64,000 nucleotides of DNA from Candidatus Krumholzibacteriia bacterium (GTDB taxonomy: Bacteria > Krumholzibacteriota > Krumholzibacteriia > Krumholzibacteriales > Krumholzibacteriaceae): contig CAWIIQ010000004.1 of the NCBI GenBank assembly GCA_963836185.1, positions 1 through 64,000 of the forward strand. Reading direction: 5' to 3'. Under the pieces are notes generated by a model. The model was given only the letters and a program-made list of their open reading frames with translations, was not told the origin of the DNA and did no database searches. Positions 1 to 64,000 of this stretch are shown in pieces. Position 1 is the first letter of the stretch, and the number at the start of each line of letters is the position of its first letter. A program made the position numbers and the translations under genes.

Positions 1-1
1 C

Positions 2-445
2 TTCGATCACGTGATCACAGGAGGTGTTCCGGTAAGGCTCGGCAAGTTCGGTGAACCCGCGTCCAACTTCGAGTATGTGACGGCCCTCTCGGACGCGCAG
101 GAAGCCGGCGGGTTTCAGGAGGAGGAAGTGTATGTAGTGCCCAATCCGGCGACGACGGAATCGATGGCTCCATGGCAGCTCGAACCGAACATGGACGATC
201 CGACCGGGATCAAGGTCGAGTTCAGGAACCTGCCCGCGTGCAGATCGACTGTGAGGGTGTTCACACTGTCCGGTGATCTCGTCCAGGTGCTGTATCACGA
301 CGGCGGCGACGGGAGAGGAACGCTCGTCTGGGACCTCGTTTCACGCAATCATCAGGACATCACGAGCGGAGTATATCTCTTCACTGTCGCCCCCGATAAC
401 GGGGCTTTCCCGAAGACGACCGGCAAGTTCGTCGTGATAAGATGA
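2..445 (+). CDS. 3' end of a large secreted protein with T9SS-like C-terminal domain (partial, begins before window); paralog of 3881-6365
   Basis: Open frame from base 2 (FDHVITGG...). VYVVPNP...VRVFTLSGDLV...WDLVSRN...SGVYLF...GKFVVIR resembles T9SS type-A/FlgD-Ig CTDs. Aligns without gaps to 5922-6365. Confidence 0.85.
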   Translation, partial: FDHVITGGVPVRLGKFGEPASNFEYVTALSDAQEAGGFQEEEVYVVPNPATTESMAPWQLEPNMDDPTGIKVEFRNLPACRSTVRVFTLSGDLVQVLYHDGGDGRGTLVWDLVSRNHQDITSGVYLFTVAPDNGAFPKTTGKFVVIR

Positions 446-556
446 CAGCAGCAGGTGCATATTATGTAATTTCAAGGATTTCGGGATATTTATCGTATTG
501 TGAGGCGGAAATGACGGGAACCCTCGTTCCTTTTTACTCCACAGAGGGCAATTTGA

Positions 557-585
557 TTGACACCTCATGTAGGGATAATTATATT
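557..585 (+). promoter_or_regulatory. sigma70-type promoter for the TonB-dependent receptor operon
   Basis: TTGACA (557-562), 17 nt, TATATT (580-585) in an AT-rich intergenic region. Confidence 0.65.
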
Positions 586-713
586 ATCCGTGAGGAATTA
601 GAGGAGAGTAACAGACCCCACACCTGTTCCCGACCCGGCATGCTAGACGTATGCCCTGGGATGGGTCCATTAATACAGGCATAGATGCTACAGGCAAGTA
701 CAAGGAGATTGAC

Positions 714-3700
714 ATGAAAGCCCGCTCTCGTTTCAGGCTGCTTGCCATTGTTCTTCCCGCCCTGATCGTTCTTACGGCTGCGCAACCCGCCATGGCGCAG
801 ACAGGAAGGGTCACGGGCAGAGTCACGGAAGCAACGACCGGCAGCCCCCTTCCCTATGCCAATGTAGTGATCGTCGGTACCAACATGGGTGGAATGACCC
901 TTACCGATGGAACTTTCACGGTCGCCGGAGTCCCCGTCGGCACTTATACCATCAAAGTGATGATGATGGGATATGCGCCCGCTGAAGCAGACCGGCATCA
1001 GGGTCGACGCCGGCCAGACCGCAAGGGTCGACTTCAAGCTCGAAGAGCAGATCGTGGGAAAGACACAGGAGATCGTCGTCGAGGCGGAACAGGTCCAGAT
1101 CGATGTGAAGAGCTCCGACGTAAAACACTCCGTGTCAAAGAGCGAGCTTCAGGAACTCCCCGTCGATGATGTCGTGGAGGCTCTCGCTCTCAAGGGCGGG
1201 ATCGTCAAGACAGGTGACGAACTTCACGTGCGAGGCGGACGTGACGGTGAGGTCCAGTTCCAGATCGACGGTGTTCCCGTGGACGATCCTCTCGGTGGCG
1301 GGATGATCTCGGTCGGTATGCTCGGAACCGACGACAGCCAGGTCATCACCGGAGGGATGGACGCGGAGTACGGCAACGCTCAGTCGGCGATCGTCAATGT
1401 CAGTACGAGAGAGGGCGGACGGACCTTCGAAGGACAGGTCCGGTATATGACGGACGATTTCGGCCGCAAGGACAAGACATATACCAACTATGACAGGTTC
1501 AGTCTCGGTTTCGGCGGGCCTACCGGGGTCAATAACCTGACTTTCTACGTATCGGGCGAGTTTACTGCCTCTGACGGTGAGAACTGGGCGATCTGGGGCA
1601 GGGACGATCATATGTCCAGTACGCCTATTTCTAACTATGCGAGCTTTGCGCAGAGACAGTCGGAAGTCGTACAACGTGCAGGGAAAGCTTGCCTGGCAGG
1701 TAAAACCCGGGATGAAGCTTATCGGTGAAGCGATCTATTCACACGCGCAGAACCACGGGTACCAGCACAACTGGAACGTCGAGGGATACGTCGCAGAAGA
1801 TATACAGGTTCACGACGCTGCGGGCGAGCCGTGAGAGTCTCGCCGAAGACGCGAGGGCCTTCGGCCCCTATGTGTCGGTCTACCACGGTCCATGGATCGA
1901 GCAGGAGGTCCAGAGGTCCCCTTCGTATCCCGGCACACTTGAGGGACGGCGAAAGACGATCTACCCGATCACTATCTATTCGAAGGTCCGCGATCCGAAC
2001 AACCCGGACGCGGGAGCTTTCATAATCAGGTACGAAAACTTCTACGCCAGGCTGGTGGAGAACGTATACGGCGAAGAGACAGAGATCATCTGGGATGAGA
2101 TGGTCGTCAACGAGGCCGGCGATGAGACCTACGACAGCAAGGTCCTCTTCGAGGGATTCCAGAATCCCGACTCGAAGTTCAGCTACTTCAGGGATGATTC
2201 GAGCTATGTATACTTCAACTCCGCGGAGCGGACGAACGTAGCTGTAAGCAACAACCTGAACCTCAAGGTGGCGCTGAACCATAATATAAACGACAACCTG
2301 CTCTATACGATCAACGTCAGCCGTTCGCAGTTCGACAGGGTCGTATCGGTCAAGGATCCCGTGACCGGCGAACTGAAGGACCCCCAGGACTTCCTCGTAG
2401 CGGGAACTCCGACGATCCTGCCGAGCGGAGTGTTCATGCTCAGCGGAGTCAGTAACGCTGATCTGGTACACGGATCCGGAATACCCCTACTTCGTCGACG
2501 CGTACGACTTCCCGTACTACCAGGACAGGACTTCGGTCATATACACGGTCAAGGGTGACATCACGTCCCAGCAGTGGTACGGACATGTATTCAAGACGGG
2601 GCTGCAGTTCATATACAACGATCTCGAGGACCAGGCGATCAACTCTCCCGGAAGCGTCAGGCGCCTCGAGGACGGCAGCTACATGATGGGTACAAGCGCC
2701 AACATATTCCATAACTTCAACCCCGAGGCTTCCTTCTATGTCCAGGACAAGTGGGAGTACCAGGGGATGGTCGTTAACGCCGGCGTCAGGTTCGATTTCT
2801 TCTCGCCTGGAAACAATACCGAGATCTCCATCAGTTCCTCGGAGATCGATCCTAACGTCGAGAAGTACAAGTTCCAGGTAAGCCCGCGTCTCGGGTTTGC
2901 TTTCCCGATCACGGACAAGGACAAGTTCCATTTCCATTATGGAAGATTCACTCAGTGGCCGAGCAGGACGTACCTGTTCCGTACCCAGGACATGGTCTCC
3001 GGCACGGGGGTCCTTGGAAACCCCGATCTCGACGAGGAGCTCACTGTCTCGTACCAGGCCGGCGTATCGCATCAGTTCACCGAGACGGTAGCGGCGAACT
3101 TCGTGGTCTTCAACAAGGACATCTACGGCCTGATCTCGTCGACAAGAGTAACGGACGAGGATCTCGGACTTCAGGGTTATCGATATATCAACAGGACGTA
3201 CGCGAGTTCCCGTGGAATGGAGATCGCGATCAACAAGCGTCTCAGCCACCATATCGGTGGCGAGATCTCCTACACCTGGTCGTTTGCCGACGGAGTCGCC
3301 TCTGACGCGAACTTCGGCGTTACCGCCGAGGGACTTTCCCATCTGCCGACGCAGGAGATGCCCCTCGACTGGGATCAGCGCCATACGCTGAACGTCACGC
3401 TAAGGCTGCAGGACCAGAACAACTGGGGAGCTACAATGGTCTACTCCTTCGGCAGCGGGCTGCCGTGGACGCCGGTCGACAGGTTCGCGAGGCGCCAGGA
3501 TCCGCTGTGGGAGAACACGATGAGGCTGGACCCGACACATGTGATCAACATTCAGGGAAGAAAGAAGTTCAATATATACGGACAGGAGCTGACGCTATTC
3601 TTCGAGGGCAGGAACCTGCTTAACGAGGATGTGCTTCTGCCCTTCGGTGTGGCTCCCGGCGCCGCTCCCGGCATGGTAAACGCCAGGATGGACGGCGGTT

Positions 3701-3846
3701 CCTATCTTACGGAGACGGGAAACTTCGGAGGAGCCTATCTGCAGGATCTTGATGAGGATGGCATCGACGACTTTACGCCGGTGAACGATCCCACGATCTG
3801 GGCCTCGCACAGGCTGTGGAGGATAGGCTTTGGATTCGAGTTCTAG
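714..3846 (+). CDS. TonB-dependent receptor with N-terminal carboxypeptidase-regulatory-like domain; four apparent frameshifts (~980, ~1662, ~1793, ~2460)
   Basis: AGGAG RBS, ATG714 and signal peptide. GRVTGRVTEATTGSPLPYANVVIVGT domain, plug motifs LHVRGGRDGEVQFQIDGVPV and GGMDAEYGNAQSAIVNV, barrel motifs SPRLGFAFPITD and GNPDL, C-terminal GFGFEF. Pieces lie in ORFs 651-1169, 973-1728, 1577-1834, 1725-2558 and 2683-3846. Confidence 0.9.
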
Positions 3847-3880
3847 GAAACTCTATGGAGAGGTAATGGAGGTCCTCAAG

Positions 3881-6365
3881 ATGATACGCAAGGGATGCAT
3901 GCTGATCGCGCTGATTGCGATGCTGGTCGTCATGCTTCACTCTCCGGCTTCCGCGAGGAAGGACGAGAGTGAGTGGAACGATAAGCTGAAGCAACTCGAG
4001 CAGATCTGGGTGTACGACGGAACAGGCATCCATAATGTCGGAAACCTGCAGATGCATGTGTGCAACTGGGGGTGTTTCGGATCGTACCCCGCCTCGAACT
4101 GGCCTACAGCCGAATATCCATCAGCGCAGTGGCCCGCCAACTCCGGCGTCGAGTATCTGTACATCGCCGGGCTCTGGATCGGGGCGAGAAAGGGCGGTAT
4201 TCCCGTCGTTTCGACTGCCGCTTACGATATCGAGTTCAGGCCCCCCGGGACCGAGAACCCCGAACGCGAAGATATACACCGCGTTCGAGGGTATCCAGGA
4301 CGGAGCGAGGCTGCCGAGCCCCGATGACGACGACAAGGACGGTGTGTCGGATGAGGACTGGCTGAACGGCGTGGACGACGATGGCGACGGAAAGATCGAT
4401 GAGGATTTCGGCGCTATCGGAAAGCAGATGTTCACCTGCTGGTTCACCGATGATGAGCCGAACGCTACGCAGATCTATCCCGAGCATACTCCCCTTCATC
4501 TCTTTGTGAGGCAGGAGAGTTATCAGTGGGAAGAGGAGCAGTTCTACGATTTCGTCGGTATAGAATACAAGATACAGAATTACGGTACGGATATCATTGA
4601 GGATGTCTTCGTCGGCTTCTTCGCCGATGGCGATGCCGGACCGCGGGACCGCGAGCAGTACTGGACTGATGACTGCACCGGTCTCTGGGAAGGTATCCGC
4701 TGCGCACAGAGGGGCGAGAATCAGGTCCCGGTGAGGATGAGCGTCGCCTACTTCTACGACAAGGACGGCGATGAGGGAAGGACGACGGGCTACCTCGGGA
4801 TCATTTTCCTGGGCCATGACATCGATCCTCTCGGCGATAACGCTCCCCAGAGGGTCGGGATAACCTCGTACCAGAACTTCTCGGGCGATCAGCCGTACGA
4901 GAACGGAGGCGACCCGACGAACGACTACCAGCGGTATGAGCTTATGAGCAGGGCAAGCAAGGATCGTAACGCCGAGGTTCCGCGTGATTACAGGATGCTG
5001 ATGGCGACAGGCCCCTTCCGCGAACTGCTCCCTGACAGCGTGATGACGCTCCAGGTAGCTTTCGTCGCGGGGAACGGCCTCGAGGGCATGCTTTCTTCCG
5101 CGGCGAGCGCGACGATGGCGTTCCAGGGCAACTGGTTCGATATCGACGGCAATCCCCAGACGGGGGTAGACGGAAGAGAGACGCCGCTGTACGGGCCGGT
5201 CAGTTCTCTGGATCCAGATTCGTGTGACACCGATTTTTCTCTCCAGTCGGCTGCCAGGGGCGAGATCCTCTGGGTCAACAACGACTGCTTCGAGGAACTC
5301 GATCTCTGGGAAGACACGAGGTGCTCGAAGGGTAACGCGGTGTTCGAGGACTTTCAGACCGGTGTGTTCGGTAATGAGACCAACGTGAACTGGCTCGTCG
5401 GTTCCGCGCCGCCTCCACCGAATATGAGGGTCCTTCCCTACGACCAGAAGATAGTCCTGCTGTGGGACAATTTCAGCGAGGTCACTCCGGACGTTTCGAC
5501 GCTCGAGTTTGATTTCGAGGGATACAGGATCTGGAGAGCCGACGGCTGGAAAAGGCCGCTCGGCACATCGGTGCTAAGCGGACCTGCCAGGGAACTGTGG
5601 CAGCTCCTGGAGGAGAGAGACCTGGTAAACGGGGTCCTCCCCGATCACGAGTTCAAAATGCCGATTTCGGAAGGTGGATGGGAATATCAGCCCCTATCAG
5701 ACCTGGAAAACAAGGACGAGATCATATCGTACTTCGAGGAAAACCTCTGGTACTATCCGCTCGATACCGTGCCCTGTCCGCCAGGCTTGACAAATCTTCA
5801 GTGCGATACGCTCGAGTCGCTCGCCAGGTACAGCCTGGGCTTCGAGGGCGGCCTGCAGTATTACCAGTTCGACGACAGGGACGTTCATAACGGGATGCAC
5901 TATTTCTACAGTATCACGGCCTACGATCATCTGCTCACTGACGGCGTGCCGATCAGGCCGAACAAGTTCGGCGATCCCTCCTCGAACTTCCAGTACACTG
6001 TGCCTCTCTCCGATGCGCAGCAGGCTGACGAGTACAAGGATGACAAGGTGTACGTGGTTCCCAACCCGGCAACGGCCGAATCGATGGCTCCCTGGGAACT
6101 CGAGCCCAACATGGATGATCCGACGGGGATCAAGGTCGAATTCAGAAACCTGCCCGCGTGCAACAGCACGGTCAGGATTTTCACACTCTCCGGTGACCTC
6201 GTCGAGGTCCTCTATCACGATGGATCAGATGGACGCGGCACACTGAGGTGGGATCTCGTATCCCGCAACGGGCAGGATGTTACAAGTGGTGTCTACCTCT
6301 TCTCGGTAGAGCCGGATGACGGCAGTTTCAGCAGGACTATCGGAAAGTTCGTAGTCATAAGATAA
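3881..6365 (+). CDS. Large secreted protein with acidic Ca-binding-like repeats, FN3-like domain and T9SS-like CTD; one apparent frameshift ~4260
   Basis: GGAGG RBS, ATG3881 and signal peptide (MIRKGCMLIALIA...ASA). HNVGNLQMHVCNWG and WPANSGVEYLY N-terminal motifs, DDDGDGKIDED, PPPPNMRV..KIVLLWD..DFEGYRIWR, CTD ending GKFVVIR. Joins ORFs 3830-4327 and 4035-6365. Confidence 0.85.
5922..6365 (+). repeat. Diverged direct repeat of 2-445 (paralogous CTD coding region)
   Basis: Gap-free alignment at offset 5920; 89 of the last 105 residues identical by manual count. Confidence 0.85.
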
Positions 6366-6398
6366 ATGACAGTGAGATCAATTTCAGGAGGTCTGGTG

Positions 6399-7343
6399 AT
6401 GTTTCGCAAGGTGTTTCTCGGGTTGGTCGTAGTGATGGTGCTGGCGCACGGCATCGCTAACGCCGGGACCGAGCCGTTTGAGAAGGTGGGTACTTATGCG
6501 GCCCAGTTTCTTAAAGTAGGCGTCTCGGCGAGAGCGGCCGGAATGGGTAGTGCGTATACGGCGGTCGCCGACGGCGCTACCGCGATCTACTGGAACCCGG
6601 CCGGTATGGTCGCGCAGCCAAGGACAGAGGTGACTCTCAATACGGTTACCTGGCCGGCTGACATCGATGTCTATTTTGCAGCCGCCACATTTTCTACTCC
6701 GTACCTTCCGGGGACCTGGGGAGTCAGCGCACGAGCCCTGACGATGGATCCCCAGCTCGAGCGGACGATCTATATGCCCGAAGGTACGAACCGGTACTTC
6801 GACGCGGGTGACATGTCTTTCGGCCTGTCATACGCGATGTATTTTACCGACAAGTTCTCAGCCGGTATTACGGCCCACTTCATCCATATGGGTCTTGCCG
6901 ACAAGAGCGTCCAGACGATGGCGTTCGACTTCGGCCTCATCTACCGGATCGGCATCCAGGGAATGAAGCTCGGTATGATGATCCAGAGTCTCGGTTCCGA
7001 GGTCGATTATGACGACAGGGCGTCAAAGATGCCGACCCTCTTCAAGGTCGGTCTGAGTATCGACGCTTACAGGAGAGGCGCTCACGCACTGCTCGCGTCC
7101 GGAGAGTTCGCTCATCCTTCCGACAACAAGGAGAGGATGAACGTCGGATTGGAATATGGATTCAACCAGTTCTTCTTCCTGCGTTCCGGATACAATATCG
7201 ATTACGATACGCAGGGTCTTGCATGGGGAGTCGGCTTCAGGTTCGATACGAGCCAGACTTCCGATATCGGTTTCGATTATGCCTGGGAGGACCTCGGGTA
7301 CCTCGGACAGGCGCATCGCTTCACCCTCAATTTCAGTTACTAG
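6399..7343 (+). CDS. PorV/PorQ-family outer-membrane beta-barrel
   Basis: AGGAGG RBS and signal peptide. KVGTYAAQFLKVGVSARAAGMGSAYTAVADGATAIYWNPAG, GLEYGFNQFFFLRSGY, terminal HRFTLNFSY. Confidence 0.9.
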   Translation: MFRKVFLGLVVVMVLAHGIANAGTEPFEKVGTYAAQFLKVGVSARAAGMGSAYTAVADGATAIYWNPAGMVAQPRTEVTLNTVTWPADIDVYFAAATFSTPYLPGTWGVSARALTMDPQLERTIYMPEGTNRYFDAGDMSFGLSYAMYFTDKFSAGITAHFIHMGLADKSVQTMAFDFGLIYRIGIQGMKLGMMIQSLGSEVDYDDRASKMPTLFKVGLSIDAYRRGAHALLASGEFAHPSDNKERMNVGLEYGFNQFFFLRSGYNIDYDTQGLAWGVGFRFDTSQTSDIGFDYAWEDLGYLGQAHRFTLNFSY

Positions 7344-7382
7344 GCTGGGGGGTGCCGGGCCTATTCAGATCGGAGGCCTGTA

Positions 7383-8895
7383 ATGAGAGAAACACGAAAC
7401 ATCACGTTAATGACAATTATAGCTCTGCTGCTGCTTGCGCCGGCAGCAGCGGGGCAGGTCGCAAGAGGGGAAGGGGATTTCGAGTTCTTCCTCGACACCT
7501 CCGCTCTTCCCCTGGAAAACGGCAGGATACTGGGGCTCTTCCAGATCGCCATCCCAGTCAAGGAAATCCACTACAAGGAAGATGAACGGATCGTTCGAGG
7601 CCGCTGTAAAGGTCGAGCTCGTCCTTATGCGCGGCGACGAGAAGATCCACGAAAAAGGTCTTGTGATCAGGGACAGCCGGGATGAAAAGCCCATGATCAA
7701 TGATCTCTCGGGATTCATATACATGTCCGATTCCTGTACAGTCGATCCCGGAAGCTATACTGTCAGCGTCCGGGTCGAGGATCTTCAGCGCAAGAAAAAG
7801 ACTCTGATGGGCCTGATCAGCAGCAAGAATCTCTATTCCAGGATCGAGGACCTCGAGATAGAGATAGCGGGCTTTGCTCCAGGCCGACTGGCCCTCAGCG
7901 AGCCGGTGCTGCTATGGAGCCGGGAGAGCGGGGGGCGTTACGTTCCCAATCCGATGCAGATATACGGATTGAAGAACGATACACTCTCCTTTTTCGCCAG
8001 CGGCCTGGTGCCGGATGGAGATGCCGTCTGATTCAGTCGATGTTTACCTCTCGATCCTCGATTCCAAGGGAGAGACGGTAGGCACGACGAGCGGCCTGGT
8101 CCCTGTAAGAAATGAAAGGGTACTGATTTCGGGTCTTTCGACGTCAACACGTGGCCGGCCGGAAACTACACGGCCAGGGTAGAGGTCCTGTACGGCGGAG
8201 TCCTGAGGGGAGTGTCCGCGAAGGATTTCAGCGTCGCGTGGCAGATTGCTTAACTGGCAGAAGCCGCGCCGAGATATCCTTGTCGAGGCAAAGGTAGATC
8301 TTCGATGATTCCGACTTCATGGAGTTCCAGAAGATGAGCATCGGCGAACAGGAGCGGGTGCTGGTCGCTTTCTGGAAAAAGCACGATCCGACTCCGCATA
8401 CAGCAGTCAATGAACTGTACGATATATTCCAGAACCGGGTCAGGTACGCGGACGCTAATTTTCCGGCGGCAACACCCGGGGGGCGCTGAATCCCCGCGGG
8501 CTGCTCTACATAAAGTGGGGCCCTCCCGATGAGATCATCTCGGAAGCGGTTCCCTTCAACAGGACCGATCTGAACGAATCACTCGGAAAGCTCGAGGACA
8601 AGTACAAGGTCGTATCCATTCCCCGTACAAGGGATTGGGCACGGATTTCGTGATGATGAAGGAAGCGACGAGCGGTATCAACAGACCCTACAGGGGCGGC
8701 GGAATGGATACCGGCGCGTACGAGCTGTGGATGTACGTGATGAGAGGTGATCCCCTCTTCGAAAAGGACAGGGTAATGATGGGTGAGGCCGGTATGAGGT
8801 TTCTGTTCGTCGACAAGGACGGTATAGGAAACTTCCTGCTGGTAGGCACTTCAGAGGAATTAGAGGGATTCGGCGTTACACCTGCGGATGAATAA
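7383..8895 (+). CDS. GWxTD-domain protein, broken by about seven indels (sequencing error or pseudogene)
   Basis: Signal peptide; LALSEPVL and YVPNPMQIYG. Reassembled frames give FWKKHDPTPHTAVNELYDIFQNRVRYADANF, RGLLYIKWGPPDEI, YELWMY and FLFVDKDGIGNFLLV, the usual GWxTD-domain layout. Confidence 0.75.
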
Positions 8896-8936
8896 CGCTG
8901 AAAAGAAGCGCCCTGACCGGCCCCGGGAATTTTTCG

Positions 8937-8965
8937 TTGACAAGGGGGTTCGCATAAAGTATTTT
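8937..8965 (+). promoter_or_regulatory. sigma70-type promoter for exbB-exbD-exbD-tonB
   Basis: TTGACA (8937-8942), 17 nt, TATTTT (8960-8965). Confidence 0.55.
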
Positions 8966-9125
8966 ACAGCAGTTAAGAGGCTGATACGGGCTGATTTGCG
9001 TGTTTCCATGGTTATTCTTCCAGCCCGGGGAGACTGATTGGGCCTCTCGACTTTTTCAACGGAAAATCCGTAACTGAGAGAAAGTACGCTATAAGTACTA
9101 TTTATCCCTAAAAGGAGCGCGTCGC

Positions 9126-9986
9126 ATGGTAAAGACAAACTCTTCGGTCAGGTCGATTCTTCTCATATCGATCCTCCTCGCAGCATTCGCTTCAGTCGCC
9201 GTCGTGGCGCAGGAAGCTGAGGAGATCGTTGAGCCTGAATTCACCGTCCAGGCCGAGACCGATTCACTTGCAACGGCAAAGAACGACTCGATGTTCGTAG
9301 CGAAAGCCGTCGAGGATATGGCTGAGAGTAAAAGGCTCGGAGCCGTTCTTTACAACCTCAAGCACAGCGGTATCGGTGAGAAGTACGTTCAGGGCGGAAA
9401 CTTCATGCACGCCCTTCTTTTCGCCTCGATCATCGGCTTTGTCTTTATTATCGAGAGGTTCGTTACCCTGTCGCGCGCCCGTGTAAACGTCAGAAGGCTG
9501 ATGTCCGAGGTCCTTTCGGCCATGCGGGCAGAGGGTCTTGATGGAGCCATGCGGGTCTGCGAAAGGACGAGAGGTCCGATCGCCGCCGTGCTCCACTCCG
9601 GCCTGCTCAGGGCGGGCCGAGGTCCGGACGCCGTGAAAGAGGCTATCGAGACGGCTGGCAGTATCGAGACATCGTTCCTCGAGAGAGGTCTCGTCGCGAT
9701 CGCCACGGTCGCGCAGGTCGCGCCGCTTCTCGGATTCCTAGGTACGGTATCCGGTATGATCAGCGCGTTCGCCGCTATCGCGTCGGCCGAGCAGGTCAGC
9801 GCGAAGGTCGTGGCTTCCGGTATCGAGGAAGCGCTTATCACGACGGCGACAGGTCTTATTATCGCTATTCCAGCGAGTATCGGCCATTCGTTCTTCGTTT
9901 CACAGATCGACAGGTTCGTTCTTGAGATGGAGGAAGCCTCGGCCGAGCTCGTGAACGAGCTCATCGAGATGGGTATGGGGCAGTAA
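9126..9986 (+). CDS. exbB: MotA/TolQ/ExbB proton channel protein
   Basis: APLLGFLGTVSGMISAF and GIEEALITTATGLIIAIPA; N-terminal signal peptide and acidic extension. Confidence 0.93.
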   Translation: MVKTNSSVRSILLISILLAAFASVAVVAQEAEEIVEPEFTVQAETDSLATAKNDSMFVAKAVEDMAESKRLGAVLYNLKHSGIGEKYVQGGNFMHALLFASIIGFVFIIERFVTLSRARVNVRRLMSEVLSAMRAEGLDGAMRVCERTRGPIAAVLHSGLLRAGRGPDAVKEAIETAGSIETSFLERGLVAIATVAQVAPLLGFLGTVSGMISAFAAIASAEQVSAKVVASGIEEALITTATGLIIAIPASIGHSFFVSQIDRFVLEMEEASAELVNELIEMGMGQ

Positions 9987-10006
9987 CCCGTCCGGAGTAA
10001 TAAAAA

Positions 10007-10417
10007 ATGATCAAGAAGAGAAGCAAAGTATCTTCCGAATTCAGTACCGCCTCGATGTCGGACATCAACTTCCTTCTGCTCATCTTCTTCCTGGTGAGCA
10101 CGATGTTCGCGGTCGAAAAGGGACTGCCGATGGCCCTTCCCGGGCAGCAGTCCAAATCGGTGAAGCTGAAGCGGGACAACGTTCTCACGATTCAGGCGTT
10201 CGCGAACGGATCGATCGTGATTAGGGGGACCGGGCCGGTAGGCATGAGGGATCTCAAGGAGATCATCGAGAACAAGCTTATCGCCAATCCCAAGCTCGTA
10301 GTCGTCATCGAGACGCACCCCGACGCTGAATACGCGGTCATGATCGATATCCTTGACGAGCTGAGGCTCGCGAACGCACAGAGGATCTCTTTGAGAACGA
10401 TGAAGAGTAGTGGTTAA
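10007..10417 (+). CDS. exbD: Biopolymer transporter ExbD
   Basis: SMSDINFLLLIFFLVST transmembrane segment with conserved Asp; follows exbB. Confidence 0.92.
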   Translation: MIKKRSKVSSEFSTASMSDINFLLLIFFLVSTMFAVEKGLPMALPGQQSKSVKLKRDNVLTIQAFANGSIVIRGTGPVGMRDLKEIIENKLIANPKLVVVIETHPDAEYAVMIDILDELRLANAQRISLRTMKSSG

Positions 10418-10432
10418 CAGAGGAGAGACGCC

Positions 10433-10840
10433 TTGAAGATTACTAAAAAACAGGGTGTACAGAACGCGATCCCGACAGGATCGATGGCTGATATCATCTT
10501 CCTTCTGTTGATCTTCTTCATGGTCACGACGATCTTCAAGATGGAAGAGGGCCTTCCGATCTCATTGCCGCGCGCCGAAACAGGCTCGGAGCTTGAGCGG
10601 GAGAAACTGATGAATATCTGGGCCGACCGTTACAGCAGGGTCAGCATCAACGACAAACTGGTACAGGTCGATCTTATCGATATCGTGGTAACAAAGCGGT
10701 TCGAAGAGAACAGGAGCCTGATCGTAGCCTTCAACGTCGACAGGCGCACGAAGTATGACCTGGTGGACCGTATCATGGAGCAGCTGAAGGAAGCTAACGC
10801 CGTCAACGTGACATTCGTGTCCGTCGGCGATGATGATTAG
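10433..10840 (+). CDS. exbD: Second ExbD paralog (TTG start)
   Basis: SMADIIFLLLIFFMVTT; AGGAG RBS. Confidence 0.92.
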   Translation: MKITKKQGVQNAIPTGSMADIIFLLLIFFMVTTIFKMEEGLPISLPRAETGSELEREKLMNIWADRYSRVSINDKLVQVDLIDIVVTKRFEENRSLIVAFNVDRRTKYDLVDRIMEQLKEANAVNVTFVSVGDDD

Positions 10841-10861
10841 ATAATCGAAAAGGGGGCCTTC

Positions 10862-11494
10862 GTGGCCGTTACCGCTGTTGCAAACCAGAAATTCAAGGCG
10901 GGGTACAACAGATACCTGCGGAACGCTCTTTACGCGACGCTAGTTCTGCATTTCGTAGGCATCTACTTTTCGCCCCCCTTCGAGTTCAAGCCTTACGTAC
11001 TGAAGGAGCAGGAGTTCATCGCGATCGATACGGCCGAGGACTTCGAGCTTCCTCCTCCTCCGAAGGAGATCGATCAGCCCGTGGTGCCGATCGCCGCAGA
11101 GGAAGGCGAGGAAGTAGACGAGGAGACCGAGATCGCTCCGACGAGTTTCGACCGTATCGAGAACCTTCCTCCTCCGCCTCCGCCTCCGTCCGAATCGTCG
11201 TCGGAATTCTACGCGTTCGATGAGCCGCCGCAACTGATCCGGTACGTTCCGCCCAGTTATCCCGCGCTTGCGAGGCAGGCCGGTATCGAGGGAACGGTAC
11301 TGCTGCGCGTAGTGGTCGGAACGGACGGAAAGGTCGAGAGCGCTACCGTCATCCAGTCCGATGTGACGCCGGCGATGGAAAAAGCCGCCATGGCGGCGGC
11401 GAGGCAGTTCCTCTTCAAACCCGCGAAACAGAGGACGGTCCCTGTAAGGGCAAGTATGGCTGTGCCGATCAGGTTCAAGCTGCACGGCAGCTGA
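10862..11494 (+). CDS. tonB: Energy transducer TonB
   Basis: N-terminal TM with His, Pro/Glu-rich linker, YPALARQAGIEGTVLLRVVVGTDGKV C-terminal domain. Confidence 0.93.
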   Translation: MAVTAVANQKFKAGYNRYLRNALYATLVLHFVGIYFSPPFEFKPYVLKEQEFIAIDTAEDFELPPPPKEIDQPVVPIAAEEGEEVDEETEIAPTSFDRIENLPPPPPPPSESSSEFYAFDEPPQLIRYVPPSYPALARQAGIEGTVLLRVVVGTDGKVESATVIQSDVTPAMEKAAMAAARQFLFKPAKQRTVPVRASMAVPIRFKLHGS

Positions 11495-11518
11495 TCTGTC
11501 GCGAATATCAGGAATCCA

Positions 11519-11550
11519 GGGCCCGGGCATATGCTCCGGGCCTTTTTTTT
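11519..11550 (+). terminator. Rho-independent terminator after tonB
   Basis: GGCCCGGG..CCGGGCC stem followed by a T8 run. Confidence 0.85.
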
Positions 11551-11622
11551 GTCCTTTCAGGCCTTTCTGGAGCAAGCCGGGGGACAATATCAAGGATATA
11601 TTGACACAGGGTGATTCTTGAT

Positions 11623-11648
11623 TGAAACTTAAGGTTCGAATATTCGTA
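11623..11648 (+). promoter_or_regulatory. ECF-sigma (SigW-like) promoter candidate for the TolC/ABC exporter operon
   Basis: TGAAAC-N16-CGTA. Confidence 0.6.
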
Positions 11649-11716
11649 ACAATTAAGTGTATCGTTTTATAGAGTAACCGGTTTCACAGTCCATGACACA
11701 AGGGAAGGCTTCAACG

Positions 11717-13087
11717 ATGTTTCGAGTAAAGAGAGGATTATCGCTCTGTGCGATAGCGGTCGGTGCGGCGATCATGGTGTCAACGGGAGTAACGGGAGCA
11801 TTCTCCACGGAGAGGATCCTGTCGCTGAGGGAATGTATTGATCTCGCGCTTGAAAACAATCCCGACATGGGGATGGCGAGACAGTCATTAAAGAAATCAG
11901 AGAGCAACGTGCTTGCCAGTTACGGCAGCCTGCTTCCCAACCTTCAGGTCGATTTCTACGCGGGGCACAGATACTACGGCCCCTCTTCCGTGCTGATCGA
12001 TGATTCGGGCCGTCCTGTGCAGTCGCAGGGATTTGACTATGAGGACTATACCTTCCGCATCGGTTCCGACATCGTCCTCTGGGACGGGGGCGCCAATTAC
12101 GCGAGGGTCAGGCAGTCCAATCACAATCGAGAGGGAGCCAAGGAAGAGCTTCAGTACAACTACGACATGATCACCGCCACCGTGATCCGCTCCTACTATA
12201 ACCTTGTCAGGTACAAACGGCTGACCGTCGTCGCCGAGGAAAGTGTCGATCAGGCCCTGCAGAGCCTCGAAAGGACCGAAGCGCTGCTGGAAGTCGGGTC
12301 GGGCACACGCGCTGATGTCCTCAAGGCGAAGGTCCTTCATTCGAATACGAAGCTCGATCTGATCAGGGCGACCAACGCGGTAGAGATAGCCCGCGAGGAT
12401 CTGATCGCCGTGCTGAATATGGGTGACTACTCCGGCGTCAGGGTAGATACGACTCTCACGATGGAGATGTCCAATCCCGATCCGACAAGCGAGATAGCTT
12501 TCGCGATGGACAACAGGTCGGATCTGAGGGGGCTGAGAGCCTATCTCGAAGGGTCCGATGCCGGGGTGAGGGTCGCCCAGAGCGGCTGGCTGCCGACGCT
12601 GGGAGCGAACTTCGGATATTACTGGAGTGATCGCGAGATGGCCGACAATCTCAATTTCTTCAGAGAGGAATACTCCTGGAACGTCACGGCCTACGTGCGG
12701 CTGAACGTCTTCGACAGGTTCTGGACCAGCGCTAACGTCAAGACCGCGAAAGCCGATCACAGGATAACGGAATACCAGCTCGAGAAGAGCGAGCTCAACG
12801 CCGTCAAGGAGATCAAGAGCCTCATAGTCGTGATAAACGAGGCGATAGAGCGTGTTGCGGTCGCGACGGAGACGGTCGAGCAGGCTGCCGAGGATGTACG
12901 GCTCGCCGAGGAGAGATACAGGGTCGGGGCGGGTACGATGCTCGACACTATCCAGGCGCAGGTCTCCCTTACCCAGGCGAAGGCCGATGTTATCGGCGCC
13001 AGGTGTGACTACCTGATCGCCATTGCCGACCTCGACAGGGCGACGGGCAGCGAATCGAGGCTCAGAGCCGGGCTGGAGGGAGAATGA
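11717..13087 (+). CDS. TolC-family outer membrane efflux protein
   Basis: [33 protein letters not shown], two outer-membrane efflux repeats; alternative start 11693. Confidence 0.9.
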
Positions 13088-13088
13088 T

Positions 13089-13769
13089 ATGCTGATAAAG
13101 GTCAGCGATGTCAAAAAGATATATGAGGTCGGGGTACAGAAGATAGAGGCGGTCGCGGGGATCGATCTGGAGATCGACCGGAACGAGTATGTAGCGATAA
13201 TGGGCCCCTCGGGGTCAGGCAAGTCGACATTCATGAACCTGCTCGGATGTCTCGATACGCCTACATCAGGTGACTACTGGCTCAACGGCAAGGAAGTAAG
13301 CAACCTCAGCGACGATGAGCTTGCCAGGATCAGGAACAGGGAGATAGGCTTCGTATTCCAGACCTTCAATCTCCTTCCGAGGGCGACAGCCGCCCAGAAT
13401 GTGGAGCTGCCGCTGATCTACGGTGGTATCTCCGCGGAAGAACGGCGCACAAGGGCCGCGGAGGTGCTCGAATCTGTCGGGCTGACCGACAGGGCGAAGC
13501 ATCGTCCCAATGAGCTCTCCGGTGGACAGCGCCAGAGAGTGGCGATAGCGAGGGCTATGGTCAACAGGCCTTCTATAATCCTCGCCGATGAGCCTACCGG
13601 AAATCTCGACAGCAAGACAGGCATTGAGATCATGGCACTCTTCGATACGATCCATAGTTCGGGTAATACGATAGTGATGGTTACTCACGAGGAGCATATC
13701 GCCGACTACGCGAAGCGTGTGATAAGACTCCTCGACGGTAAGATAGAATCGGATGTCAGGACTGGTTGA
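13089..13769 (+). CDS. ABC transporter ATP-binding protein (MacB/LolD-like)
   Basis: [34 protein letters not shown]. Confidence 0.95.
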
Positions 13770-13847
13770 ATGCCTGACGATTGAAAGCCGCGATCCGCTC
13801 TGATCGAAAGGCTTTCGGAAACATAAGCGAAAAATTCAGGAGGAGAG

Positions 13848-15098
13848 ATGACCAGGAAGCACTGGATCGCCATCGGTGTCGTTCTCGTTGTGGCCGTGCT
13901 TGTGTTGATCAACCTGAAGGCGAAGGGTGGCAAAGAACTCGCCGTCCAGGTCGAAGAGGTGTCACGCAAGGACCTCGAGATGATCATATCAGCTTCGGGC
14001 AGCATCAAGCCGAAGAGACAGATCGACATCAGCGCCTCTAACATCGGCAAGGTCACAAGGGTCGCTGTTAAAGAGGGGGACTATGTCGAGCAGGGACAGT
14101 TCCTCCTCCAGATCGATCCGATACTGCTCGAGACGACTGTTGACAGGCTCGAGGCTGCCGTCCAGTCGGCCAAGGCGGGGGAGCGGCAGGCCAGGTATCA
14201 GCTGGATCAGTACGAGAGCGATCTCGAGCGGGCGGAAAGGCTTTTCAAGCAGGGATACCTCACCGACAAGGAAGTCAAGACCGCACAGACAGCAAGGGAT
14301 GTCGGGACCTCGAACCTCGAAGCGGCCGGGCAGCTCGTGAGGCAGCAGGAGGCGCAGCTCTCAAGCGCGAGGCATAATCTCCAGGAAGTCACGATCGAGG
14401 CCGAGATGTCAGGTATCGTAACCCGCCTCAACGTAGAGGAGGGCGAGATCGCCATAATGGGAACGCTGAATAATCCCGGCACGGTGCTGATGACTATCGC
14501 CGACCTCTCGACGATCGAGGCCGAAGTAGAGGTGGATGAGACGGAAGTGGTCAGCATCGAGACGGGACAGTTGGCCGAGGTCACCCTTGACGCCTTCCCC
14601 GATACCTCGTACGCGGGGATCGTCACCGAAGTCGGTAACAGCCCCATCCTGTCTTCCTCGGTGTCGGGACAACAGGGAGTCGATTTCAAGGTCGTGATCA
14701 CCGTGACGGATACTATTCCGCATGTCAGGCCCGGCCTCTCGGCGGACTCGGAGATCATCGCCGACAGGGCCGAAAACGGACTGGCGATCCCGATCCAGAG
14801 CCTGACTGTAAGGCAGGCGAAGGACCTGAAGGGGTACTCCGCGGCCGCTGATTCCGCTTCCGCGGATTCGACGGCGGTGAAAAAAGAGGAGAGCAGTGAG
14901 ATCGAGGGAGTCTTTGTCGTGGTCGACGGCAAGGCGGAGTTCAGGCAGATAAAGATCGGCGTCGCCGGCCAGACGCATTTCGAGGTCGTCTCCGGGCTCG
15001 AGGAAGGCGACAAGGTCGTAAGCGGCAACTTCAGGGCTATCAGGGACCTCAGGGACGGACAGAGGGTCAAGATCACGGAGAAGGCCGCGAAGAAGTAG
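13848..15098 (+). CDS. Periplasmic adaptor / membrane fusion protein (MacA/HlyD family)
   Basis: N-terminal TM, VKEGDYVEQGQFLLQID lipoyl motif, coiled-coil hairpin, EVVSGLEEGDKVV. Confidence 0.92.
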   Translation: MTRKHWIAIGVVLVVAVLVLINLKAKGGKELAVQVEEVSRKDLEMIISASGSIKPKRQIDISASNIGKVTRVAVKEGDYVEQGQFLLQIDPILLETTVDRLEAAVQSAKAGERQARYQLDQYESDLERAERLFKQGYLTDKEVKTAQTARDVGTSNLEAAGQLVRQQEAQLSSARHNLQEVTIEAEMSGIVTRLNVEEGEIAIMGTLNNPGTVLMTIADLSTIEAEVEVDETEVVSIETGQLAEVTLDAFPDTSYAGIVTEVGNSPILSSSVSGQQGVDFKVVITVTDTIPHVRPGLSADSEIIADRAENGLAIPIQSLTVRQAKDLKGYSAAADSASADSTAVKKEESSEIEGVFVVVDGKAEFRQIKIGVAGQTHFEVVSGLEEGDKVVSGNFRAIRDLRDGQRVKITEKAAKK

Positions 15099-15107
15099 TG
15101 CAGGGTC

Positions 15108-16337
15108 ATGCTGATATTTCAGGGAATGAACATCGCCCTCAGGGCGCTTCGTGAGAACAAGCTCAGGACCTTTCTCACTCTTCTCGGCAACATCGTAGGG
15201 ACGATGTCTGTCATCGCTGTCGTGTCGCTCATCGGCGGTATCGATGACTACGTCAAGGAGAAGGTAGCCGGGGAGGGGAGCAATGTCTTCACCATCGAGC
15301 AGTTCAATTTCTTCGAGGCGATAACGGATCTCGACGCCTTCCTCGAGGCTATCGCGCGCAATCCGAGGATAAAACTCAGCGATGTCGACTATATGCGCGA
15401 CAGGATACCCTCGGCCTCATACGTATCGGCGGCTGCGGACAATCAGGCCCAGGTAAGCTACCGTGAAGAATGGGTCGACAGGATATCGATCAGGGGGAGG
15501 TCGGAGCAGTATCCCATGATCGAGGATGCCCCCCTCTCCATGGGCAGGCACATCTCTCGCCTCGAGGACCAGAAGTCGGCGAACGTGGCTGTCCTCGGAT
15601 GGGAGGTGTACACGAGGCTCTTTCCTCGGGGTGACCCCCTCGGAGCGAGGATCAAGATAGGAAGAAAGCATTTTACGGTTATCGGTGTCGTCGAGGACCT
15701 CGGCACCGTCCTCGGTGAATCGAAGAACAGGTTCGTATATGTCCCGGTCAATACATTCCTCAAGCTTTACGGCTCGAGGACGTCGATAGAGATCAAGGTC
15801 AAGGCAGCCGATATAACCCTCCTTCAGCAGGCCGTCGATGAAGCGACGATGGCCATGAGGATCAGGCACGGGCTAAGGCCGCTCGAGGAAGACGACTTCG
15901 CGGTCGTGACTTCGGAGAATCTCATATCTCTGTGGCAGAAGATATCTACCTCGATATTCAACGCGCTGATATTCATCGTCTCGATAGCGCTCGTAGTCGG
16001 CGGCGTGGTCCTGATGAACGTGATGCTCGTCTCCGTCACGGAGAGGACGAAGGAAGTTGGCTTGAGAAAGGCCCTCGGCGCGAGAAAATCCAACATAGTA
16101 TGGCAGTTCATCGTGGAATCGGTGACCCTTTCGCTCATAGGCGGGATCATAGGTATACTGATCGGGTTCACGATCGCGGCGGTCATCTCGATAGTCTCTC
16201 CGCTCCCGTACGTGGTGGCCCCGTGGTCGATAGCGGCGGGGCTGATAGTCACCTTCTTCATAGGTATCGTGTTCGGGACATACCCGGCGAGTAAAGCGGC
16301 GAGCCTCGATCCCGTGGTCGCGCTGCATTCCGACTAG
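15108..16337 (+). CDS. MacB/FtsX-like ABC permease
   Basis: NKLRTFLTLLG, VMLVSVTERTKEVGLRKALGA, PASKAASLDPV. Confidence 0.93.
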   Translation: MLIFQGMNIALRALRENKLRTFLTLLGNIVGTMSVIAVVSLIGGIDDYVKEKVAGEGSNVFTIEQFNFFEAITDLDAFLEAIARNPRIKLSDVDYMRDRIPSASYVSAAADNQAQVSYREEWVDRISIRGRSEQYPMIEDAPLSMGRHISRLEDQKSANVAVLGWEVYTRLFPRGDPLGARIKIGRKHFTVIGVVEDLGTVLGESKNRFVYVPVNTFLKLYGSRTSIEIKVKAADITLLQQAVDEATMAMRIRHGLRPLEEDDFAVVTSENLISLWQKISTSIFNALIFIVSIALVVGGVVLMNVMLVSVTERTKEVGLRKALGARKSNIVWQFIVESVTLSLIGGIIGILIGFTIAAVISIVSPLPYVVAPWSIAAGLIVTFFIGIVFGTYPASKAASLDPVVALHSD

Positions 16338-16344
16338 GATCATT

Positions 16345-17610
16345 ATGACTGTTGACGAGGCAGGAAGAGTGAAAAAGAGGCTGGTCTGGAAGGAAAACTT
16401 CCGGCAGGCGCTCGAGGTGATCCGTACACACAGGATGCGGTCCTGGCTTCTCATCACCGGCGTTGCGATAGGGGTCACGACTGTTCTCGCGATGGTCACT
16501 GTCATGTCGGGCCTCGGGGAGAGGATACAGTCCGATATCGTATCGGCGAACAGGCCTTATCTCTTCCTCTCGAGGTTCGATCCGATGGGCGGCGGCAACG
16601 ACAGGCGTGACCTGCTCAGGCGCAAGCAGCTCACGATCGGGGACGTGAAGTTCCTCGAGGATAACTGTGTGAGCTGCGACAGGGTCGATCTCAACATAGA
16701 CCCGCAGGGAAGGATGCATGTCCTGAGGTACGAGGGCGAACGGACCAATCTTATCCAGGTCATGGGTTCCACGCACAACATGGCGAGTATGTACAGCATC
16801 GTCATCGAATACGGGCGGTTCTTCACCGAATTCGAGATGGACCGGAGCCGCCGAGTGATCGTCCTCGGGTACGGACCGGCGAAGGACCTCTTCCCGAATC
16901 GCGACCCGATAGGCAAGTGGATCAAGATAGGAAACCACCAGTACGAGGTCGTCGGCACGATGGCGACGAGGGATAATATCCTCGGGAGCATAAGTGACAA
17001 CTACGCGGTGATTCCCTATACGACATACGAGAAGGATCTCGGTTACAGGTTCGACGACTACCAGATGGGTGTCACGATAAAGGAGGATTACTCCATCGAA
17101 GAGGCTGTCGACGAGGTCCACGCCCTGATGCGTGCGTCGAGGAAGCTGGGGCCCGCGGAGGAGGATGACTTCTATATCACGACCTCCGAGGGTTTCAGGG
17201 AGATGCTTGGCAGCATCATGACCTACATCGGCCTTGTGCTCGTTGTGATCTCGTCGATCGGGCTGATGGTCGGGGGAATCGGCGTGATGAACATCATGCT
17301 CATCTCTGTTACCGAGAGAACGCGCGAGGTAGGGATCAGGATGGCGCTCGGAGCGAGAAGAAACGATATCATGCAGCAGTTCCTCATCGAGGCGGCTACC
17401 CTTACCGGGGCTGGAGGGATGATCGGGATATTCCTCGGGCTTCTCGCGGCGAGAGGTGTCGCGAAACTGATCAGCTTCCCATACTCGGTACCGATGATCT
17501 GGGTAGTGATAGCGTTTGTATTCTCCGCTTCTATCGGCCTTATTTTCGGCCTCTATCCCGCCAACAGGGCGGCGAAGATGGACCCGATAAAGGCCCTCCA
17601 CTACGAATAG
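16345..17610 (+). CDS. Second MacB/FtsX-like ABC permease
   Basis: VGGIGVMNIMLISVTERTREVGIRMALGA, PANRAAKMDPIKAL. Confidence 0.93.
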   Translation: MTVDEAGRVKKRLVWKENFRQALEVIRTHRMRSWLLITGVAIGVTTVLAMVTVMSGLGERIQSDIVSANRPYLFLSRFDPMGGGNDRRDLLRRKQLTIGDVKFLEDNCVSCDRVDLNIDPQGRMHVLRYEGERTNLIQVMGSTHNMASMYSIVIEYGRFFTEFEMDRSRRVIVLGYGPAKDLFPNRDPIGKWIKIGNHQYEVVGTMATRDNILGSISDNYAVIPYTTYEKDLGYRFDDYQMGVTIKEDYSIEEAVDEVHALMRASRKLGPAEEDDFYITTSEGFREMLGSIMTYIGLVLVVISSIGLMVGGIGVMNIMLISVTERTREVGIRMALGARRNDIMQQFLIEAATLTGAGGMIGIFLGLLAARGVAKLISFPYSVPMIWVVIAFVFSASIGLIFGLYPANRAAKMDPIKALHYE

Positions 17611-17642
17611 GCCGCGCTGCAGGCTTCCACTTCGCTAATGAC

Positions 17643-17672
17643 TTGCCCATACCCTCTGCCGATGGCTATAAT
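17643..17672 (+). promoter_or_regulatory. sigma70-type promoter candidate
   Basis: TTGCCC, 18 nt, TATAAT upstream of GGAGG RBS and ATG17693. Confidence 0.5.
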
Positions 17673-17692
17673 CCATATACAGGGAGGTTTCG

Positions 17693-19015
17693 ATGCGACG
17701 GGTTATTCCAGCGATGACAGCGCTCCTTATGGCCGTGGCGGCTCTTACTTTCTCGCCCCGTGATACTGCCGGCCAGAATATGACCAGGTCGGTCAGAAGG
17801 CCGTTCGAGCTTACCGCTTCGCAGAGCATCGATGCGGAGGGTAACGTGCTGCTCGTGATCAGCACGGCGATCGATTACAGACGCCTCGTGTTCTTCCGCC
17901 AGCCGATCGGCTACGTCGCCGACTACCGGGTATATATCGAGGTCCGGGATGAAGAGGGCAAGAGGGTGCGGGGTGAAGTCATCGAAAAGACGGTGACGAC
18001 CCCGGAATACGAAATGACCCGCAGCGCCGGGATGCTCTCCGAGGTGAAGAAGAATATCCCGCTGGGCTCGGGGTATTATGACGTGAATGTCACTGTCGAG
18101 GTGGCCAGGACCTCGCTGAAATACGAACGAAAGGCCGAGGTGAAGATATACGGGAGGGACCAGGGACTCTTCGAGATGTCCGACCCGGTCTTCTCCGCCC
18201 CTGAAGAGAGCGGGACGGGCCGCAAGCCTCCCGCGGGCGAGCTCGATTTCTCCATCTGCCCGAACGAGATACCTGACGGATACAGGCAACTCGCCGGCGA
18301 TGTCTTCATCGGTTTCGAGGGATGGATCCGGATGAGCTGGACCGTCCTCTCCCCCATGGAAAATAGGACCAGCCGGGGAATGGAAGTGACTGTGAAGGTG
18401 CAGGACCCGCAGAAACATGTGAGGGCCTATACGAGGCAGACTTTCGAGGTCGATGGAAAGGGGAGGGGGATGTTCTGTATCGACATGAACGTCGACGACC
18501 TGCCTCTCGGCTTCTACGAGGTCTCAACGGCGGTGTCGATCCCCAACTCGACAAAGAAGGTCGTAAGGACCGGGACGTTCACCATGCTACTCGGCAGGGC
18601 GATGTTCGACAAGTATTTCGAGGATACCCTGGAACTTCTCGGGCTCACGGCCGATGACGAGGCTGTCGAAAGGCTTCGGGCGATCTCACCGGAATCGCGC
18701 ATAGGCGAGTGGAACCGGTACTGGAAATCGAAGGATCCTACGAGGACGACAGATCTCAACGAGGAACTGAGCGAGTTTCTGCGCCGCGTCAGGTTCGCTC
18801 TGGAGAACTTCTCCGAGCATGGTCCAGGCTGGAGATCCGATATGGGGAAAGTATATATACAACACGGTCCTCCCGATAACGTGGCCGACCGCAGCGGGTC
18901 GACGCTCGGCAGCAGGCTGAAGATCTGGTATTATTATTCCAAGGGACTCGCTTTCATATTCGAGGATTCTATGGGGTCTGGCCTATACAGGCTCTACGAT
19001 ACGAGGAGTATCTGA
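17693..19015 (+). CDS. GWxTD-domain protein
   Basis: Signal peptide; YWKSKDPTRTTDLNEELSEFLRRVRFALENF..GPGWRSDMGKVYIQHGPPD..IWYY. Confidence 0.88.
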   Translation: MRRVIPAMTALLMAVAALTFSPRDTAGQNMTRSVRRPFELTASQSIDAEGNVLLVISTAIDYRRLVFFRQPIGYVADYRVYIEVRDEEGKRVRGEVIEKTVTTPEYEMTRSAGMLSEVKKNIPLGSGYYDVNVTVEVARTSLKYERKAEVKIYGRDQGLFEMSDPVFSAPEESGTGRKPPAGELDFSICPNEIPDGYRQLAGDVFIGFEGWIRMSWTVLSPMENRTSRGMEVTVKVQDPQKHVRAYTRQTFEVDGKGRGMFCIDMNVDDLPLGFYEVSTAVSIPNSTKKVVRTGTFTMLLGRAMFDKYFEDTLELLGLTADDEAVERLRAISPESRIGEWNRYWKSKDPTRTTDLNEELSEFLRRVRFALENFSEHGPGWRSDMGKVYIQHGPPDNVADRSGSTLGSRLKIWYYYSKGLAFIFEDSMGSGLYRLYDTRSI

Positions 19016-19022
19016 CAGGCCG

Positions 19023-20573
19023 ATGATAAGACGCATTCTGCCCGTCACCGCCGCTCTCATATCCGCCCTGCTGATCGGTTCATGCGGAGGCGGAGAGGGG
19101 AACCATTCCCTCAGGCTCGCCCTGCAGACCGAACCGACCAATCTCGATCCAGCTTCAGCCGTCGATTATTCCTCCGGTTGGGTCAGCTCGCTGATCCACT
19201 CGAATATCGTCAGGTTCGAGCCTGACGGCTCGATAGCTCCCGACCTAGCCGGCAGCTGGTCGGTCTCTGATGACGGGCTCGAATACATCTTTCATATCGG
19301 CGGATCCTTTTTCAGTGACGGGAACGCAGTGACCGCTTTCGATGTCGAGCAGTCACTGACGAGGCTCGTCGCTCCCTCGACGGCATCTCCTCGATGGTGG
19401 GTCCTCGAACCTGTCGCAGGTGCGGCCGACTTCCACGCGGGCCGCGGCAGCGGAATGGCGATAGAGGCGCTTGACGATTCAACTCTCGTCATACGGCTGG
19501 GAGCTCCCGCGGCACATTTCCTCAGCCTGCTCGCGATGCCCGCCGCTGGAATCGTATCGCCCGGGGCCGCGGACTCTCTCGGGAAAGATTACGGGAGAAG
19601 CCCGTCGGGCAGCGGGCCGTGGAGGCTCGTCTCGTGGATGTCGGGAGACGAGATCGTCCTCGAGAGGAATCCGTACAGCAGCGGGGCGGGAGCCGGTATT
19701 CCCGGAATAAGTATACGCCTTATCCCCGAGACGATGACGAGGATCGCGGAGTTCGAGGTCGGAAACCTCGACATCCTCGAGATCCCCCCGGCGGAACTGG
19801 AGCTCTGGCGGGCGGCAGGGGTGAGGCTGCTGCGGAGCCCGGAACTGAGGATCGTATATATCGGACTGAACAATGAGAAACCGCCATTCGACGATCCCCG
19901 TGTACGCAGGGCTTTGAACATGGCGGTGGATGTCGATATGATCATTGGAAAGCTTCTCTTCGGCGCCGCGCAGAGGGCGACAGGGATAGTTCCCGCCGGG
20001 CTGAGGGGAGCACCCCTTCCAGGTCCTCTCTACCGGTACGATCCGCAAAGAGCGGCGAGGCTTCTCGAGGAGGCCGGCTATCCGGACGGTTTTTCGATGG
20101 AGATATGGCAACGGGAAAATCCCGAATCGGGAAGGATCCTCGAGAGCGTTCAGGCATTTCTCGCCCGGGCCGGCATCGATGTGAAGATAGTCACTCGCGA
20201 ATGGAGCGCCTTCAAGCAGGCCGTCGACAGGGGAACGCCGGATGCCTTCTATCTGGACTGGTTTGCCGACTATCCCGAAGCCGGTAATTTCCTCGTTCCC
20301 CTCTTTCACTCTGAAAACAGGGGAGGAGGGGGGAACAGGGCCGCGTTCGCCGACGCGGCGGTCGATTCGCTTCTCGGCCTGGCCTCCGCGGAGAGCGACC
20401 CCGGTGCGAGATGGAAGCTGTACGCAGGAGTGGAGGAAAGGGTGATGGAGGCAGCCCCATGGATATTCCTCTGGTTCCCCGTCAGGTATGAGGTCGTCTC
20501 GCACAGGCTCGAGGGGTATGAGATCCCGGTGATATTCAATGGCCAGAGGTTTACGGGGGTGACGATCAGGTAA
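19023..20573 (+). CDS. Peptide ABC transporter substrate-binding lipoprotein (SBP family 5)
   Basis: Lipobox LIGSC, PDLAGSWSVSDDGLEY, PFDDPRVRRALNMAVD. Confidence 0.92.
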   Translation: MIRRILPVTAALISALLIGSCGGGEGNHSLRLALQTEPTNLDPASAVDYSSGWVSSLIHSNIVRFEPDGSIAPDLAGSWSVSDDGLEYIFHIGGSFFSDGNAVTAFDVEQSLTRLVAPSTASPRWWVLEPVAGAADFHAGRGSGMAIEALDDSTLVIRLGAPAAHFLSLLAMPAAGIVSPGAADSLGKDYGRSPSGSGPWRLVSWMSGDEIVLERNPYSSGAGAGIPGISIRLIPETMTRIAEFEVGNLDILEIPPAELELWRAAGVRLLRSPELRIVYIGLNNEKPPFDDPRVRRALNMAVDVDMIIGKLLFGAAQRATGIVPAGLRGAPLPGPLYRYDPQRAARLLEEAGYPDGFSMEIWQRENPESGRILESVQAFLARAGIDVKIVTREWSAFKQAVDRGTPDAFYLDWFADYPEAGNFLVPLFHSENRGGGGNRAAFADAAVDSLLGLASAESDPGARWKLYAGVEERVMEAAPWIFLWFPVRYEVVSHRLEGYEIPVIFNGQRFTGVTIR

Positions 20574-20586
20574 CGGCCGCGCTATT

Positions 20587-21525
20587 ATGGGAAGATTCAT
20601 CGCAAGAAGGCTGCTGCTGCTCATACCGATCCTGTTCGGGGTCGTAACTGTCACATTCATAATAATGTACGTTCTTCCCGGCGATCCGGTGCTCTCCCTC
20701 GTCGGTGAGAGGTACGATGAGGAGACTCTCGACCGTCTCCGCGGGGAACTCGGGCTCGACCGGCCCCTTGCCCTGCGATATATCGACTACCTCGGCCGGG
20801 TCGCGAGGCTCGATTTCGGCAGGTCGTTCGTTACGGGTAGGCCGGTATTCGAGACGATAAGGGAGAGGTTTCCGCGCACGCTCACACTTGCCGGGGCGGC
20901 GATGCTGATCGCCGTCGCCGGGGGGATGGCGGCAGGAGCAGTCGCCGGCTCGGGGCGACTGCCCTGGGCGGGAAAGGGGCTGATGGCCCTTACCCTTGTC
21001 GGGGTGTCGATCCCGGTCTTCTGGCTCGGGCTTCTGCTGATACATCTCTTCGCGATAAAACTCGAGATACTCCCTCCGTCCGGATACGGCGGAGGCTCGA
21101 TCAGGTATCTCATCCTGCCCGCCCTGACACTCTCCTTCGCCTCGATGGCGACCGTGGCCCGGGTGACGAGGGCAGGGTTCCTCGATGCGGGTTCGGAGGA
21201 TTTCGTCAGGACGGCGAGGGCCAAGGGGCTCGGAGAGGGACGGGTGATGGGAAAGCACGTCTTCAGAAACGCGCTCATCCCCGTCATCACGATCGTCGGG
21301 ACAGATTTCGGGAGCTACCTCGGCGGCTCTGTGCTGACAGAGTCGATATTCGGATGGCCCGGGCTCGGGAGGCTTATCGTACAGTCTATCCTGAGGAGGG
21401 ATTTCCCCGTTATCCAGGGCGCCGTTCTCTTTATGGCGATTCTCTTTGTTCTTGTAAACCTCATTGTTGATATAAGTTACGGGTTCATAGACCCGAGGGT
21501 GCGGGAAGAGGGGGTGAAAGGCTGA
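20587..21525 (+). CDS. Peptide ABC permease (DppB/OppB-like)
   Basis: PGDPV, DFVRTARAKGL..V..KHVFRNALIP, ESIFGWPGLG. Confidence 0.93.
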   Translation: MGRFIARRLLLLIPILFGVVTVTFIIMYVLPGDPVLSLVGERYDEETLDRLRGELGLDRPLALRYIDYLGRVARLDFGRSFVTGRPVFETIRERFPRTLTLAGAAMLIAVAGGMAAGAVAGSGRLPWAGKGLMALTLVGVSIPVFWLGLLLIHLFAIKLEILPPSGYGGGSIRYLILPALTLSFASMATVARVTRAGFLDAGSEDFVRTARAKGLGEGRVMGKHVFRNALIPVITIVGTDFGSYLGGSVLTESIFGWPGLGRLIVQSILRRDFPVIQGAVLFMAILFVLVNLIVDISYGFIDPRVREEGVKG

Positions 21526-22424
21526 TGCGGGTGAAGGCTGAAGCGGCGCAGAGCGTGGTAAGGCGCAATGAGACCGGAAGGGCCGCGGCGAGATTTCTCT
21601 CAAACCGCGCGGCGGCGGCAGGGCTTCTCGTCCTTGCAGTGATCGTCCTCGCAACGATTTTGCCAGTCCTGGTCACTCGCTTCGACCCGGTCGAGATGGA
21701 CCTGTCTGCCTCCCTTCAGGGACCGTCCGCGGGCCACCCGTTCGGGACCGACGCTTTCGGGCGGGACATCCTCTCGAGGGTCCTGCACGGTGGAAGGGTA
21801 TCCCTGGGGGTGGGCCTTGCGGCAAGGTCGATCTCCCTGATACTCGGCCTCCTTGCCGGCACCATCGCGGGATACCGCGGAGGAAAACCCGGCGATCTCA
21901 TCATGAGGCTCGCCGACATCACATTCGCTTTCCCGACACTCCTGCTTCTTATCGCAATCATGGCTGTCGTAACGCCGGGCGTGGGAGCGCTCAGCGTCGC
22001 ACTCGGTGCGGTGGGATGGGCGGCGATGGCAAGGCTCGTGCGGGCCCAGGTCCTCTCAGTCAGGGAGCGCGATTATGTCCAGGCGGCGAGGGCCGCCGGG
22101 GCCGGACATCTCAAACTCATTGTTAGATATATACTTCCGCAATGCATCTCACCCCTCGTGGTGGTCTTCACCCTCGGGCTGGGGATGACGATAATGGCCG
22201 AAGCGAGCCTGAGTTTTCTCGGCCTGGGGATCCAGCCACCCGATCCGAGCTGGGGCGGGATGATATCGAGAGGGATACCGTTCATGCGAACGGCGCCGTG
22301 GCTGACTATCCTTCCGGGCCTTGTCCTTACAATCGTGATATGCTCGATCAACCTCGTCGGGGACGGGCTGCGTGACGCCCTCGACCCGCGAAGGCTCGTT
22401 CCATCGAAAAGAGCGAAGGGATGA
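21525..22424 (+). CDS. Peptide ABC permease (DppC/OppC-like)
   Basis: HPFGTDAFGRDILSR, EASLSFLGLGIQPPDPSWG, GDGLRDALDP. Confidence 0.93.
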   Translation: MRVKAEAAQSVVRRNETGRAAARFLSNRAAAAGLLVLAVIVLATILPVLVTRFDPVEMDLSASLQGPSAGHPFGTDAFGRDILSRVLHGGRVSLGVGLAARSISLILGLLAGTIAGYRGGKPGDLIMRLADITFAFPTLLLLIAIMAVVTPGVGALSVALGAVGWAAMARLVRAQVLSVRERDYVQAARAAGAGHLKLIVRYILPQCISPLVVVFTLGLGMTIMAEASLSFLGLGIQPPDPSWGGMISRGIPFMRTAPWLTILPGLVLTIVICSINLVGDGLRDALDPRRLVPSKRAKG

Positions 22425-22425
22425 T

Positions 22426-23427
22426 ATGAGAGATTCAGCGGCAAGGATCAGCGAGGAGATAGCGGGAGCGGGTGAGAGGCTCGGCCTCGACTGGAGGACC
22501 TCATGGTCGAAAGTCGAAACGGACGCCGCCGGAAAGCTGCGTGTCAGGGTCAGCCGCCCGGAGGTCTTCGCGGAGATCTCACCGCCGGAAGGAGTGGAGA
22601 TAGAGCTGGCCGGCTCATCCCCGGGCAGCATGCTCTGGGCCGTCTCGAGCGTTGTCGATGTGAGGCGCGAGCCGGAGCACTCCTCGGAGCTCCTCACCCA
22701 GGCGATCATGGGCGAGACGATGCTCCGTCTCGACGCGAGGGGTGACTGGTATCTCGTCATGCTCGAGGACGGCTATCACGGCTGGGTGCGTTCATGGAAC
22801 ACAGGCGAATCCCCGTGTGATACGGCCGAGTCGTACGGGCAGCGGGCCGGGGCGATGGTCTCCTCGAGCGTCGCCTACGTTCTCTCCGAGCCGAAGGCTG
22901 GGAGCCTTCCCGTATCCGATATCACAGCGGGTACGCTCGTTGTAACCGGTGATGTAACAGATGGTTACGTTAATATAGAGCTCCCCGGGGGGAGGTCGGG
23001 CTACATCGTGGAAGGATCGCTCGAGGAACTTCCGTCAGGCCCTCCCGCCAGAGAGGCCGTGCTGGAACGGGCGAAATCTTTTCTCGGGATACCGTACATC
23101 TGGGGTGGGACTTCGGCGAAGGGATTCGACTGCAGCGGCCTCGTCAAGAGGGTCTTCAGGATGGAGGGGATAGAGACGCCACGAGACGCGGACCAGCAGT
23201 CCGCGACCGGCAGCCCTGTCGACGCTTCACCGGGCAGCCTGCCGGAGGCGGCTCTTCTCTTCTTCGGCGAAGGGGGCCGGATCACACACGTGGCCATCTC
23301 GCTCGGGGAGGGCCGGTTCATCCATTCTTACGGAGACGTCCGTCAGAACAGCCTGCTCGAGAGCGATCCGGCGCACGAGGAAAAGCTGACGAGGATCTAC
23401 CTTTTTGCCCGCGATCTGCTCGCCTGA
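22426..23427 (+). CDS. NlpC/P60 (C40) peptidase with SH3b domains, YkfC/dipeptidyl-peptidase VI-like
   Basis: LLTQAIMGE..DWYLV..DGYHGWV, FLGIPYIWGGTSAKGFDCSGLV, PRDADQQ, ITHVAI..FIHS. Confidence 0.9.
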   Translation: MRDSAARISEEIAGAGERLGLDWRTSWSKVETDAAGKLRVRVSRPEVFAEISPPEGVEIELAGSSPGSMLWAVSSVVDVRREPEHSSELLTQAIMGETMLRLDARGDWYLVMLEDGYHGWVRSWNTGESPCDTAESYGQRAGAMVSSSVAYVLSEPKAGSLPVSDITAGTLVVTGDVTDGYVNIELPGGRSGYIVEGSLEELPSGPPAREAVLERAKSFLGIPYIWGGTSAKGFDCSGLVKRVFRMEGIETPRDADQQSATGSPVDASPGSLPEAALLFFGEGGRITHVAISLGEGRFIHSYGDVRQNSLLESDPAHEEKLTRIYLFARDLLA

Positions 23428-23494
23428 ACAGGCCGGACCGGGGGTAAATGCTTTTTTTTATTCAGAAAAAAACGAAGTTTTTTTAAAAAACCTG

Positions 23495-23524
23495 TTGACA
23501 AGGTTTTTTTCATTGGTTTAGTTT
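23495..23524 (+). promoter_or_regulatory. sigma70-type promoter with upstream A/T tracts for the outer-membrane protein gene
   Basis: TTGACA (23495-23500), 18 nt containing a T7 run, TAGTTT; A/T tracts at 23452-23490. Confidence 0.6.
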
Positions 23525-23529
23525 TCGCC

Positions 23530-23821
23530 CAAATATACGGCAAGGTGTGTTCGGCGGTTCTGAAAGGGGGTAGCTTCGAACAGCTCGAGCATTTAATAAA
23601 CGCCTGGATCCTGGAATTCAAGCTGGCCTGCGGGCATGGCCGCAGGTTGTGAGGGTTTGAACGCAGGGAGGATAGGAGGTACGGAAACAAAAATATCGCA
23701 GGTCGTCTTTTAGGCGATAGGTCGGAATCACCAGGGAACATATCCGCGCAAAGAGCGCGGTGCAATAGAACACAGGTTCCTGAAGATCTCCCCGTGAGGG
23801 AGGATCCTGCAGGAGGTAGAA
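23530..23821 (+). promoter_or_regulatory. Long structured 5' leader (candidate cis-regulatory RNA)
   Basis: Several hairpins, e.g. TTCAAGCT-GGCCTGCGG/CCGCAGGTT-GGTTTGAA, CCGCGC/GCGCGG, GATCTCCC/GGGAGGATC next to the SD. Confidence 0.45.
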
Positions 23822-25072
23822 ATGAAGAAGATAGTACTGGCAATGTTGATAATCGCGGTCGCTATGCCCGCGTTTGCTTCGGAGACCCGCGTAAGGGCTC
23901 TCGGCCCGATGACGGCTCCTTACATCGAGGACAACTCGAACGTATTCATGTGGCCCGCCACCCTGGTCGGCTATGCCAACCAGGTGACGATCACCGCCGG
24001 CTACTACGATGTAGTCAAGTGGTACGATGACAGGGGCGAATTTGACGATGACATGACCGCCACATTCGGCCTTACCTATGGCCTCGGCGAAGACAACAAG
24101 TACGGTGTCCTGGGCATGTGGTGGCAGGAGCATACCTACGGCCCCAACTACATGGGCGACTGGGCCGGTCCCGGCGGCTACACCTCGTTCGCCGAGAACG
24201 TCTACAACAAATGGAACCTCATGTGGGCGCTCGGCTTCGAGACGATCGACATCGGTATCAGCTTTGACCGCGCCGATGAGATGTACAAGGGCGAAGGCGG
24301 CGGCGAGAAGTATGAGGACTACATCAGCTACCAGACGCTCGGGCTCGGCCTCCGTGCCGACATCGGCGACGCGTCCTACCTGGATGTCGCCTTTGACTAC
24401 ACGAGCGTAGGCTACACCTACCAGGACGGCGGCGACGAGATCATCGAAGCCGATTCGAAGAGCATCATGGCCCTGCGGGCGCGCATGTTCTACGAGTGGA
24501 CAGACGTCATCACCTGGGTACCCTACTTCAACTACAAGTGGGGGACACTCAGCCTGAAGTCGAACGAGTCGGATTTCTATGCTGACGACGACTGCTGGGG
24601 CATCAAGGGCTTCCAGTTCGACATCGGCATCGCGGCGAACATCAATGTCAACGATGACAACCTGATCATCGTCGGCATCGAGCCTTACGGCGTCTACAAG
24701 GGCGAGCCCGCCGAGTGCGGCAGCGACGCTGAAACCGGCGACGAGAAGATGACGATCTTCCCCGGATTCGTGTTCGGCCTCGAGAGCGACGTCAAGGAAT
24801 GGCTGACATTCCGCGCTGGCTGCGACAAGGCCCTTCTGAAGACCACCTACACTGGTGAGTACGAAGGCGAGTCGTACGAAGAGAATTACACCTGGGCGCC
24901 TTTCAACTGGTACCTCGGTCTGGGTTTCCACGTGAGCGATTTCGATATCGATCTTCTGCTCAACAAGGAAGTTCCTTTCTCGATGGGTTACTGGATGACC
25001 GGTTTCCGTCCTGAGGGCGGCGACGACGCCGGCGCTCCTATCGGCATGATCTCCGCGACCTACAACTTCTAG
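23822..25072 (+). CDS. Putative abundant outer-membrane beta-barrel (porin-like) of unknown family
   Basis: AGGAGG RBS, signal peptide (AFA), alternating aromatic strands, C-terminal ISATYNF, strong C-ending codon bias, own promoter and terminator. Confidence 0.75.
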   Translation: MKKIVLAMLIIAVAMPAFASETRVRALGPMTAPYIEDNSNVFMWPATLVGYANQVTITAGYYDVVKWYDDRGEFDDDMTATFGLTYGLGEDNKYGVLGMWWQEHTYGPNYMGDWAGPGGYTSFAENVYNKWNLMWALGFETIDIGISFDRADEMYKGEGGGEKYEDYISYQTLGLGLRADIGDASYLDVAFDYTSVGYTYQDGGDEIIEADSKSIMALRARMFYEWTDVITWVPYFNYKWGTLSLKSNESDFYADDDCWGIKGFQFDIGIAANINVNDDNLIIVGIEPYGVYKGEPAECGSDAETGDEKMTIFPGFVFGLESDVKEWLTFRAGCDKALLKTTYTGEYEGESYEENYTWAPFNWYLGLGFHVSDFDIDLLLNKEVPFSMGYWMTGFRPEGGDDAGAPIGMISATYNF

Positions 25073-25093
25073 GTCCGGCTGTCTGTTGAAAAT

Positions 25094-25134
25094 AGAGGCG
25101 GGAGGCTTTCACAGCCTCCCGCCTTTTCTTTTTT
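25094..25134 (+). terminator. Rho-independent terminator
   Basis: AGGCGGGAGGCT-TTCAC-AGCCTCCCGCCT followed by a T-rich tail. Confidence 0.92.
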
Positions 25135-25172
25135 ACCTGAAAATCCCCCCGAAACCCCTCCAGCGCCCCTGA

Positions 25173-25188
25173 TGGTCTGCTAATTGCA
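25173..25188 (+). promoter_or_regulatory. sigma54 -24/-12 promoter candidate
   Basis: TGGTCTGCTAATTGCA (GG-N10-GC), 32 nt upstream of the rhomboid start. Confidence 0.4.
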
Positions 25189-25220
25189 TTCAAACGGCCA
25201 TAAAACAGAAAGGCGCCGGT

Positions 25221-26465
25221 TTGTATTTCTTCTACTATTTCCCCACGGGGCTCGATGTGCGCTCGCGCAGGACGCCCGTGATAACGTACTTTCTCACAGC
25301 GATGTGCGTAATCCTTTTTATTTTATATAAATACGGACCTGTCAGCGGGGCCTGGAACCTCTCGAACCTCGTATTTCTGCCCGCGGCGCCGAGTCTGCCC
25401 GCCTCACTCGCATACGTATTTCTGCATATGGGCTGGCTGCACCTGGTCGGAAACATGGTTTACCTGCTGATCTTCGGTCGGGCGCTCGAGGACAGGTACG
25501 GCCCGGGGAGGTTCTTCGCGATCTTCGCCCTTACTGCCGTCGCCGGCGCCTGGGTACACGCGTGGCTCGTCGCCTGGCTCGCTCCACGCTTCCTCGTTTA
25601 CGGTGTCATCGGCGCTTCCGGGGCGACATCGGGACTGCTCGGGGCCTTCATGGTAAGGCTCTACTACGCGAGGATAGAGGTCGCGTACTGGATCTTCATG
25701 CCTCTGCAGGCTGTAAACAGAGCCGGACGGAAATTCATACCGGGAGTGATCGGTGTAGTCTCATGGTTCGCTTACCAGGGCGCATACGCAGCGATACAGT
25801 ACGGGATGGACAGCGCGAGCGTAGCCTACGGTGTCCATGTGGGGGGATTCGTGGCGGGTATCATCCTCGCTCTCCTCTTCGGCTCTCTGCCGGAAGCGAG
25901 GGCGGAGAAAAGGCTCGCAAGCGCGAGGAGGGCCTTTTCGAAGTCGGAATTCTTCGCCGCGCAGGCCGATTACCTCGAATATCTCGAACGAAGGCCCTCA
26001 GACGCACAGGTCCATGCCGAGGCGGCGAGGGCGTGCCTCTGCGCGGGGGAGCAGAATCTCGCGAAATCTCACTACTCAGAGGCAGTTTCGGGGCTTCTGG
26101 GCTCCGGGGAGAGGGGAGAGGCCGAGGAGGTCCTGGCAGAGGCGATGCGCTCCCTGAAGGGCTTCACACTCAGCGAGAGGGTGCATCTCGACCTCGCGTA
26201 CGGGATGGAGCGGTCGATGAAATTCGACCTGACCCTCAAAGCGTATGAGAATTTTGCTCTCAGGTACCCATTTTCGGCCGACACGCCCTTCATACTGCTC
26301 AGGATGGCGGGGATACACGAGAGACGGATGGAATGCCCACAGAGGGCTGTGGAATGCTATGAGAGGATAGTGAAGTATTATCCGGAAGACAACTGGGCGG
26401 AATACGCGGATAGCGAGCTGTGGCGGCTGGGGCGCACGGAGTCTTCCGTCGGCGAAAAATCTTGA
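25221..26465 (+). CDS. Rhomboid intramembrane serine protease fused to TPR-like repeats
   Basis: FLHMGWLHLVGNM, GASGATSG, HVGGF; helical C-terminus ending YERIVKYYPE. Confidence 0.88.
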   Translation: MYFFYYFPTGLDVRSRRTPVITYFLTAMCVILFILYKYGPVSGAWNLSNLVFLPAAPSLPASLAYVFLHMGWLHLVGNMVYLLIFGRALEDRYGPGRFFAIFALTAVAGAWVHAWLVAWLAPRFLVYGVIGASGATSGLLGAFMVRLYYARIEVAYWIFMPLQAVNRAGRKFIPGVIGVVSWFAYQGAYAAIQYGMDSASVAYGVHVGGFVAGIILALLFGSLPEARAEKRLASARRAFSKSEFFAAQADYLEYLERRPSDAQVHAEAARACLCAGEQNLAKSHYSEAVSGLLGSGERGEAEEVLAEAMRSLKGFTLSERVHLDLAYGMERSMKFDLTLKAYENFALRYPFSADTPFILLRMAGIHERRMECPQRAVECYERIVKYYPEDNWAEYADSELWRLGRTESSVGEKS

Positions 26466-26490
26466 ACGACTGGCAGTGTTCTGATACTTT
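26462..26490 (+). promoter_or_regulatory. sigma70-type promoter candidate for radC-mre operon
   Basis: TTGAAC, 17 nt, TACTTT with extended TG. Confidence 0.45.
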
Positions 26491-26517
26491 GCAGCAGGGA
26501 ATGCGGGGTGGTGCGGT

Positions 26518-27198
26518 GTGAAGGAAGAAAATGGCAATCCTCTCGACGGTGTAAGGTCGAGGGGTTATCTGAGGGGACTCGGGCGGATTGCCGATACGGA
26601 GCTTCTCGCGCTCGTGATCGGGAGGCTCGCGGCGAGGTCTAGCGTGTCGGTGGCCCAGGAGCTCGTCGAACGCTACGGCGATCTCGCCGGGCTCGGCGAG
26701 GCGAGGATAGAGGAACTGCTATCCTTTCCCGGTATCGGGAAGGCGGGCGCTTTCCGGCTCAAGGCCTCGTTCGAACTCGGCAGGAGAAGCCTCGTAGAAG
26801 GCAGGGAAAGGACGATCAGGAAGGTCCGCTGCCCGGAAGACGTCGCTTCGCTGCTGATCCCCGAGATGAAGGGCCTCGACAGGGAGCATTTCAAGGCGGT
26901 CCTTCTGAATACCAAGAACGGTATTCTCAAGATCGTCACTGTGGCGATAGGTTCCCTGAACGCGGCGCTCGTACATCCGCGCGAGATCTTCAAGGAAGCG
27001 GTGGTAGCGAGCGCGGCGGGAGTCATAATAGTCCACAACCACCCTACCGGCAACCCCGAGCCGAGCAGGGAGGACACTGATCTTACGGTGCGTTTCGCTA
27101 GATGCGGGGAATTGATGGGGATCGATCTTGTCGATCACATCATCATCGGAGGTGACGGTTTCGTCAGCATGCGGGAGAGGGGTCTGGTCACATCCTGA
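26518..27198 (+). CDS. radC: RadC / JAB-domain protein
   Basis: GIGKA HhH, VHPREIFKEA, HNHPTGNPEPSRED, DHIIIG; conserved position before mreB. Confidence 0.93.
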   Translation: MKEENGNPLDGVRSRGYLRGLGRIADTELLALVIGRLAARSSVSVAQELVERYGDLAGLGEARIEELLSFPGIGKAGAFRLKASFELGRRSLVEGRERTIRKVRCPEDVASLLIPEMKGLDREHFKAVLLNTKNGILKIVTVAIGSLNAALVHPREIFKEAVVASAAGVIIVHNHPTGNPEPSREDTDLTVRFARCGELMGIDLVDHIIIGGDGFVSMRERGLVTS

Positions 27199-27213
27199 AA
27201 GGAAGGGAAGTCA

Positions 27214-28248
27214 GTGTTAGGGCGAATCACCACATATTTCTCCAATGATATCGCGATAGATCTCGGTACGGCGAACACTCTCGTCTATCTGAAGGGCAGC
27301 GGCATCGTTCTCAACGAACCGTCGGTCGTAGCGGTCGACCAGAAGACGAAGAAGATCTACGCGGTCGGTCTCGAGGCGAAGGCGATGCTCGGCAAGACGC
27401 CCGATCATATCGCCGCCGTAAGGCCGATGAAGGACGGCGTGATCGCTGATTTCGAGATCACCGAGGTGATGCTCCGCGAGTTCATCCGCAAGTCGCAGAA
27501 GAAAAGATTCTTTATAAGGCCGCGTATCGTGATCAGTGTCCCTTCGGGGATCACCGAGGTCGAGCGCAGGGCCGTCATAGATTCGGCGCAGAACGCCGGC
27601 GCCAGGGAAGTTTATCTCGTGGCCGAGCCGATCGCCGCGGCGATCGGAGTGGGGCTCCCCGTCGACAAGCCCTCGGGCAACATGGTCATAGACATCGGCG
27701 GCGGCACGACTGAGATCGCCGTGATCGCGCTCAACGGGATCGTCACCGATATGTCTATACGTGTGGGTGGAGACAAGATGGACGAGGTGATCGTCCAGCA
27801 CATCAAGAAAGCGTATAACCTTCTGATCGGCGACCAGACCGCCGAGCATGTCAAGAAGGTCATCGGATCCGCTACAAACCTCGGGCAGGAAGAGGAGATG
27901 GAGATCAAGGGGAGGGACCTTGTCTCCGGCATACCCAAGGTCCTGCGCATCTCGAGCGTAGAGATCCGTGAGGCGCTCGCGGAGCCGATGAGCCAGATCG
28001 TCGTCGCCCTCAAGACAGCTCTCGAACAGACCCCGCCAGAGCTCGCGGCGGACATCGTCGACAGGGGAATCGTCATGACTGGCGGAGGCTCGCTGCTCAG
28101 AGGGATCGATGTCCTCCTGAAGGAAGAGACGAACCTTCCGATAAACGTCGTCGAGGATCCGCTGACGTGCGTCGTGCTCGGCACAGGCAAGGTGCTTGGG
28201 AACATCCACCAGTTCGAAGGCATCATAATGAAGAGCTCCCGGTTATAG
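27214..28248 (+). CDS. mreB: Rod shape-determining protein MreB
   Basis: IAIDLGTANT, RPMKDGVIADF, DIGGGTTE, TPPELAADI. Confidence 0.98.
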   Translation: MLGRITTYFSNDIAIDLGTANTLVYLKGSGIVLNEPSVVAVDQKTKKIYAVGLEAKAMLGKTPDHIAAVRPMKDGVIADFEITEVMLREFIRKSQKKRFFIRPRIVISVPSGITEVERRAVIDSAQNAGAREVYLVAEPIAAAIGVGLPVDKPSGNMVIDIGGGTTEIAVIALNGIVTDMSIRVGGDKMDEVIVQHIKKAYNLLIGDQTAEHVKKVIGSATNLGQEEEMEIKGRDLVSGIPKVLRISSVEIREALAEPMSQIVVALKTALEQTPPELAADIVDRGIVMTGGGSLLRGIDVLLKEETNLPINVVEDPLTCVVLGTGKVLGNIHQFEGIIMKSSRL

Positions 28249-28250
28249 GC

Positions 28251-29135
28251 ATGCAGATCTTTTCATTCCTTTTCGACCGTCATATCGAGAAAACGGTTCT
28301 CGTTGCCGCGATAGCTCTTTCTGTCTTCATGCTGACAAGGCCGGAGGACAGCAGGCTCGCCGCGGGGCGAGCGATAAGCTCCTTCCTTCTCTATCCGGCC
28401 AGCAGGGCAGGCGATTATTTTTCAAACGTAGAGAAACTTTCCGCGGAGAACGACAGTCTCCGCACGCGCGTCGTATCGCTCAGCCATGAGAACGAGAGGC
28501 TGACGCAGTTCATGGTCGAGAGGAACAGGCTCAGGGAACTGCTCGGTTTCAGGAAAGACTCGTTCTTCGAGTTCATGCCGTGCGACGTGATAGCGAGATC
28601 ATCGAGCAGGTTCCATCATTCGATAACTGTAGATCGCGGATCTGATTCAGGCGTGCTTCCCGGGATGCCGGTCGTCGGATACAAGGGGCTGGCGGGAAGG
28701 GTGACGCAGGTATTTCCCTCCTCGTCACGGGTCCTTCTGCTCAACAATAAATCTGTCTCGGTAAGCTGCCTCGTCAAGCGAAGCAGGGTCGTCGGTGTGC
28801 TGGCGTGGGAAAGAGGCAGCCTGTTCAGTCTCGATTATGTCGGTAAGGAAGAGGACGTCCTGCCGGGAGATACTCTCATTACGTCGGGATTCGGCAGGGT
28901 CTTTCCAAAAGGGTTCCCTGTCGGAACGGTCTTCCAGGTCGCCGAGGAGAAGACAGAGCTCTCAAGGAGGGTCGGCATCGTATGCATGACCGATCTTAAC
29001 AAGCTCGAGGAGGTCTTCATCATCACAGGCGGCAGGGACTGGAAAAGCGGCGAGGCGTACCTCGAGCTCGAGAAAAGCAGAAAAGAGAAAGAGGCCGGGG
29101 AAGGGGAACCGGACGGGGGAGGTGATGAGCAGTGA
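28251..29135 (+). CDS. mreC: Rod shape-determining protein MreC
   Basis: Coiled coil, ITVDRGSDSGV..GMPVV..GLAGRV, TSGFGRVFPKGFPVG. Confidence 0.95.
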   Translation: MQIFSFLFDRHIEKTVLVAAIALSVFMLTRPEDSRLAAGRAISSFLLYPASRAGDYFSNVEKLSAENDSLRTRVVSLSHENERLTQFMVERNRLRELLGFRKDSFFEFMPCDVIARSSSRFHHSITVDRGSDSGVLPGMPVVGYKGLAGRVTQVFPSSSRVLLLNNKSVSVSCLVKRSRVVGVLAWERGSLFSLDYVGKEEDVLPGDTLITSGFGRVFPKGFPVGTVFQVAEEKTELSRRVGIVCMTDLNKLEEVFIITGGRDWKSGEAYLELEKSRKEKEAGEGEPDGGGDEQ

Positions 29136-29632
29136 CTTATCTGCTGCGGGTCATACTTGCCTCGCTGATCGTCTTTGTCCTCCAGGTCACTCTCGTTCAC
29201 AATGTCACCGTTGCGGGAGCATCACCCGATCTGATAATGGTCATACTCGTCGTCCTCGTCATCGACAGGAATCCGATAACCGGCATCATCGCCGGGTTTA
29301 TGCTCGGTTTTCTCCAGGACCTCGGCAACGCTTCCTTTCTCGGGATGAACGCGCTTGCCAAGACCGTCGTGGGCTACGGGATAGCGAAGTACGGAAGAGA
29401 TTACCTTCCCGACAATATACTCTTCAGGGGACTGCTCGTCTTTATCGCGTGCCTGATCAACGATATCATCACGCTGCATGTCGCGACCTCGTTCGATCCG
29501 GTCGAGGTGATCGTAGCCTTTTTCCGTTACTCGATCCTGTCGGCCGCGTACACAGCGCTGCTGGCGGTGCTTGTCATGCAGATCATCGACATACTTCCAA
29601 GAAGGATGGTGCGGTCCGGTGGCAGGTATTGA
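29132..29632 (+). CDS. mreD: Rod shape-determining protein MreD
   Basis: PDLIMVILV, GFMLGFLQD, polytopic membrane protein, synteny. Confidence 0.92.
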   Translation: MTYLLRVILASLIVFVLQVTLVHNVTVAGASPDLIMVILVVLVIDRNPITGIIAGFMLGFLQDLGNASFLGMNALAKTVVGYGIAKYGRDYLPDNILFRGLLVFIACLINDIITLHVATSFDPVEVIVAFFRYSILSAAYTALLAVLVMQIIDILPRRMVRSGGRY

Positions 29633-31467
29633 CGTACGCAGCGAGAGGCTTCTCGAGAGAAGGCGTACAATTCTGCTCGTCATTCTCGCCGGCACGCTCA
29701 TCGTGCTGGCGATGAGGCTCTTCTACCTTCAGGTCTTCCGGAACGACCACTACAACAGGCTTGCCCTGTCGAACAGGATCCAGAAGGAAGATATCCCCGC
29801 CCCGAGGGGGTTGATAAGGTCATCGGACGGTTCGAAGCTCGTCGTCAACGTTCCCATCTACCAGATAAGCATTCTTCCGAACCGGATCCCTGGCCGGGAG
29901 GACCGGTTGAGCCTCGCCTGCAGGTGGCTCGGGATCGATGAAGCGGATCTGACCGCGTCCCTTGCGGAATGGATAGAAAAATACTCCGACGGCAGGGAGA
30001 TGACCGTCGTCCAGGCGGCAGGCAAGGAGCAGATCTCCGTGCTGACCGAGAACAGGGCCCTCTTCCCATTCTTCCGGCTCGAGATGAAGCACAGGAGGCA
30101 ATATCCAGAACAGCAGCTGGCGGCGCACCTTCTCGGCTATACCGGAGAGGTCTCCGATTCCGAGCTGAAGGAGTCGGACGATCTCAGGAGAAGCGACATA
30201 ATCGGCAGGACGGGCATCGAGTATATCTACGAGGAGTTTCTCAAGGGGAAGTACGGCGTGAGGATCATCGAGATCAGCGCCGAGGGGACAAAGATCGGGG
30301 AGTACGTCGGGCTCGTGGAAAACGAGCAGCTCGAGGGGCAGGTCGAATCGAGGGCGCCGGTACCCGGCCACGACGTATACCTGACGATAGACATCGATCT
30401 GCAGAGAGCTGTCGAGTCGGTGCTCGAATGGGAAAAGGGAGCGGTCGTCATCATGGACCCGCGCAACGGGGCCGTGCTTGCGGCGGTGAGCAGGCCCGTC
30501 TACGACCCGAACGAATTCATCGGCGGCATAAGCGAGGAAAACTGGCGTGAGCTCGACGGAAATCCCGACAAGCCGCTCTTCAACAGGACGATTCAGGCTA
30601 CCTATCCGCCCAGCTTCGACCTTCAAGCCGATAGTCGCGTATGCTGGGCTTAAGACCCGTGCCGTTACGAGGGAAGAGTGGATGACCCCATGCTATGGCG
30701 GCTACCAGTTCGGAAACAGGTACTTCCGCTGCTGGAAGCCGGAGGGCCACGGTTATTCGAATCTCACCGGGGCGATCGTCAACTCGTGCGATGTTTATTT
30801 CTACCAGCTTTCGGAAAGGCTCAAGGCCGATGATTTCGCCTATGCGGGCAGGCTCTTCGGTTTCGGCAGAAAGACCGGGATAGACCTGCCGAGCGAGGCG
30901 CGGGGTATCCTTCCCGACCAGGCATACTACAACAGGAAATTCGGCAAGGGGAAGTGGACGAGGGGCCATCTGCTCAACTACTCGATAGGGCAGGGAGACG
31001 CGCTTGCCACTCCATTGCAGCTCTGCCAGATGACCGCGATGATCGCCAACGGCGGGAAGCGGGTCAAGCCGCATCTCGTCGACAGGATCGAGGACTCGGA
31101 AGGCAGCGTGGTATTCAAGTTCGATGAGGCTCCCGAGAAGGTGCCGCAGATCGATATGTCGATACTGCGATTCATACAGAGATCGATGAGGCTGGTCGTC
31201 GCCGGTGAGACGGGGACCGGACGGGGCGCGGCGATACCGGGTGTCGCCATCTGCGGGAAGACCGGTACGGCCCAGAATCCGCACGGTAAGGATCACGCTC
31301 TTTTTGTCGCGTATGCGCCCGAGAAAGACCCCGAGATAGCGCTCGCGATAGTCCTCGAGCACGCCGGTCACGGCGGAGCTATGGCGGCGCCGCTGGCGAG
31401 GAAGATATTCTCGGCCTATTTCAATCCCGTGACGGTGATGGAGACATCCGTGGAGGAGGAGCCTTGA
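29619..31467 (+). CDS. mrdA: Penicillin-binding protein 2; apparent frameshift ~30612
   Basis: RLFYLQV, PAPRGLI, YPP/STFK catalytic motif split by the indel, SCDVYFY, KTGTAQ; ORFs 29571-30653 and 30547-31467. Confidence 0.93.
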
Positions 31468-32731
31468 GCGACAGGTCGCTTCAGAACCTCGACTGGCTCG
31501 TGTTCATGTCGGCCGTGCTGCTCATAGGAATCGGCCTTCTCAATCTCTACTCGGTCGGGCATGTCCCTTCCGAGCTGAGCGAGACATTCGAGGGCGGGAA
31601 CATGAGGTTCTTTCAGAGGCAGCTCATCTGGGGCGCTCTCGGTCTTGGCGTCATGGCCCTCGCCTATTTCATACCGTTCAGGTATTACGAGGGCGGCGCC
31701 GTAATATTCTATTTTATTGTCCTGATCATGCTCGTCGTTGTTTTTCTCATGGGTGCGGCCAAGGGGTCGAGCCGGTGGATCGTGCTGGGAGGTTTCCGTT
31801 TTCAGCCGAGTGAGGTGATGAAGGTCGCCCTTGTCTTCCTGCTCGCCCGGTTCCTTGCCGAGAAGAGACACGATCCGAACAGGCTGAGGATCTTCGTTGC
31901 CGCCGTGGTGATGGCCATCGTTCCGTTCCTGCTCGTCGTCAGGCAGCCCGACCTCGGCACGGCTCTGGTCTATCCGGCGCTGCTCATGACGATCCTCTAC
32001 TGGCGAGGCCTCGACGAGGGGAGGATGATACTGATCCTGAGCCCCGTAGTCAGCGCTTTCCTCACTGTCTACAGCCAGAGCGCCATGCGCAGCGGCAGGT
32101 ACCCTGTCCTCCTTCTCGCTTTCTTCGTGGGGATACTGATAATCGCATACAAGCGAAGGGAGAAGATATTCCAGAGCATACTCCTTGTCGCTGTGAACCT
32201 GTCGGTAATGCTCGTGATCCCGACTCTTATAGAGCGCCTGAAGCCATACCAGCAGAGAAGGATACTGGCTTTTCTCAGGCCGGAATCGGATATCCTCGGG
32301 TCGGGATGGCAGGTATACCAGTCGAAGGTGGCTGTCGGCTCGGGCGGTTTCCTCGGAAAGGGATTCCTGAGCGGGTCACAGAAACTTCTCGCCTTTCTGC
32401 CGGAGCGGCACAGTGATTTCGTCTACTCGGTCCTGTCGGAAGAGGCGGGATTTATCGGCGCGATAGCGTATTGCTTCTCTTTTCAATTATCATCGTACGG
32501 GGCCTCTATCTTGCCACAAAGGTAAAAAGCAGGTTCGCATCCCTCGCGATAATAGGGATCTGTTCATATTTTACCTTTCACGTCGCGGTCAATATCGGCA
32601 TGACGATCGGGCTCGCCCCCGTTACCGGGCTTCCTATTCCTTTTCTGAGCTACGGCGGCAGCTCGATGCTCGTCAGCTGTTTCATGATCGGAGTGCTTCT
32701 GAATTTCGGATCGAGTTTTTACGAGTATTGA
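31464..32731 (+). CDS. rodA: SEDS glycosyltransferase RodA; apparent frameshift ~32470
   Basis: RWIVLGGFRFQPSEVMK, QPDLGTA, LPERHSDF, PVTGLPIPFLSYGGSS. Confidence 0.93.
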
Positions 32732-32743
32732 GGAGGATCGAAC

Positions 32744-34070
32744 CTGAAGAATATCGTCGAGAAGGTCCTCGAACTCGCCTCGGGCAGGTCGGTCGAGTGT
32801 GAGATATACGGCGAAGAAACCGAGAGCTTCCAGGTGGAGGTATTCGGCGGTGAGATCGAGTCAGTCGACAGGTCGAAAGAGGCCGGCCTCGGGCTGAGGG
32901 TCGTCAGTGAAGGAAGGGTCGGGTTCGCATGGACATGCGACCTTACGGATGAAGGCCTGAGGGCCGTTATCGCCGAAGCAGAATCGAATGCTCTCTCCTG
33001 CGATGAGATCGATGCCGACGTACTGGCCGGCCCAGATGGTGAGGAGGATCCCGCGGAGAAGAGGCTGAATTCTCACGAGATGCCGGCGGAGAAGAAGATA
33101 GAAGGAGCCCTCGAGATGGAAGCCGCCGCGCTCTCTAGCGACAGGAGCGTCAGGAGCAGTGAAGGGGCGTCATATTCCGAGGCTGCGTATGAAGTATGCG
33201 TAGCGGGGACGAGAGGTTTTATCAGGACCAGGCGCGGCGGCTATTGCGCCTGCTCGATCGGGGCGGCGGCATCTTCGAACGGGGAGGTCCGGTCGGGATG
33301 GTCGTATGCCCAGGCGCTCATGCCGGAGATGCTCGATTTTCGAGGAACCGGTGCCGAGGCAGGCACCAGGGCGGCGGGGCTGCTGGGAGGGAAACCCCTT
33401 CCTACAGGAAGGTACTCTGTACTGTTCGATCCGTTCGCCTTCTCCGAGATAGTCTCCCTGCTAGGTGAGGTGCTTTCCGCAGAGATGGTGGTAAAGGGGT
33501 CCTCGGTCTTCAGGGGCAGGCTGGGAGAGAAGGTGGCGTCGGGACTTTTCAGCCTCGTCGATGACCCGTCTCTCTCAGGCGCTTGTTTCAACGCTTCGTT
33601 CGATGATGAAGGTGTGCCCACCGTCAAGAAGGGAACTCATATCGTCAGGCATGCTGGAGGGATTCCTGCACAACAGCTATTCGGTCAGCAAATCGGGGCA
33701 GGGGAAGGCGGGTAACGCTTTCCGCGGCTCGTTCAAAGGGGTTCCTGTTCCGGGGCCGACGAACCTTATGGTGATGCCGGGCCTGTCGGGCACAGAGGAA
33801 CTTGTCGAATCTTTCGGCAAAGGGATATATATTCAGGATGTGATGGGCATGCATACCGCCGACCCGATCTCCGGTGACTTTTCCGTCGGGATAACCGGAT
33901 TCGAGGTGCAGGGCGGAAGGAAGGAAAGGGCGGTCTGCGAGATGACGATAAGCGGAAACGTCCTGTCTCTTCTCGACGGGATCGCGGCTGTGGGCAGCGC
34001 GATGCGCTTCGCCGGCCAGGCAGGGTCGCCTCCGGTGCTGGTCGACGGGCTCAGTGTGAGCGGAAGATAG
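32744..34070 (+). CDS. pmbA: TldE/PmbA family protein; probable CTG start; apparent frameshift ~33627
   Basis: GLGLRVVSEGRVGFA, FDDEGVP, GNAFRGS, DPISGDFSVG, EMTISGNVL; no HExxH seen, so PmbA rather than TldD. Confidence 0.88.
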
Positions 34071-34079
34071 GAGAGGGCG

Positions 34080-34854
34080 ATGCATCCTGTTCTGATAGAC
34101 TTCGGGATACTTCAAGATATACTCGTACGGGTTCATGCTCGCGCTGAGTTTTCTGGTAGGCATATTCCTCGCTGTAAAGCGGGGCGGCAGGCGCGGAATA
34201 GACCCCGGGATAATCTACGATATGAGCATCATCCTCGTCCTCGGAGCAGTGATCGGTTCGAGGGGCCTCTATATACTGACGCACAGGGAAAATTTCAAGA
34301 ACGTCCTCGATATATTCGCGATATGGCAGGGGGGCGCGACATATTACGGCGGCCTCATCCTCGCAGTCGCCGGAGCAGTCGTATTCCTCAGGAAAAAGAA
34401 GATACCGTTTTTCCGGGTGGCCGACATCACCGCCCCCTCGATCGCGGCCGGTGTCTTCATCACGAGGATGGGATGTTTTCTCAGTGGATGCTGTTTCGGC
34501 AATCCGACTTCCTGCCCGACGGGTGTCGTCTTTCCCGCCGCATCACCGGCGGGGCACTATCATGCGGGCGTCGCGATACATCCGACACAGATATACTCGT
34601 CGCTGTACGGACTGGGCATATTCCTGATCCTTATCCTGCTCGACAGGAAGAAGCACTTCGACGGATTCCTCTTCTCGTGGCTCTGCATCCTGTACGGGAT
34701 AGCGAGGTTTATCGTCGATTTCTTCCGCTATTACGAGACCTCGGCCAGAGTCGCAGGTAACTTTACGGACAACCAGTTGATAAGCATCGCTCTGATACTG
34801 TTCGGGGCCGTGTATCTCATCGCGTGCCGGGCAAAAGAGGCGCGCCGGGTCTGA
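34080..34854 (+). CDS. lgt: Prolipoprotein diacylglyceryl transferase; apparent frameshift ~34115
   Basis: MHPVLIDFG then IYSYGFMLAL; IWQGGATYYGG, RMGCFLSGCCFG, HPTQIY, RFIVDFFR. Confidence 0.93.
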
Positions 34855-34890
34855 CCGCGGCGACCTTCCGGAGGGCCGGGAGGTGGAGGT

Positions 34891-35559
34891 GTGGTGGTGA
34901 AGGGGTTCTGCCTGTTTCTGCTGGACTGTATTTTCCCGCGCAGATGTGTTTCATGCGGCCGCTTCACCGGCGGCAGTATTTTCTGCGGCGAGTGCCGCCT
35001 GAGGCTGGTGCCTGCGGAATCGGGGGGTCGCCTGCCCGGTCCGGGATCCAGGCAGGTCCTTTCACCCTTCCTGACTTCCAGCGCGCTTCTTGATCTTGTC
35101 AGGTTCCTGAAGTTCGAAGGCGGGGCCGTGGCGGCGGGGTGGCTGGGACGAGAGATGTCAGCGGTCCTGCGGCCTTACGCCGTAAGATTCGATGACCCGG
35201 TGATCGTCCCGGTGCCGCTGCACTGGACAAGGCTGGTGCGCAGGGGGTATGACCAGGCCGGGCTGCTCGCCCGGGAGGTGTCGCGCGGCACGGGTATACC
35301 CCTTCGCCGCCGGGCGCTTGGAAGGAAGAAGAGGACGAAGGCGCAGTCGAGCCTCGGACAGGAGGAAAGGAAAGGCAACATCGCCGGCGCGTTTCGTCTC
35401 AGGGCCGCGGACTTTCTCCGGGGGAGGGATATCATCCTCGTCGACGACCTCGTGACCACCGGTGAGACAGCTTCCGCCTGCTGCCGGATCCTCGAAGGCG
35501 CCGGACCCTCCTCGATCACCATTCTATGCGCCGGCCGTAAAAGGACGGGAAAAATATAG
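34891..35559 (+). CDS. comF: ComF-family phosphoribosyltransferase-like protein with zinc ribbon
   Basis: FPRRCVSCG..CGEC, VPVPLHWTRLVRRGYDQA, ILVDDLVTTGET. Confidence 0.9.
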   Translation: MVVKGFCLFLLDCIFPRRCVSCGRFTGGSIFCGECRLRLVPAESGGRLPGPGSRQVLSPFLTSSALLDLVRFLKFEGGAVAAGWLGREMSAVLRPYAVRFDDPVIVPVPLHWTRLVRRGYDQAGLLAREVSRGTGIPLRRRALGRKKRTKAQSSLGQEERKGNIAGAFRLRAADFLRGRDIILVDDLVTTGETASACCRILEGAGPSSITILCAGRKRTGKI

Positions 35560-35650
35560 GTTGAACGCTCCGATTGCCATATGTTTGAATAAGTCGGAAT
35601 GACCGTTTCACGGTCGAGGCGACCGGTTTTCACGCGCACGGGAGGGCAAA

Positions 35651-36580
35651 TTGCTCGTTACAAACAAGATCCTGCTCGATAAGGCGAAGGCGGGATCGTA
35701 TGCCGTTGGAGCCTTCAATATCAATAACCTCGAATTTGTCCAGGCAATAACTTCGGCAGCCGCGGAACTGAACAGCCCCGCGATACTCGCGGTCTCACAG
35801 GGAGCGATCAAGTATGCCGGATTCGAGAATCTCGTTTCGATGGTCAGGACAATATCGGACAACATGAATATCGAGATATCCCTTCACCTCGATCACGGGC
35901 AGGATATGGCGATCATCGACCAATGTATAAAGGGGGGCTTCACCTCGGTAATGATCGACGGTTCGCACCTGCCGTTCGAGGAGAATATAGCGGTGACCCG
36001 TGAGGTAGTCGAAAAGGCGGGACCGGCAGGCGTATCTGTCGAGGGTGAGCTGGGCAGGCTCGCGGGGATAGAGGACAACGTATCTGTGGCGGAGCAGGAT
36101 GCGAGCTTCACCGACCCGGGAGAGGCGGCCGAGTTTGTCGAGAAGACGGGGGTCGATTCCCTGGCAGTAGCGGTAGGCACGTCGCACGGGGCCTACAAGT
36201 TCAAGGGTGAGGCAAAGCTCGCGATGGACAGGCTCAGCGAGATCGCTTCCGTAGTAACCGTTCCCCTCGTCCTGCACGGCGCCTCGGGCGTAAACCCGGA
36301 GCACGTGGCGATAGCGAACGAGTTCGGCGCGAAGATAGGCGCGGCGAAGGGTGTCCCCAACGATGCGATATCGGAGGCTGTCAGGAGAGGCGCGGCAAAG
36401 GTCAATATCGATACCGATATGAGGATCGCCTTCACCGCGTACATAAGAAAATCATTCGCGGAAAAGCCGGAAAACATAGATCCGCGCAAGTACCTCGGAG
36501 CGGCGAGAGACGCTGTGTTCGAGGTGGTCAAAACGAAGATGAATCTGTTCGGAAGCGTCGGCAGGGCGTTCGGAGACTGA
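35651..36580 (+). CDS. fba: Fructose-1,6-bisphosphate aldolase class II
   Basis: YAVGAFNINN, LHLDHG, SVMIDGS, GTSHGAYK, LVLHGASG, KVNIDTD. Confidence 0.97.
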   Translation: MLVTNKILLDKAKAGSYAVGAFNINNLEFVQAITSAAAELNSPAILAVSQGAIKYAGFENLVSMVRTISDNMNIEISLHLDHGQDMAIIDQCIKGGFTSVMIDGSHLPFEENIAVTREVVEKAGPAGVSVEGELGRLAGIEDNVSVAEQDASFTDPGEAAEFVEKTGVDSLAVAVGTSHGAYKFKGEAKLAMDRLSEIASVVTVPLVLHGASGVNPEHVAIANEFGAKIGAAKGVPNDAISEAVRRGAAKVNIDTDMRIAFTAYIRKSFAEKPENIDPRKYLGAARDAVFEVVKTKMNLFGSVGRAFGD

Positions 36581-36631
36581 CGCACGTTAACGGATAACCA
36601 AACCAGGAAACTGTCAATAAGGAGGAGAGAA

Positions 36632-37633
36632 ATGGCTATCAACGTAGCTATCAACGGATTCGGCAGGATAGGAAGGCTCGTGTTCCGCGGCGCTCACAAG
36701 GACCGCCGGTTTAACATCGTCGCGGTCAACGACCTGACAGATTCCAGGACGCTCGGCCATCTTCTGAAATACGACTCGGTCCACGGGCGCTATCCGGGGA
36801 AGGTCAATGTCCTCAAAAGCGGAGACCTCTCGGTCGACGGCAAGAGGGTCAAGGTGCTTACCGAGCGCGATCCGGCCGCTCTCCCCTGGGAAAAACTCGG
36901 AGTGGACGTGGTCATCGAATCGACCGGGTTCTTCCGCAAACGCAAGGATGCCGCGAAGCATATCGAGGCGGGTGCGAAGAAGGTCATCATATCCGCGCCT
37001 TCACCCGACCCGGACATCATGATCGTCATGGGCGTCAATCATACGAAGTATCGAAAGAGCAGGCATCACATCATCTCTACCGCCTCGTGCACGACGAATT
37101 GTCTCGCGCCGGTCGTAAAGGTGCTGGATGACAGGTTCGGTCTTGCCCATGGCCTGATGACGACGATTCATGCCGTCACGAACGACCAGGTCATTCTCGA
37201 CATGCCGCACAAGGACCTGCGGAGGGCGCGCGCCAGCAGCGTATCGATGATCCCGACGACAACCGGGGCGGCCGCGGCGGTCGGCAAGGTGCTGCCGAAG
37301 CTCAACGGCAAGCTCAACGGTATGGCGGTGCGCGTGCCTGTTCCTGACGGCTCGCTCGTCGATCTCACCGTCACACTGAAGAAAGCGACCACGGTAGAGA
37401 AGATCAATGCCGCGATGATGAAGGCCTCGGAAGGCAAGCTCAAAGGCATACTCGAATACACCGAGGACCCGATCGTATCGGTTGACGTCATAGGCAACCC
37501 GCACTCGTCGATATTCGACGGACTGGCGACTATGGGCATCACCGCGAAGGTCTTCAAGATCCTCTCGTGGTACGATAACGAGTACGGATACGCGATGCGC
37601 ATGGTCGACATGATGAAGATGCTGTTGAAGTAA
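36632..37633 (+). CDS. gap: Glyceraldehyde-3-phosphate dehydrogenase type I
   Basis: INGFGRIGR, ASCTTNCLAP, WYDNEYGY. Confidence 0.98.
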   Translation: MAINVAINGFGRIGRLVFRGAHKDRRFNIVAVNDLTDSRTLGHLLKYDSVHGRYPGKVNVLKSGDLSVDGKRVKVLTERDPAALPWEKLGVDVVIESTGFFRKRKDAAKHIEAGAKKVIISAPSPDPDIMIVMGVNHTKYRKSRHHIISTASCTTNCLAPVVKVLDDRFGLAHGLMTTIHAVTNDQVILDMPHKDLRRARASSVSMIPTTTGAAAAVGKVLPKLNGKLNGMAVRVPVPDGSLVDLTVTLKKATTVEKINAAMMKASEGKLKGILEYTEDPIVSVDVIGNPHSSIFDGLATMGITAKVFKILSWYDNEYGYAMRMVDMMKMLLK

Positions 37634-37659
37634 AGCGCAGGCAAGACTGGAGGAGACAG

Positions 37660-38859
37660 TTGAGAAAGAAGACCCTGAGGGACGTTGGACTCGAGGGGAA
37701 AAAGGTGCTGATGCGCGTCGATTTCAACACGCCGCTGACGAAAGACGGCGATGTCGATGACGATACCCGCATCAGGGCTGCTCTGCCGAGCATCAACTAC
37801 ATAGCTGAGCACGGGGCATCCCTTGTCCTGATGTCTCATCTCGGAAGGCCGAAGGGGAAACGAGTTCCGTCGATGAGCCTCAAGGTCGTGGCATACAGGC
37901 TGGCCGAACTCGTGCACCATCCGATCAGGTTCGCCGAGGACTGTACCGGCGACCAGGCCCTCGAGATGGCCTCGGCTCTTGCCCCCGGGGAGATACTCCT
38001 GCTCGAGAACCTCCGTTTCTACGATGAGGAGACCTCGAACGACCCTGAATTCGCCCGTAAGCTCTCGATGTTCGGCGACATCTATGTGAACGACGCGTTC
38101 GGGACCGCTCACAGAGCGCACGCGTCGACGGAGGGTGTTACGCACTATTTCGACGAGCGGGTGGCGGGGATGCTGATGGAGAAGGAGCTCGAGACCCTCG
38201 ATCGCATGCGGACCGATCCTGAAAGGCCGTTCGTTGCCGTACTCGGCGGAGCGAAGGTCTCGGGGAAGATCGGGCTTATCAGGAACCTGCTCGACAAGGT
38301 CGACCGGATCCTCGTCGGCGGCGGGATGGCGTTTACTTTTTTCAAGGCGCTTGGTCTCGAGATTGGCGACTCCCTTCTCGACGAATCGTATATGGGTATG
38401 TGCCGTGAGACGATGGAGAAAGCGGGGAGCGGCAGCGAGAAGAGGATCTTCCTTCCCGTCGACTGTATCGTGGCAAAAGAGATCGACAACGACGCCGAGC
38501 ACAAGACAGTTTCGACCGGTGATATCCCCGAAGGATGGGCCGGAGTCGACATAGGGAGGAAGACGATCGATGTCTTCCGCGATGAGATAATTAAGGCTAA
38601 AACGATCTTCTGGAACGGCCCTATGGGTATCTTCGAGATGCCAAATTATGCTGAGGGGACCAAAGGCATAGCGCGCGCGATCGTCGACGCTACCGCCGAT
38701 GGAGCCGTTTCGATCGTGGGCGGAGGCGACAGCGTCTCCGCGCTGGGGAGGCTGCATCTCAAGGACAGGGTGACGCATGTCTCGACAGGGGGAGGAGCGT
38801 CGCTTGAGCTCCTCGAGGGGAAGACCCTCCCGGGAGTAGAGGCCCTGAGCGACTTATGA
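37660..38859 (+). CDS. pgk: Phosphoglycerate kinase
   Basis: RVDFNTP, SHLGRPKG, LLENLRF, NDAFGTAHRAHAS, STGGGASLE. Confidence 0.98.
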   Translation: MRKKTLRDVGLEGKKVLMRVDFNTPLTKDGDVDDDTRIRAALPSINYIAEHGASLVLMSHLGRPKGKRVPSMSLKVVAYRLAELVHHPIRFAEDCTGDQALEMASALAPGEILLLENLRFYDEETSNDPEFARKLSMFGDIYVNDAFGTAHRAHASTEGVTHYFDERVAGMLMEKELETLDRMRTDPERPFVAVLGGAKVSGKIGLIRNLLDKVDRILVGGGMAFTFFKALGLEIGDSLLDESYMGMCRETMEKAGSGSEKRIFLPVDCIVAKEIDNDAEHKTVSTGDIPEGWAGVDIGRKTIDVFRDEIIKAKTIFWNGPMGIFEMPNYAEGTKGIARAIVDATADGAVSIVGGGDSVSALGRLHLKDRVTHVSTGGGASLELLEGKTLPGVEALSDL

Positions 38860-38881
38860 GCCGCGAGGCGGCCTGAAAGGG

Positions 38882-39646
38882 ATGATCGTTGTGAGAAGGA
38901 CTATCGTAGCGGGCAACTGGAAGATGAACATGGACCATATCGAGGGCGCCGCCCTCGCCGGAGATATCGTTGCCGGCCTCAAAGGCAGGGAACCATCGTG
39001 CGAGATAGTCATAATACCCCCTTTTACCACCCTTCCCGCCGTAATCAGCGCGATCGGGGGCAGCCCGGTGGCCGCCGGAGCGCAGGATCTCTGGTACGAG
39101 GAAAATGGAGCATTTACCGGTGAGATCTCGGCCGGGATGATCTCGAGCCTCGGATGCAGGTATGTCCTGGTAGGGCACTCGGAGCGGCGCCATGTGATCG
39201 GCGAAGGATCTGAGATCCTCTCCAGAAAGCTGCGTGCGGCACTCTCAGGCGGGCTTTCACCGATCTACTGTGTCGGGGAGACCCTCGGCGAGAGGGAGAG
39301 CGGCAGCGCTTCGGAGATCGTCACAGAGCAGATAGGAGAGGCCCTCACGGGCCTTTCCAGTGAAGATATGGCAAGGACCGTGGTCGCCTACGAGCCCGTC
39401 TGGGCCATCGGAACGGGAAAGACCGCGACCCCAGGCGACGCGGGATCGATGCACCAGGTCATCCGCGGCGTCCTCTCGGATATATTCGGAGCTCAGACCG
39501 CTGAAAAGACCCCGATCCTCTATGGCGGGAGCGTAAAGCCGGGCAATGCCGCCGAGTTGCTCGCGATGGAGGATATCGATGGAGCGCTCGTCGGAGGGGC
39601 CTCCCTGGACGCCGGGTCGTTCCTCGGTATCGTATTTCCTGCCTGA
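38882..39646 (+). CDS. tpiA: Triosephosphate isomerase
   Basis: AGNWKMN, GHSERR, AYEPVWAIGTG, LYGGSVK, LVGGASL. Confidence 0.98.
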   Translation: MIVVRRTIVAGNWKMNMDHIEGAALAGDIVAGLKGREPSCEIVIIPPFTTLPAVISAIGGSPVAAGAQDLWYEENGAFTGEISAGMISSLGCRYVLVGHSERRHVIGEGSEILSRKLRAALSGGLSPIYCVGETLGERESGSASEIVTEQIGEALTGLSSEDMARTVVAYEPVWAIGTGKTATPGDAGSMHQVIRGVLSDIFGAQTAEKTPILYGGSVKPGNAAELLAMEDIDGALVGGASLDAGSFLGIVFPA

Positions 39647-39684
39647 CAGGGGGCGGGAGAGACCCTGCCGGCGGCACAAATCAT

Positions 39685-39713
39685 TTGACTGACACCGACT
39701 TATTTATTACACT
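39685..39713 (+). promoter_or_regulatory. sigma70-type promoter for secG-tRNA-Leu
   Basis: TTGACT, 17 nt, TACACT. Confidence 0.6.
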
Positions 39714-39740
39714 ACTTTTTTAAAAAGGCTGGTGTATTCA

Positions 39741-40154
39741 ATGCTGTTTAACGTTTTTGTGATAATACACGTTGTTACCTGCGCGCTGCTGATCATCGCG
39801 GTGCTGATGCAGTCGAGCAAGGGCGGCGGGCTTTCCGGCGCCTTCGGCGGCGGAGGAGGCCAGGCCATTCTAGGCGGGCGTGAGACAGCGTCCTTCCTGA
39901 GCAAGGCAACGACGTATCTGGCTGTCATATTCATGTGCACCTCCCTGTCGCTCGCTTTCCTGTCCGCTGGAAGGGGAAGCCAGGAGTCGGAGAGCGCGCT
40001 CAGAAAAGCCGCTCAGCAGCAGCAGTGGGGCGGAATGGTTCCCGAGGAGCGCAAGGACATCGATGATGTCATCGGAAACGTTCCCGCGACGGACCAGCAG
40101 CAGGAGACGGTGCCGGAAGGAGAGCCTGCCGAGGAGCAGGATCCCCAGGAGTAG
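39741..40154 (+). CDS. secG: Preprotein translocase subunit SecG
   Basis: VLMQSSKGGGLSGAFGGG, FLSKATTYLA; tpiA-secG-tRNA-Leu synteny. Confidence 0.95.
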   Translation: MLFNVFVIIHVVTCALLIIAVLMQSSKGGGLSGAFGGGGGQAILGGRETASFLSKATTYLAVIFMCTSLSLAFLSAGRGSQESESALRKAAQQQQWGGMVPEERKDIDDVIGNVPATDQQQETVPEGEPAEEQDPQE

Positions 40155-40171
40155 AGAAATTCTGAAATATT

Positions 40172-40255
40172 GCCGAGGTGGTGGAACTGGTAGACACGCT
40201 ACTTTGAGGGGGTAGTGGGTGAAAACCTGTGCGGGTTCGAGTCCCGCCCTCGGCA
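40172..40255 (+). tRNA. tRNA-Leu(GAG); CCA not encoded
   Basis: Acceptor GCCGAGG/CCTCGGC+A, D loop GGAACTGGTAGAC, anticodon arm CTACT-TTGAGGG-GGTAG, long variable arm, T arm GCGGGTTCGAGTCCCGC. Confidence 0.96.
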
Positions 40256-40266
40256 TTTTAAAAAGC

Positions 40267-40293
40267 AGGAGGCCGCATGGGCCTCCTTTTTTT
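40267..40293 (+). terminator. Rho-independent terminator after tRNA-Leu
   Basis: AGGAGGCC-GCATG-GGCCTCCT plus T run. Confidence 0.9.
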
Positions 40294-40398
40294 CAGGGCA
40301 CAACGGGCGCCGGGAGTTAATAATCCTTTACACATTCAGGAGAGCTGTTTTACGCTCTCCATTCCTGAAACACAGTCGCGGAGGTGGATACCGGTATC

Positions 40399-40896
40399 AT
40401 GAACGCATTGATTGAGGCAAACACCAGCATACTCCTGCCGGCAGCCCTGGTCCTGGGCCTTGTCGTCGCCGCGGCAGTGATCGTCCTTGCCATCCAGATC
40501 CAGCGTATGAGGAAACCGTTCAGCGAGATGGCCGGACTGTACGATGATTTAGGCACCGAGAAATCGCTCGAGATCCTTCTCAAGGGAGTCGACGAGAACC
40601 GCGAATTCATCAGGGGACATGGAGAGGACCTGAAGCTGATCCTGGCGAAGCTCGACCGATGCTTCAAGGGGATAGGGATGGTCAAGTACAATGCCTTCGA
40701 GGATATCGGCGGCAATCAGAGCTACTCGATATGCATACTGACCCGAGAGAAGAACGGGTTCATGCTGACAAATCTTGTTGGAAGGAACTCGACGCGGGGT
40801 TATGCGATCGAGGTCAAGAACGGTGAAGCGGAGAGGGAGCTCGGCTCCGAAGAGACCGAGGCGCTTGCGTACTCTCTCAAGTCTCTCGAAGAATAG
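40399..40896 (+). CDS. DUF4446-family membrane-anchored protein
   Basis: N-terminal TM; GMVKYNAFEDIGGNQSYSICIL, NGFML..GRNSTRGYA; alternative GTG start 40384. Confidence 0.75.
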   Translation: MNALIEANTSILLPAALVLGLVVAAAVIVLAIQIQRMRKPFSEMAGLYDDLGTEKSLEILLKGVDENREFIRGHGEDLKLILAKLDRCFKGIGMVKYNAFEDIGGNQSYSICILTREKNGFMLTNLVGRNSTRGYAIEVKNGEAERELGSEETEALAYSLKSLEE

Positions 40897-40912
40897 ATAG
40901 ATAGATAGATAG
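40893..40912 (+). repeat. (ATAG)5 tetranucleotide repeat overlapping the stop codon
   Basis: ATAGATAGATAGATAGATAG read directly. Confidence 0.9.
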
Positions 40913-40974
40913 TGCCGGCATTACCTTTCGAATCCCCGGAGGAACCGAGGGATTCTCCAGGTAAAGCCGGCACT
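40911..40974. repeat. 64-nt imperfect inverted repeat between convergent genes (candidate structured RNA or terminator)
   Basis: AGTGCCGGC-A-TTACCT-TTC-GAATCCC...GGGATTC-TCC-AGGTAA-A-GCCGGCACT. Confidence 0.8.
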
Positions 40975-41105
40975 TTAAATATCCCCCGGCACCCCACCGA
41001 AATAACCACGCCCCTTCTCATCAGAGCCTCGCAGGTAAACCCATAATAAATAAAGAGATAGGTAAGAAAAGAGAAGGAAGAATAGAAAGAATGGGAAAGA
41101 GGGGG

Positions 41106-41969
41106 TCAGTGGATCGTTTCGGAGTCGTCGTCGCCGCTGTTTTCGCGCTCCTGCTCAGAGTATCTCTCGAGGATGCGCCGTTCGGTCTCGGAGAGGTTCT
41201 CGTATCCCTTGTCTGATATCGTGTCGAGGATCGAGTCGATCTTGTCCATGTCGGATTCCTGCCTGCCTGTCGATGGCTTACCGCTTTCCCCGTCCCTGCT
41301 GTCTCCATCGAAGCTGACCTTCACGGGGATCTTCGAGAGCTTGCCGCTGATGTAATTGCGGAAACGCCGGAACTGGTATTCGCCCCGCATCATGATCAGG
41401 GCCGCTGCCATGCCGCCGAGGTGGGCGAAATGAGCTATATTGCCGCCGCCCCGTATTCCCAGCACGAGAGAGAGTACCGCCAGCCCTATCGCGAGATTAC
41501 GGGCTTTCACGGGGATCACGAACCATAGAAGAAGCCGCTGGTTGGGGAACATCACGGCGAATGCCAGCAGGATCCCGTACGCCGCGGCTGAGGCTCCGAT
41601 CACGGGCGTGTTGTAGGCGAAGAGAAAGCTGAATACGGCGCCGCCGAGACCGCAGGCAATGTAGAACTTCAGGAAGCGTGTCCCCCCCCAGATCTGCTCG
41701 AGGGTCCTTCCGAACATCCAGATGACGAACATGTTCAGGGTGATGTGCCAGAAGTCGGCGTGGAGGAACATGTATGTGACCATCTGCCAGACATAGCCGC
41801 GAGTAAGCACCAGTTTCGGTGTCAGTGCGAGATATCCCATTAAAGAGCGGCTTATCGGCATCCACGACAGTATGAACATGACCGCGTTTGCTATGATAAT
41901 ACGGACTATCACACTGTCGAGCGGGCTGCCCTGTTTTCTGAATCCCGAATAATTCCCGTTGCCGTACAT
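41106..41969 (-). CDS. Rhomboid protease with DUF6576-like C-terminal domain
   Basis: WQMVTYMFLHADFWHITLNM, IGASAA, AHFAHLGGM; IDSILDTISDKGYENLSETERRIL. Confidence 0.9.
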   Translation of the reverse strand: MYGNGNYSGFRKQGSPLDSVIVRIIIANAVMFILSWMPISRSLMGYLALTPKLVLTRGYVWQMVTYMFLHADFWHITLNMFVIWMFGRTLEQIWGGTRFLKFYIACGLGGAVFSFLFAYNTPVIGASAAAYGILLAFAVMFPNQRLLLWFVIPVKARNLAIGLAVLSLVLGIRGGGNIAHFAHLGGMAAALIMMRGEYQFRRFRNYISGKLSKIPVKVSFDGDSRDGESGKPSTGRQESDMDKIDSILDTISDKGYENLSETERRILERYSEQERENSGDDDSETIH

Positions 41970-42010
41970 TATGCTTCCTTGCGGTTCGAATCTTGCAAGC
42001 TTCTCAATGG

Positions 42011-42039
42011 ATAATAACGAAAAGGCCCACTATGGGCAA
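42011..42039 (-). promoter_or_regulatory. sigma70-type promoter for the rhomboid gene
   Basis: Minus strand TTGCCC, 17 nt, TATTAT. Confidence 0.55.
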
Positions 42040-42057
42040 GGCACCATGCGCCTGATT

Positions 42058-42086
42058 TTGACTCGACCGGATATAGCCGATATGCT
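42058..42086 (+). promoter_or_regulatory. Divergent sigma70-type promoter for the beta-helix protein
   Basis: TTGACT, 17 nt, TATGCT. Confidence 0.55.
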
Positions 42087-42100
42087 AGCTTTTCTGCGAG

Positions 42101-43000
42101 GTGAACAAGGTGATCAGATATTTAACGATTGTCCTGTCTGCATCGATCTTCCTGCACGGCGCTGCCGAGGCGCAGACTGACTGGATCGTCAAGGCTGACG
42201 GGAGCGGTGACGCTCCGACGATCCAGTCAGCTATAGACCTTGCCGTCACAGGTGACGGCATCGTCGTCTGGGGCGGCTACTACCACGAGGACGACCTTAT
42301 TGTCGAGAACAAGGATATCTATTTCCAGTACCAGTACGGCACTCCGGTGATAATATCCTCCAGCTACCGGCAGGGGACCGGTATCACATTCAGGAATGTC
42401 GGGATGGGCACGAACCTGCTCGGATTCGAATTCAGGGAGTTCGCCACGGGGATCTCTGTCGACAACGGCTCCGGAATGTACTGGTACTGCAATATCATCG
42501 ATTGCGGCACGGGGATAGAGATATCAGGCGCTTCATCGTCCCCCGGCGTCATGTTCAGTCTGGTCGATTCGTGCGGTACGGGGATCAGCGTTCTCGATGG
42601 ATCGGGGATCTCGATGAGGAACATGACTGTCGTCAACGCTGATACAGGTATCGAGTCTCTCGGCGGCTCGACCACCTTCACCAGGAGCATCATAAACAGC
42701 TGTGACACCGGCGTGTTCTGCTCGGGAGGCGCCATCGCCCTGAGCTGCAACAACTTCCATCTCAACATGGCCGACTACAGCGGCTGCGCGGCCGGCGCAG
42801 ACGATTTCTACGGCCTGACACGATTCTGTTATGCCGCCGGCGGATCACCCGGCCTTTATTTTCTTCACGTCGATTCTCCCTGCTGGGCGGAGAACAACGC
42901 CTGCGGCGTCGACGTGGGAACCTACACCCAGTCGCCCGGATGCACGGGCACCGCAATAGAGGAGACGAGCTGGGGCGCCATCAAGAAGATGCATCGCTGA
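42101..43000 (+). CDS. Secreted right-handed parallel beta-helix protein with C-terminal SWGxIK motif
   Basis: Signal peptide, VKADGSGDAPTIQSAID, repeated (C)GTGISV rungs, tail TAIEETSWGAIKKMHR. Confidence 0.85.
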   Translation: MNKVIRYLTIVLSASIFLHGAAEAQTDWIVKADGSGDAPTIQSAIDLAVTGDGIVVWGGYYHEDDLIVENKDIYFQYQYGTPVIISSSYRQGTGITFRNVGMGTNLLGFEFREFATGISVDNGSGMYWYCNIIDCGTGIEISGASSSPGVMFSLVDSCGTGISVLDGSGISMRNMTVVNADTGIESLGGSTTFTRSIINSCDTGVFCSGGAIALSCNNFHLNMADYSGCAAGADDFYGLTRFCYAAGGSPGLYFLHVDSPCWAENNACGVDVGTYTQSPGCTGTAIEETSWGAIKKMHR

Positions 43001-43052
43001 CGCTGAGTCTGTCACGCGATCTCATCAACTCCGGAAAGAGAAGGAGAGAATC

Positions 43053-44762
43053 ATGCGCAGAGGCATCGCCGCGCTCGCGGCGTCTGTTCTTGTCGTATCA
43101 GTATCGGTCCTTGTCCTCCAGGGGGGCGTTGTGAAAGGGCACAGGCCCGACTCGTCCGAAACGCTCTTTTACAACTGCCAGGTATATACGATGAACGAGG
43201 ATCATCCGGTCGCCGAAGCGGTCATGGTCCAGGGCGACAGTATACTCTTTGTCGGCACCAGCGAAGAGGCGCTGGCCACAGCGAGCGCCGGGGCGATGAA
43301 GCTCGACATGAAAGGGTTGACCATCATCCCGGGGCTGGTCGACGCCCACGCGCATTTCACCGGGTTCGCGGCCAGCCGGGCGGCGCTCGACCTGAACGGG
43401 ACCGTCTCGGTCGGGCAGGTCCGCGACAGGCTGGCGGCCAGGTCGGCAGCAGCCCACAGGGGCCACTGGATCACCGGCAGGGGATGGGATCAGAACGATT
43501 GGGATATCAAGGAATTTCCCGACAGGACCGATATCGATCCGGTAAGCCCCGAGAATCCAGTGCTGCTCACGAGGGTCTGCGGCCATGCCGCGGTCGCCAA
43601 TTCGATGGCTCTCGAAGCTGCCGGTATCGGAGCGGGCACACCCGACCCGGACGGGGGGAAGATCGAAAAGGATGCCTCCGGAGAGCCCACAGGTATTCTT
43701 CTCGATGAGGCGATCTCGCTCGTGCGGGAAGTCATCCCCAAGCACACCCGCGAGATGAAGATGAGTCTCATGATATGCGCCGCGCAGGAATGCCTCGCAG
43801 CCGGACTGACCGGGACGCACGAGATGGGCATAGGCAGCGAGACAGCCGGCATCTACCGCGAGCTCTACGAGACAGAGGAGCTTCCGTTCAGGATAACTGC
43901 CTATTATGATGGTGACGCGGAAGACCTCGACTCCGTTCTTGCCGTGGGACCGGTAGATGATTTTGCCGGCGGCATGTTCTCGCTTGCCGGCGTGAAGTTC
44001 TACGGGGACGGTTCTCTCGGGGCGAGGAGCGCCGCGATGCTCGAGGATTACTCGGACGACCCTGGAAACAGGGGGATAATAGTCACCGATCCCGAAGTGC
44101 TGTATAAAAAGGTGCTCGCCTGCCACAGGGCGGGGTTCCAGGTGGCGACCCACGCGATCGGGGACCGGACCAACCGTGTCGTACTCGATACCTACGAGAA
44201 GGTGCTCGAGCAGGAGCCGGGCAGCGGCCTGCGGCACCGCATCGAGCATGCGCAGATACTGTCCCCTGAGGATATCGGACGGTTCGCCTCTCTCGGCGTC
44301 ATCCCCTCGATGCAGTTCACCCATTGTACATCTGACATGCCGTGGGCGGGCGACAGGGTAGGGGAGAGCCGCCTCAAGGGAGCTTATGCCTGGAGATCTC
44401 TTATGGACGCGGGCTCGAGGATACCGGGAGGCTCCGACTACCCGGTCGAATCGATCGATCCGCTCCTGGGAATATACGCCGCCGTGACGAGAGAGGATCT
44501 CGATGGGAACCCGGCTGGGGGCTGGATGCCGGGCCAGCGGCTCACGATCGAGGAAGCGGTCAGGGCCTTTACCCTCGACGCGGCATGGGCTGCGGGCCAG
44601 GAGGATGAGAGGGGCTCGATCGTGAAGGGGAAGAAGGCCGATCTGACCATCCTTGGTGCCGATATCATGAAGATAGATCCGGGTGAGATCCCGGGGATAA
44701 AGATCATCGCAACCGTCGTCGGGGGGAGGATGAGATACAGGGCCGAGGGGGCGTCTTTCTGA
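43053..44762 (+). CDS. Amidohydrolase 3 family (YtcJ-like), exported or membrane-anchored
   Basis: PGLVDAHAH, GRGWDQNDW, KFYGDGSLGARSAA, HAIGD, RHRIEHAQ, GSDYPV. Confidence 0.92.
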   Translation: MRRGIAALAASVLVVSVSVLVLQGGVVKGHRPDSSETLFYNCQVYTMNEDHPVAEAVMVQGDSILFVGTSEEALATASAGAMKLDMKGLTIIPGLVDAHAHFTGFAASRAALDLNGTVSVGQVRDRLAARSAAAHRGHWITGRGWDQNDWDIKEFPDRTDIDPVSPENPVLLTRVCGHAAVANSMALEAAGIGAGTPDPDGGKIEKDASGEPTGILLDEAISLVREVIPKHTREMKMSLMICAAQECLAAGLTGTHEMGIGSETAGIYRELYETEELPFRITAYYDGDAEDLDSVLAVGPVDDFAGGMFSLAGVKFYGDGSLGARSAAMLEDYSDDPGNRGIIVTDPEVLYKKVLACHRAGFQVATHAIGDRTNRVVLDTYEKVLEQEPGSGLRHRIEHAQILSPEDIGRFASLGVIPSMQFTHCTSDMPWAGDRVGESRLKGAYAWRSLMDAGSRIPGGSDYPVESIDPLLGIYAAVTREDLDGNPAGGWMPGQRLTIEEAVRAFTLDAAWAAGQEDERGSIVKGKKADLTILGADIMKIDPGEIPGIKIIATVVGGRMRYRAEGASF

Positions 44763-44808
44763 TCGAATGACATCCCGCCGGCCCCGTATCCTGAGTCGGC
44801 CTCGCGGA

Positions 44809-45810
44809 CTACTTTATCTCACGGAGCATTACCGATCCGTCACCGGTGCGGATCCTGATATTGCCTTTTCCTTTTCCAAGTTTTCCTGACATCCAGCTGT
44901 TTCCGCTCTGGACGTCTTTTGCCGAGGACAGTTCTGTACGGATCCTGCCGTCGTCTACATCGATCGAGAAAGAGGCGGATATCCCGCTCTGCAGGCTCAG
45001 ATCGATGTCTCCATCGTCGGTCCTGATCTCGAGGTCAAGGCTGCCGGTCTTCAGAAGCTCGATATCGATATCCCCGTCCTGTGCCTTTAGATCCATCACG
45101 GTCGTCTTGACTCGAAGGAACTCCATGTCGCCGTCGTCGACCTCGACATAGAAATCACCCTCAGAGTCGCGGACCCGGACGCCGCCGTCCTCGGCCTGGA
45201 TGCGGCAGTCACTGAATTTTCCGCGGTTGATATCGATCCGTCCGTCGTCCCCGACGATATCGAGGGAGCCGGAGTGCCCGTCCAGCGATATGTCGCCGTC
45301 CGCGGCCCTGATCTTCGTCCTGTCCGGTTCGCATCCATAGAGGTTGATCTCACCATCGTCCAGATTGATCTCGATCTTGCCGGTCCACTTCTCTACATCG
45401 ATATTCCCGTCATCTCCATGCAGATCGAGTTCGATGTATCGAGGCGCCGAGATCGTGTAGGTGTATTCCTTGAGGATATATACCTGCAGACCCATGAATC
45501 CGCTTCTCGATTCCTTGCCCGACACCTCGATCACCCCGTTTTTCTCCTCGAACTCAACGGTGAAATCGTTTTCAGAGTCGTCGCCGAAGCCCTTGCGCTC
45601 CGCGTGGTAGTGAACATTGATCTCTATGATGTCCTTGTCCCATGGGATGATCGTGACGTCCCCGTCGCCGTGTCTCAGCCTGAGCGCCCATCCGCGTTCG
45701 ACTTCGAAGCTCTCGTTGAAATCACGCTCTATCTCTCCGCCCGCGGCGGGGACGGCCGTCAAGAGAAGCAGCGCCGCCGCGGCAGCGCAGAAGATCCTGG
45801 TTCGATTCAT
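44809..45810 (-). CDS. DUF4097 beta-strand repeat secreted protein
   Basis: Signal peptide; about nine DDG-x-I repeats; ends GKGNIRIRTGDGSV. Confidence 0.8.
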   Translation of the reverse strand: MNRTRIFCAAAAALLLLTAVPAAGGEIERDFNESFEVERGWALRLRHGDGDVTIIPWDKDIIEINVHYHAERKGFGDDSENDFTVEFEEKNGVIEVSGKESRSGFMGLQVYILKEYTYTISAPRYIELDLHGDDGNIDVEKWTGKIEINLDDGEINLYGCEPDRTKIRAADGDISLDGHSGSLDIVGDDGRIDINRGKFSDCRIQAEDGGVRVRDSEGDFYVEVDDGDMEFLRVKTTVMDLKAQDGDIDIELLKTGSLDLEIRTDDGDIDLSLQSGISASFSIDVDDGRIRTELSSAKDVQSGNSWMSGKLGKGKGNIRIRTGDGSVMLREIK

Positions 45811-45849
45811 CGTACACCTCCGTATATATGCTTCTTAGATATGTAATAG

Positions 45850-45875
45850 TACGCAACTGCGCCGGTAATGTTTCA
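45850..45875 (-). promoter_or_regulatory. ECF-sigma (SigW-like) promoter candidate for the DUF4097 gene
   Basis: Minus strand TGAAAC-ATTACCGGCGCAGTTG(16)-CGTA. Confidence 0.6.
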
Positions 45876-47534
45876 GGAGGGCATCCTCATCATCAGGAGA
45901 TAGGGGGGCATGCCCACGGAGTCGAATAGGAGTTCCCTGACACGCTCCCTCGGCTTGCCTCCGGTCCGGTCCACCGTTGCCTTCTTCACCATCGATTCGA
46001 CGGTCATCGTCGCTATTCCCTCTAAACCAGCTGCGGGGGAGACCGAGGCCCGGATGACTTCTATCTCTATCGTGGCCTCATCGAGCGGGGTGATCTCCCT
46101 GAGGTATTCCCTTGCCGCTTCCGCCGTATACTTTCCCGAATGCAGCCGGAACACGAGTACCATCCTTGCGAGGGCGGCCACACGTTCTCTGGAATGGAAC
46201 CTGTTCAGCTGCATCCTCTGTTCGGGGAAAAGGCCCGTCAGGTCGCCCGAATTGTGGGACTGCCACGCGTATCGATATGTCTCCGAACCGAATATCCTTC
46301 TGACGGGTGACTCGTTCCCGCACGCCATCCTGTCGGGGGATGACATCAACGATGAAGAGAGGAGCAGATCGTAGATGAGCCGGTCGACAGTATATTCCCG
46401 CCCTGCCGGGATAAATATCGCTGGCACGCATTCGCGGAGCTCACCGGGACCGAATACCCACCGTATATCTCTCTTCGGTATGACCGGGAGGGTAAGGTAT
46501 GGATTCACGGGGACCCTCAGAGGGATCCATGTATCTTCATGTTCTTTCACCGGAGAACGCGGGTTCTTTTTCATTCCGAAGGTCCGTCTCGAGGAGATCC
46601 CGTCCTCGATCTCCTTGAGGAGGGAATCTGCCAGTCCGGCCGACAGAGTGATTTTTTCTTTACCGGGGTCGGTCACGGCTGCTCCGGGGGGCGCGATCTG
46701 CCTCGAGAGCCGCCTCGCGATCTTCTCGGCCTCGGCGATCATCTTTCCAGGGTCGAAATCGAGATGCTCGGAGTACTGGAGGATCCGCGAGAGTTCCTCC
46801 ATCCCCATTATCAGCCTGCTCCGGGTCCGCAGCGCGAGACAGGAATCGATCGTCTCCCTGTACGTCTCTATCGCAAGGCTGGCCTCTTCGAGCCCGGGGG
46901 CAGGCTCGCCGTAACGCTCCCCGGCCAGGCGGGCCAGGCGCGGCATATTTCCAGAGAGCGACTCGAGTCGTCTGGCCGTCTCTTCGAGATGAATGCCTCC
47001 GGGCTTTTCGAGCAGGGCTGACGCGTTCTCCACCAGCGCGGGAATGCGGCTGATGCGTGCGGTCCACGCCCGCCGCTCGCCGTCGCCTGCCGGCCAGTCC
47101 CTTGCGGGCAGTCCCAGCAGCGCCTCCTCGATCATCCAGCAGAAAAGCAATGGATTGTCGAGGCAGGTGCGCGACTGCGTGAACACGAAACGCTCGCCTT
47201 TCATCCAGTCGCTGAGCAGGATCGACTGGTCCACCCTGTCGTCGTCGAGATCATCGGCAGGGAGGGACGAGATGGCGTCCATAAGTGTGTCGATCGTCGC
47301 CAGAGCATGCTCTATCTCATCTTGAGAAAATGTGAAGAGAAGTGAATCGGCCCCTTCTAGGCAGAGCCTCGAGGAACGCAGCGGATGCATGGTGATGTAC
47401 AGGGAAGCGGCATCTTCCGCTATCGCGTCGAAAGCTTCCCTTGAGATATCCATGGGCGAACGCTCTCCGCATCCGGCGATGAACGGGACAAGGCTGAGCG
47501 AGACTGCCGCGGTCCTGATGAACTGGTTCTTCAT
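45873..47534 (-). CDS. DUF885-like lipoprotein, divergent
   Basis: Lipobox FIAGC; RISRIPALVENA and ALARMVLVFRLHSGKYTAEAAREYL..EIEVIR resemble DUF885. Confidence 0.6.
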   Translation of the reverse strand: MKNQFIRTAAVSLSLVPFIAGCGERSPMDISREAFDAIAEDAASLYITMHPLRSSRLCLEGADSLLFTFSQDEIEHALATIDTLMDAISSLPADDLDDDRVDQSILLSDWMKGERFVFTQSRTCLDNPLLFCWMIEEALLGLPARDWPAGDGERRAWTARISRIPALVENASALLEKPGGIHLEETARRLESLSGNMPRLARLAGERYGEPAPGLEEASLAIETYRETIDSCLALRTRSRLIMGMEELSRILQYSEHLDFDPGKMIAEAEKIARRLSRQIAPPGAAVTDPGKEKITLSAGLADSLLKEIEDGISSRRTFGMKKNPRSPVKEHEDTWIPLRVPVNPYLTLPVIPKRDIRWVFGPGELRECVPAIFIPAGREYTVDRLIYDLLLSSSLMSSPDRMACGNESPVRRIFGSETYRYAWQSHNSGDLTGLFPEQRMQLNRFHSRERVAALARMVLVFRLHSGKYTAEAAREYLREITPLDEATIEIEVIRASVSPAAGLEGIATMTVESMVKKATVDRTGGKPRERVRELLFDSVGMPPYLLMMRMPS

Positions 47535-47634
47535 GACAATGATTATATACCTTCGCGGCCTGCCGTTAGTAAACCTCTTTCGCCTGCCACTTAAGATGCT
47601 GACAAGGAATGATTCTTCGCTTACAATGAGACGC

Positions 47635-49113
47635 ATGACAAAAGAAACTGGAAAGAGATCCGGGAAAAAACGCGGCAGGGGTCACCTGATAAGTCAGAAG
47701 ACCGCCGTCGTGACGATCTCCATCCTGCTCGGCGCGTGCGCGGCGGGATGGCTGATGACCGAGTTCTTTCCTCCCGATCTGCAGTACCGGCGGGAGTTCT
47801 TCAGGCAGCGCTGGGGTGATACGGCCCTCTCGGCGGTGGAGGCTCTCAAGCTTTACGATCCATTCCATTCATTCTGGTTCAGCGGTGTGCTCGCTCTTTT
47901 CTTCGTGGTCCTTTTCCTCTGCCTCGCGACGAGGTGGAAAGGGATGATAACGAAGAGTTTCCGTGTGACGGTCCCGCGGCAGCCGGCGAAGGGAAGCAAT
48001 GGCGGCCCCGGCTTTACGATACCGCTCGGAGAGGCGGCCGCCTGGAAGGATGAGAAGGACCCCGTGGCTCATTACGGGAAGCAGTTCGGCCGCCCCGGTG
48101 AGATATCGAAAGAATCGGCCGGGCGGATACTCGGGAGCGTCGGGAGGATATTCAGATCGAGGGGCTACAGTTTTGCGTCCCGCGATGACGACGGCTCGGT
48201 GGTATTCGCCGCCTCGTCGGGACGCTGGCGTCACCTGGGCAACTTCATCTTCCATATCGGGCTTCTTGTCATCACAGTCGGCGGAGTCATCGGAAGCAGG
48301 ATGGGGAGCAGCGAGATGCTCTACGGGCGCAGAGGGGATATACTTCCTGTCAGAGGCACCAATGCGACGCTGAGGGTCGACGATTTCAGGATCCTTATGA
48401 CCGGAAAGATGCAGGTCAGCGACTATGTTACATCGGTCACTGTCTTCGATGCTTCCGGAGCCGGCGTCGACTCGGCCGTGATCGAGGTCAACCATCCTCT
48501 CAGCTACGGCGGTACGAGTATATTCCAGAGCTCGTACTATCTCGCCGAGGACGAGTTCGAATGGGCGCGAATAAGGGTATCAGCGCCAGGTTCCCAGCCG
48601 CCGGCCACGATGACCCTGAGACAAGGTGCGGCCGAGCCGGTTCCGGGGACTGAACTGGCCATAACACCGGGCAGGTTCCTGCCCGATTTCCGGATGACCA
48701 AAAGCGGGCCGAGATCTGTCAGCGGTAATATGAACAACCCCGCCCTCGAGATCATACTCGACGGCCCTGACGGGCGTACGGCGGGCTGGACCTTTCTTCT
48801 GTATCCTGATTTCGGGACGAAGTTCGATCGTCTCGACACTGTCCTCTTCGAGGATGTCGAACCTGTCTATTACACGGGGCTCGAGATGTCGAGGAATCCC
48901 GGGGCCTCTCTCTTCATGGCGGGGATGATACTCGGCTCGGCCGGCCTGCTTCTGCTCTACATGTTCGATTACAGGGTCGTGCACGGCCGCATAGACGGGA
49001 CGGCTCTTTCTGTGACAGGAGTAACGGCCAGGTGGAAGGTCGCTTTCGGCGATCAGCTTACCGGGATAGAAAAAGAGATAAGAGCAGCGATCGAGAAGGA
49101 GAGTGCGACTTGA
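47635..49113 (+). CDS. resB: Cytochrome c biogenesis protein ResB/Ccs1 (system II)
   Basis: LYDPFHSFWF, GNFIFHIGLLVI..GG, IEVNHPLSYGG..IFQSSY, YTGLEMSRNPG. Confidence 0.9.
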   Translation: MTKETGKRSGKKRGRGHLISQKTAVVTISILLGACAAGWLMTEFFPPDLQYRREFFRQRWGDTALSAVEALKLYDPFHSFWFSGVLALFFVVLFLCLATRWKGMITKSFRVTVPRQPAKGSNGGPGFTIPLGEAAAWKDEKDPVAHYGKQFGRPGEISKESAGRILGSVGRIFRSRGYSFASRDDDGSVVFAASSGRWRHLGNFIFHIGLLVITVGGVIGSRMGSSEMLYGRRGDILPVRGTNATLRVDDFRILMTGKMQVSDYVTSVTVFDASGAGVDSAVIEVNHPLSYGGTSIFQSSYYLAEDEFEWARIRVSAPGSQPPATMTLRQGAAEPVPGTELAITPGRFLPDFRMTKSGPRSVSGNMNNPALEIILDGPDGRTAGWTFLLYPDFGTKFDRLDTVLFEDVEPVYYTGLEMSRNPGASLFMAGMILGSAGLLLLYMFDYRVVHGRIDGTALSVTGVTARWKVAFGDQLTGIEKEIRAAIEKESAT

Positions 49114-49922
49114 GCCCAACAGCAGACATCACCCTTTTCTGGGCCGCATTCTGGCTCTACCTCGGTTCGTTCATCCTGTTCGCCGTGCATGCATCCTCGG
49201 GAAACCGGCAGACGGGGATAATAGCTTCGGTCCTCTTTGCCGCCGGACTCGTCTTCAACACCGGCGGGCTCGCGGCGAGATGGTGGATAACGACGCATCC
49301 CCCGTTCGCGACGATGTACGAGTATTCGGTGACGATGGCATGGGTGATCGCCCTTTCGTTCGTCATATTCCTCGCCCGCTACCGCAAGATGTCTATCGGC
49401 GTCTTCGTCGCGCCGATATTGATAATAGTCATGGTGATCGCTTCGATGCTCCCGAAGGAGGCGTCGAAACAGCTTATGCCGGCACTTCAGTCGTACTGGT
49501 TCTATATTCACGTGACTATTGCCGCCATCTCCGAAGGGGCATTTCTCGTAGCTGCCGGCGCGGGAGCGATGTACCTGATAAGGGGAGAGAACGAGAGGGG
49601 CGGCAGGGCGCTGCCATCGAGGGAAGTGCTCGAGGAACTGATATCTAGGGCGATCCGTTTCGGTTATCCGCTCTTCTTTATCGGGGCAATATTCGCCGGG
49701 GCGATCTGGGCGAGAAACGCGTGGGGCAGGTTCTGGAGCTGGGATCCCAAGGAGACCGGGGCGCTTGTGATAGCCCTCTATTATACCCTTGTCCTTCACC
49801 AGAACGCTCGGGGCAGATGGAAGGGGAACAGACTCGCCGTCGCCTCGATAGTAGGGCTCGTCATCATACTTTTCAGTTTCCTGGGGAATCTTTTCCTCGG
49901 CGGCCTTCACGCCTATATCTGA
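49110..49922 (+). CDS. ccsA: Cytochrome c biogenesis protein CcsA/ResC (TTG start overlapping resB stop)
   Basis: HPPFATMYE, PALQSYWFYIHV, GAIWARNAWGRFWSWDPKET (WWD domain), GLHAY. Confidence 0.93.
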   Translation: MSPTADITLFWAAFWLYLGSFILFAVHASSGNRQTGIIASVLFAAGLVFNTGGLAARWWITTHPPFATMYEYSVTMAWVIALSFVIFLARYRKMSIGVFVAPILIIVMVIASMLPKEASKQLMPALQSYWFYIHVTIAAISEGAFLVAAGAGAMYLIRGENERGGRALPSREVLEELISRAIRFGYPLFFIGAIFAGAIWARNAWGRFWSWDPKETGALVIALYYTLVLHQNARGRWKGNRLAVASIVGLVIILFSFLGNLFLGGLHAYI

Positions 49923-49960
49923 CCGCCGGTCGATCTTTTTTACTGGAAGGAGGGCTTCTG

Positions 49961-50509
49961 ATGGATGTAAAGGAAGCCATAGAATCACGCAGGGCCTGGC
50001 GTTCGCTCGTGCCTGTCTCGATAGAGAGGGATACGATCGAGGAACTGGCCAGATGCGCCTCACTCTCGGCCTCCTGCTATAACAAGCAGCCCTGGAGGTA
50101 CGATTTCGTAGCGGGCGGAGAAAAACTCGAAGGGATGCGCGCTGCGCTGGCGAAGGGAAACGAGTGGGCCTTGAAAGGTTCGATGATAATCGCCGTCCAC
50201 TCGAAGGTGGAGGATGACTGCCTCGTCGCGGGGAGGGAGTACTACCTCTTCGATACGGGAATGGCCACGGCGTTGCTCATACTCAGGGCGGTGGAGCTCG
50301 GCCTCGTCGCCCATCCGATCGCCGGATTCGACGAGGAGAAGGTCAGGGAAGTGCTCGGCCTCGGCGGTGAGGAGACGGTCATAACCCTCATCATCGTTGG
50401 AAAGAGGGCCGATGGTATCGATCCCGGACTCACTCCATGGCAGAAGGAATCGGAGGAAGAGCGGCCTCCGAGGATGTCCCGGGAAGAGTTCATGCGCATA
50501 TTCGACTGA
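49961..50509 (+). CDS. Nitroreductase family protein
   Basis: AIESRRAWRS, SASCYNKQPWRY, FDTGMA..L..AVELGLVAHPIAGFD. Confidence 0.9.
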   Translation: MDVKEAIESRRAWRSLVPVSIERDTIEELARCASLSASCYNKQPWRYDFVAGGEKLEGMRAALAKGNEWALKGSMIIAVHSKVEDDCLVAGREYYLFDTGMATALLILRAVELGLVAHPIAGFDEEKVREVLGLGGEETVITLIIVGKRADGIDPGLTPWQKESEEERPPRMSREEFMRIFD

Positions 50510-50519
50510 CGATCCCCAG

Positions 50520-50535
50520 TGGCATGCTAAATGCA
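50520..50535 (+). promoter_or_regulatory. sigma54 -24/-12 promoter candidate for the second peptide ABC operon
   Basis: TGGCATGCTAAATGCA (TGGCA, GG-N10-GC). Confidence 0.6.
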
Positions 50536-50618
50536 ATAAAATCTTCCGGATAACTCTGTCTGACGGGCCGGGCGGGCTCAGGAACAGGTAAAAGCAGTCG
50601 TTCCGGAAGGAGAACGGT

Positions 50619-52290
50619 ATGCCGCGCATGCGGAAAGCGATCGCTTCGGTCGTGATAACAGCTTTATTTATAACTATTTGTGGTTGCGGTGGCCAGGAGG
50701 GCGGCAGCGGGCAGGACAGCTCCGATGGCGGCGGGAAGCTCGTCATCGGGATGCAGCAGGAGCCCGAGATCCTCAACGAGGCCGTTAACAGCATGGTCGC
50801 CGTCGTCTACGTCTGCAACCTGATATTCAGCAAGTTCGTCAAGCACGACGATGCGATGAGGCTCGTGCCCGACCTGATAACCGAGGTCCCCACGATCGAG
50901 AATGGAGGCATCTCGGCCGACCATCTCGTTTACACCTATCATCTCAGGCAGGACGCCTTCTGGCACGACGGAGTGCCTGTGACATCGAAGGACGTCGAGT
51001 TCTCGTACCGGGTGATGACCCATCCCGACATCAATGTCGAGACGAGGCAGGGCTGGGATATCGTCGAGAGTGTGGAGACTCCCGACGAGCACACGGTGAT
51101 CTTTACACTCTCCGAGGTATACGCGAATTTCGCGGGTGACTGCTTCTACGACGAGTCGGTCCTTCCCGAGCATCTTCTCTCCGATGCGCTCGGCGACCGG
51201 TTCCAGTCGCACCCCTTTCACACGGCGCCTGTCGGCTCGGGCCCCTTCGTATTCGGCGAATGGATTTCCGGATCGCATATCACCGTCAGGGCCAACGAAG
51301 CTTACTATGGGGAGGGCCCCTTCCTCGCCGAGATAACGATAAAGTTTGTACCGGACGGAAACGCTCTGCTGATGCAGCTCGAGACCGGATCGGTCATGGG
51401 GATAGACAACGCGCCAGACGAACTTCTCGCGCTGTCAGAAGATCTGGCCGGGACCACGGTCTACAGGAACCCCGCCCTTTTCAACGAACACCTCGACGTC
51501 AACTGCGAGGACCCTGTCCTCTCCGACAGGAGGGTCCGCAGGGCGATCGCCATAGCGATCGACAGGAAAGAGATATCGGAGAAGATATACAACGGTGTGT
51601 GGATACCGGCGTACAGCGACGAGCATCCTGGGTCGCCGTATCACAACGGATACGGGGCGGAGAAGCTGCGCTACGACCCGCAGGAGGCGCGGCAGCTTCT
51701 CGCCGAGGCGGGCTGGAAAGATTCAGACGGTGACGGCATCAGGGAACGCGATGGTAAAAAGCTCGAGCTCGAGATAACCTCCACCGCTGGAAGGGCGAGC
51801 AGGGAGAGGACACAGGTCGTCCTGCAGAAGCAGCTCTCCGGCGTCGGTATCGATCTGAAGATAAGGAACTATCATCCGACCGTCCTGTTTGCCAGCTGGG
51901 ACGACCGCGGGATACTGAAGAGAGGGGATTTCGACCTCGCACTCTACGCTTTCCTGACTCCGCCCGATCCATCGACCAAGGAGGGGAGCTACTCGGCCGA
52001 TTTTTTCCCTCCGAAGGGACAGAACAACTCGAGGTTCAGGAACGATGAGCTGACCCGACTGCTCTCCGCGGGTAGCGCGACGGTCGGTTTTGACGAGAGA
52101 AAGAAGATATATGACAAGGTCGCGCGCATACTCGCCGAAGAGCTGCCCATCATCCCCCTTCTATGGGTGACACAACTCGACGCGATGCCTGCGGCACTCG
52201 AGAATTACAGGCCGAACCCGACGCAGTCGGGTGATACGTGGAACGCGGCGCATGTGGAGGCTCATGGCAAGGGAGGACGAAGGGCGATGA
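50619..52290 (+). CDS. Peptide ABC substrate-binding lipoprotein; true end probably TGA52288-52290, hidden by an extra base near 52251
   Basis: Lipobox ICGC, VPTIENGGISAD, WHDGVPVTSKDV, AGWKDSDGDGIRERDG. Removing one base gives the usual ending DTWNAAMWRL...EGR* with an ATGA overlap. Confidence 0.88.
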
Positions 52291-53735
52291 AGGGCGCACG
52301 CAGGTTGATAACCGTCATAGCCGTGATCGCCATGGCGGCCGCGGCCCTCTACCTTCTGCGGCCCCGTGGTCAGGATGAGGGAGTCAGCGTGACCTTCCTC
52401 GGCGGAGCCCGGGAAGTGGGCGGCTCCTGCACCCTCGTCTCGGGAGGCGGGACCTCGTTTCTCGTCGACTGCGGAGCCTTCGGCGATGCCGGCAACGATA
52501 TCATACCGGACGATCCTGCCGCAGTCTCGTTCATGATACTCACACACGCTCACACCGATCATTGCGGGAAGATACCGCAGCTCTTCGCTTCCGGGTTCGA
52601 CGGCGAGATATACTGCACTCCCGAGACAGCGGAGCTCGCCCCGATCATGATGAAGATGTCGAGGAGCTTCGACCGAGGCAGGGTAAGCAAAGAGGACTTC
52701 GACAGGTCTATCGCCGCGATGAGACCCGTTCCATTCGGGGAGAAGATGACAGCCGGCCCGGTGAGCTTCGTGTTCAGGCAGGCGCAGCACCTGCTCGGAG
52801 CGGCATTCGCCGAGATCGAGATAGATACGGGGCACAGGACGGCACATGTGATCTTCTCGGGCGACCTCGGTTCCGGAGGGGCGATACTCCTCCCGCCGAT
52901 CGAGGACCCGGCGCCGGCGGATTTTGTGATAGTCGAGTCTACATACGGGGGCCGCATAAGGGATATCGAGGATAGGAGCCTGCAGGCGAGGTACGGGGAG
53001 TTCGGCAGTGCGGTCAGCTCGGCTCTCAGGAGCGGCGGCGACGTCCTCATCCCCGCCTTCACACTCGGAAGGACGCAGGAGGTGATCGCCGCCCTCGACC
53101 TTTTCATCGAGGACGGGACGATCCCGGCCGGAACGGAGATCTACTCCGACAGCCCGACGGCGAAAAAGGTAAGCGTTGTCTTCAGGAATCACCCGGAGAG
53201 CCTTTCGGCTGCCGCGGTATCGATATACGGAAACGACATCCTGAAAAAGTCCTGGCACAGGGAAGTAAGGAGCAAGACCTCGATGAAGGTCCACGGCCGC
53301 GACCACAGGCCGACAGTATTCATATCCTCGAGCGGCGATCTCTCATTCGCCAACTCGCCGCGCCATCTCGCGAGGATGGCCGGTGACGAGAGAAACCTCC
53401 TCTGCATAGTGGGATGGCAGTCGTACGGCTCGGTCGGCCGCAGGCTGGTCGAGGGGGACAGTACCGTTTCCGTCCGGTACAGGGAGGACGGCGAGACAAA
53501 GAAGGTCTGGCTCTCTCCCGCGATGAAGATAAAAAAGTTCGACGCCTTCTCGAGCCATGCCGACCAGGATGACCTGCTGCGGTGGACAAGCGCCATCGAC
53601 GGGCTCAAGGGAGCCTTCATCGTCCACGGCGAGTTGAAACAGGCGCAGGCGCTGTCAGAGAGACTCGAGGCGGATCTCGGCATAGAGACAAGGATACCTG
53701 AAGCGGGAGAGACGGTCTTTCTCCCGTCGAGATAG
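52287..53735 (+). CDS. MBL-fold beta-CASP hydrolase (putative ribonuclease) with N-terminal membrane anchor
   Basis: GGAGG RBS; FLGGAREVGGSC, THAHTDHCG, HLLGAA, FSGDLG, ESTYGGR, PAFTLGRTQE, FSSHADQ, VHGE. Confidence 0.88.
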   Translation: MKGARRLITVIAVIAMAAAALYLLRPRGQDEGVSVTFLGGAREVGGSCTLVSGGGTSFLVDCGAFGDAGNDIIPDDPAAVSFMILTHAHTDHCGKIPQLFASGFDGEIYCTPETAELAPIMMKMSRSFDRGRVSKEDFDRSIAAMRPVPFGEKMTAGPVSFVFRQAQHLLGAAFAEIEIDTGHRTAHVIFSGDLGSGGAILLPPIEDPAPADFVIVESTYGGRIRDIEDRSLQARYGEFGSAVSSALRSGGDVLIPAFTLGRTQEVIAALDLFIEDGTIPAGTEIYSDSPTAKKVSVVFRNHPESLSAAAVSIYGNDILKKSWHREVRSKTSMKVHGRDHRPTVFISSSGDLSFANSPRHLARMAGDERNLLCIVGWQSYGSVGRRLVEGDSTVSVRYREDGETKKVWLSPAMKIKKFDAFSSHADQDDLLRWTSAIDGLKGAFIVHGELKQAQALSERLEADLGIETRIPEAGETVFLPSR

Positions 53736-53744
53736 AGGAGAACG

Positions 53745-54728
53745 ATGGGATCGAGCATCATAAAGAGACTCGCGCTGGCCGTGCCGCTCGTCGTGCTCGT
53801 CTCGGTAGTGACCTTCGCGCTGCTGCATCTGGCCCCCGGCGGGCCGGCGGGAGTCGTGTCGGGCAACCCGAAGATGACAGGCGAGGATGTGGCGCGGCTC
53901 AGGGAGAACTATGGGCTCGACCAGTCCCTGCCGGTGCAGTACCTCATGTGGTTCAGGCAGGTCTTTCTCAGGCTCGATTTCGGGACAAGCTATGTGACCG
54001 GCCGGCCCGTCACGGTGATGATTGCCGAGCGGGTACCCGCCACACTCGAACTGATGGGAGCGGCGCTTCTCCTCGCCGTTCTGGCCGGAGGCCTGCTTGC
54101 CGTGCTCACCGCCATACGCGGGAGCGAAAGGGCCGACGGGATATTCACCGTCGTCACGACGGCGGGCATATCGGTCCCCGTCTTCTGGCTGGGGCTGATC
54201 GCGATCTACATCTTCTCGATAAGGCTCGGCCTTCTGCCTGCCGGCGGAAGGGCGGCGGGCGAGGGTGTCACCCTGGCCGAAAGGCTGCGGCATCTCGCGC
54301 TTCCCGCTTCGGTCCTGTCGATCGCCTGGCTCGCCACCTGGAGCAGGTACCTCAGGTCGGGGCTGATCGATTCGCTAGGCGGCAGGTACATACGGACAGC
54401 GAGGGCGAAGGGGCTCGATGAGAGAACGGTCGTCCTCAAGCACGCCCTGCGCGGCGCGGTCCTTCCCGCGGTGACGGTCCTCGCGATGCAGATCCCCGCC
54501 CTCTTTACAGGGGCGGTCATAACGGAGACAGTCTTCGCCTGGCCCGGCATGGGAAGGCTCTTCTACGAGGGGCTGCAGAGGCAGGATTACACGAGGGTGC
54601 TCGGGATAGTGGTGATAGCTTCGATACTGATAATACTGATGAACACGGCGGGCGACCTGCTCAACATGATCCTCGACCCGAGGACGCGGCCCGTGGACGG
54701 GGAGGTGAGACAGGGTGGCACAGGTTGA
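53745..54728 (+). CDS. Peptide ABC permease (OppB-like)
   Basis: YIRTARAKGLDERTVVLKHALR, ETVFAWPGMG. Confidence 0.93.
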   Translation: MGSSIIKRLALAVPLVVLVSVVTFALLHLAPGGPAGVVSGNPKMTGEDVARLRENYGLDQSLPVQYLMWFRQVFLRLDFGTSYVTGRPVTVMIAERVPATLELMGAALLLAVLAGGLLAVLTAIRGSERADGIFTVVTTAGISVPVFWLGLIAIYIFSIRLGLLPAGGRAAGEGVTLAERLRHLALPASVLSIAWLATWSRYLRSGLIDSLGGRYIRTARAKGLDERTVVLKHALRGAVLPAVTVLAMQIPALFTGAVITETVFAWPGMGRLFYEGLQRQDYTRVLGIVVIASILIILMNTAGDLLNMILDPRTRPVDGEVRQGGTG

Positions 54729-55572
54729 TTCGATCGAAACGGCCCCGGTCATGAGACGCTCACGGACCCGCCGTTTGATATTCTGGCCGGCGACGATGCT
54801 GGTACTGATCATCACGGTCTCGGCGCTCGCTCCCCTGCTCGGCCCCTGGGACAGGGACGCGATAGACCTCGACAGCATCTCGGCTCCGCCATCGGCATCC
54901 CATCCCCTCGGAACGGACGAGCTGGGCAGGGATGTACTGACGAGGCTTCTTCACGGTGGAAGGTTCACCCTGATGGTATCCTTCCTCTCCGTAGCGGTCG
55001 CGCTCGCAGCCGGGGTGATCCTCGGAGGAGTCGCGGGCTGGCTCGGAGGTATCGCCGACAGGACGGTATCTCTGATCATCGACCTTTTCCTTTCCGTGCC
55101 GGTATTCCTGGTGATGCTCCTCGCCGCATCGGCCGCCGGAGGAAAGATCTGGCTTATCCCCCTGCTGATAGGCGGCACATCATGGATGGAGACGGCGAGG
55201 ATCGTACGCTCGAGGTTCAGGCAGATAAGGGAAGAGGGGTTTGTAGAGGCTGCCAGGGCAGCAGGAGCGACGGGACCGTGGATCGTATTTCGGCACATGC
55301 TTCCCCAGGCCTCCGGCGCCGTCCTGGTAGCGGCCACAGCAGGCCTGGCAGGCGCGATGCTCGTAGAGAGCGCCCTGAGCTTCCTCGGATTCGGTGTCCA
55401 GCCCCCCGTGCCGACCTGGGGCAACATGATGCACGGCGCCTGGGCGACGCTGCGAGTCTCTCCACTGGCTGCCTTCGCGCCCGGACTGATGATATTTATC
55501 ACATGCCTCGGATTCAACCTGCTGTGCGAGGGATACAGGCGCGCCCTTGCAAAAGAGGACGAATCGGTATAA
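54715..55572 (+). CDS. Peptide ABC permease (OppC-like)
   Basis: HPLGTDELGRDVLTRL, ESALSFLGFGVQPPVPTWG. Confidence 0.93.
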   Translation: MAQVDSIETAPVMRRSRTRRLIFWPATMLVLIITVSALAPLLGPWDRDAIDLDSISAPPSASHPLGTDELGRDVLTRLLHGGRFTLMVSFLSVAVALAAGVILGGVAGWLGGIADRTVSLIIDLFLSVPVFLVMLLAASAAGGKIWLIPLLIGGTSWMETARIVRSRFRQIREEGFVEAARAAGATGPWIVFRHMLPQASGAVLVAATAGLAGAMLVESALSFLGFGVQPPVPTWGNMMHGAWATLRVSPLAAFAPGLMIFITCLGFNLLCEGYRRALAKEDESV

Positions 55573-55582
55573 CTTCCCTTAC

Positions 55583-56614
55583 ATGGAAAAGAAAACAAGA
55601 GCGCTCGGGATGATATCGGGCGGGCTAGACAGCCTGCTCGCCGTAGCCGTGCTTAAAAATCTGGGCGTCGATATAACGGGCCTGCATTTTCTCAACGGTT
55701 TCGGCGCCGGTTCGCTGAGAAAACGGGTCTGCGAGAAGATGTCCTTCGAGGAGATCGCCGCGGACAAGAAGGAACGGCTCGAGGAGAAACTCGGCGTTCC
55801 GGTCCGTGTCATCGATGTCTCCGAAGAGTTCCTCGGAGTGCTCAGCTCCCCGCGCTTCGGGTACGGCAAGAATATCAATCCCTGTATAGACTGCCGTATC
55901 TTCCTGCTGGAAAAGGCGAGGGAGATAATGGAAGCGGAAGGATTCGATTTTATCTTCACCGGCGAGGTCCTCGGCCAGCGGCCCATGTCGCAGCACCTCC
56001 GCGCGATGAAGCAGGTCGAGAAGCAGAGCGGCCTGTCGGGAAAACTCCTTAGGCCCCTCTGCGCTAAGCTCCTCGCCGCCACAGGGCCTGAGAAAGAGGG
56101 CCTGGTCGACAGGGAGAAGCTCCTCGACATACAGGGGAGATCGAGGAAGAGGCAGATGGCTCTCGCCGATGAGCTCGGCATCGAGGACTACGCCACCCCG
56201 GCCGGCGGATGCACGCTGACAGACGAGAATTACGCGCGCAAGTATAACGACCTTGCAGGACACATGGATGAGATCACGTGCGAGGATACGGTCATCCTTT
56301 CGATGGGGAGGCACCTGCGTCTTTCCGACGGTGTGAAGCTCGTCGTTGGAAGGCGCGAGCTCGAGAACGACTACCTCGAATCGGCCTGGGGCGCAAATAT
56401 CCTCCTGACGACACTCGACCACCCCGGTCCGGTCACCGTGATGATAGGAGATCCGTCGGAAGAAGAGATCCTCCAGGCAGCCGCTGTGACGGCGAGATAC
56501 AGCGACGGCAAGCGGGAAGATTCAGTGAGGGTGTCCGTGACGAGCGGCGAGGATGTGCGTGAGTTGGAGGTCGCTCCGGCATCGGACGACGACCTAGACA
56601 GGTGGCGGATCTAG
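55583..56614 (+). CDS. PP-loop ATPase, ThiI/MnmA-related putative tRNA sulfurtransferase with DUF814-like C-terminus
   Basis: SGGLDS, GKNINPCIDCR, TGEVLGQRPMSQ, PAGGCTLT, GRHLRL..VGRRELEN. Confidence 0.82.
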   Translation: MEKKTRALGMISGGLDSLLAVAVLKNLGVDITGLHFLNGFGAGSLRKRVCEKMSFEEIAADKKERLEEKLGVPVRVIDVSEEFLGVLSSPRFGYGKNINPCIDCRIFLLEKAREIMEAEGFDFIFTGEVLGQRPMSQHLRAMKQVEKQSGLSGKLLRPLCAKLLAATGPEKEGLVDREKLLDIQGRSRKRQMALADELGIEDYATPAGGCTLTDENYARKYNDLAGHMDEITCEDTVILSMGRHLRLSDGVKLVVGRRELENDYLESAWGANILLTTLDHPGPVTVMIGDPSEEEILQAAAVTARYSDGKREDSVRVSVTSGEDVRELEVAPASDDDLDRWRI

Positions 56615-57117
56615 GACTTGCGCTTAAGGGCCTTCATCGCGATGACCCGGTGACTTTCGAAAGCGAGCTGAGGAAGCTCGTCGACAGGAAAGAATCTCGC
56701 GTCATCCGCGTCGTCTCCGGCTACGATATCACCCGAAAATCCATCGAACAGGTATCCGATGATCAGCAGACAGGTCCCGTAGAAGACGCTCTCCTGGTAT
56801 ATGACGTCTATAAGAGTCGGGCCACAGGCGGAAAGCCCTGTTTCCTCCACCAGCTCTCTCTTCGCCGCGTCCTCGGGACTCTCCCCGTTCTCGACGAATC
56901 CGCCGGGCAGCGACCACTCGCCGGCGCCGGGTTCACGGTTGCGCAGGACGAGAAGGATCCTTCCCTCATCGTCGAACAGGACAGCGGTAGAGGCGGGTAC
57001 CGGGTTCTCGTAGAGGTAGCGCTCCTCGGCCTCGCAGTAGAGGCGCACACGGCCGTCCTCTCTCTTCGTCGTGAGCGGTTTCCCGCACCAGGTACAGTAT
57101 TTCTTTCCGGCGTCCAT
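56611..57117 (-). CDS. NUDIX hydrolase with N-terminal zinc-ribbon-like segment
   Basis: YCTWCG, YENP, WSLPGGFVENGESPEDAAKRELVEETGL. Confidence 0.92.
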   Translation of the reverse strand: MDAGKKYCTWCGKPLTTKREDGRVRLYCEAEERYLYENPVPASTAVLFDDEGRILLVLRNREPGAGEWSLPGGFVENGESPEDAAKRELVEETGLSACGPTLIDVIYQESVFYGTCLLIIGYLFDGFSGDIVAGDDADDARFFPVDELPQLAFESHRVIAMKALKRKS

Positions 57118-57224
57118 ATACCTAGAATATGCCACCGGGGGTGGAGAGGCAAGTATTCGCTAAGCAAATGGGGTTGTCCGCGGGTGTGCCGTTGGAGTAA
57201 CATCGCCGGGAGGAGGATCAGCAG

Positions 57225-58910
57225 ATGAACGCCCTTACGATAGCACTTATAACACTAGCAGCCTACATAGTTGCCTACATGGTCTACGCCCGATTCTTCG
57301 GCCGCAGGGTGCTTGGCCTCGACCCGCACAGGAAGACTCCGGCGAATTCATTCGAGGACGGAGTAGACTTCGTGCCGACCTCCCCGATAGTCCTTTTCGG
57401 CCATCATTTCGCCTCGATCGCCGGTCTCGGCCCGATACTGGGGCCCGCAATCGCCGTCATCTGGGGCTGGCTACCCGCGGTGCTCTGGATACTCTTCGGC
57501 TCGATACTGATCGGCGGCATCCACGACCTCGCATCACTCTTTGTCTCCCTGAGAAACCGTGGGCGTTCGATTGGCGATGTGACAAGGTCGCTTGTCGGGC
57601 GCAGGGCGCATATTTTATTTCTCGTCCTGATATTCTTTACGTTGTCGCTCTGCATGGGGACATTCGTCAGGGTGATCGCGACCCTTTTCTCAGATACGTT
57701 CTATCCAGAGGCGGTCATACCCGTATTCACTCTGATACTGCTTGCCGTCATGGTCGGCCTGCTCGTCTACAGGAGGGGAGTGAAGCTGGCGCCGGCGACA
57801 CTGATCGCCCTCGTCCTGATGTTCCTCTCTATCTGGATAGGCCTGCGCAGCCCCGTGACAGGGGTGGCCACTCCGGTCTGGGTCTACCTGCTGATAGCGT
57901 ACGCCTTCGTAGCCTCTGTCCTGCCTGTATGGCTCCTTTTGCAGCCGCGCGATTATCTGAACGCATACCAGCTCGTCATCGGGATGGTCCTGATGTATAT
58001 AGGGCTCTTTCTCGGCCGCCCGCAGATCTCGGCTCCGGCCCTGAATACTTCATCGACGGGACTTCCATCCCTTTTCCCGTTTCTATTCATAACGATAGCC
58101 TGCGGCGCGATCTCCGGCTTTCACAGCCTCGTAGCGACGGGCACGACCTCGAAGCAGCTCAGCCGCGAGACACATGCCGTGCCGATCGGTTACGGGGGCA
58201 TGCTTGCCGAGGGACTGCTCGCGATGATCGTAGTGCTGGCCTGCGTATCAGGCGTCTCGAGGGCAGAGTGGTTCGAGCACTACGGTTCCTGGCAGGGGGC
58301 GGCCGGGCTGCCGGCAAAGATGGACGCCTTCGTTAAGGGCGCAGGGACCTTCATCTCGAATGTCGGGATACCTGTCGGGATAGCCCGGAGCTTCATCGTC
58401 GTGATGGCAGTCGGGTTCGCGATGACGACTCTGGACTCCGGAACGAGGCTGCTCAGGTACAATCTCGAGGAACTCGGCGAAGGCCTCAATATCAAGCCCC
58501 TTCGAAACAGGTTCATCGCCGCGCTGGCCGCCGTCGTCGGGATAGGATACTTCAGCCTGATGACGGTCGACGGCAGGCCGGTCGGGCTGCTTCTATGGGA
58601 GCTGTTCGGCACGACGAACCAGATCCTCGCCGCGCTCGGCCTTCTGACCGTATCGCTCTTTCTTTACAGGCTCGGCAAACCGATAATATATACGCTTGTC
58701 CCGATGGCCGGCATGCTTGTCATGACGGTCACGGCGATGGCGATAAGGCTCAAGACAAACTACAAGGCGGGTCACTGGCCGCTGCTGATAGTCGGCGGCG
58801 TGATCCTGCTCCTCGTGCTCTGGCTCGTGATAGAATCGCTGCTCGCCTTCGCGCGGCACAGGGGTGAGGGTTTCACGCAGGAAGAGGAGAGCGGTGAGCA
58901 TGCAGTTTGA
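57225..58910 (+). CDS. cstA: Carbon starvation protein A family transporter
   Basis: DGVDFVPT, FGHHFASIAGLGPILGP, LPVWLLLQPRDYLN, FITIACGAISGFH, LFGTTNQ. Confidence 0.95.
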   Translation: MNALTIALITLAAYIVAYMVYARFFGRRVLGLDPHRKTPANSFEDGVDFVPTSPIVLFGHHFASIAGLGPILGPAIAVIWGWLPAVLWILFGSILIGGIHDLASLFVSLRNRGRSIGDVTRSLVGRRAHILFLVLIFFTLSLCMGTFVRVIATLFSDTFYPEAVIPVFTLILLAVMVGLLVYRRGVKLAPATLIALVLMFLSIWIGLRSPVTGVATPVWVYLLIAYAFVASVLPVWLLLQPRDYLNAYQLVIGMVLMYIGLFLGRPQISAPALNTSSTGLPSLFPFLFITIACGAISGFHSLVATGTTSKQLSRETHAVPIGYGGMLAEGLLAMIVVLACVSGVSRAEWFEHYGSWQGAAGLPAKMDAFVKGAGTFISNVGIPVGIARSFIVVMAVGFAMTTLDSGTRLLRYNLEELGEGLNIKPLRNRFIAALAAVVGIGYFSLMTVDGRPVGLLLWELFGTTNQILAALGLLTVSLFLYRLGKPIIYTLVPMAGMLVMTVTAMAIRLKTNYKAGHWPLLIVGGVILLLVLWLVIESLLAFARHRGEGFTQEEESGEHAV

Positions 58911-59820
58911 CGTAACGGGAGTCGGTTATACGGCGATAGACTATCTCGGGGTGATCCCCCGTTTTCCCGAAGAGAACCTCAAACTCGAGCTCGAGACCCT
59001 CGAGATCCAGGGGGGAGGCCCGGCGGCAACGGCAACAGTGACCGCGGCGAGGCTCGGCCTTTCAACAGCATTTATAGGCAAGGTAGGCGGGGATGACCGG
59101 GGCGCGCTGATGCTGATGAAATTAAACGGCGAGGGAGTCGACGTCTCGTCGGCCGTCCTTGAGCCGGATGCCCTCTCCCAGTTCGCCTTCATCATGGTCG
59201 ACTCGGAGACGGGGAAAAGGACGATACTCTGGACCCGCGGCACCCTCTCGCCGCTAAGGCCCGAAGAGCTCGACCTCGAGAAGGTCACATCATGCAGGGG
59301 GCTGCTTGTCGATACTCTGGAACCGGGGGCAGCGGCAGCCGCGGCGAAGCAGGCGGCGGACGCCGGCGCGAAGGTGCTGATCGATGCCGGGACCCTGCGT
59401 GACGGGGTAAGGGATATCCTTCCGCACTGTCACTACATCGTCGCGAGCGAGACATTCTCCGGCCAGATCTCCGATGGCCGCGGGCCGGAAGCGGCGCTGG
59501 AGGAGATGATGAAGTACGGCCCTGCCGCCGCGGTGGTGACCCTCGGCGAGCGTGGATGCGTCGCCCTGTCGGATGAAGGGTATTGTCGGGTCAAGGGATT
59601 CGAGGTAGACGCCGTCGATACGACAGGGGCGGGGGACGTCTTCCACGGGGCCTTTCTCTACGCAGCGCTGAGGGAATGGGATGTCAGGCGCTGCTGCGTA
59701 TTCGCCAATGCCGTCGCCGCGATGAAATGCCGAAGGCTCGGAGGCAGGACAGGCATCCCGACACTTAATGCGGCTCTCGAGTTCCTCGGTGAGCGGGCGC
59801 CCGACCTCGATTTCACCTGA
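58900..59820 (+). CDS. PfkB/ribokinase-family carbohydrate kinase
   Basis: GGPAATA..ARLG, VGGDDRG, VDTTGAGDVFHGAF. Confidence 0.93.
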   Translation: MQFDVTGVGYTAIDYLGVIPRFPEENLKLELETLEIQGGGPAATATVTAARLGLSTAFIGKVGGDDRGALMLMKLNGEGVDVSSAVLEPDALSQFAFIMVDSETGKRTILWTRGTLSPLRPEELDLEKVTSCRGLLVDTLEPGAAAAAAKQAADAGAKVLIDAGTLRDGVRDILPHCHYIVASETFSGQISDGRGPEAALEEMMKYGPAAAVVTLGERGCVALSDEGYCRVKGFEVDAVDTTGAGDVFHGAFLYAALREWDVRRCCVFANAVAAMKCRRLGGRTGIPTLNAALEFLGERAPDLDFT

Positions 59821-60309
59821 TCAGATCTCCACGGTCTCCGATTCACCACTCTCCAGATCGAACATCACGAATCCGGGACGTTCCAGGAGCCCCATGACTT
59901 CCCCTGGATTGACATGCGGCGTGTCGCTTACGACCTCGGCCCTCTTGAGATGCGTGTGTCCCGAGAAGACGGCAGCGTAATTGCCGGTAGCGGCGAGACC
60001 CTTTCCGTGCTCGGGATAGTGGGTGATCGCGACAAGCCCCTTATCCGTCTCGATCACTCCGGTGTGATGGTGGACGGTGATGTTGGAGAACTTCCCGGCG
60101 ACCCTTGTGATCGTCATCGGGTCGCCGTCGTTGTTCCCGAAGACGACGTGGACCGGCCCCTCAAAGGGAGCGAGCCTGTCCATGACAAATGGTGAGCAGA
60201 TATCGCCGCAGTGCAGCAGCATCTCCGCGTCTTTCTCGACCGCCAGGGCAACGACCCTTTCGATATTCTCCAGGTGATCGTGTGAATCGCTCATAACCGC
60301 GATCTTCAT
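59821..60309 (-). CDS. YfcE-like metallophosphoesterase
   Basis: SDSHD, HCGD, GNND, THYP, GHTH, NPG. Confidence 0.92.
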   Translation of the reverse strand: MKIAVMSDSHDHLENIERVVALAVEKDAEMLLHCGDICSPFVMDRLAPFEGPVHVVFGNNDGDPMTITRVAGKFSNITVHHHTGVIETDKGLVAITHYPEHGKGLAATGNYAAVFSGHTHLKRAEVVSDTPHVNPGEVMGLLERPGFVMFDLESGESETVEI

Positions 60310-60471
60310 CTCAGTACGTCCTTTCGTGATTGCTGCCGGTCATATTCTACTTCAGTTGATCTGCGGCGGAAACCGTCTTTTTAGATTCCTGTCGTTACTT
60401 TGTGGTATTATAATGGGAGTCAGTTGCAGGGTGGGTATATACTGTTCTGTGCAATGGTCAAAAGGATAGCT

Positions 60472-60966
60472 ATGGCAAATAAATCAGCATTGATCATTGT
60501 CCTGTTAATCTGTACGAGCCTGTTTGTCAATTCTTGTGAGGATTCACAAACCCCGGGCGGATGCCCTACCTATACGCATATTGTTGATGATGTGCTCTTC
60601 CTGCACGTCGACTACGACTCGGTAACACTATATTTTGCCGCGGATGAACATTACAGTGCACCGATCAGTTGCGTGACTGAAATCCATGAAGAGTTGATTG
60701 ATTCATTGATTGTGATCATTCATGGATATGGACAGTCGAGTAAGCCTGAACCTGATCCGTATCTTGATTATGTCTGGGATTCGGATACTCTGGCTATCTG
60801 GTACTCTGGCAATCCGACAGGTCTGGAACCGATCATGGATAAAATCAGGCCGATCGACGGCTCGACACCATGCATACCGGCAAACTATAAAATCGACTAT
60901 ATCATTATAAGGCACTCTGATGATCTTGTGGTGGATGTCGATTGTACGGTCAGGACAATTTACTGA
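60472..60966 (+). CDS. Hypothetical lipoprotein (AT-richer than flanks)
   Basis: Signal peptide with FVNSC lipobox-like end; extended -10 TGGTATTATAAT at 60403-60414. Confidence 0.65.
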   Translation: MANKSALIIVLLICTSLFVNSCEDSQTPGGCPTYTHIVDDVLFLHVDYDSVTLYFAADEHYSAPISCVTEIHEELIDSLIVIIHGYGQSSKPEPDPYLDYVWDSDTLAIWYSGNPTGLEPIMDKIRPIDGSTPCIPANYKIDYIIIRHSDDLVVDVDCTVRTIY

Positions 60967-61013
60967 ACGGGGCCACTGTGCATAATTACTGTTATCCGCC
61001 TGGCCAGAGATGA

Positions 61014-61538
61014 ATGACAATGAAGTTGAACAATAAAAAATCCTTGATAGTTTCATGGATACTGCTGTTCCTGACATTATCCGCCTGCACGGAAGATTCA
61101 CCAGTCAATCCGAGCTACCCGGAGGGTGAACTGATCCTCGACTCGGTATCCGTTTACGTTGTACGTGGTGCTCATCCGTACTACGGCACTCCCGCTGGTC
61201 ACTTTTTCATGGACGTATATTTTCATTTACGTGGAGCCACCGGATCCATGTTTCGTGTCGAGCTTGCTCCATCTCCTCCAGGGACTGCCTCTATAGGTAT
61301 TGAGCATCCCGGCTACGCGCTTGGTGATCCTCTTCCCGTCGATACTCCATTTGAGCGGCACTACGAATTTTGGCTCGGATACGATTTCACAGACTGTGAC
61401 AGTATCGGGACATATTTTTCGGCAACGGTGAAATTCTGGGGCGAATATGAATCCCAGGTGCGTGACGAACCACTTTATATCCCCCTGGGAGAGGATAAAA
61501 AGTGGCTGGTCATGATGGTCGATGTGCGGGACGAATAG
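61014..61538 (+). CDS. Hypothetical lipoprotein (AT-richer than flanks)
   Basis: Lipobox LSAC followed by TEDSPVNP. Confidence 0.7.
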   Translation: MTMKLNNKKSLIVSWILLFLTLSACTEDSPVNPSYPEGELILDSVSVYVVRGAHPYYGTPAGHFFMDVYFHLRGATGSMFRVELAPSPPGTASIGIEHPGYALGDPLPVDTPFERHYEFWLGYDFTDCDSIGTYFSATVKFWGEYESQVRDEPLYIPLGEDKKWLVMMVDVRDE

Positions 61539-61578
61539 GATCATCGATCCTGGTGGACCGGTCTGGAGGTGAAAGATC

Positions 61579-61896
61579 ATGAGCGAGTTCAGGATAGTCC
61601 TTGTCACTGTTTCCGGGACGGAAGAGGCTGAACGCATTGCCAACCTGCTTATCGGCGCGGGACTGTCGCCGTGTGTGAACATCATCCCTTCCGTCATCTC
61701 CGTCTACCAGTGGAAGAACAAGATGAACAGGGACGAGGAGGCGCTGATGATCATCAAGACATCGGAGTCCGCGTTTGAAGAAGTCAGGGAACTGGTCGAG
61801 AAGAACCACTCATACGACGTACCCGAGATCATATCTGTCGAGATCTCGCAGCTCTCTCCCGCGTACGCTGCATTCCTGGGAGAATTTCTCAAGTAG
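61579..61896 (+). CDS. cutA: Divalent-cation tolerance protein CutA
   Basis: CVNIIPSVISVYQW, EALMIIKT, HSYDVPEII. Confidence 0.95.
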   Translation: MSEFRIVLVTVSGTEEAERIANLLIGAGLSPCVNIIPSVISVYQWKNKMNRDEEALMIIKTSESAFEEVRELVEKNHSYDVPEIISVEISQLSPAYAAFLGEFLK

Positions 61897-61941
61897 GAAG
61901 CAGTTCGGATATAGTCGGAAATCATCTTAATCCCCTTGCTG

Positions 61942-61968
61942 TGTAACAAATACTCCATTTTGCCCGTA
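61942..61968 (+). promoter_or_regulatory. ECF-sigma promoter candidate
   Basis: TGTAAC-N17-CGTA upstream of the esterase and serine hydrolase genes. Confidence 0.4.
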
Positions 61969-62039
61969 TCACTACCCGAAGCGACATTGCAGCATCCAGT
62001 CTCAGGGATGATCACGACTGGATCGGAGAAAGGATTTGA

Positions 62040-63299
62040 ATGTCACCAGCAACAACCCCTTCTTTTCGACAGGTAATAAGGACACTCTCTCTTCTGATTC
62101 TCACCTTGGTTATTTTCAATACTTTCATAAATCCAGTGGATGCACGTGCCGATGCCGGTGCTTTGAAACCAGGTGCACCTAATCCTCCGGAAACTATGAC
62201 CCTTGAATCATCGGTCCTGGGTGAGACGCGTCATGTGTATATCCAGCTGCCTGAGGGGTATGCTTTTTCGACGAAACACTATCCTGTGCTGGTCGTTCTG
62301 GATGGCGAATGGCTTTTCGAACTTGCACGTGCAAACGTGCGTTTCTTCTCCGAGTACGATGCGATGGACGTCGCCCTTCCACGGATGATCGTTGTCGGGA
62401 TAGAGAATACGGACCGGGACCGCGATTATGTTCCGACAAAAGATCCCAGTGACGATCCGGACTTCCCCACGGCCGGTGAGGCGGACCGGTTCGTGGAGTT
62501 CCTCTCCACAGAAGTTCTGCCTGTGGTTGACAGGGAATACCGAACTGTGGGAAGCAGAGCGGTTGTCGGTTGGTCGTTCAGTGGACTATTCGCCATGTAC
62601 TCTGCCTATACCGCACCGGACCTGTTCGATGCCTACCTGTGTATCGGTCCGGCAATATGGTGGGACGACGAGATGGTCGTGAAAGCCTTTCAGGATGTTT
62701 CGTTTGACAGGACGAAACGCATGGTTATAACCCTGGGATCAGGTGAGCAGGGAGGCCTGGTCCATACTGCCTCAACAAATTTTCTGAAGCAGACAGAGGA
62801 GCATCCTGTCGCAGGCTTGACGGTCTCACATCTGGAATTCGAGGGTGTAGGGCACAGCTGGGGGATGCCCTCAGCGATGGACAGGGGTATGCGCGAGCTG
62901 TTCTCAGGGTTCATAGCGCCCGACAGTGTATGTGGTAATTCGCAGGAAGCGATCGATGCGTACTACAGGGAGTTATCAGAAAGGTGGCATTTCAGGGTCC
63001 TTCCGCCTCCTCCGGTGATGCAGGGACTGGCACTTCGGCAGTGGTACGATGATGACAAGGCAGGGGGGCTGGCCACCATAGAAAGGCTGATCGAATATGA
63101 TCCCAATGACGCAAAGGCACATTTTTACAGGGGTGCTTTCCTGGCCCGCCAGGGACAAAAAGAGCAGGCACTGACCAGTTATAAAGAAGCGCTGGCCACG
63201 GAACTTCGCAGATCCGTACCCATAGGAATCAATGTTCTCCATTATCAGGGATACGTCGAAAGAACAGAGAAAGAGCTGGAAGAGGAATCCGGACAGTAG
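62040..63299 (+). CDS. Exported alpha/beta-hydrolase (IroE/Fes-like esterase) with C-terminal TPR
   Basis: YPVLVVLDG, MIVVGIENTDRDRDYVP, GWSFSG nucleophile elbow, TPR-like end. Confidence 0.87.
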   Translation: MSPATTPSFRQVIRTLSLLILTLVIFNTFINPVDARADAGALKPGAPNPPETMTLESSVLGETRHVYIQLPEGYAFSTKHYPVLVVLDGEWLFELARANVRFFSEYDAMDVALPRMIVVGIENTDRDRDYVPTKDPSDDPDFPTAGEADRFVEFLSTEVLPVVDREYRTVGSRAVVGWSFSGLFAMYSAYTAPDLFDAYLCIGPAIWWDDEMVVKAFQDVSFDRTKRMVITLGSGEQGGLVHTASTNFLKQTEEHPVAGLTVSHLEFEGVGHSWGMPSAMDRGMRELFSGFIAPDSVCGNSQEAIDAYYRELSERWHFRVLPPPPVMQGLALRQWYDDDKAGGLATIERLIEYDPNDAKAHFYRGAFLARQGQKEQALTSYKEALATELRRSVPIGINVLHYQGYVERTEKELEEESGQ

Positions 63300-63311
63300 A
63301 GGGGTAATTCA

Positions 63312-64000
63312 ATGGGCAGACGGATAGTGATTGCGTTACTTGTTGTCATTCTTGCCGCAGGTTCACTCCAGGCTGGAAGCAACACGGAAAAACGTATCGA
63401 GCGGGTCGAGAACGGCCTGTTCACGTCGGTGCTGATAACGGGTGAGCCGACATGGAACATCCTTGAGCGGATGGAACATTACGGTGTGCCTGGAATGAGC
63501 GTCGCTGTGATACACGACTTTCAGGTCGTGTGGACAAAGGCTTATGGCGTAAAGGATACCGAAACAGGGGACCTGGTCACTGAAAATACGATATTCCAGG
63601 CCGCGTCTATCAGCAAGCCGCTCAATGCCACCGCTGTCATGCGAAAGGTGCAAGACGGCGTGTTGTCACTCGACGAAGATGTGAACTCCTATCTGGAGTC
63701 ATGGAAACTTCCCGACAACGAATTTACCGCCGAACATAAAGTCACTGTAGCCAATCTTCTGAGCCATACAGGCGGAACGACCGTGGGAGGATTCCCAGGA
63801 TACAGGATGGGGACCCCGCTGCCGACAGTTCAGCAGATACTGAGCGGCGAAGCGCCTGCGAATACTCAGCCGATAGTCGTCGACATCGTGCCCGGGCAGA
63901 AATACCGCTATTCCGGGGGAGGCACGACGATACTGCAGCTTCTGCTGATCGAGCTGGAAGGCAAGCCGTATCCCGAGATAATGAAGGAAATGATCCTCGA
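63312..64000 (+). CDS. Serine hydrolase / class C beta-lactamase-like protein (partial, runs off window)
   Basis: My translation: signal peptide MGRRIVIALLVVILAAG, VPGMSVAVI, IFQAASISKP (SxxK), LLSHTGG, YRYSGGG. Confidence 0.92.
   Translation, partial: MGRRIVIALLVVILAAGSLQAGSNTEKRIERVENGLFTSVLITGEPTWNILERMEHYGVPGMSVAVIHDFQVVWTKAYGVKDTETGDLVTENTIFQAASISKPLNATAVMRKVQDGVLSLDEDVNSYLESWKLPDNEFTAEHKVTVANLLSHTGGTTVGGFPGYRMGTPLPTVQQILSGEAPANTQPIVVDIVPGQKYRYSGGGTTILQLLLIELEGKPYPEIMKEMIL

Follow-up and report, generated by a model that had tools for sequence, protein, structure and literature searches.

A run of nine genes from Candidatus Krumholzibacteriota encodes a TonB-dependent receptor, a secreted partner with a T9SS-type CTD and a PorV-family outer-membrane barrel, and we favour, with moderate confidence, the reading that these three proteins form a TonB-dependent importer whose surface partner is tethered to the barrel and whose ligand is possibly a glycan. 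The run is located at the beginning of a stretch of 64,000 nucleotides, which is referred to as the window.

All nine genes are encoded on the + strand, in the order given by the initial annotation (Table 1), and the tight spacings noted there were confirmed as well, i.e. 34 nt between receptor and partner, 33 nt between partner and barrel and 39 nt between barrel and GWxTD gene. The first gene is incomplete in the window: the front of this paralogue of the partner is located at the end of contig C2 (C2:392485-394143, with a match to the partner that extends to the contig end), and the reading frame runs on from there into the window, which identifies the first feature of Table 1 as its tail. 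The single-base frameshifts in the receptor, partner and GWxTD genes were determined against a same-genus genome with intact genes, which is collinear (83.6% identity over 12,031 aligned bases); judged from the relatives, they look like sequencing errors. Because promoter-like sites precede both the receptor and the Ton genes, and a gap of 230 nt separates the GWxTD gene from exbB, the run probably represents more than one operon. Neither a CAZyme nor any other catabolic gene is located beside the run in the window, which counts against the importer reading.

Table 1 Features of the gene run, with positions in the window.
Feature	Position	Strand	Basis or remark
Tail of the upstream paralogue, C-terminal 147 aa (end of FN3 region and CTD)	2..445	+	75% identical to the end of the partner; paralogue 72% identical to the partner
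Sigma-70-type promoter-like site before the receptor	557..585	+	11/12 consensus matches; consensus match only
TonB-dependent receptor of about 1040 aa with signal peptide, N-terminal extension, plug and barrel; 4 frameshifts	714..3846	+	PF13620, PF07715, PF00593 on pieces
Secreted partner of about 830 aa with beta-supersandwich, acidic DxDxDG-type loop, FN3-like region and atypical T9SS CTD; 1 frameshift	3881..6365	+	Model, fold matches
PorV/PorQ-family outer-membrane barrel, dedicated paralogue	6399..7343	+	NF033709, 191.8 bits (cut-off 90)
GWxTD-domain protein of about 500 aa with signal peptide, two Ig-like domains and the GWxTD domain; 7 frameshifts	7383..8895	+	TIGR04514, model
Conserved sigma-70-type promoter-like site for the Ton genes	8937..8965	+	32/40 relative loci vs control 1/39, counted up to 330 nt past the upstream gene
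ExbB/TolQ-family proton channel subunit	9126..9986	+	PF01618, E 2e-31
ExbD 1	10007..10417	+	PF02472
ExbD 2	10433..10840	+	PF02472
TonB	10862..11494	+	PF03544, TIGR01352
Intrinsic-terminator-like hairpin closing the Ton unit	11518..11544	+	10-pair stem, T tail

The receptor shows the domain order of a TonB-dependent transporter, i.e. a plug domain followed by a C-terminal beta-barrel. In the intact same-genus copy, to which the receptor pieces of the window are 82-96% identical, we found PF13620, PF07715 (26 bits, cut-off 23.9) and PF00593 (84.6 bits, cut-off 27), and the receptor profile matched the structures of Cir, PfeA and FepA. A TonB-box-like stretch, gauged against the general consensus only, is located N-terminal of the plug in the receptor alignment. 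The receptor does not fall into the SusC/RagA family, as TIGR04056 reached 28.1 bits at the N-terminus only (cut-off 368) and was unlisted for the intact copy. PF25183, which we take to be tied to Oar, scored 34.8 bits on one receptor piece in the window and was likewise unlisted for the intact copy.

A Pfam profile search returned no family spanning the whole partner. The structure model of its intact copy (pLDDT 84, pTM 0.84) is mainly beta, and its N-domain resembles the beta-supersandwich found in glucodextranase (Z 20.4) and glucoamylase (Z 20.1), aligning over about 250 residues with an rmsd of 3.0 Å and 8-9% identity. The catalytic barrel of these glycosidases was not found in the model, and since the beta-supersandwich is often structural, the shared fold shows no function. 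The signal peptide closes with an A-x-A site and lacks a lipobox cysteine, which agrees with the earlier proposal of a SusD-like protein that is not a lipoprotein; a SusD-type lipoprotein is not indicated, considering the lack of a Pfam family and of a lipobox cysteine and the mainly beta model. The Ig-like T9SS fold that the initial annotation had required of the CTD is reproduced in the model, where it matches PorZ (5m11; Z 12.5, rmsd 2.2 Å, 94 residues, 28% identity), and the CTD also scored best on the PorZ model in the profile search.

The barrel matches F. johnsoniae PorV (6h3i, E 1e-11) and differs from PorV and PorQ themselves in scoring below both equivalog cut-offs (for PorV, NF033710, 72.8 bits, cut-off 250). 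In line with the claim of a dedicated PorV, it looks distinct from the general shuttle, whose gene adjoins porU elsewhere in the genome. In a tree of 30 rows calculated with a quick method, it belongs to a clade of Krumholzibacteriota and Eisenbacteria (SH-aLRT 99) separate from the PorU-linked PorV; a common origin with the barrels of the Bacteroidia trios is left unsettled by this tree. For all seven CTD genes located directly upstream of PorV-family genes in the genome, the tails are atypical, scoring 18-50 bits with a generic-tail profile, and none of the 100 tails with at least 59 bits is encoded directly upstream of a PorV-family gene. This counts for the importer reading, but the test is partly circular, since 21 tails of the same genome had served as seeds of the profile. 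Three full-length partner paralogues are encoded without a barrel directly downstream, and the partner N-domain is also found joined to a generic tail, both of which count against it.

The fourth protein is likely an envelope accessory protein; the role of a periplasmic assembly factor that the initial annotation had considered was neither strengthened nor weakened by the data. TIGR04514 reached 40 bits on one window piece and 64.4 bits on the intact copy (cut-off 28), and the nearest Atlas clusters are GWxTD as well. Fold searches of residues 1-266 (Foldseek, VIA) gave generic Ig-like matches only, and the profile of the protein found nothing significant among solved structures; a BamE-like fold is conceivable for the C-terminus. 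A literature search for the word GWxTD retrieved no relevant paper.

According to the importer reading, receptor, partner and barrel reach the periplasm by means of cleavable signal peptides, which their sequences show. For the partner, further export via the SprA translocon of the cell is predicted, with CTD, SprA, PorU and the PorU-linked PorV all present in the genome. By analogy to PorZ on PorQ, its atypical CTD would dock on the dedicated barrel and escape PorU. With the barrel sitting beside the receptor, the beta-supersandwich may face the latter, for which the partner is predicted to capture the ligand, possibly a glycan, and the adjoining ExbB-ExbD-ExbD-TonB, likely the general Ton motor of the cell, would open the plug. 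Extra partner paralogues could serve as exchangeable partners on one receptor-barrel platform.

Conserved synteny, which the initial annotation had named as support for a complex, was indeed observed in 40 relative loci from 8 families of the phylum. In these loci, which were chosen for long contigs and stem from kin genomes that are not independent, the receptor is located upstream of the barrel in 39 cases, the partner is present in 32, the GWxTD gene follows in 39, and the Ton genes are represented by ExbB in 40, two ExbD in 37 and TonB in 33. Close orthologues were found in almost all of the 121 phylum genomes (barrel 119, receptor 116, partner family 120), with the barrel at least 47% identical phylum-wide and the trio mostly single-copy. 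One genome (G065) was dropped as a receptor-less case, because a run of N exactly at the receptor position marks an assembly gap. In two families (f7 and f9, 8 loci) the partner is encoded outside of the locus, elsewhere in the genome, which counts against the importer reading. Once the partner has moved away, receptor and barrel remain immediate neighbours, as seen in 9 of the 40 loci of the phylum and in 15 of the 32 distant ones. A related receptor is located upstream of the barrel in 30 of the 32 distant loci, half with the partner in between; their titles include Ignavibacteria, Rhodothermaceae, KSB1, Calditrichota and Marinimicrobia. Furthermore, a related trio with a Bacteroidia-type barrel occurs in 5 of 24 GldN-positive genomes, and in the single GldN-positive genome tested it coexists with GldK and GldM, too.

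The run had been interpreted as a candidate minimal T9SS-related system, with none of sprA, porK/L/M/N and porU in the window. These genes are indeed absent from the window. The notion of a minimal system did not hold, as sprA and porU are found elsewhere in the genome, which encodes an outer module consisting of SprA (TIGR04189 over cut-off, contig C2), PorU (NF033707, 553.9 bits, cut-off 420) and, adjoining PorU, a paralogue scoring best on the PorV model, together with 106 TIGR04183 matches for CTD cargo. SprA was detected in all 121 phylum genomes, in 120 of them over the cut-off, and in 40 of 42 distant genomes. The genome search thus recovered SprA and PorU, whereas ring and motor, GldK/L/M/N (PorK/L/M/N), were not recovered at the HMM level. 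Over their cut-offs, GldL (no positive control) and GldN (same model positive in 24 of 101 Bacteroidota) were found in none of the 121 phylum genomes, GldK and GldM in none of 4 phylum genomes (control genome positive), and GldL_N in none of the 42 distant genomes (no positive control), a result to be read at the HMM level; the host genome is 92.5% complete, and divergent homologues may exist.

It is unlikely, in our estimation, that the trio serves the T9SS as a housekeeping accessory comparable to PorF, in which the receptor would import or recycle a compound required for surface attachment or envelope maintenance, such as a glycan or a cleaved tail, with the partner as a fixed PorZ-like subunit. 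The near single-copy and phylum-wide conservation fits such a role better than a typical polysaccharide locus and counts against import, and the co-occurrence with SprA, the PorZ-like CTD and the GWxTD genes flanking both the trio run and sprA are in agreement with it. In addition, PorF, a TonB-receptor-like T9SS component, has been proposed as a glycan importer in the available text of its description (PMC12704123). However, as many as 17 matches to the barrel subfamily occur in a single genome among GldN-negative Bacteroidota, which suggests substrate specialisation, as expected of substrate-specific uptake cassettes, and counts for the importer. Moreover, the low number of GldN-positive genomes with a Bacteroidia-type barrel indicates that the canonical T9SS seems to work without it.

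Alternatively, the genes could be envelope-biogenesis neighbours kept together by co-regulation, with partner and barrel forming a surface display unit (adhesin or enzyme) independent of the receptor, which we regard as distinctly unlikely. Partner-barrel pairs that lack a receptor are frequent in the genome (6 others), paralogous partners adjoin an unrelated lipoprotein family, and the GWxTD protein is the least conserved member of the run (23-30% identity outside the order), all of which would suit such a display unit. Against this, the adjacency of receptor and barrel survives the relocation of the partner, and the trio recurs in groups as distant as GldN-positive Bacteroidota.

We consider it very unlikely that, in a T9SS devoid of GldKLMN, the Ton motor and the receptor energise or carry the export, either Oar-like or by TonB-driven release from SprA with GWxTD as a coupler. 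Such a role could account for the phylum-wide presence of SprA next to the unmatched Gld components, for the energy source that the 106 CTD matches need and for the PF25183 score, and Oar is described as exporting PopC with ExbBD/TonB (available text of PMC6434023). Yet the Ton genes possess their own conserved promoter-like site and are not adjacent to the trio in 13 Eisenbacteria-titled loci, from which we conclude that the exbB-exbD-exbD-tonB motor is probably common to the cell and not dedicated to the run; they are not adjacent in the 32 more distant loci either. Four other plug-domain receptors in the genome also need a motor, PF25183 was missing from the intact receptor copy, and a folded partner of 800 residues is too large for the pore of a TonB receptor. 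Finally, the related trio in GldN-positive genomes argues against the trio replacing the Gld motor. Motor substitution had been suggested by a barrel profile matching 1 of 24 GldN-positive vs 51 of 77 GldN-negative genomes, a contrast based on a profile built without Bacteroidia sequences, and was rejected in view of these distant trios. TonB-driven export, which the initial annotation had raised, is thereby weakened; the absence of recognisable GldK/L/M/N stands at the HMM level. We give equally little credence to a receptor-barrel-GWxTD unit that couples ExbBDD-TonB to a Ton-powered, possibly ancestral T9SS in phyla with SprA, PorU, about a hundred CTD cargos and no recognisable GldKLMN, and in which the pull of TonB via the PorV-bound receptor would free the cargo.

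If the importer reading is true, it would represent another importer design, in which the T9SS secretes the surface partner and a private barrel, in place of a lipid anchor, retains it. The trio appears across several little-studied FCB-related phyla, and the related one of GldN-positive Bacteroidota directs attention to lineages that may include cultured hosts, in which it could be put to the test. The data also sharpen the question of the T9SS energy source in a phylum with SprA in 121/121 genomes and recognisable GldL or GldN in 0/121. We found no description of the receptor-partner-barrel trio in the literature, and an importer whose surface partner needs no lipid anchor would apparently be an undescribed arrangement.

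Among known systems, Oar-PopC of Myxococcus xanthus is similar in that a TonB-dependent transporter has ExbBD/TonB nearby, but the cargo here carries a T9SS signal, the genome encodes the SprA translocon and nothing shows export through the receptor. For Melioribacter and Ignavibacterium, a T9SS consisting of SprA, PorV and Plug only, with the other T9SS genes missing, has been described (PMC11705866), and the available text of this account mentions neither the receptor trio nor an energy source; translocon and PorV are shared with Krumholzibacteriota, which, in contrast, also possess PorU over the cut-off. PorF (PG0534) and CHU_1606, the TonB-dependent receptor that co-purified with PorV in C. 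hutchinsonii (PMC8564354, available text), a precedent for the importer reading, are likewise TonB-receptor-like proteins tied to T9SS function; compared by description only, they differ in that the available texts mention no operon that also encodes a cognate barrel and a CTD partner. CHU_1557, a cellulose protein of C. hutchinsonii, might be the partner there, which is a guess.

Further parallels are PorZ-PorQ, PorU-PorV, SprB-SprF and PG1035-PorP, in which the gene of a CTD protein is located beside that of its own PorV-like barrel. As far as described in the available texts, such cognate barrels retain uncleaved CTDs (PMC10202324), holding the tail of the neighbouring CTD protein (PMC10202324; 10.1101/2020.05.13.094771). 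The CTD of the partner matches PorZ by fold, and retention on the barrel would be predicted by analogy; unlike in the PorZ and PorU pairs, the body of the partner consists of a beta-supersandwich and FN3, and a TonB-dependent receptor is linked. SusC/SusD (RagA/RagB) of Bacteroidota resembles the trio in its operon order, where a TonB-dependent receptor bearing an N-terminal extension precedes a large surface partner that is a predicted ligand binder. However, the receptor described here is outside the SusC family, the partner carries a T9SS CTD in the absence of a lipid anchor or SusD match, and a third gene, encoding a PorV-family barrel, belongs to the unit.

Six-frame reading and family scans confirmed the co-oriented run proposed in the initial annotation, with nine genes in one orientation within positions 1-11494, and its spacings of 34, 33 and 39 nt held when the coordinates were rechecked. 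The window opens contig C4 of a 3.5 Mb genome (6 contigs, 92.5% complete), and includes only the last part of the first CTD protein, a partner paralogue whose start sits at the end of contig C2. Relative to a same-genus genome with intact genes, which is collinear with the window (83.6% over 12,031 aligned bases), single-base frameshifts were found in the receptor (4), the partner (1) and the GWxTD gene (7); the barrel and Ton genes are free of them. Because sprA is likewise split in this assembly and the same-genus genes are intact, these frameshifts most likely represent assembly or sequencing errors.

Coordinates of the gene run and of further loci in the window's own genome (G000, contigs C1, C2 and so on; L, fetched loci).
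Feature	Location	Remarks
Tail of first CTD protein	window 2-445 (+)	
TonB-dependent receptor	window 714-3846 (+)	
Partner (secreted CTD protein)	window 3881-6365 (+)	
PorV/PorQ-family barrel	window 6399-7343 (+)	
GWxTD protein	window 7383-8895 (+)	
Promoter-like site	window 8937-8965	near-consensus, before Ton genes
ExbB-ExbD-ExbD-TonB (Ton genes)	window 9126-11494 (+)	
TolC-ABC-MFP (MacAB-like) exporter	window 11693-16337	3' of Ton genes
Second GWxTD gene	window 18647-18937 (~18.6 kb)	downstream second GWxTD also in 14/40 relative loci
Three GWxTD genes	G000:C2:321280-336629 (L004)	divergent from sprA
V/A-type ATPase operon	L015:9531-20000	directly 5' of upstream partner paralogue, end of contig C2
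porU-porV operon	G000:C1:2026855-2041053 (L006)	then M6-like inactivated metalloprotease with atypical CTD, NHL protein, 1136-aa unknown protein, POTRA protein
Second M6-like protein with own barrel	L007:6983-11242	
BamG-like weak PorV-family match	L014:8821-10155	NF053685 63 bits, below cut-off 250
Partner N-terminal domain with generic CTD	G000:C1:527007-528908	frameshifted; similar half-length matches in relatives
Lipoprotein-like family, about 760 aa	G000:C3:375363-377669, C1:1206392-1208638, C1:1263518-1265848	43-58% identical; adjoin orphan partner paralogue and a 443-aa protein
Giant CTD protein, then barrel and TPR protein	L010:3-11416	open frame 5372 aa
Glucodextranase-module CTD protein, then barrel and CBM48 protein	L012:5748-14962	no adjacent receptor

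The idea that the run constitutes a minimal T9SS was not borne out, since the genome encodes elsewhere SprA and PorU, both over the cut-off in profile searches, a paralogue adjoining PorU with the best score on the PorV model, and 106 CTD matches. In total, we found 11 PorV-family matches, 6 GWxTD matches and 5 plug-domain receptors, and elsewhere a second ExbB/ExbD pair, possibly Tol-type, as well as further TonB_C proteins. GldM was not found in the profile search of this genome, and GldK gave only matches below the cut-off, of a kind that unrelated controls also give. Across 121 genomes of the phylum, SprA was matched in all (over the cut-off in 120), GldL in none over the cut-off (two weak matches), and GldN in none, while the GldN model matched 24 of 101 Bacteroidota genomes as a control. 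From this T9SS set and the missing Gld matches we conclude that the module is not itself the secretion system, and that the host cell has a T9SS without a recognisable Gld motor. Three of the six GWxTD matches lie beside sprA, separated from it by two genes that we take to be LptF/LptG-like permeases, so that GWxTD genes flank both the translocon gene and the module. The GWxTD model comprises two Ig-like domains and a helical and alpha/beta C-terminal part, for which fold searches and a profile search of solved structures returned no informative match.

The partner was modelled from a 70-row alignment of relatives (pLDDT 84, pTM 0.84). A fold search with this model related its N-terminus, at 8-12% identity (Z 17-20, rmsd 3-4 A), to the beta-supersandwich of glucodextranase, glucoamylase, GH116 and GH94 enzymes, the catalytic barrel of which is absent from the model; an FN3-like region is also present, and the CTD matches PorZ, in agreement with the T9SS Ig-like fold assumed previously. 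The N-domain has conserved Asp, Arg, His and Trp residues that are compatible with a binding site, though the partner may yet have enzyme activity. A conserved acidic loop carries two DxDxDG-type motifs and presumably binds calcium. Since the N-domain also occurs with a generic CTD, it can be ordinary T9SS cargo as well. The C-terminal 180 aa of the 443-aa protein resemble the FN3 end and CTD of the partner; two of the adjoining lipoprotein-like proteins were scanned and had no Pfam match. The CTD-barrel pair in L012 hints at alpha-glucan use. A generic-tail profile gave scores below 56 bits for 23 of the genome's 123 CTD-like tails, and these 23 included all 7 tails located directly before a PorV-family gene (0 of the other 100), which fits the idea, proposed in an excerpt of PMC10202324, that cognate barrels protect particular tails. 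We favour, with some reservation, the reading of the trio (receptor, partner and barrel) as a TonB-dependent importer with a predicted barrel-tethered partner.

A close barrel orthologue was present in 119 of the 121 phylum genomes (identity 47% or more, best E no higher than 1.7e-86), the receptor in 116 with E no higher than 2.3e-89 (118 with a limit of 1e-15), and the partner family in 120, its named relatives being mostly Candidatus Krumholzibacteria. Synteny was indeed conserved: in 40 relative loci, selected for long contigs and covering 8 of 9 families, the receptor was located upstream in 39 (the sole miss is an N gap in the assembly) and the partner in 32 (31 directly before the barrel), together with GWxTD in 39, ExbB in 40, two ExbD in 37 and TonB in 33. 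In two families (f7 and f9) receptor and barrel are direct neighbours, the partner lying elsewhere in all five genomes checked. Receptor-partner-barrel-GWxTD also occurred in 9 of 13 Eisenbacteria-titled loci (a subset of 80 loci), the remainder being two short contigs with partner-barrel-GWxTD and two loci with a double barrel and no GWxTD. In the 32 most distant loci, a related receptor was found upstream in 30 (15 with the partner between, 15 directly adjacent), with no GWxTD or Ton matches; of 42 distant genomes, 40 had a SprA match and none a match to GldL_N, a model for which no control responded either. The main rival, although unlikely, is a PorF-like housekeeping role in the T9SS, because the trio is core and near single-copy. 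Mere clustering of genes appears still more doubtful than a PorF-like role.

The motor is probably not dedicated to the trio. Of 40 relative loci, 32 have a promoter-like site of the same kind after the upstream gene (control after the barrel gene: 1/39), Ton genes adjoin the trio in none of the 13 Eisenbacteria-titled loci, and one Effluviviaceae locus carries them about 4 kb further on. Because the genome has four other receptors and the motor is detached in other phyla, the Ton genes read as the cell's general Ton operon, which happens to lie behind the trio. Long receptors were also detected by profile in 2 of 5 GldN-positive Bacteroidota genomes searched, and in both a CTD-type protein of 1240-1380 aa and then a PorV-family barrel come next; this barrel type occurred in 5 of 24 GldN-positive genomes, each with receptor-partner-barrel. 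Their partner shares an N-domain stretch with that of the window (hhalign probability 91.6, E 8e-7, 114 columns), one such genome has GldK, GldM and GldN all over the cut-off, and the barrel tree gives support neither way for a common origin. The gene adjoining this trio in four of the five loci (L192, L196, L197 and L198) presumably is greA-like. Since a related receptor-partner-barrel set coexists with GldN, the trio would not be a Gld substitute. Ton-powered export is therefore very unlikely, despite the Oar precedent (PMC6434023) and the missing Gld genes, given this coexistence and the separate promoter-like site.

New here are the finding that the trio is core across the phylum, the controlled Gld test, the Ton genes' own promoter-like site and the occurrence of the trio in genomes that have GldN; look-ups on these points gave no match, and no description of the arrangement was found in searches of mostly open-access literature. 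Its elements have counterparts in published systems, as seen in excerpts: a T9SS without a recognisable Gld motor was noted for Melioribacter and Ignavibacterium (PMC11705866), PorF was proposed to import glycans (PMC12704123), and PorV of C. hutchinsonii co-purified with a receptor (PMC8564354). We conclude that the arrangement is real and conserved, and apparently an undescribed combination of known parts.
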